This document shows positions 1 to 18,304 of a stretch of 18,304 nucleotides of DNA, in pieces (position 1 is the stretch's first letter; the number at the start of each line of letters is the position of its first letter). The notes beneath the pieces were generated by a model, which had not been told where the DNA came from, ran no database searches, and saw only the letters and a list, made by a program, of their open reading frames with translations. The position numbers and the translations under genes are program-made. Source of the DNA: Candidatus Methylomirabilales bacterium (GTDB lineage: Bacteria; Methylomirabilota; Methylomirabilia; Methylomirabilales; CSP1-5); assembly GCA_046758505.1 (NCBI GenBank), contig JBHIAH010000053.1, forward strand, positions 1-18,304, read 5' to 3'.

Positions 1-372
1 ATGACACGGGTCCTGGTCGTCGATGACGATCGCCTGGTGTGCTGGTCCCTAGGGCGAGCCTTGGCTCGGGAAGGCTACGAGGTGATGACGCTGGAGTCTG
101 CGGAGCAAGCCTTGGCAGAGGTTGGAACGAGCCGCTTCGGCCTGGTGATTACGGACTTCGCGTTGCCGGGAATGGATGGGCTAGAGCTGCTCGAGCAGAT
201 GCGATCGATGTGCCCCGACATCAGGGCTATTGTCATCACAGGAAAGGGATCGCGGGAGGTGGAGCGGGAAGCGCTGAACCGTGGCGCCACCGCCTACGTG
301 GAGAAGCCCTTTTCCGTCAGGGAGCTTGTCGGCCTGGTGAAGACGATCCTACCTACTCTGGGCACGGCCTAG
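1..372 (+). CDS. Single-domain response regulator (CheY-like receiver)
   Basis: 123 aa: VLVVDDD acidic pocket, phospho-acceptor in LVITDFALPGMDG, IVITG, and YVEKPF. No output domain. The start lies at the window edge. Confidence 0.9.
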   Translation: MTRVLVVDDDRLVCWSLGRALAREGYEVMTLESAEQALAEVGTSRFGLVITDFALPGMDGLELLEQMRSMCPDIRAIVITGKGSREVEREALNRGATAYVEKPFSVRELVGLVKTILPTLGTA

Positions 373-400
373 GGGCATGAGTGGATGCGAGGGAGAGGGA

Positions 401-1192
401 ATGGTGAAACGGCTGGCATTTTTCCTGATCGTAATCGTCCTGGTTTCGTCGGCCGCCACAGCACAGACGCGGCCCCCGCTCGCACGTCTCAAGATTTCCC
501 TGTGGCCTGAGTACGACCGGCCAGCCGTTCTGGTGATGTTGCATGGCTGGCTTGCGGTGGACGCGGCGCTGCCCGCCATCGTCCCTCTGCCGATGCCGGC
601 GCAGGCGGGTAAGCCGCACGCTGTGGCCAAGGGGGCTCCCGACGGCGAGCTATTGATGGCCCAGCACATGGTCGACGTGCAAGGCGACTGGGCGAAGATC
701 AACGTGATGACCGATATGCGCGAGGTGCGGGTAGAGTACTATGTGGATTTCCCGACTACCGATCCCCTACGTCGCTACGTCTTCGAATGGCCGGGTGGCC
801 TCGACGTCAAAAAGGTGACCTATGAGGTGATGCAGCCGAGCGGCGCCAAAGACCTCTCGGTGCGGCCGCCGCCGAGCACCCAGACCGTCGGCAACGACGG
901 GCTCACCTATCATCTGGGTAATCTGGGTCCCAAGACACGTAAAGATACATTCTCCATCGAGATCAGCTACACCAAGACCACGCCAACACTCACCGCCGCC
1001 GCTCTCCGGCCGTCGGCATCTGCCGTGGGCCAGACGCCGCCTGCGGGCGGCGCACCTGGCGAGACGCCGGCGACTCCGTCCGGCTCAGGCGGAGCCAACA
1101 TATGGCTGCTCGCCCTGATGATCGTACTCGGTGCCGCGCTCGGCGGGGCCTGGGTCTTCATGGCGAAAAAGAAGCCCCGGGGAAAGAGGTAA
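401..1192 (+). CDS. Exported, C-terminally membrane-anchored protein of unknown function
   Basis: ATG 401 follows GGGAGAGGGA. Signal peptide MVKRLAFFLIVIVLVSSAATA, LWPEYDRPAVLV motif, P/G/S/T-rich linker, one C-terminal TM helix and basic tail KKKPRGKR. Confidence 0.8.
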   Translation: MVKRLAFFLIVIVLVSSAATAQTRPPLARLKISLWPEYDRPAVLVMLHGWLAVDAALPAIVPLPMPAQAGKPHAVAKGAPDGELLMAQHMVDVQGDWAKINVMTDMREVRVEYYVDFPTTDPLRRYVFEWPGGLDVKKVTYEVMQPSGAKDLSVRPPPSTQTVGNDGLTYHLGNLGPKTRKDTFSIEISYTKTTPTLTAAALRPSASAVGQTPPAGGAPGETPATPSGSGGANIWLLALMIVLGAALGGAWVFMAKKKPRGKR

Positions 1193-1250
1193 ACCAACCC
1201 GTTCTGAGCGGGACTGAGATCCACGTCACGTCTCCCCTCGTCTCCACCAG

Positions 1251-1440
1251 GAAGGGGAAAAGGGCACCTTCTACCTTTTCTTGCATCGCGTTCTTCGATT
1301 CAGGACAGTGGTTCCATGCCTCGCACCGCACGTCTCTCTGCCGGCGGTATCTGCTACGACATGATCAACCGGGGCAATGCCCGGGTGGAGGTCTTTCGCC
1401 AACATGTATCAGGAAAAGTAGAATGTCCCCCCTTTCCCCC
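1251..1440. repeat. Imperfect inverted repeat pair (REP-like) flanking the RAYT remnant
   Basis: 1251-1280 GAAGGGGAAAAGGGCACCTTCTACCTTTTC reverse-complements to GAAAAGGTAGAAGGTGCCCTTTTCCCC..., which resembles 1413-1439 GAAAAGTAGAATGTCCCCCCTTTCCCC. Confidence 0.6.
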
Positions 1441-1486
1441 CCTTTCCCTGACGAAAAACATGTCTGTTTCTGCTCTTGGTTCTTGA
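1316..1486 (+). pseudogene. Internally deleted REP-associated tyrosine transposase (RAYT / IS200-type Y1) remnant
   Basis: Translates as MPRTARLSAGGICYDMINRGNARVEVFRQH-VSGKVECPPF.... The first ~28 aa fit the RAYT N-terminus pattern (MPRxxR...YHxxNRGNxRxxxF) with His replaced by Asp. The HUH core and catalytic Tyr are absent. Below the ORF-track length cutoff. Confidence 0.7.
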
Positions 1487-1498
1487 AAGGGAAAGGAT

Positions 1499-1522
1499 TC
1501 GTTCGTATTTTCACAAGCGAAT
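1499..1522. promoter_or_regulatory. Rex-like operator upstream of the HAO-family gene
   Basis: TCGTTCG-TATT-TTCACAA: perfect right half and degenerate left half of TTGTGAA-N4-TTCACAA. TTTCACAAGCGAAT (1509-1522) recurs exactly at 7326-7339. Confidence 0.4.
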
Positions 1523-1565
1523 ACTCGGCGAGGGCCTGGGAAAATTGCGTGCGTGATTTTCCCCA

Positions 1566-1594
1566 TTGACGGCCATGCGGCGACTTGATAGCTT
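1566..1594 (+). promoter_or_regulatory. Candidate sigma-70 promoter for the HAO-family gene
   Basis: TTGACG-N17-TAGCTT with an extended -10 TGn. Confidence 0.45.
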
Positions 1595-1792
1595 CCTTGC
1601 CCCCGGCTGGGAAGATCCTCGATGGGTTGTCATCCGGGAATACTCCAAAGGCGCGTTCTGGAACTCGAAGGCAGCGGTCTCGTGGCAATCGTCGTGCGGG
1701 ACGGGTAAGAAGGGTGGCACGATAGCCACGGGTGGACTGCTCGGCGCATTGGGCCGGAAGGCCCGGCATGGTGAAAGAAGAGGGGGTGAGTC

Positions 1793-3235
1793 ATGACACG
1801 GTGGCTCCACATTACGGTATGGACGGTCCTTTTCGTCGCCGCGTTCGCCGTGCCCCGGGCCGATGCCGAGTACCGGCGGGAGAGCTGGGGGGCCAAGGAG
1901 GGGGAGGCGTGCATCGCCTGCCATAGCGACCAGACCCCCGCCCTGGCGGAGGAGTGGCGCATCGGCCGCCACGGGCAGGCGGGCGTCAACTGCTACGATT
2001 GTCATCGCGCCGACAAGAAAGATCCGGATGCCTTCACGCACTTTGACCGGACCATCGCCATCCTGGTGAGCCCGAAGGACTGCGCCCAGTGCCACCAAAA
2101 GGAAGTCGATGAGCAGAAGGGGAGCCACCATGCGAAGGCGGGGCAGATCCTGGCCTCGCTGGACAATTTTCTGGGTGCGGTCGTGGGGGGGCCGCCAGCC
2201 GTCGCCACCGGATGCATGCAGTGCCACGGGTCGACCATCCGCGTCCTGGCGGGGGGAAAGCTCGATCCCACCACCTGGCCCAACACCGGGATCGGCCGGA
2301 TCAACCCGGACGGCAGCCGGGGGAGTTGTACCGCCTGTCACACCCGCCATGCCTTTTCGGTGGCGCAGGCCCGCCGGCCCGACGCCTGCGGGAAGTGCCA
2401 CCTGGGGCCGGATCATCCCCAAATCGAGGTCTACCAGGAGTCCAAGCACGGCATCCTCTATCAGGCGTTCAAAGATCGGCTGAACATTGACCGTTCCAAC
2501 TGGATCGTGGGGGTGGACTACACGGCGGCCCCCACCTGCGCGACCTGCCACATGAGCGCCACCCCGGATCAGGGCGTAACCCATGACGTGGGGGAGCGGA
2601 TCTCGTGGACCCTGCGGCCGCCCATTTCCAAGAAGCTCAACATGGTCGTCTTTGAGGATCTGTCGAAGACCGATATCCCGGAAGGGAAGCCGCTGCCCAA
2701 AGTCGGAAAAAAGTTTCGAGGGAAGCGGGTGAAGGAGGTCTTGACCTGGAAGGACAGGCGCAACCAGATGGTGAACGTGTGCCGCAACTGTCACGCCGAG
2801 CCGTTTGTGAGCGGGTTCTACCGGCAATTCGACGACCTGGTGAACCTGTACAACGACAAGTTCGGCCGCCCGGCCACTGCCATCATGAAAGCGCTCAAGA
2901 AGGCGGGGAAGCTCACGCCTGCTCCGTTCGACGAGAATCTCGAGTGGATCTACTGGGAGCTCTGGCACCACGAGGGACGCCGGGCCCGGCACGGTGCGTC
3001 CATGTCGGGACCCGATTACGCCTGGTGGCACGGTATGTACGAGGTTGCGAAAAGCTTCTACCTCCACTTCGTCCCGGAAGTGAAGCAGGTCGCCGGTGAG
3101 CCGCTTGCCACGAAGTTGCTCGACAAGTACGTCTTCTCCCAACCGGGGCACCGGTGGGTCAAGGAGGGGATGAGCAAGGAGCAGCTCAAGAAGATCCAAC
3201 AGTTCTATCGCGAGCGCTACGGCGAAGAAAAATAA
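1793..3235 (+). CDS. hao: Octaheme c-type cytochrome of the hydroxylamine oxidoreductase (HAO) family, probably reductive (epsilon-Hao-like)
   Basis: Sec signal peptide and 8 CxxCH motifs (CIACH, CYDCH, CAQCH, CMQCH, CTACH, CGKCH, CATCH, CRNCH). HAO-family motifs GRINPDGSRGSCTACHTRH, CHLGPDHPQIEVYQESKHG, APTCATCH, WHHEGRRARHGASMSGPDYAWWHG. RBS GAGGGGG. Confidence 0.9.
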   Translation: MTRWLHITVWTVLFVAAFAVPRADAEYRRESWGAKEGEACIACHSDQTPALAEEWRIGRHGQAGVNCYDCHRADKKDPDAFTHFDRTIAILVSPKDCAQCHQKEVDEQKGSHHAKAGQILASLDNFLGAVVGGPPAVATGCMQCHGSTIRVLAGGKLDPTTWPNTGIGRINPDGSRGSCTACHTRHAFSVAQARRPDACGKCHLGPDHPQIEVYQESKHGILYQAFKDRLNIDRSNWIVGVDYTAAPTCATCHMSATPDQGVTHDVGERISWTLRPPISKKLNMVVFEDLSKTDIPEGKPLPKVGKKFRGKRVKEVLTWKDRRNQMVNVCRNCHAEPFVSGFYRQFDDLVNLYNDKFGRPATAIMKALKKAGKLTPAPFDENLEWIYWELWHHEGRRARHGASMSGPDYAWWHGMYEVAKSFYLHFVPEVKQVAGEPLATKLLDKYVFSQPGHRWVKEGMSKEQLKKIQQFYRERYGEEK

Positions 3236-3272
3236 GCCGGTGATTGGCTGCCTCCGCATTTCGAGAATGATG

Positions 3273-3311
3273 GGCCGGCGGACGTGTTTTGTCCGCCGGC
3301 CTTCTTGCTTT
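3273..3311 (+). terminator. Intrinsic terminator after hao
   Basis: 11-bp stem GGCCGGCGGAC / GTCCGCCGGCC followed by TTCTTGCTTT. Confidence 0.7.
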
Positions 3312-3397
3312 CTACCCCCCTCGGAACCCTTCCAATCCACCTCAGTCCTGATTCAACCTCCACCACGCTCCCCGTACAAGGAGAGGGGAGCCCGTAA

Positions 3398-3432
3398 CGA
3401 CAGATTTGTCGAGCCATACGACTGTTTCGTCG
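3398..3432. promoter_or_regulatory. Tandem dyad enhancer (UAS), CGAC-N6-GTCG x2
   Basis: CGACAGATTTGTCG (3398-3411) and CGACTGTTTCGTCG (3419-3432) are 21 bp apart, upstream of a sigma-54 promoter. IHF-like TTTCAACTCGTTA on the - strand at 3455-3467. Confidence 0.6.
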
Positions 3433-3484
3433 AAAAAATGCCCCCCTGTGAACCTAACGAGTTGAAAATAAAGGAATGGATGAA

Positions 3485-3500
3485 TGGCACGGGCTATGCT
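3485..3500 (+). promoter_or_regulatory. Sigma-54 (-24/-12) promoter
   Basis: TGGCAC-GGGCT-ATGCT versus consensus TGGCAC-N5-TTGCW, about 60 nt upstream of ATG 3560. Confidence 0.8.
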
Positions 3501-3559
3501 CTTCTCTTTAGGCGGGTAGTTCCGACAACCTTATATAAGGAGAGAGGAGGGCAGTTCAG

Positions 3560-3955
3560 ATGAAGAAACTCCTAGGTGTCATCGCGATTGTTGGGGTCCT
3601 CGGACTTGCCGCAGTTGCCTTCGCCCATGGTCCCAGAGGCTACGGCCGGGGCTCGGGGATGGGCCCAGGGATGATGGGTGGGCAGGCCGGTCCCGGCGGG
3701 TACGGATGCCCTGGCTTCGGGGCACGGGCGACCGCAGAGGCGATCACCGCCGACCAGGCCAAAGAGATCGCGCAGAAGTACGCCGATCAGTACCTCAAGG
3801 GCTTCACAGTCGAACGGGTGTTGCCCTTCACCGGGATGCACCACACGATGTACTCGGTGGAGCTCAAGGGCCCGAACGATGAGGTCCGAACTTTCCACAT
3901 CAACCCGTGGGGGAACGTGATGCCGTTTGCTGGTCCGGTGACCCGCACCCAGTAG
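3560..3955 (+). CDS. Periplasmic PepSY-like protein with Gly/Met-rich N-terminus, in the ZraP-like accessory position
   Basis: RBS GAGAGGAGG, signal peptide ending AFA|HGP, GMGPGMMGG linker. PepSY-like pattern ITADQAKEIA...YSVELK...FHINPWGNV with GMHHTM in a loop. Confidence 0.75.
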   Translation: MKKLLGVIAIVGVLGLAAVAFAHGPRGYGRGSGMGPGMMGGQAGPGGYGCPGFGARATAEAITADQAKEIAQKYADQYLKGFTVERVLPFTGMHHTMYSVELKGPNDEVRTFHINPWGNVMPFAGPVTRTQ

Positions 3956-4078
3956 CCAACACCTCGCACCCACCACCTCCCGGCCCCCGCGGACGTGCAG
4001 TCCCGGGGGTCGGTCCTCTTTACAGGGCGGTTGCGGTGTGAGAGTGACGGGTGTTAGAATCCCGGCTCGGAGGTCTTC

Positions 4079-5848
4079 GTGAGAACTCCGTTTCCACCCC
4101 GTTACTTCTTGGCCTCGATCGCGCTGCTCCTGGTGCTCGTCGCCCTCTATGCGGTGTGGGCGATTCGGCGGACGCAACACGAGCTAACGCGCCAGCTCGA
4201 GCAGAAGGGGGTGGCGTTGGCCGAGGCCTTCGAGACAAGCAGTCAGAATGCCATCCAGGGTAACGCCCTGATGGAAGAGATGATCGCCCAGCGCCTCTTC
4301 GACAACGCCCGGCTCATTGACCAGCTCCTCCTCACCCGCCCGTTTGACCCGGCCCTGCTCAAACGGATCAGCGCCATGAATCGGCTCCAGCGGGTGGACC
4401 TGCTCGACCGCGAGGGGCGTCCTTATAAACCCCCGCGGACACGCCGGGGGATGGTGGGACCCGGGATGAGGGGCATGATGAGGGGGGCGCCAGGCTCCGC
4501 GGAGATGCGCGAAGCCCACCGCCGGATGATGATGTACATGTGGGGCCGTCGATGGGGACCGCGTCACGAAGAGGCGGTCCCACCCCCACCGCCGGTGGAG
4601 GAAGAGAAATTCTGGGAAGGGAGTCTCTTCGGTGTCGCCGTCGAGGCGCGAAGCTTTCCCGGCATCATCGCGGTTCACGCGGATGCCGACTACGTCTTGA
4701 ACTTCCGAAAAGAGATCGGAGTCGAGCAACAGATCCAGGAGCTCGGGCGGCAACCCGGGGTGGAGGAGGTCGCCCTTTTGGGATCTGATCTGACAGTGCT
4801 GGCTCATTCTGATCCGGGGCGCCAGGGCGAGCGAGAGAATGATAGTGTCCTGCAGCAGGCACTGGAGGGGCGGAAGCCGCTGAGCCGGCTGGTCACGGGC
4901 ACAGGGGGCACGGAAGTCTTCGAGGTTCTCAGGCCGCTCAGTCTGGGCGGCTCGCGACTCGGCCTGCTCAGGGTCGCCCTGTCGACGGCGCCGGTGGAGC
5001 AGGAATGGAAGCGGGATGTCCGGTCCGCCGCCGTCCTCGGATTGGCTGTCCTCTTGGCGGGCGCGTTGGGGATGGCTGTCATCTTTTACATGCAACACCG
5101 GCATCTGGTTGAGGTGAAATCCCTCGCGGCCGAGGTCGAGCGGCGCGATCGCCTCGCCTCGCTGGGGAACCTGGCAGCGGCCGTGGCCCACGAGGTCCGG
5201 AATCCGCTGAACGCCATTGCGATGGGGCTGCAGCGCTTGAGAGAAGAGTTCCGGCCTGCCAACGACGAAGCGGACTACGCCAGGTTTGTGGACCTGATGC
5301 AGGGGGAGGTCCAACGGCTGAATGGCATCGTACAGGAGTTTCTCTCGCTGGCCCGGCCCCTCTCGCTCAACCCCGATGCCGTCCAGATCGGGGAGCTGCT
5401 CAGCGAAGTGGCTGCGCTCGTTGAGCCGGATGCCGAAACGCGGGGGATCACGGTGAACCTCGATCTTTTGTCCGACCTTCCCTCCGCCCAGTTGGATCGG
5501 GACCACATCAAGCAGGTGCTCTTGAACCTTGTGTTGAACGGCCTTGAAGCCATGCCGGGTGGCGGGACGTTGACCATCTCTGCTGCGGTCACCCGTCAAG
5601 CCCTTGTCCTGACCGTCTCGGATACCGGCGGGGGCGTGCCTGCCGATCTCCTCCCCAAAATCTTCGAGCCCTATGTCACCACCAAGGCCAAGGGGATGGG
5701 GCTCGGCCTCACCATCGCGCGGCGGATTATCGAGGCCCATGGGGGCACCATCGCGGTCGAGAGCCGGCCGGGCGAAGGTACCCGGTCCACCCTTACTCTT
5801 CCCCTCACGCTCTCAACCTTCACCTCAGAGCGCCCAGACGATGGCTAA
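4079..5848 (+). CDS. Membrane sensor histidine kinase (ZraS/AtoS-like)
   Basis: GTG start after GGAGG. Two TM helices flank a large periplasmic region. H-box AHEVRNPLNAI, N-box QVLLNLVLNGLEAM, G1 DTGGG, F-box IFEPYVTTK, G2 GMGLGL. Confidence 0.92.
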   Translation: MRTPFPPRYFLASIALLLVLVALYAVWAIRRTQHELTRQLEQKGVALAEAFETSSQNAIQGNALMEEMIAQRLFDNARLIDQLLLTRPFDPALLKRISAMNRLQRVDLLDREGRPYKPPRTRRGMVGPGMRGMMRGAPGSAEMREAHRRMMMYMWGRRWGPRHEEAVPPPPPVEEEKFWEGSLFGVAVEARSFPGIIAVHADADYVLNFRKEIGVEQQIQELGRQPGVEEVALLGSDLTVLAHSDPGRQGERENDSVLQQALEGRKPLSRLVTGTGGTEVFEVLRPLSLGGSRLGLLRVALSTAPVEQEWKRDVRSAAVLGLAVLLAGALGMAVIFYMQHRHLVEVKSLAAEVERRDRLASLGNLAAAVAHEVRNPLNAIAMGLQRLREEFRPANDEADYARFVDLMQGEVQRLNGIVQEFLSLARPLSLNPDAVQIGELLSEVAALVEPDAETRGITVNLDLLSDLPSAQLDRDHIKQVLLNLVLNGLEAMPGGGTLTISAAVTRQALVLTVSDTGGGVPADLLPKIFEPYVTTKAKGMGLGLTIARRIIEAHGGTIAVESRPGEGTRSTLTLPLTLSTFTSERPDDG

Positions 5849-7196
5849 GTCTTTCCGTATCCTGGTGGTGGACGACGAGCCGGCCCAGCTCGAACTGGTC
5901 AGCGGGTTCCTCGCCAAACGCGGCTACGACGTCTCGCTCGCCTCGAACGGCGAGGAGGCGCTGCAACGGTTCAAGCGGGAGCCATTCGATCTCGTGCTGA
6001 CCGACCAGAAGATGCCCGGTTTCTCGGGCCGCGAGCTGACCGAGGCGGTGCGGCGCGCACATCCCGAGGTTCCGGTCATCGTGATGACGGCGTACGGCAC
6101 GATCGAGACGGCGGTCGCCGCCATCCAGGCCGGAGCGGTGGACTACCTTACGAAGCCCCTCAATCTGGACGAGCTGCTCCACCGGGTTCAGCGAATCCAA
6201 GAGCGGCAGCGCCTTCTCACCGAAAACCGCGAGCTGCGCGAAGCCCTGCAGGAACGCCACCGCGTGGAGGGGATCATCGGTAACAGTGGCCGGATGCAAG
6301 AGGTCCTCTCGATGGTGCGGCGGGTGGCGCCGAGCGACGCCACGGTGCTGATCCGGGGCGAAAGCGGCACCGGTAAGGAGCTGATCGCCAAGGCGATCCA
6401 CTACGCGAGCCCGCGCGCACCCGGGCCCCTCGTCCGCGTCAACTGTGCGGCACTCCCCGAGAGCCTCATGGAGTCAGAACTCTTCGGCCACGAGAAGGGG
6501 GCTTTTACCGGTGCCGTGGCGGCCCGCAAGGGTCGGTTCGAACTGGCCGACGGCGGCAGTCTCTTTTTGGACGAGATCGGCGACCTCCCTCCACACCTGC
6601 AGGTCAAGCTCCTCCGCGTGCTCCAGGAGCGGGAGATCGAGCGGGTGGGGTCGAGCCGGCCGATCGCCGTCAACGTCCGGGTCCTCGCCGCGACCCATCG
6701 GGATCTGGAAGCGTTGATACACGACGGACGCTTTCGCGAGGATCTCTTCTATCGAATCAACGTGGTCACCATCAGCGTGCCGCCGCTCGAAGAGCGCCGG
6801 GAAGACCTGCCCCCCCTCATCGACCACTTCCTGCGGACCTTTGCCACGAAAAATGGCAAGACCATTCGCGGGCTGACGCGGGAGGCACGCGAGGCCCTCC
6901 TCCGGTACGATTACCCGGGGAACGTCCGGGAGCTCGAGAACATGATCGAGCGGGCCGTGGTCTTGACGCGGGACGAGGTGATCGATCTCAGCGATCTTCC
7001 TCTGAGTCTTCCGGAGCCGGGGGAGCACGGAGAGGAAGGGGGTCTCACGGCCGCGGTGGAAGGGCTTGAGCGGCGGATGATCCGAGACGCGTTGGCCAAG
7101 GCCGGGGGCACCCAGACCCGCGCCGCCGAGCTTCTCGGGATCAGCGAACGCGTGCTCCGATACAAGCTCAAGAAGTACGGCCTCTCCGCCGACTGA
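5841..7196 (+). CDS. Sigma-54-dependent response regulator (NtrC/ZraR/AtoC family)
   Basis: Receiver (VVDDE, LTDQKMP, TKP), Walker A GESGTGKE, GAFTGA, Walker B LFLDEIGD, RFREDLFYRIN, PGNVRELEN and a Fis-type HTH. ATG overlaps the kinase 3' end. Confidence 0.95.
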   Translation: MAKSFRILVVDDEPAQLELVSGFLAKRGYDVSLASNGEEALQRFKREPFDLVLTDQKMPGFSGRELTEAVRRAHPEVPVIVMTAYGTIETAVAAIQAGAVDYLTKPLNLDELLHRVQRIQERQRLLTENRELREALQERHRVEGIIGNSGRMQEVLSMVRRVAPSDATVLIRGESGTGKELIAKAIHYASPRAPGPLVRVNCAALPESLMESELFGHEKGAFTGAVAARKGRFELADGGSLFLDEIGDLPPHLQVKLLRVLQEREIERVGSSRPIAVNVRVLAATHRDLEALIHDGRFREDLFYRINVVTISVPPLEERREDLPPLIDHFLRTFATKNGKTIRGLTREAREALLRYDYPGNVRELENMIERAVVLTRDEVIDLSDLPLSLPEPGEHGEEGGLTAAVEGLERRMIRDALAKAGGTQTRAAELLGISERVLRYKLKKYGLSAD

Positions 7197-7260
7197 CGAT
7201 CTTTCTTCCATCGGGTAAAATAGTCCGCTCCGTGCACCGCGGGGGTGTGCTTTCGGTCCG

Positions 7261-7282
7261 AAATGTGAGGAGGATCATATCT
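7261..7282. promoter_or_regulatory. CRP-family-like box
   Basis: AAATGTGA-GGAGGA-TCATATCT versus AAATGTGA-N6-TCACATTT. Confidence 0.35.
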
Positions 7283-7315
7283 GTTGCTGTCCTGAGTCCT
7301 TGCAGGTGGCCTGGC

Positions 7316-7339
7316 TCGTGTCTAATTTCACAAGCGAAT
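7316..7339. promoter_or_regulatory. Rex-like operator upstream of the second octaheme gene
   Basis: TCGTGTC-TAAT-TTCACAA followed by GCGAAT; shares 14 identical nt with the site upstream of hao. Confidence 0.45.
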
Positions 7340-7467
7340 CCCTCTTACTTTTTCGGCTTGCCCCCGCTCTCAGTTTCGGTTAGAGAGGGGGAGAAGGATT
7401 CAAGTGTGAACTGCCGGTGTTCGTTGACCTGGCGCGGAGGCTGTCAATGCCTCGGAAGGAGGTGACG

Positions 7468-8589
7468 ATGCGGATGCGAATTCGCGGTTCCCGTCCCTGT
7501 TCCCTTGGGGTGTTGCCCCTGGCCCTCCTGCTCGCCGCCGGGGCAGCCTGGGCGCATGAGGCGCCCGTCCTGCCGCTTCCCTCCGAGCAGCTCTCGCCCG
7601 CGGCCAAGGCGAAGGGGTATGCGGGGCCCGAGGCCTGCGCCGAGTGCCACAGCGACCAGTACAACGACTACCGGGCCTCCGGCCATCCCAAGAAGCTGCG
7701 GCCTGCGGCTGAAGCCCGGGCCTGGGGAGTCCCGCTGCCCGAGGGCTACGACTGGAGCGACATCAGCTACGTGATCGGCGGGGCCCGGTGGAAGGCGCGG
7801 TTCGTCGGCAAAGACGGCTACATCATCACGAAGACCGGCCCGAACAAGGACACACCGGGCAAGAACCAGTACAACCTGGCGACGGGCCGCTGGGTGAACT
7901 ACCACCCCGGCGAGAAGAAGGCGTATACCTGCGGCACCTGCCATACCACCGGCTATAGCAAGCCGGGGCACCAGGACGGCTTGCCGGGCATCACGGGGAC
8001 CTGGGCCTTCCCCGGGATCACCTGCGAGGCGTGTCATGGCCCGGGGGCGGCCCACGCCGCAGCGCCGAGCAAGGAGAACATCAAGGTGGATAAGTCGCCG
8101 GCGGCCTGCGGCACGTGTCACATCCGGGGGACGAAGGAAAAGATTCCCGCCAAGAAGGGGTTCATCCGCCACCACGAGCAGTACAACGAGTACCTCGCCG
8201 GCCCCCACGCGGGGAAGCTCAGCTGCGCTACCTGTCATGACCCCCACAAGCGGGCCACGGTCTCGATCAAGAAGCGGTGCGCGGCCTGCCATCGCACGCA
8301 GGCCAAGGCGTTTACGGGGAGCACGATGCAGCGATCTGGCGTCACGTGCGTGGACTGCCACATGCCCCCGGCCGGGAAGAGCGCCGAATCCTTCGGGAAA
8401 TACATCGGCGATGTCAAGTCCCATATCGTGAAGATCTCAACCGGGCCACAGGACAAGATGTTCACCGCCGATGGGAAGTTCGCCACGGGCAAGCTGACCC
8501 TGGACTTTGCCTGCCTCCGCTGCCACGGTGCCCGGGATATCACCTGGGCGCGGGCCAACGCCAAGGGGATCCACGCCCGCGGCAAGTAG
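7468..8589 (+). CDS. Periplasmic octaheme c-type cytochrome (non-HAO; probable electron-transfer protein)
   Basis: ATG 7468 after AAGGAGGTG, signal peptide ending AWA|HE, and 8 CxxCH motifs (CAECH, CGTCH, CEACH, CGTCH, CATCH, CAACH, CVDCH, CLRCH). Confidence 0.9.
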   Translation: MRMRIRGSRPCSLGVLPLALLLAAGAAWAHEAPVLPLPSEQLSPAAKAKGYAGPEACAECHSDQYNDYRASGHPKKLRPAAEARAWGVPLPEGYDWSDISYVIGGARWKARFVGKDGYIITKTGPNKDTPGKNQYNLATGRWVNYHPGEKKAYTCGTCHTTGYSKPGHQDGLPGITGTWAFPGITCEACHGPGAAHAAAPSKENIKVDKSPAACGTCHIRGTKEKIPAKKGFIRHHEQYNEYLAGPHAGKLSCATCHDPHKRATVSIKKRCAACHRTQAKAFTGSTMQRSGVTCVDCHMPPAGKSAESFGKYIGDVKSHIVKISTGPQDKMFTADGKFATGKLTLDFACLRCHGARDITWARANAKGIHARGK

Positions 8590-8618
8590 CCCGGGTATTC
8601 CGATAGCGATTACGGGGT

Positions 8619-8660
8619 GAGGGGCTCCGTCCGGAGGGACGGAGCCCCTCCTTATTTTAT
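8619..8660 (+). terminator. Intrinsic terminator after the octaheme gene
   Basis: Perfect 14-bp stem GAGGGGCTCCGTCC-ggag-GGACGGAGCCCCTC followed by CTTATTTTAT. Confidence 0.8.
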
Positions 8661-8721
8661 GTCGGCAAGTCCAGGGATGATGGTGCAGACCGTGGGACAG
8701 ACGGGGCACAATCCGACGTGG

Positions 8722-8822
8722 TGAGACAATGGTGTCCCACCCGGCTAAGCTAGTCCCATTGGGCCATGGGGAGTGGTTCTCCGTGCCTAATCCCTCATTC
8801 GGTCTGGGGCAGCCGTGCCTCA
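8722..8822. promoter_or_regulatory. Paired UAS dyads TGRGRCA-N4-TGYCYCA (copy 1)
   Basis: TGAGACA-ATGG-TGTCCCA (8722-8739) and TGGGGCA-GCCG-TGCCTCA (8805-8822), 83 bp apart. Confidence 0.7.
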
Positions 8823-8919
8823 ATGGCCTGGACCCTCTCCGTTCCGCCTTACGTGTCATTTCATGAAAAATTCATGAAAAATTAACAGGTTGGAGCATGA
8901 GGGGGATCTGTTCTGCATT

Positions 8920-8935
8920 TGGCATCCGCATTGCT
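8920..8935 (+). promoter_or_regulatory. Sigma-54 promoter of the Fe-S/molybdoenzyme operon
   Basis: TGGCAT-CCGCA-TTGCT, preceded by an AT-rich tract (TTCATGAAAAA x2 at 8860-8881). Confidence 0.85.
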
Positions 8936-9088
8936 CTCCGTGCGGGAAGCTGCGCACCATGTGAAGAAGTGCACAAGTCAAGTTTCTTCCTGATCTTGGT
9001 CATGGAGAGTGAATCAGCGGGGTCCGAGCTTTCCATACGGTGCGTGGAGGGAGGCGGCAACCCGAACATCTAACGCAAGTTCAAATCA

Positions 9089-9214
9089 GATCTCCGAGCC
9101 ATCCCGATCCCCCCGGGGCGGGATGGACCCGACGGCCGGAGGAGCGATCCCCCGGCCAGCCCGATGGTCCGGAGGCGATGCGAGGGTTCCGGGCCTGAAT
9201 TGGCAAAGGAGATC
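9089..9214 (+). ncRNA. Structured leader RNA resembling a Moco/Wco riboswitch
   Basis: P1 GATCTCC (9089-9095) / GGAGATC (9208-9214) encloses stems CCATCCCG/CGGGATGG, GGCCGGAGGA-GCGA(GNRA)-TCCCCCGGCC and GGTCCGGA/TCCGGGCC. The boundaries CTCCGAGC... and ...TGGCAAAGGAG resemble the Moco RNA motif, and it sits in the 5' UTR of a molybdoenzyme operon. Confidence 0.55.
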
Positions 9215-9245
9215 GTTCCGACGGGAACGATCTCCTTTGTGTTTC
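9204..9245 (+). terminator. Leader terminator/attenuator overlapping riboswitch P1
   Basis: Perfect 16-bp stem CAAAGGAGATCGTTCC-gacg-GGAACGATCTCCTTTG followed by TGTTT. Confidence 0.7.
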
Positions 9246-9355
9246 GAGGGGCACAATGGGTTTCACGTGAGCCGCTCGAGGTTGCGACAGGGTAGCGACA
9301 GTCGGGCTCAGAGGGTCGGTGGGGGGTTGGAGCCGACATCACAAAGGAGGGGACG

Positions 9356-10138
9356 ATGGCTTTGAATGAGCTGCAGCGGATGCATGAAGACCTGGAAAGA
9401 GCCCTGAGGAAGCCGGCATCGAAGCGCTCCTGGGCGATGGTGATCGATCTGAGAAAATGCGTCGGGTGTCACGCCTGTACGGTGTCCTGTGCCGCTGAGA
9501 ACGTGTGCCCGCCAGGAACTTCGTACCGAAAGGTCTTTGAAGTCGAGTATCAGTCCTTTCCGGAGTTGGATCGGTTTTTCATGCCGGCAAACTGCCAGCA
9601 GTGCGATAACCCGCCGTGCATGAAGGCCGCCAACAAAGTCGCCCCCGGTGCCATCGAAAAGCGGAAAGACGGGATCGTGGAGTTCAGGTACGACAGACTC
9701 AGGAAGAACGCACGGGCGGGTGAGGCGGCGCAAAAGGCGTGTCCGTACTACGCCATCGTCGAGGATAGGGGGGGGTTTTACACCGAGGGTACCCCGGTGC
9801 TTGAAGCCTACGAGACGAGGAATTTCTATGAATATGACGAGACGCTAAACCGCAAAAAGGGAGATACAAGGGGCGCGATCAGGAAATGCACCTTCTGCCC
9901 CCACCGTCTCGACAGCGGGATGCTGCCGGCATGTGTTTCGACCTGCATCGGCAGGGCGATGTACTTTGGTGACAAGAACGATCCCAAGAGCCTCGTGTCG
10001 GAGTTGATTCGGAATGAGAAGGTCTGGAATCTGAAGGCCGGTCTCGGCACCGGACCGAGAATCTACTATATCGGGTACGAGCACAGGACGACGATTGCGG
10101 TTGGCACGCCCGCAACCTGCACGGTTTGCCACGAATAG
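9356..10138 (+). CDS. Fe-S electron-transfer subunit (TtrB/SrdB/PsrB/DmsB family), three-cluster variant with C-terminal CxxCH
   Basis: RBS AAAGGAGGGG. WAMVIDLRKCVGCHACTVSC, CQQCDNPPC, ACPY, KCTFCPHRL...PACVSTCIGRAMYFGD, GTGPRIYY, ending CTVCHE. Confidence 0.9.
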   Translation: MALNELQRMHEDLERALRKPASKRSWAMVIDLRKCVGCHACTVSCAAENVCPPGTSYRKVFEVEYQSFPELDRFFMPANCQQCDNPPCMKAANKVAPGAIEKRKDGIVEFRYDRLRKNARAGEAAQKACPYYAIVEDRGGFYTEGTPVLEAYETRNFYEYDETLNRKKGDTRGAIRKCTFCPHRLDSGMLPACVSTCIGRAMYFGDKNDPKSLVSELIRNEKVWNLKAGLGTGPRIYYIGYEHRTTIAVGTPATCTVCHE

Positions 10139-10150
10139 GGAGGCGCGATC

Positions 10151-13100
10151 ATGGCGGAGAAGACGAACGGATCCTGTAGATTAGCCGAATACCTCGAGAA
10201 GCTCCCGGAAAGGGAGATCTCCAGAAGATCCCTTTTGAAGTCGGGTGCACTCCTTGGCGGCTCGGCGGTGCTCATGAGTCAGCTCGAGGCGACCTCGATG
10301 CTGGCGAGAAGCGCAGAGGCGGCGGGCCGGGTTGCGGGGGGGTATCCCCTATCCAAGGCCGAGAACACCATCTATTCCGTCTGCCTGCAGTGCCACACGG
10401 CCTGTCCCATCAAGGTCAAGGTGCTGAACGGGATCGCGGTCAAGGTCGACGGCAACCCGTACAGTGAAAATATGATCCCCAACCTCGACTACTCTGCCCC
10501 GTTATCAAAGGGGGCGAAGATCGATGCAAAGGTCTGCCCGAAGGGCCAGTCCGGCATTCAGAGTCTCTACGACCCCTATCGGATCGTGAAAGTGCTCAAG
10601 AGAAACGGCCCGCGGGGTTCGAACAAGTGGACCGTGATTCCGTTCGATCAGGCCGTTGACGAGATTGTCAATGGCGGCAAGCTCTTTGCCTCGATCGGGG
10701 AGCAGAGGCACGTCCCCGGACTGAAAGAGATCTACGGATTGCGGGATGCCAAGCTTTCCGCCCGGATGGCGAAGGATGCCACGGCTGTTGCCAAAGGGAA
10801 AATGCAGGTGGCTGATTTCAAATCGAAATACCGGGCCCACCTGGATGTCTTGATTGACCCGGATCACCCGGATCTCGGCCCAAAGAACAATCAGCTCCTG
10901 ACGATGTGGGGGCGGATCGAGCACGGCCGAATCGAGCTCGGCAAGCGATTCATGTACGGCTCGTTTGGCTCGCACAACCTGATCGAACACACGTGCATCT
11001 GCGAACAGTCCCACCACATCGCCTATAAGGAGAGTACGAAGCAGTATAAGGGCGGGAAATGGAAAAAGGGAAAAACCCATATGAAACCCGATGCGTTCAA
11101 TGCGGAGTTCATCGTTTACTTCGGCACGGGTTTCGTGGAGGCCAACTTTGGACCGCCAGCGATGTGCGAAAAGGTCACCGAGGGGTTGGCCTCTGGACGG
11201 CTCAAGGTGGCCGTGGTGGACCCGAGGATGAGCAAGTCGGCGGCCAAGGCGTGGAAGTGGCTGCCCATCCAGCCGTCGACGGATGCGGCACTGGCGCTGG
11301 CCATGATTCGCTGGATGATCGAGCACAAGAGATACGATGCGCGGTATCTGGCGAACGCCAACAAGGCCGCGGCGAAGGCCTCCGGGGAGACCACGTGGTC
11401 CAACGCCGCGCATCTCGTCAAGATCGAGAAAGATGGTCCCGGGGCGCTGTTGCGGGCATCGGACGTTGGGGTGGGCGGCAAGGATGCCTTTGTGGTTGTC
11501 CGAGAGGGGAATGCCGTGTCTGTGAAGGTCGGTGACGGCAAGAACGCCGTCACCGGGGATCTCGATTTCAGCGGCGAGATCAATGGCGTGAAGGTCAAGA
11601 CGGCGTTTCGGCTCTTGAAGGAGGAGGCGTTCTCTCGCGGCCTGGCGGAGTGGTCCGCCATCTGCGGGATTCCGGTGAAAGACATCGAGGAGGTTGCGAG
11701 GGAGCTCACCTCGCACGGCAAGAAGGCCGCGGTCGAGTTTTACCGGGGGCCTGTCCAGCACACCAACGGGTTTTACAACGCGCGGGCGCTCATCGCGCTC
11801 AATATCCTCCTGGGGAATGCGGATCACAAGGGGGGCATGTCGGTCGGCGGCAGCCACTGGCACGAGTTTGGAGGGAAGTCGAAGGAACAATTCAGTGTCA
11901 AGAAGAAGAAGATGCATCCCAACATGCTCACGGCCTTCGGCCACAAGATCACGAGGGAGGGGTCGCATTACGAGCAGTCGACGCTCTTCCGTGGCTATCC
12001 CGCCAAGAGGCCGTGGCTGCCGTTTACCAGCAATGTGTACCAGGAGGCGCTGCCGTCAGCAGCGGACGGCTATCCGTATCCGATCAAGGCGCTCTGGCTG
12101 CACATGGGATCGCCCGGATACGCCTCCCCCGCAGCCCATACGGCGCTCAAGATCCTCGCGGACGTGGAGAAAATCCCCCTGTTCTTCTCGACCGACATCG
12201 TGCTCGGCGAAAGCACGATGTACGCGGATTACGTCTTCCCCGACACCGCGATCTGGGAGCGGTTTGGAAACCCCCATGCGTCGCCGGATGTGCCGTTGCG
12301 GGCGTCGAAGTTCCGGCAGCCCACGGTCACTCCGCTCACCGAGGTGGTGACGGTGTTCGGAGAAAAGATGCACTGCTCCTACGAGGCGGTCCTCCTGGCC
12401 ATTGCCGAACGGCTCAAACTGTCGGGCTTTGGCACCGACGGGTTCGGCCGCGGATGGGGCTTGACCCGACCGGAGGATTGGTTCCTCAAACTTGCGGCCA
12501 ACATGGCGGTGGGCGACAAGAAAGGCGATTCGGTGCCGGCTGCCTCCTTCGACGAGATGAAGCTGTTTGTGAAGGCACGGAGGCATCTCAAACCGACCGT
12601 CTTTTCCGCCCGCAGGTGGGAAAAGGCAGTCGGCTCCGACAAATGGAAGAGGACGGTGACCGTCCTCAACAGAGGGGGCCGTTGGGAAAAGTGGGCCGAT
12701 GAGGTTACCAACGGCAAGGGGATGCTGGTGCACAAGTTCAAAAAACAGCTCAACCTCTACGTCGAGCGGGTGGCCGTGGCGAAACAGTCCCTCACGGGCA
12801 AGAGGTTCTCCGGCGTCCCGATCTATGAACCTCCCAAGGACGCTGCCGGGAATCTGGCTGTCGACAGGAATATGCCGCTCCAGCTCATCACCTACAAGGA
12901 TATCCTCGGCGGCCAGTCGAGAACGCTGCCCGGGAACTACTGGCTGAGCTCGATCCTGCCGGAGAATTACCTGCTGATCAATGTCGGGACGGCCAAGAAG
13001 CTGGGCTTTGAGGACGGCGACAAGGCCAGGCTGATCTCTGCCACGAACCATGACGGCAAGTGGCACCTGCCCAACCGGGGGGCGGTCGATATGGTCGGCA

Positions 13101-13351
13101 AGATTAAGGCCGTGGAAGGCATGGCCCCTGGGGTCGTGGCGGTGTCATGGCACTTCGGACACTGGGGGTACGGTGCAGCGGACAGCGTCATTGATGGCAG
13201 GACGATCAAGGGGGACAAGCGGCGCACGACGGGTCTGTGCCCCAATGCCGCCATGAAGGTCGATCCCGTGCTCAAGAATGCGTGCATGACGGATCCGATC
13301 GGGGGAAGCTCGTCGTATTATGACACCAGGGTCACGCTTATGAAGGCATGA
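10151..13351 (+). CDS. Tat-exported molybdopterin oxidoreductase catalytic subunit, TtrA/SrdA-like clade
   Basis: 1066 aa. Tat motif SRRSLLK, FS0 motif CLQCHTAC...CPKG. TtrA-like stretches KVDGNPYS, YDPYRIVKVLKRNGPRG, DEIVNGGKLF, LGPKNNQL, AVVDPR, GESTMYADYVFPD and C-terminal PGVVAVSWHFGHW. Substrate cannot be assigned from sequence alone. Confidence 0.88.
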   Translation: MAEKTNGSCRLAEYLEKLPEREISRRSLLKSGALLGGSAVLMSQLEATSMLARSAEAAGRVAGGYPLSKAENTIYSVCLQCHTACPIKVKVLNGIAVKVDGNPYSENMIPNLDYSAPLSKGAKIDAKVCPKGQSGIQSLYDPYRIVKVLKRNGPRGSNKWTVIPFDQAVDEIVNGGKLFASIGEQRHVPGLKEIYGLRDAKLSARMAKDATAVAKGKMQVADFKSKYRAHLDVLIDPDHPDLGPKNNQLLTMWGRIEHGRIELGKRFMYGSFGSHNLIEHTCICEQSHHIAYKESTKQYKGGKWKKGKTHMKPDAFNAEFIVYFGTGFVEANFGPPAMCEKVTEGLASGRLKVAVVDPRMSKSAAKAWKWLPIQPSTDAALALAMIRWMIEHKRYDARYLANANKAAAKASGETTWSNAAHLVKIEKDGPGALLRASDVGVGGKDAFVVVREGNAVSVKVGDGKNAVTGDLDFSGEINGVKVKTAFRLLKEEAFSRGLAEWSAICGIPVKDIEEVARELTSHGKKAAVEFYRGPVQHTNGFYNARALIALNILLGNADHKGGMSVGGSHWHEFGGKSKEQFSVKKKKMHPNMLTAFGHKITREGSHYEQSTLFRGYPAKRPWLPFTSNVYQEALPSAADGYPYPIKALWLHMGSPGYASPAAHTALKILADVEKIPLFFSTDIVLGESTMYADYVFPDTAIWERFGNPHASPDVPLRASKFRQPTVTPLTEVVTVFGEKMHCSYEAVLLAIAERLKLSGFGTDGFGRGWGLTRPEDWFLKLAANMAVGDKKGDSVPAASFDEMKLFVKARRHLKPTVFSARRWEKAVGSDKWKRTVTVLNRGGRWEKWADEVTNGKGMLVHKFKKQLNLYVERVAVAKQSLTGKRFSGVPIYEPPKDAAGNLAVDRNMPLQLITYKDILGGQSRTLPGNYWLSSILPENYLLINVGTAKKLGFEDGDKARLISATNHDGKWHLPNRGAVDMVGKIKAVEGMAPGVVAVSWHFGHWGYGAADSVIDGRTIKGDKRRTTGLCPNAAMKVDPVLKNACMTDPIGGSSSYYDTRVTLMKA

Positions 13352-13469
13352 CGTCCCTTCCCCCTCACGCAATATCGGCACGAAGTCGCCCAATGGTGGT
13401 AGAATACGCCTGCCGGGGAGCCGTGGTGGCGGTCCTGAGGCGCCGGCCTTGAGGCACCGCGTCACGTCA

Positions 13470-13570
13470 TGGGACAGGGCTGCCCCAGACGGCTAAGTCA
13501 CTATCCTCCGGTATGTTTGTCGTGCTTGGTCCACATTCTTCCCCTGTTGTTCTGGGGCAGCTCTGTCTCA
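13470..13570. promoter_or_regulatory. Paired UAS dyads TGRGRCA-N4-TGYCYCA (copy 2)
   Basis: TGGGACA-GGGC-TGCCCCA (13470-13487) and TGGGGCA-GCTC-TGTCTCA (13553-13570), 83 bp apart, the same spacing as copy 1. Confidence 0.7.
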
Positions 13571-13669
13571 CTGGCAGCGCGAGAGGATGGGTATTTCGAT
13601 TGCCTTTGAAAGGTATTTGTGATTTAAAATTAGGGGGTTAGCCATTGGTCTGCAGTCATCTTCACCCGA

Positions 13670-13685
13670 TGGCACCCCCCTTGCT
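13670..13685 (+). promoter_or_regulatory. Sigma-54 promoter
   Basis: TGGCAC-CCCCC-TTGCT, a perfect consensus match. Confidence 0.85.
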
Positions 13686-13750
13686 CATAATCACCGGGAC
13701 CCAATCTCCGTTCGGCGGAAGGCTCGAACCGGGAACAGGGGGTGTCGGCG

Positions 13751-14230
13751 ATGCGATGCTCGATCATGGCGGCGCTCATAGCTTCGCTGGTCCTCGTCCC
13801 CCGGGTTGGATGGGGGCACGGGGCGGGGGCGCGGGTCGGGGCGAGGACGATCGGCAACCTCGAGGTCACTCTGTACGTGTGGGGGCCTCAGGAGGTCCTT
13901 CGCCCCAAAGGGGACGGCCACCATACGCCGCGGGCGGCGGCCACCCATCACCTGGATGTGCGGGTCTACGACCTGAAGCGAGGGATCTACATTCCGTACC
14001 TCACCGTCAAGGCGACCATCACTGACCGCACCAAGCAGCGGGAGTTTACTGTGGAGTTGGATCCCATGATCGGGGAGTGGCTGCACTACGGGGCCAACAT
14101 CACCCTGCCGCACCCGGGGATCTATTCGATCCTACTCGACGTCCAACCGCCGGATATCGCCCGGTACAAACACCTGGCGGATGTGTGGAATACCCCGGCT
14201 CAGGCACTCTTCACCTATGAGTATCGTTAA
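13751..14230 (+). CDS. Periplasmic P19/Tp34/FetP-type (Fe2+ transport family) metal-binding protein
   Basis: RBS AGGGGGTG, signal peptide, and family pattern HHLDV...YIPYLTVKATI...LDPM...HYGANI.L...G.Y...QPP, which includes the His/Met/His Cu-site residues. Confidence 0.8.
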   Translation: MRCSIMAALIASLVLVPRVGWGHGAGARVGARTIGNLEVTLYVWGPQEVLRPKGDGHHTPRAAATHHLDVRVYDLKRGIYIPYLTVKATITDRTKQREFTVELDPMIGEWLHYGANITLPHPGIYSILLDVQPPDIARYKHLADVWNTPAQALFTYEYR

Positions 14231-14270
14231 TAATAACAAGAAGAAGAAGAAGGGGACGGGCCTGAACTTT

Positions 14271-14771
14271 TTGATCGATACGATTTGTCATTGGTTCTTC
14301 CCCGAGCGGGTCCGAGTGCTTCCGGGGGCACGGGCCTGGTCTATTACCTTCCGGACACTGCACCTGGCAGCCTTTGGCGTGCTGCTCGGTGGTCATGCGT
14401 TTTCCGTCGACGCGGAAAAGCTCCTGTCGTATCTCTGGCTCACCATTCTGAGCGGCCTCGGCCTGATCGCCCTCGAGGTGTATGCCGAGGGTCTGTACTG
14501 GCTCTTTCTGGGAAAGGGGATCACGGTCCTGGCGAAGCTCGGGATCCTGCTCGCCGTCCCCCTCTTCTGGGAACAGCGCGTAGCCCTCCTGGTGACTGTG
14601 GTGGTGATCGCTTCCGTTGGATCCCATATGCCCGCACGGTTTCGCCACTACTCGTTTCTCCACGGACGGGTCATCGGGGTGGGAGAACCCCTTCGGCCTC
14701 CCGCCCGCGTTCTCCAGCCGGAGGTGAGGGGCGTAACGACGCTTGAGGGAGCAGATTCGCGACAGCGGTGA
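14271..14771 (+). CDS. Small multi-pass (~4 TM) membrane protein of unknown function
   Basis: Hydrophobic helices with RTLH...GGH and SHMP.RFRHYS motifs. Start uncertain (CTG 14262 or TTG 14271 after AAGGGG). Confidence 0.7.
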   Translation: MIDTICHWFFPERVRVLPGARAWSITFRTLHLAAFGVLLGGHAFSVDAEKLLSYLWLTILSGLGLIALEVYAEGLYWLFLGKGITVLAKLGILLAVPLFWEQRVALLVTVVVIASVGSHMPARFRHYSFLHGRVIGVGEPLRPPARVLQPEVRGVTTLEGADSRQR

Positions 14772-14815
14772 GGAATGTGCGGCAGCGGGCGACAGGCGCA
14801 CAACAAGGAGGGAGG

Positions 14816-15151
14816 ATGGCAAAACCCCCAAAGGCTTATACACAGTTTCAACGGGACTTCCGGCGGGTCTGGCAGGCGTACGACCGCTTAGGGGCAGCGG
14901 TCCACCGGGAGGGGCCGATAAAGGCAAAGGCTCGGGAGCTGGTCAAGCTGGGAATGGCCATCGGCGGGCGGCTCGAGGGGGCGGTGAAGGCCCACACCCG
15001 CCTGGCCCTCGAGCAGGGCGCGACGCGTGAGGAAATCCGCCAGGTGGCGCTCATGGCCATCACGACGGTCGGCTTCCCAACGGCGATGGCGGCTCTCACC
15101 TGGATCGAGGACGTGATCTCGAAAAGACGCGGCCCCCGCACACGGCGGTGA
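14816..15151 (+). CDS. Carboxymuconolactone decarboxylase (CMD/AhpD-like) family protein
   Basis: RBS AGGAGGGAGG. GPIKAKARELVKLGMAI...AVKAHTRLALEQGATREEI...TTVGFP; no CxxC. Confidence 0.85.
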   Translation: MAKPPKAYTQFQRDFRRVWQAYDRLGAAVHREGPIKAKARELVKLGMAIGGRLEGAVKAHTRLALEQGATREEIRQVALMAITTVGFPTAMAALTWIEDVISKRRGPRTRR

Positions 15152-15243
15152 GGGAGATACCGATCTCGGGTCGCGGGCGGACCGAGAGAGAGTAACCGGT
15201 GGGAGGCGGACGTTACGGCGGGGAGGAGACAGGTTTGGGAAGC

Positions 15244-16617
15244 ATGAACGGGTATAAGGGACATCTCGTCATCATGGTCGGTGCGGGGCCTGCCGCCCTG
15301 TATGCCACTGGCAAGCTCACCGAGAAGGGGCATACCGTTCTGATGCTGAACCGGGATGTCAAGCCGGGGGGCCTGGCGGAGTACGGCATTTACCTGTCCA
15401 AACACAAGATGAAAGAGGGCCTGCGGAAGCAGTTTCGGCAGATTCTCGCCAATCCCCGGGTGATTTACTTCGGCAACGTCAAAGTAGGCGAGGGGGCGGC
15501 CGTGTGCTTCAGCGAGCTGCAGGATCTCAAGCCGAGTGCGATTGTCGTTGGGGCGGGGGCGCAGGGGACGAAGTCGTTGGGGGTCCCCGGGGATGATGGG
15601 CCAAATGTCTATCACGCCAAGGACCTGGTCTACCACTACAATCTCCTTCCGCCCTTCAGTGAGAAAGACTTTCCCATGGGGCAGCGCGTGGCCATCATCG
15701 GCATCGGCAACGTCATGGCGGACATCGCGAACTATCTGGTCACGATCCGCAAAGTTCCCGAGGTCATCGCCGTGGCGCGGCGAGGGCCCGTCGAGCGAAA
15801 ATACGATGACCGCGAGATGCGACCCATCGCCTGGCATATCGACAAAGAAGCGGTAAAGGCGGAGCTCGAGCGGATTCGGCCCCGGCTCGAGCCGCTCGGC
15901 CAGGATATGGACGTTCAGTATAAGGAGTTGACGAAGGACTGTCATGTCGAACCGAAGGCGGGCAGGGGTCCCACGCGTCTCTCTTTTCGCTTCCTGGCCT
16001 CACCGAAACGGATCGTCCGGGATGAGACCGGGCGCATGGTCGGCATGGAGGTCGAGGAAAACACGTTGGTCGAACGCAAGGGTTCGCTCGCCGCCAAAGG
16101 CCTGGGTGAGACCACCGTGCTTCCCGTGGACACGGTAGTTTTTGCCATCGGGGATGTGGTGGACCTCGACCTTGGTCTTTCCGCCATAAAGGGAGGCTGG
16201 GGCTACGCGACGAATCCAAACCCGGATCCTCACGATCCGGAAGCGGCCAGATATCAGGTCTTCGATCCCCAGGCCGAGCAGCTCATGGATGGTGTCTTTG
16301 TCGTCGGCTGGTCGCGGAGCGCCAGCGAGGGGGTCGTGGGCAAGGCGCGGCTCGATGGCGAGAAGGGGGCGGCTGTGGTGAACCGGTACTTGTCCCAGCG
16401 CCCCGGGCTCTCCCGCCGGGAGATCTACCAGCGGATCGGGACCGTCTATCACCGTGTGCGTGAAAAGTCGTTCCCGGTGGTCCACAAGGGACTCTGGCGG
16501 ATCCTGGAGCAGGTTGAGCGGGAAGAGGCGCACAGGCGGGGTCTCGAGGAATTTAAGTTCGGCACCAACGAGGAAATGCTGCGGGTCGTCCAGGAGAGAG
16601 TGAAGAAGCGATCGTGA
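15244..16617 (+). CDS. FAD-dependent ferredoxin-NADP+ reductase (FprA / adrenodoxin-reductase-like)
   Basis: GAGPAA FAD-binding motif, PGGLAEYGI, YFGNVKVG, IIGIGNVMADIA, ARRGP, FRFLASP, FAIG and FVVGWSRSASEGVVG. Confidence 0.85.
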   Translation: MNGYKGHLVIMVGAGPAALYATGKLTEKGHTVLMLNRDVKPGGLAEYGIYLSKHKMKEGLRKQFRQILANPRVIYFGNVKVGEGAAVCFSELQDLKPSAIVVGAGAQGTKSLGVPGDDGPNVYHAKDLVYHYNLLPPFSEKDFPMGQRVAIIGIGNVMADIANYLVTIRKVPEVIAVARRGPVERKYDDREMRPIAWHIDKEAVKAELERIRPRLEPLGQDMDVQYKELTKDCHVEPKAGRGPTRLSFRFLASPKRIVRDETGRMVGMEVEENTLVERKGSLAAKGLGETTVLPVDTVVFAIGDVVDLDLGLSAIKGGWGYATNPNPDPHDPEAARYQVFDPQAEQLMDGVFVVGWSRSASEGVVGKARLDGEKGAAVVNRYLSQRPGLSRREIYQRIGTVYHRVREKSFPVVHKGLWRILEQVEREEAHRRGLEEFKFGTNEEMLRVVQERVKKRS

Positions 16618-16686
16618 CGCGGCGGCAATCGGACCTCATTCTTGGGAACGGTCACGTAACTCACTCGTTAAACGGAGGAATTCAAC

Positions 16687-17916
16687 ATGGCGGCAAAAGG
16701 AAACGGCACCAAGATCCAGTTCCAAAACGGCCAGCTCATCGTGCCCGACGACCCCATCATCCCCTTCATCGAGGGGGACGGGATCGGCCCCGACATCTGG
16801 GCGGCGAGCGTGCGGGTCTTCGATGCGGCGGTCGAAAAGGCCTTCGGGGGCCAGAAACGCATCGTCTGGAAAGAGGTCCTGGCCGGCGATAAAGCGCACG
16901 CGCAGACCGGGGAGTGGCTCCCCGCGGCGACCCTGGCGAGCATTCGAGAGCACATCGTCGCCATCAAGGGCCCCCTCACCACCCCGGTGGGGGGCGGCAT
17001 CCGCAGCCTCAATGTCGCCATGCGGCAGCAGCTCGATCTCTTCGCCTGTGTCCGCCCCGTCCGCTACTTCCAGGGGACCCCGAGCCCCGTCAAGCACCCG
17101 GAGAAGATGGATATCGTCATCTTCCGGGAGAACACCGAGGACGTCTACGCCGGGATCGAGTGGCAACAGGGGACGGCGGAGGCACAGAAGGTCATCACCT
17201 TCCTCACCCAGGAACTCAAAGCGCAGATCCGGCCCGATTCGGGCATCGGGATCAAACCCATCAGTATAACCGGCACTAAGCAGCTCGTCCGGATGGCCAT
17301 CCAGTACGCCCTCGCCCGCAAGCGCCGGAGCGTCACCCTGGTCCACAAGGGGAACATCATGAAGTACACCGAGGGGGCCTTCCGGGACTGGGGCTACGAG
17401 CTCGCCCGCGAGGAATTCGGCACCGTCACCATCTCCGAAGACGACCTCTGGGCCCAGCACAAGGGGCGGGCCCCGGAAGGCATGGTGGTGATCAAGGACC
17501 GGATCGCCGACAGCATGTTCCAGCAGATCCTCACCCGGACCGACGAGTACGACCTCCTCGCCACCCCCAACCTCGACGGCGACTTCCTGTCGGACGCCTG
17601 CGCCGCCCAGGTGGGGGGCCTCGGGATCGCCCCCGGAGCCAACATCGGCATTCCCACCGCGCTCTTCGAGGCGACCCACGGGACCGCCCCGAAGTACGCC
17701 GGCCAGGACAAGGTCAACCCCGGCGCCGTCATCCTCGCCGGGGCGATGATGTTCGAGCACCTCGGGTGGCAGCCGGCGGCCGACCGCATCTACCGGGGGA
17801 TGGAGCGGACCATCCAGCAGAAGCGGGTGACGTACGACTTCGCCCGGCTGATGTCCGGGGCCACCGAGCTCAAGTGCTCCCAGTTCGGGGACGCCATTAT
17901 CGAGAATATGGGATAA
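16687..17916 (+). CDS. icd: Isocitrate dehydrogenase (NADP+), E. coli-type dimeric
   Basis: [68 protein letters not shown]. The NADP-specifying K/Y and Y/R residues are present. Confidence 0.97.
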
Positions 17917-17919
17917 GAC

Positions 17920-18237
17920 AGTCCGAGGTCCAAAGTCAAATGACCGGGGACGGGGGACCGAGCTATGTCGAATTTCGGATTGCGAATTTCGAATTTCTGT
18001 GAGCTATGAACTATAGACCATGAACCATGAACTATGAACCCTGAACTATGCTGAACTGTGAGCCACGAAGCGTGAACGCTGAAAGGGGTCCACGACGGTG
18101 CACGTTGAGCGCTGCACATTGTACTGTGAACGTCTTGGCTGATTGCTGACCGCTGATAACGCTTTTTATCGGTCATCGGTCCGCGGTCATCGGTCGTCGG
18201 ACTATGACCTCGGACGTTGGACTTTGGACATTGGACG
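17920..18237. repeat. Patchwork of degenerate 7-bp tandem repeats with nested inverted arms
   Basis: Blocks include GAACTAT-type x7 (18001-18049), TCGAATT-type x4 (17968-17995), TCGGTCN x4 (18169-18196) and TTGGACN x4 (18210-18237). The last two have inverted counterparts at 17920-17961. Confidence 0.85.
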
Positions 18238-18250
18238 TGGGGAGGTTGCG

Positions 18251-18304
18251 ATGGCGAAGGACACCTTAACCATCACCGACAACCGCACCGGCAAGACCTA
18301 CGAG
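18251..18304 (+). CDS. gltA: Citrate synthase, N-terminal fragment (runs off the window)
   Basis: RBS GGAGG. MAKDTLTITDNRTGKTYE matches a typical citrate synthase N-terminus, and it follows icd. Confidence 0.8.
   Translation, partial: MAKDTLTITDNRTGKTYE

Follow-up and report, generated by a model that had tools for sequence, protein, structure and literature searches.

A divergent P3-less Moco-class aptamer overlaps a terminator-like hairpin ahead of a molybdoenzyme operon and may act as a transcriptional ON switch

Results

The locus and its leader

The window, that is, the whole stretch of 18,304 nt analysed here, carries on its plus strand the genes of a molybdopterin enzyme. The first (9356..10138) encodes a TtrB/ArrB-like 4Fe-4S subunit, which scores below cut-offs, and the second (10151..13351) encodes a TtrA-like catalytic subunit of the DMSO-reductase family (469.8 bits against a cut-off of 1750) with a twin-arginine-like N-terminus. 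A sigma-54-type promoter with −24/−12 elements is predicted from the sequence at 8920..8935 (+), and such a site is also present at the matching place in the loci L003 and L004. From the spacing, +1 is expected near 8946, 410 nt ahead of the ATG at 9356. The initial annotation had proposed a sigma-54-type site at 8920 and a leader of about 410 nt to this ATG, and these coordinates are right. The ribosome-binding site is at 9343..9350 (+), and the structure of its region is ordinary (z −0.45).

Several other features were seen around the leader. A multihaem cytochrome gene (7417-8589) is followed by a strong terminator (8619-8660), which insulates the leader. A ZraS/AtoC-like two-component pair with a sigma-54 activator is encoded upstream (4079-7196), and an inverted hexamer pair at 8694-8738, about 200 bases before the promoter, could be the binding site of this activator. 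Another multihaem cytochrome, of a family resembling hydroxylamine/hydrazine oxidoreductases, is encoded at 1793-3235. Between the promoter and the aptamer, a stretch of 30-40 bases (8972-9011) is common to the window and L004 and is absent in L003; it could reflect shared descent or be a further element. Among 29 homologous leaders, five have a sigma-54-type site and 14 have repeated boxes. These 9-base boxes lie around positions −50 and −85 relative to the aptamer (for example, in L005, L008, L011 and L064). In many cases a NarL-like response regulator gene ends just before them, and they are a likely operator.

In the window's genome (96.8% complete), moaA, moaC, mobA, one aldehyde:ferredoxin oxidoreductase (AOR)-like gene and several molybdopterin enzymes gave matches; ModA, WtpA and TupA/TupB gave none. 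A PF12849 match was found at C41.

A conserved fold closed by P1

The region 9089..9214 (+) forms an aptamer-like domain, which we assign to a P3-less Moco-class variant with a GCC/GGC P5. It scores 109.9 bits with R1, a model made from window-type RNAs without any canonical RF01055 sequence, and its stems covary. When 9085-9216 was folded, P1 closed a junction that bears three more stems (z −3.45, matched by 0 of 200 shuffles), which confirms the multi-stem junction and the two P1 strands of the initial annotation. P1 is formed by GATCTCC (9089..9095) and GGAGATC (9208..9214), and its four core pairs are kept in 28 of 28 members. The P2 hairpin (9099..9126), supported by the fold and covariation, is without the 11-nt GAAA receptor. 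The junction J2/4 (9127..9133) contains no P3 and is unlike the canonical P3-less junction. P4 (9134..9157) is a 10-bp stem, in which both sides change in 7 of 10 pairs; its GCGA loop at 9144-9147 is the GNRA cap noticed earlier. P5 (9159..9204) pairs GCC (9159-9161) with GGC (9202-9204) and encloses an inserted variable hairpin, P5a (9166-9195), which is absent in L148 and present in the canonical-core L157. In L009:1414-1579 and L011:1498-1663, P5a bears an extra hairpin of 50 bases, which we take to resemble an interspersed repeat element. The initial annotation was mistaken in one respect: the CCUCCCGU segment said to be missing is kept as CCAGCCCGA (9156-9164) and is set apart from the aptamer 3′ end by the inserted hairpin.

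When 22 members were aligned, 92.6% of the cells were paired and 22 of 37 pairs changed on both sides. This level of covariation was reached by 0 of 500 shuffles, and slid controls gave at most 57.7%. Thus, covariation among homologous leaders bears out the fold. In a larger alignment of 28 members to the model, 91.7% were paired and 23 of 37 pairs showed two-sided changes, although this alignment is biased towards the model and covariation counts are raised by relatedness among the sequences. Within the GCC/GGC subtype, P5 itself shows no covariation because its pairs are near invariant.

The family was collected by several searches. At the DNA level, matches were obtained in 17 of 61 genomes, the window's own included; several weak matches were spurious, and L014, L015, L017 and L018 are not the motif. 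Scanning metagenome contigs for the pattern yielded 62 matches, of which 23 were judged by eye to be the whole motif and 39 were discarded; from the 23, six duplicates were left out together with L093, where the contig stops 2 nt past the aptamer. Searches with R1 found a single copy in the window's genome and matches in 14 of 151 genomes of its phylum and 17 of 151 of its class. Further matches came from the phyla of G174 (5 of 151 genomes) and G329 (3 of 151) and from the class of G178 (1 of 151). A pattern search of 401 genomes found only the known G227 copy, and searches around G445 and G227 found no further copies. Two weak matches of a second model, R2, among 151 genomes of the phylum of G176 were judged to be chance, as were two viral-contig matches and L174.

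The RNA element was present in none of 24 loci with first-gene orthologues from other groups. Because of this result, and because promoter types vary while the aptamer-terminator cassette is retained, the RNA seems to move independently of the genes; it also follows that the enzyme can do without the RNA. L006 and L007 are truncated aptamers without a terminator, and L013 has a damaged P1. These apparently decayed copies, together with L125, show that the control can be lost. L006, L007 and L125 (truncated or without P4) were excluded from the counts.

P1 and the terminator-like hairpin share a strand

Directly at the end of the aptamer lies an intrinsic-terminator-like hairpin (9204..9244, +). 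It has a GC-rich stem of 12 bp (9208-9235), extendable to 9204-9239, with an energy of −21.7 kcal/mol, and is followed by a T tract (9236-9244) with a predicted 3′ end at about 9243-9244. The perfect 16-bp hairpin of the initial annotation (9204-9239) therefore stands; its tail, given there as TGTTT, is better than that, because counted from the 12-bp stem it is TTTGTGTTT, with 7 T of 9. Perfect stems of at least 16 bp occur only five times in the window's genome. A consensus terminator scan of the window did not list the 9204-9244 hairpin and gave two sites, both at 8619-8651.

The P1 3′ strand (9208..9214) is the switching strand, since it is also part of the 5′ arm of this hairpin. A second GATCTCC, at 9229-9235 in the 3′ arm, is an exact copy of the P1 5′ strand. 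Once downstream sequence was included in the fold, P1 was replaced by the hairpin, so the mutual exclusion claimed earlier was borne out. When the 60 downstream bases were shuffled, a segment fully complementary to the P1 3′ strand and followed by a T-rich tail arose in 17 of 200000 cases. The growing transcript was then followed with ViennaRNA, whose energies contain no tertiary terms: the probability of P1 was 0.99 up to 9230, that of the terminator was 1.00 at 9235, and the terminator was favoured by 5.9 kcal/mol at 9235 and by 11.8 kcal/mol at 9244. The upper 5 bp of the hairpin are compatible with a closed P1. A translational role of the hairpin was considered and rejected: AAAGGAG lies inside it without a following start codon, and the true ribosome-binding site is 110 nt further on.

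Relationship to the Moco class

The initial annotation had called the element Moco-like and had pointed to the Rfam Moco motif (RF01055) for confirmation. A search with this motif gave no match in the window at E values up to 10. In a scan of 8000-10000 with Rfam there were nine weak matches, none of them Moco at E up to 10; the matches to miRNA families in this region are merely the hairpin. On the whole genome of the window, RF01055 gave one match (E 8.37), located elsewhere, and it matched neither eight homologous loci nor L148 and L154-L156. The best RF01055 score of a GCC-type RNA was 24 bits (L092), below the 36-bit gathering cut-off. Moco-II, a candidate motif tied to molybdenum genes, had no match in the Rfam scans of the window, the homologous loci and the short relatives.

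The relationship is found through intermediates. R1 also detects shorter relatives (about 90 nt). Of five such RNAs from the window's own class, four pass the 36-bit RF01055 cut-off (46.8, 40.5, 39.6 and 36.2 bits), and three copies found in another phylum pass it too (44.3, 41.4 and 39.2 bits). Reciprocally, with its filters off, R1 gave 11 of 15 canonical RF01055 members scores of 18.2-27.9 bits, higher than any of the 15 decoys (best 17.3 bits), which were loci chosen for matching the 3′ pattern of the variant; the remaining four canonical members scored within the range of the decoys or lower. Bridging relatives that pass RF01055 and the reciprocal R1 search thus support homology to the Moco class.

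Comparison with the Rfam consensus shows that the P1 core, GA junction, P4 base (GG/CC), P5-loop ends (CG...UU) and AAA junction are kept, and that J2/4 and the base of P5 are changed. The window's RNA has four differences: it lacks P3, its P5 has one additional G-C pair, a hairpin is inserted into the P5 loop, and its GNRA loop is not GAAA and has no receptor. The 11-nt receptor-like motif occurs in 1 of 34 variant members versus 10 of 16 canonical ones. The GNRA loops among the members are GCGA (11), GCAA (8), GUAA (7), GUGA (4) and GAAA (1). Of the 34 GCC-type members, 33 carry the 3′ end UGGC-AAA; for those found by pattern, this figure is to some extent circular. L148 is without the insertion and is still missed by Rfam, and L157, which has the insertion on a canonical core, scores 58.8. 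Therefore, the insertion is not the defining change. By P5, three types can be distinguished: CC/GG (canonical), GC/GC, and GCC/GGC, to which the window's RNA belongs.

As with known members, the RNA lies upstream of cofactor-synthesis or cofactor-using genes. We conclude that 9089-9214 is a divergent P3-less Moco-class aptamer by descent rather than by score, an assignment that the sequence comparisons support well. Because the score and the GAAA/receptor features fail, we do not file it as a member of RF01055. "Variant", one of two labels considered initially, suits this RNA, and a "new motif" is not needed. No canonical RF01055 RNA above the cut-off was found in five variant-carrying genomes.

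Wiring and the function of the downstream genes

The position of the terminator relative to P1 was scored by a fixed rule, namely a single hairpin followed by a T tract. (A looser rule accepted multibranched folds for some canonical RNAs.) Before enzyme operons, the terminator contains the P1 3′ strand in 24 of 27 GCC-type loci, and the three misses, L010, L054 and L013, overlap under the looser rule. Two of two GCC-type loci on short contigs also show the overlap. The terminator arm tracks the P1 3′ strand through four strand versions. All of these loci are related and mostly from one order, so the counts in this section are not independent and carry no claim of significance. Downstream of the 27 enzyme loci, a molybdopterin catalytic subunit was found in 21, only a 4Fe-4S subunit in five and only the shared cytochrome gene in one. 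L148 precedes a WD40 gene and napDAGHBF, in which NapA, a molybdoenzyme, scores far above its cut-off. The downstream enzymes (TtrA-like, PhsA-like and NapA) differ in substrate class.

In contrast, none of five GCC-type RNAs before biosynthetic genes has a P1-overlapping terminator. The first gene is mobA-like in four of these loci, with best scores of 93.8-151 bits (below cut-offs and well above MocA), and moaA-moaC follow in the fifth. In L103, L154 and L155, when P1 is blocked in the fold, its 3′ strand becomes free and pairs with the 5′ arm of a terminator located downstream, which is an OFF arrangement; this was not seen in the P1-blocked folds of L156 and L092. mobA is the first gene in none of 26 canonical or GC/GC loci examined.

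RNAs of the GC/GC type show the overlap in eight of nine AOR-operon loci, two of the nine being labelled AOR by gene-order inference. Nine of ten GC/GC loci were classed as AOR operons, versus 0 of 29 GCC-type enzyme loci. Under the fixed rule, the canonical RNAs have a P1-overlapping terminator in 1 of 16 cases (L132), a downstream terminator in nine and none in six. The conserved overlap before enzyme operons and its contrast with the OFF wiring before biosynthetic genes support, at the level of sequence, the ON wiring first proposed for the window. ON wiring is not universal among enzyme operons, since L143 (G095), a canonical P3-less aptamer before a xanthine-dehydrogenase-family operon, has OFF wiring.

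Some further arrangements were observed. At L132:1055-1185 and L134:1510-1640 (G023 and G019), canonical RF01055 aptamers have ON wiring, with a terminator that overlaps P1 (in L134 by the looser rule); behind them lie genes for an ASKHA/RACo activator, a corrinoid protein and a methyltransferase-like protein, with no Mo/W enzyme in 6-7 kb. The GC/GC aptamers of L149, L150, L151 and L153 (phylum of G174) and of L119-L126 (G061 and G095) are often tandem, each with an overlapping terminator, before AOR operons. In some AOR leaders, a FIST-domain gene lies between two GC/GC copies.

Discussion

The element is probably a cis-acting Moco-class riboswitch wired as a transcriptional ON switch, in which the cofactor stabilises P1. 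From the computed sequence, fold, covariation, homology, overlap and context, we infer promoter use, termination and direct ligand binding as follows. Transcription would start at the sigma-54 promoter, the aptamer would fold first, and P1 would close; the upper 5 bp of the hairpin would form beside P1 as a toehold. Without ligand, the 9229-9235 arm would displace the P1 5′ strand by branch migration, and the 12-bp hairpin with its U tract would terminate transcription near 9244. If a pyranopterin cofactor occupied the P1/P2/P4/P5 junction, P1 would stay closed, the hairpin would be limited to a 5-bp stub, and polymerase would continue into the molybdoenzyme genes. As a consequence, the costly apo-enzyme would be made solely when cofactor is at hand. 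The dependence of read-through on cofactor is suggested by the class (PMC2408646) and the gene context.

Two readings keep the overlap without cofactor sensing by the RNA itself. In the first, the aptamer would be a vestige or would act as a kinetic timer, and the terminator would give a fixed read-through regardless of cofactor. The decayed copies (L006, L007 and L125) are consistent with this idea, as is the energy of the full-length terminator, which is ahead by 3 to 13 kcal/mol across loci; moreover, the mRNA behind the sister-type wor1 leader of Eubacterium limosum is unchanged under tungsten limitation (PMC11725836). However, the junction nucleotides are near invariant while the stems covary, and ON and OFF wirings sort with enzyme and biosynthesis genes, which a fixed attenuator would not need. 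We therefore consider a fixed attenuator improbable. In the second, the ON wiring is kept, but a protein (a cofactor-binding regulator or maturation chaperone) holds P1, and the RNA binds no cofactor. In the portions of PMC2408646 covered here, even the E. coli Moco RNA is without proof of direct binding, and the GAAA/receptor contact is lost in the variant. Nevertheless, the junction core is kept in at least three genome groups and in both wirings, and no neighbouring gene is common to the loci; a protein as the direct binder of the RNA has a low probability.

The ON switch could also respond to a different compound. In riboswitch families, altered junction nucleotides often signal a changed ligand. 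The variant has changed junction nucleotides and respiratory genes downstream, so it might have shifted to an unrelated ligand, for example, the oxyanion substrate of the enzyme or a redox signal. However, the enzymes of different substrate classes share only the cofactor, and five loci precede cofactor-synthesis genes. A shift of this kind seems very unlikely.

A narrower form of the ON-switch explanation is that the RNA is specific for the tungsten cofactor and serves tungsten-using enzymes. The absence of P3 would fit, because P3-less RNAs were linked with tungsten metabolism in 17 of 19 organisms (PMC2408646), and the sister GC/GC type lies before AORs. Against this, the same aptamer precedes napDAGHBF. 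The lack of TupA/TupB and WtpA matches in the window's genome says little, since ModA has no match either. Accordingly, we give tungsten specificity only a small chance. Of the original "Moco/Wco-like" label, the Moco class stands and Wco is doubtful, the aptamer being found before both napA and mobA-like genes.

If the RNA is a cofactor switch, Moco or metal-free MPT has nearly an even chance of being the ligand, a guanine-dinucleotide form (MGD or bis-MGD) is a serious candidate at somewhat less than even, and a tungsten-specific ligand would be unlikely. The more ambitious proposal is that the aptamer recognises MGD/bis-MGD, represses mobA, whose product makes this form, and activates DMSO-reductase-family enzymes, its only users, and would thereby be a new ligand class within the Moco family. 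We put this forward tentatively, as something that may well prove wrong. It is suggested because mobA starts four of five biosynthetic loci and none of 26 others and because GCC-type enzyme loci are never AOR. bis-MGD is the cofactor that members of the DMSO-reductase family share (PMC4633490), and the E. coli Moco RNA represses without mobA (PMC2408646). Against the proposal, one locus precedes moaA-moaC, and the MobA scores are below curated cut-offs; the four mobA loci may also share one origin. Under this proposal, the P5 types would sort by cofactor form, with CC/GG for general Moco/Wco, GC/GC for bis-MPT (AOR) and GCC/GGC for the dinucleotide. Relatives seem to use the same RNA oppositely, shutting off the enzyme that finishes the cofactor, which hints that it is the finished cofactor that is sensed.

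The P3-less subclass of RF01055 (PMC2408646) resembles the window's variant in the P1 core, GA, P2, P4 with its GNRA loop and GG/CC base, the CG...UU ends of P5 and AAA, as well as in the lack of P3 and the position before cofactor genes. The variant differs in its score below detection, the extra G-C pair of P5, the usual presence of a P5-loop hairpin, the altered J2/4, the GCGA/GCAA/GUAA/GUGA loops, the lack of the 11-nt receptor, the ON terminator wiring and the context of DMSO-reductase-family enzymes and mobA-like genes. In the covered portions of PMC2408646, repression is described and terminators are mentioned, and activation is not; four GCAA members without receptor are included, and the 3′ signature of the variant was not found in the aptamer rows seen.

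The WOR1 Tuco riboswitches of E. limosum, Moorella thermoacetica and Faecalicatena (PMC11725836, Fig. S10) are likewise receptor-less, P3-less and located before a cofactor-using enzyme. Their P5 ends in GC-AAA, as in the sister type before AOR genes here; unlike the window's variant, they have a two-pair GC/GC P5, no insertion and an AOR context. By eye, the E. limosum wor1 leader (Fig. S10B-i of PMC11725836) has its P1 3′ strand inside a hairpin with a T tract directly 3′ of the aptamer, a feature on which the authors make no comment in the covered text. They propose translational repression (OFF). Under tungsten limitation, wor1 mRNA did not drop (2699 versus 3158 and 10923 versus 12106 counts; fold change −1.17 to −1.01), although enzyme activity fell below 10% (PMC11725836). 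The unchanged mRNA argues against a tungsten-specific ON switch and leaves either a pterin sensor that is blind to the metal or an attenuator that does not respond.

The E. coli torC leader, a proposed bis-MGD riboswitch (PMC10845959), is comparable in its described logic, in which bis-MGD is needed to transcribe the operon of a bis-MGD enzyme. Unlike in the window, no conserved motif or structure is identified in the covered text of that paper; according to its authors, the torC element does not resemble the moaA RNA and is confined to E. coli. The Moco-II RNA motif is listed in PMC2864571. Within the literature searched, which was mostly open-access and in part covered by excerpts (among them 10.1101/2024.10.15.618519, PMC9971707, PMC2700814, PMC11672702, PMC13390414, PMC3766115 and PMC10265488), we found neither a description of this variant nor a terminator-based ON Moco riboswitch.

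In the same partly covered literature, the ligand of the Moco class is never directly shown; only repression is demonstrated. Because the variant occurs in ON and OFF wirings, with genes pointing to one late cofactor form, the ligand question becomes genetically testable. Rfam misses an entire branch of Moco-class RNAs, the rule that no P3 means tungsten is weakened by the variant, and the direction of control of the published AOR-linked Tuco riboswitches may have been misread. If the MGD proposal were true, MGD would be a new riboswitch ligand and its sensor a biosensor for molybdoenzyme maturation.

Two observations concern neighbouring genes. In L154/L159, L103 and L157/L161, an ECF-S-like membrane protein and a TonB-dependent receptor are under Moco-class control. 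The ECF-S-like protein is 28% identical between L154 and L161, and mobA comes first (GCC type) or is absent (canonical core); the two proteins are a possible pterin-cofactor importer. In the orthologous operons L023-L046 (Nitrospirota and others), the leaders have, by eye, sigma-54-like sites after repeated GTTAC/GTAAC inverted boxes, and a small tatA-like gene comes first in several of these operons.

Follow-up and report, generated by a model that had tools for sequence, protein, structure and literature searches.

Molybdoenzymes of this superfamily are known to be connected to respiration in two ways, through a membrane anchor or through a separate cytochrome subunit. In the tetrathionate reductase TtrBCA (Salmonella, Shewanella ANA-3) and the selenate reductase SrdBCA, the gene for the Fe-S subunit B precedes that for the catalytic subunit A, and the molybdenum enzyme is exported by the Tat pathway. 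Both features recur in the window described here, which is the whole stretch of 18,304 nucleotides that was analyzed (contig JBHIAH010000053.1 of assembly GCA_046758505.1, Candidatus Methylomirabilales bacterium; genome completeness 96.8%). TtrBCA, however, has the gene order ttrBCA with a nine-helix TtrC, and its B subunit has four clusters and a Tat leader, whereas the window's locus is without TtrC and its B subunit has 12 cluster cysteines and no Tat signal. The true Ttr enzymes also lack the Gly-Arg pair that the window's A subunit has at G254-R255.

A soluble arrangement is represented by Desulfovibrio formate dehydrogenase, whose FdhB holds three clusters and whose partner is a separate cytochrome c3, according to passages of PMC13397495. 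Our literature search found no account of a B-A architecture with the C-terminal tail described below; in the excerpts returned, the nearest case was a ttrAB pair at a contig end, without the tail. Nor did the search find a case of haem being attached to an Fe-S subunit that leaves by the Tat pathway.

The B-A operon and the cluster ligands of B

The B stop and the A start are 12 bases apart, and the two genes form an operon of the TtrA/SrdA lineage (Table 1). The terminator-like hairpin at 8619-8650, which follows the upstream octahaem gene, probably marks the boundary of this unit. Downstream of it lies a predicted sigma-54-type site that matches the consensus; at the genome-wide rate, about 0.01 such sites would be expected per 770 bases of one strand. 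Sites of this type were found upstream of 7 of 41 loci with the same architecture, versus 1 of 47 B-C-A loci. An Rfam scan of the window gave just two weak matches, far under the gathering scores.

Table 1. Coordinates of the genes, predicted regulatory elements and motifs in the window
Feature	Position	Strand	Details or basis
Terminator-like hairpin after octahaem gene	8619..8660	+	14-nt perfect inverted repeat, then T-rich run
Predicted sigma-54-type promoter site (-24/-12), upstream of B-A	8920..8935	+	consensus match
B subunit gene	9356..10138	+	260 aa; TtrB/ArrB-fold Fe-S protein, three clusters predicted, C-terminal CxxCH
Cys group I, intact (C35, C38, C41, C45)	9458..9490	+	sequence
Met76, candidate distal haem ligand	9581..9583	+	conservation; putative role
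Cys group II (C80, C83, C88; A92 in place of fourth Cys)	9593..9631	+	sequence
Group III stretch (C129 retained, first three Cys gone)	9698..9742	+	sequence
Cys group IV, intact (C178, C181, C193, C197)	9887..9946	+	sequence
C-terminal CxxCH (C255, C258, H259), predicted c-type haem attachment site	10118..10132	+	conservation
A subunit gene	10151..13351	+	1066 aa, catalytic
Twin-arginine motif of A	10217..10246	+	sequence; TatC in genome
FS0 motif CxxCxxxC of A	10382..10405	+	fourth ligand C129 of A at 10535
Gly254-Arg255 of A	10910..10915	+	aligned to arsenate-binding Gly-Arg of ArrA 6cz7_A
Mo-ligand loop of A (H280-T281-C282-I283-C284)	10988..11002	+	aligned to ArrA loop

B has cysteines at positions 35, 38, 41, 45, 51, 80, 83, 88, 129, 178, 181, 193, 197, 255 and 258. 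The ligand-to-cluster map of such subunits is established for NarH, FdnH and PsrB. The original prediction held that B keeps Cys groups I and IV and lacks exactly the four cysteines that ligate FS4, and alignment to four-cluster relatives confirmed both statements: the FS4 positions are occupied by A92, L115, G122 and A125, and all 70 of these relatives have Cys at all four. The group III stretch is helical in the structure model (residues 112-117 and 119-128). Among 211 FS4-less proteins (two fragments of 213 were left out as unclassifiable), the second position of group I is Cys in 160, Asp in 49 and Glu in 2. Of the best 120 matches, 117 could be classified, and every one of these keeps at most one FS4 Cys, indicating that the loss is a family trait and not chance or decay confined to one strain. 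In a separate set of 150 proteins, 59 could not be classified by Cys pattern; in two long members of that set, with four or three Cys, a CxxCH lies internally and not as a terminal tail.

The model of B (pLDDT 92.1) matched the fold of ArrB best (6cz7_B; Z 24.2, rmsd 2.5, 214 residues aligned). Its best family match was TtrB, with a score of 133 against a cut-off of 416, and the ArrB model scored 124 against 450. B has neither a signal peptide nor a twin-arginine motif; among the 211 relatives, 104 have an RR motif.

The missing anchor and the C-terminal tail

A scan of 14 window proteins gave no member of the NrfD or TorD family, as had been predicted. Elsewhere, the genome encodes three TorD-family proteins and five NrfD proteins, the latter on other contigs and each beside its own Fe-S subunit; the search for an orphan NrfD as partner thus gave 0 of 5. 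We then compared 123 non-duplicate, uncut B loci (of 137, after removal of 11 duplicates and 3 cut genes). Forty-eight of them combine 0/4 FS4 cysteines with a tail and no C gene, and 75 have all four cysteines and no tail; a C gene follows B in 0/48 of the former versus 56/75 of the latter. A later set of 30 loci comprised 23 tail-less four-Cys loci and 7 tail-bearing loci without C after B. FS4 loss and absence of the C subunit accordingly co-occur, in agreement with the original prediction, in counts that are not independent because the characters of B arose once. The likeliest reading remains the one first put forward, and we hold with good confidence that this is a soluble, anchorless AB enzyme linked to a cytochrome.

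The dedicated partner named in that prediction, the adjacent octahaem cytochrome, did not stand. Its gene (7417-8589) lies on the same strand, 767 bases upstream of B, and other multihaem genes occur near three relatives (L047, L067 and L203), which would suit such a role. However, no homologue was found at the other 47 loci with the tail (29 with at least 4 kb upstream), nor at any other locus of L001-L168, and the hairpin and the promoter-like site intervene, making a dedicated partnership very unlikely. One later locus gave a weak match (27% over 126 aa). The HAO-like octahaem (1793-3235) likewise had no match at other loci up to L168, and neither protein qualifies as a conserved partner.

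A continued quinone link through an unrecognized membrane partner, either an NrfD protein elsewhere or the small His-rich membrane protein encoded at 14262-14771, is scarcely credible. The latter matched no known family; it has four His residues invariant in 7/7 aligned copies, and homologues lie near A in 8 other loci, as might be expected of a partner. Against this, homologues also flank B-C-A and more distant enzymes, none was matched in the closest relatives (L013-L036), the gene has a separate sigma-54-type site (13670), and each of the five NrfD genes already has another B subunit as its partner.

The earlier description of B, sound on the Cys groups, had overlooked the C-terminal CxxCH and Met76. 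CxxCH is present in 199 of 211 FS4-less homologues and the terminal His in all 211, and the tail is missing from 75/75 and 23/23 four-cluster relatives. The 12 proteins without CxxC, which are spread over at least two separate branches, all retain the His, a pattern more in keeping with an axial haem ligand than with a metal site built on Cys. At position 76, 194 of the FS4-less proteins have Met, 16 have Lys and 1 has Ile; Met occurs there in only 3/75 and 1/23 four-cluster relatives. Both Met and Lys are known axial haem ligands, and Met76, which we place near FS3 by assuming the ferredoxin topology, is a likely candidate for the second (sixth-position) haem ligand. The tail forms a helix (252-258) in the model, of which it is the least certain part (pLDDT 67-73). 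The host encodes CcmE, three haem-lyase-family genes and TatC; with its conserved CxxCH, its predicted export and a host that has maturation genes, B combines features expected of a c-type cytochrome. Judged from conservation, B probably carries a haem on its tail, and the tail and Met76 likely account for the dispensability of FS4.

Alternatively, the tail might be haem-free and serve as a docking helix, form a disulfide or bind a metal without haem, leaving B as a three-cluster wire like FdhB, which functions with three clusters, its cytochrome c3 being a separate protein. The usual substrates of cytochrome c maturation are unfolded and exported by Sec, and a protein that Tat exports folded is ill matched to this; CxxC is also missing from 12/211 relatives. 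This reading nevertheless seems improbable, given that the His is invariant even where the cysteines are gone and that Met/Lys76 arises together with the tail, also in forms retaining FS4 cysteines.

The catalytic subunit and its substrate

A scored highest with the TtrA model (470 bits; cut-off 1750), followed by PhsA (187) and ArrA (124; cut-off 1600), and its Tat and FS0 motifs and Cys Mo ligand place it in the lineage of TtrA, SrdA and the alternative arsenate reductases. The Mo ligand is likely to be C284, which, like H280, is present in 39/39 same-architecture A subunits. The two-Cys Mo loop noted in the original prediction is real in the sequence, but C282 is private to this copy (1/39; 0 of the 117 homologues, out of 119, in which the motif was readable) and the paired cysteines are not a conserved feature.

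Gly-Arg is a published marker of arsenic-binding enzymes, shared with ArxA and lacking in true Ttr, and is still in need of mutagenesis according to its authors (the passages concerned are in PMC12949373). It is present in 39/39 same-architecture A subunits and in 35/36 B-C-A enzymes, thus marking the whole lineage, and is missing from two Ttr-type controls (L165 and L167). The residue that follows it is Tyr in ArrA and Ile in the window's A. Of 30 tailed loci with 4 kb or more of upstream sequence, 22 have ars genes or a binding protein of the phosphonate type beside them, as do, again lineage-wide, 26 of 30 B-C-A loci; in the window, neither lies near the operon. No ArrA above the cut-off was found in the 5 genomes searched. 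The neighbouring binding proteins carry a Cys motif in 13/20 tailed-type and 23/28 B-C-A-type cases; it does not separate the types and was discarded as a discriminator. On this evidence, an arsenic oxyanion is the rather likely substrate. As to direction, reduction is a tentative assignment and oxidation an unlikely one.

With the same haem port, the enzyme might instead be an alternative arsenite oxidase, whose His/Met haem would hand electrons to cytochrome c and thence to a reductase of nitrate or oxygen. A high potential is frequent among His/Met haems, and detachment from the quinone pool is well suited to a donor near +100 mV. Gly-Arg is common to ArxA, and the closest relatives lie behind a binding protein, a kinase and a response regulator, an arrangement known from aioXSR/arxXSR. 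Many hosts, however, belong to the Thermodesulfovibrionia and Desulfobacterota, which are known as anaerobic respirers. Moreover, the characterized arsenic enzymes of the lineage are reductases in the parts of the sources consulted (PMC12949373, PMC5492636, PMC10100899), and we consider such an oxidase improbable.

Equally improbable is the same architecture acting on selenate or a sulfur oxyanion (tetrathionate, thiosulfate or sulfite). SrdA and TtrA do belong to the lineage, and the arsenic neighbours are missing from the window; excerpts of two papers describe a TtrC-less Ttr homologue, which may belong to the tailed family, that is up under sulfite in Dissulfuribacter (PMC13490349) and cite D. 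palaeochoriense among selenate reducers (PMC12724226). By contrast, true Ttr enzymes, including L165 and L167, are without Gly-Arg, and ars clusters flank many relatives.

Taken as a whole, a soluble periplasmic enzyme that reduces arsenate, with a His259/Met76 haem replacing the anchor as electron port, is a reading that we favour slightly. A and B would fold in the cytoplasm, B leaving on the Tat signal of A; once exported, the free terminal tail would receive its haem from the periplasmic cytochrome c machinery. This haem would dock close to FS3, Met76 providing the sixth ligand, and electrons would pass from the cytochrome c pool through haem, FS3, FS2, FS1 and FS0 to Mo. Because electrons would enter through the haem and FS3, FS4 would have become redundant and decayed. 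The donor would be a general periplasmic cytochrome and not the neighbouring octahaem.

Origin of the module and comparison with known systems

In a tree of B from which the FS4 stretch and the tail were excluded, the FS4-less proteins formed one clade (48/48, FastTree 0.996), as they did in a second tree (100/99; 16 of 40 rows). The A tree, by contrast, required 7 changes, and a single clade for the partners of FS4-less B was rejected (p-AU 3.9e-126). The B module is of one origin, with many lineages of partner A. Single descent of the B subunits, set against the scattered placement of their partners, makes it likely that the module has been swapped between enzymes.

Intermediates were found on a sister branch. 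They have the tail and Met76 and no anchor; L172-L174 keep three FS4 cysteines and L176 keeps one. They are sister to the FS4-less B clade at 91/94, below the tool's bar, and with them added the support of that clade falls to 93/92. Their A subunits are sister to the clade of the window's A (SH-aLRT 95), and one has exactly the sequence of a protein that bears the name Deferrisoma camini. Immediately upstream, three of these loci have ars genes together with a binding protein; at the fourth there are a binding protein and arsA. Gain of the tail likely preceded the decay of FS4. Anchorless four-cluster B subunits with an upstream trihaem cytochrome also exist (L094, L112, L131, L149, L150, L154, L156 and L197); as a possible ancestor of the tailed module, their type had FastTree supports of 0.83 and 0.995 and IQ-TREE 76, and it was not recovered as such in two further trees.

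A broader scenario, to which we give a little less than even credence, is a plug-in module of single origin. A Tat-exported Fe-S subunit would have gained a terminal c-type haem, added once the protein is exported and held by His259/Met76 beside FS3, making anchor and FS4 dispensable, and would have been swapped before several catalytic lineages, turning quinol-linked into cytochrome-linked oxyanion reductases; a halfway stage would survive in cultured Deferrisoma. If true, the superfamily would have a third respiratory connection, with haem built into the Fe-S wire, and a natural case of haem c on a protein exported folded would test the need for an unfolded substrate in maturation. The graded series of 3, 1 and 0 FS4 cysteines with the tail makes cluster loss in an electron chain testable in a cultured genus. 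Candidate arsenic-cycling enzymes, so far annotated as tetrathionate reductase or left unannotated, would be widespread in uncultured anaerobes and overlooked by arrA surveys; one soil study, in the portion consulted, describes ttrA-like transcripts above those of arrA (PMC11462812).

FS4 loss without an anchor is not new in itself, the solved precedent being the soluble periplasmic FdhAB of Desulfovibrio/Nitratidesulfovibrio (PDB 1h0h, 6sdr, 30gj). FdhB (30gj_B) is likewise without the same ligand positions. FdhAB differs from the window's enzyme in catalytic family and substrate, its partner haems are on a separate protein, and its alignment leaves out the tail of the B model (model range ends at 242-243). 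ArrAB of Shewanella ANA-3 (PDB 6cz7) is also a soluble AB enzyme, and its active-site Arg, His and Cys align with the window's A; ArrB, however, keeps all four Cys groups, unlike the window's B, the ArrAB family cut-offs are reached by neither subunit, and the gene order here is B-A. Of the same catalytic lineage are the Ttr-like arsenate reductases (Anaeromyxobacter sp. PSR-1, Pyrobaculum aerophilum and the Ttr-type locus of Melioribacter roseus), which share the Cys Mo ligand and Gly-Arg and have a binding protein, a two-component system and ars neighbours, as in relatives of the window's A (passages of PMC12949373 and PMC5492636). Those passages treat them as B-C-A enzymes, and as so described they are set apart from the window's enzyme, which has no C subunit, three predicted clusters and a CxxCH tail.

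Cluster ligands and gene context of the B subunit

The B gene encodes a TtrB/ArrB-type Fe-S subunit, which scored 133 against the TtrB family in a profile scan (cut-off, 416) and bears 12 cluster cysteines. As the original prediction claimed, group II has lost its fourth cysteine and group III its first three, the places being taken by A92, L115, G122 and A125. These positions are cysteine in 70 of 70 four-cluster relatives, and by the NarH/FdnH/PsrB ligand map they are the ligands of FS4, the cluster nearest the membrane anchor. The predicted structure of B (96-sequence model; pLDDT 92.1) had ArrB as its best fold match (Z 24.2, rmsd 2.5, 214 residues aligned). Two B searches yielded 213 distinct proteins among the matches listed, and removal of two unclassifiable fragments left a pool of 211; because the queries were FS4-less, this pool is skewed to FS4-less proteins and informs on the companions of FS4 loss, not on its frequency. 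All 211 homologues pooled from the matches listed have at most one FS4 cysteine, which argues against strain-specific decay. In 49 of the 211, including most of the closest relatives (proteins P0004-P0065, loci L013-L036), the second cysteine of group I is replaced by Asp, predicting an Asp-ligated FS1 in those proteins; the window's B has cysteine there.

No match to the NrfD or TorD families was obtained among the 14 window proteins scanned, in agreement with the claimed lack of a membrane subunit (C) and TorD chaperone. The window's genome has five NrfD genes, each following its own Fe-S subunit, and three TorD-family genes, all on other contigs. Loci for comparison came from a genome scan, a metagenome scan, genome searches and regions, and four plasmid controls; 137 B matches, less 11 duplicates and three cut genes, gave 123 loci. 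Forty-eight have no FS4 cysteine, a C-terminal CxxCH tail and no C gene 3' of B, with the catalytic subunit gene (A) directly next in 46 and a contig edge in two, and 56 have four FS4 cysteines, no tail and C next. The other 19 have four FS4 cysteines, no tail and no C directly 3' of B; A is adjacent in 14 of these, several of which are immediately preceded by a gene for a small trihaem cytochrome. A further set, drawn later from another phylum sample (30 loci, one duplicate), comprised 23 four-cysteine loci without a tail and seven tailed loci without C after B. FS4 loss thus coincided with absence of C in 48 of 48 FS4-less loci, and FS4 loss together with an anchor was never seen among the 123 and 30 loci. 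Since C-less loci with four FS4 cysteines exist, loss of FS4 is unnecessary for loss of the anchor.

The adjacent octahaem cytochrome, proposed as electron partner, fared poorly: it had no match at the other loci up to L168 and one weak match in a later locus. The window has two octahaem genes, one HAO-like; between them lie a two-component pair resembling ZraS/ZraR and the gene of a small periplasmic protein rich in Gly and Met. About 40 bases 5' of the sigma-54-type site preceding B is a tandem repeat, a possible regulator site. The right arm of the inverted repeat in the leader can pair alternatively with a segment beside the B ribosome-binding site, and translational control of B is possible; the repeat had no Rfam match.

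Features of the window around the B-A pair
Feature	Position (nt)	Strand	Length
Octahaem cytochrome gene	1793-3235	+
Octahaem cytochrome gene	7417-8589	+
Perfect 14-nt hairpin and T-rich run closing the adjacent octahaem gene	8619-8660
Perfect 11-nt tandem repeat	8860-8881
Sigma-54-type site preceding B	8920-8935
Leader	8936-9355
Perfect 16-nt inverted repeat in leader	9204-9239
Segment pairing with right arm of inverted repeat	9340-9349
B gene	9356-10138	+	260 aa
A gene	10151-13351	+	1066 aa
Second sigma-54-type site and following gene set	13670-15151	+
Small membrane protein	14262-14771	+

The CxxCH tail and a putative electron route

The window's B ends in CxxCH (C255, C258, H259) followed by one residue, a feature overlooked in the original prediction. 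Such an ending is rare in the window's genome: of 7351 stop-to-stop frames with 150 or more codons, only 4 have it. The pooled homologues end in CxxCH in 199 of 211 cases and have a terminal His in 211 of 211; His-only tails occur in at least two branches, nested within CxxCH forms. CxxCH lies at most two residues from the C-terminus in 111 of 122 proteins. Position 76 lies four residues N-terminal to the first FS3 cysteine; among the 211 it holds Met in 194 proteins, Lys in 16 and Ile in one. Four-cluster relatives have Met76 in just 3 of 75 cases, and in 1 of 23 in the later set. Met, and also Lys, are known axial ligands of haem. Two neighbouring columns covary with position 76: P79 becomes N, and the invariant R134 becomes a hydrophobic residue. 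From these sequence features, the tail of B is likely to bind haem.

The window's B lacks a signal peptide and would be exported along with A, which has a twin-arginine motif; the host genome encodes TatC, CcmE and three haem-lyase-family proteins. The near-terminal CxxCH could stay free, allowing haem to be attached after export. The Met76 strand presumably adjoins FS3, by ferredoxin topology, and a haem ligated by His259 and Met76 would tap the wire ahead of FS4, rendering FS4 redundant.

Origin of the module and candidate substrate

The B alignment used for trees excluded the FS4 stretch (89-128) and the tail. FS4-less B formed one clade (48/48; FastTree 0.996), as did the 16 such sequences among 40 rows (100/99, bootstrap not fully settled). 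This coherence did not extend to the A tree, a check that the original prediction had proposed: partner A is not one clade (seven changes on the 40-row tree; p-AU 3.9e-126 against a single clade), and tailed-type A occurs in both main A subclades, interleaved with enzymes of the anchored B-C-A gene order. A single origin of the B module, with exchange among catalytic lineages, is likely. Bridging loci have three FS4 cysteines (L172-L174) or one (L176), and all four combine Met76 and the CxxCH tail with absence of C. In the B tree their position as sister group of the FS4-less clade has a support of 91/94, below the tool's bar, and their inclusion brought that clade itself to 93/92; in A they form the sister group of the clade that holds the window's enzyme (SH-aLRT 95). 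L199 has an A that matches P0199 (NCBI name Deferrisoma camini) at 100% identity, and the A of L201 shares 97.7% identity with P0409, which bears the name D. palaeochoriense. The likely order is that the tail, Met76 and anchor loss came first and FS4 decay second. We regard the architecture and history of the tailed B-A module as well supported.

Identity of the window's A is 67-82% to copies of Nitrospirota/Desulfobacterota type but 51% to the copy in the same-genus genome G005, a pattern that suggests lateral acquisition. Downstream, the second sigma-54-type site is followed by genes for Tpd/P19-like, His-rich membrane and CMD/AhpD proteins; this set also accompanies B-C-A genes at L008 and L058 in G008, a genome of the same genus, and at L047 in G005 a tailed B-A pair is followed by two of its genes. 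The window's B-A may be an in-place replacement of a resident enzyme. The small His-rich membrane protein belongs to no known family, has four invariant His in 7 of 7 aligned sequences, and occurs near molybdoenzyme A genes at eight other loci, spanning both architectures and a more distant family; it is possibly haem- or metal-binding.

A is a TtrA-like Mo/W-bisPGD subunit (TtrA family score 470; cut-off, 1750). In alignment with ArrA, its G254-R255, H280 and C284 fall on the Gly-Arg, the His and the Mo ligand; the residue after Gly-Arg is Tyr in ArrA and Ile in the window's A. The second Mo-loop cysteine, pointed out originally, is private to the window's copy and no family feature. PMC12949373 reports Gly-Arg, a putative marker, in all arsenic-metabolising relatives and its absence from true Ttr; all 39 tailed-type A examined have it, and neither of two Ttr-type controls does. 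Of the 30 tailed-type loci with 4 kb or more upstream, 22 have a phosphonate-type binding protein or ars genes alongside, surroundings like those of the arsenate-induced Ttr-type locus of Melioribacter (PMC5492636). Arsenate reduction is the best reading of the activity of A, with the substrate uncertain. It is weakened because the same markers occur in B-C-A relatives (Gly-Arg, 35/36; binding protein or ars neighbours, 26/30), because no such neighbours lie near B-A in the window, because the lineage includes SrdA, and because D. palaeochoriense is cited among selenate reducers (PMC12724226). Arsenite oxidation, and selenate or sulfur oxyanions as substrate, are less probable alternatives. 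A search for canonical ArrA in the window's genome and the genomes of the four bridging loci found none. D. palaeochoriense also uses arsenate.

Related and known systems

Eight loci (L094, L112, L131, L149, L150, L154, L156 and L197) form a distinct clade of four-cluster B-A operons that lack the anchor and have one or two genes for small trihaem cytochromes immediately 5' of B, a second way for this lineage to couple to cytochromes. In L104 and L125, four-cluster B-A genes without NrfD are followed by small four-helix membrane genes, whose products are possibly another anchor type. L102 (8709-13118), L183 and L184 each have an apparent C-A fusion in one reading frame. In L166 (NZ_CP037863.1) and its plasmid relatives, a B-C-A operon with Gly-Arg lies within an ars cluster carried by plasmids of enterobacteria; A was matched by 72 plasmid records, and its enzyme is a candidate plasmid-borne arsenic enzyme. 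At C12 of the window's genome (about 4000-15700, minus strand), a binding protein, kinase and response regulator precede a different molybdoenzyme operon.

The tailed FS4-less B-A pair is a real, widespread variant. Our literature search, which covered few subscription papers, found no publication on an FS4-less B that ends in CxxCH. PMC13490349 notes a Ttr homologue that has two membrane genes and lacks TtrC. Desulfovibrio FdhAB, according to PMC13397495, has three clusters in B and cytochrome c3 partners, and in our alignment its FdhB has lost the same cysteine positions as the window's B. FdhAB is a solved case of a soluble AB enzyme that is linked to cytochromes and has a three-cluster B; in this respect the present finding parallels a known design.
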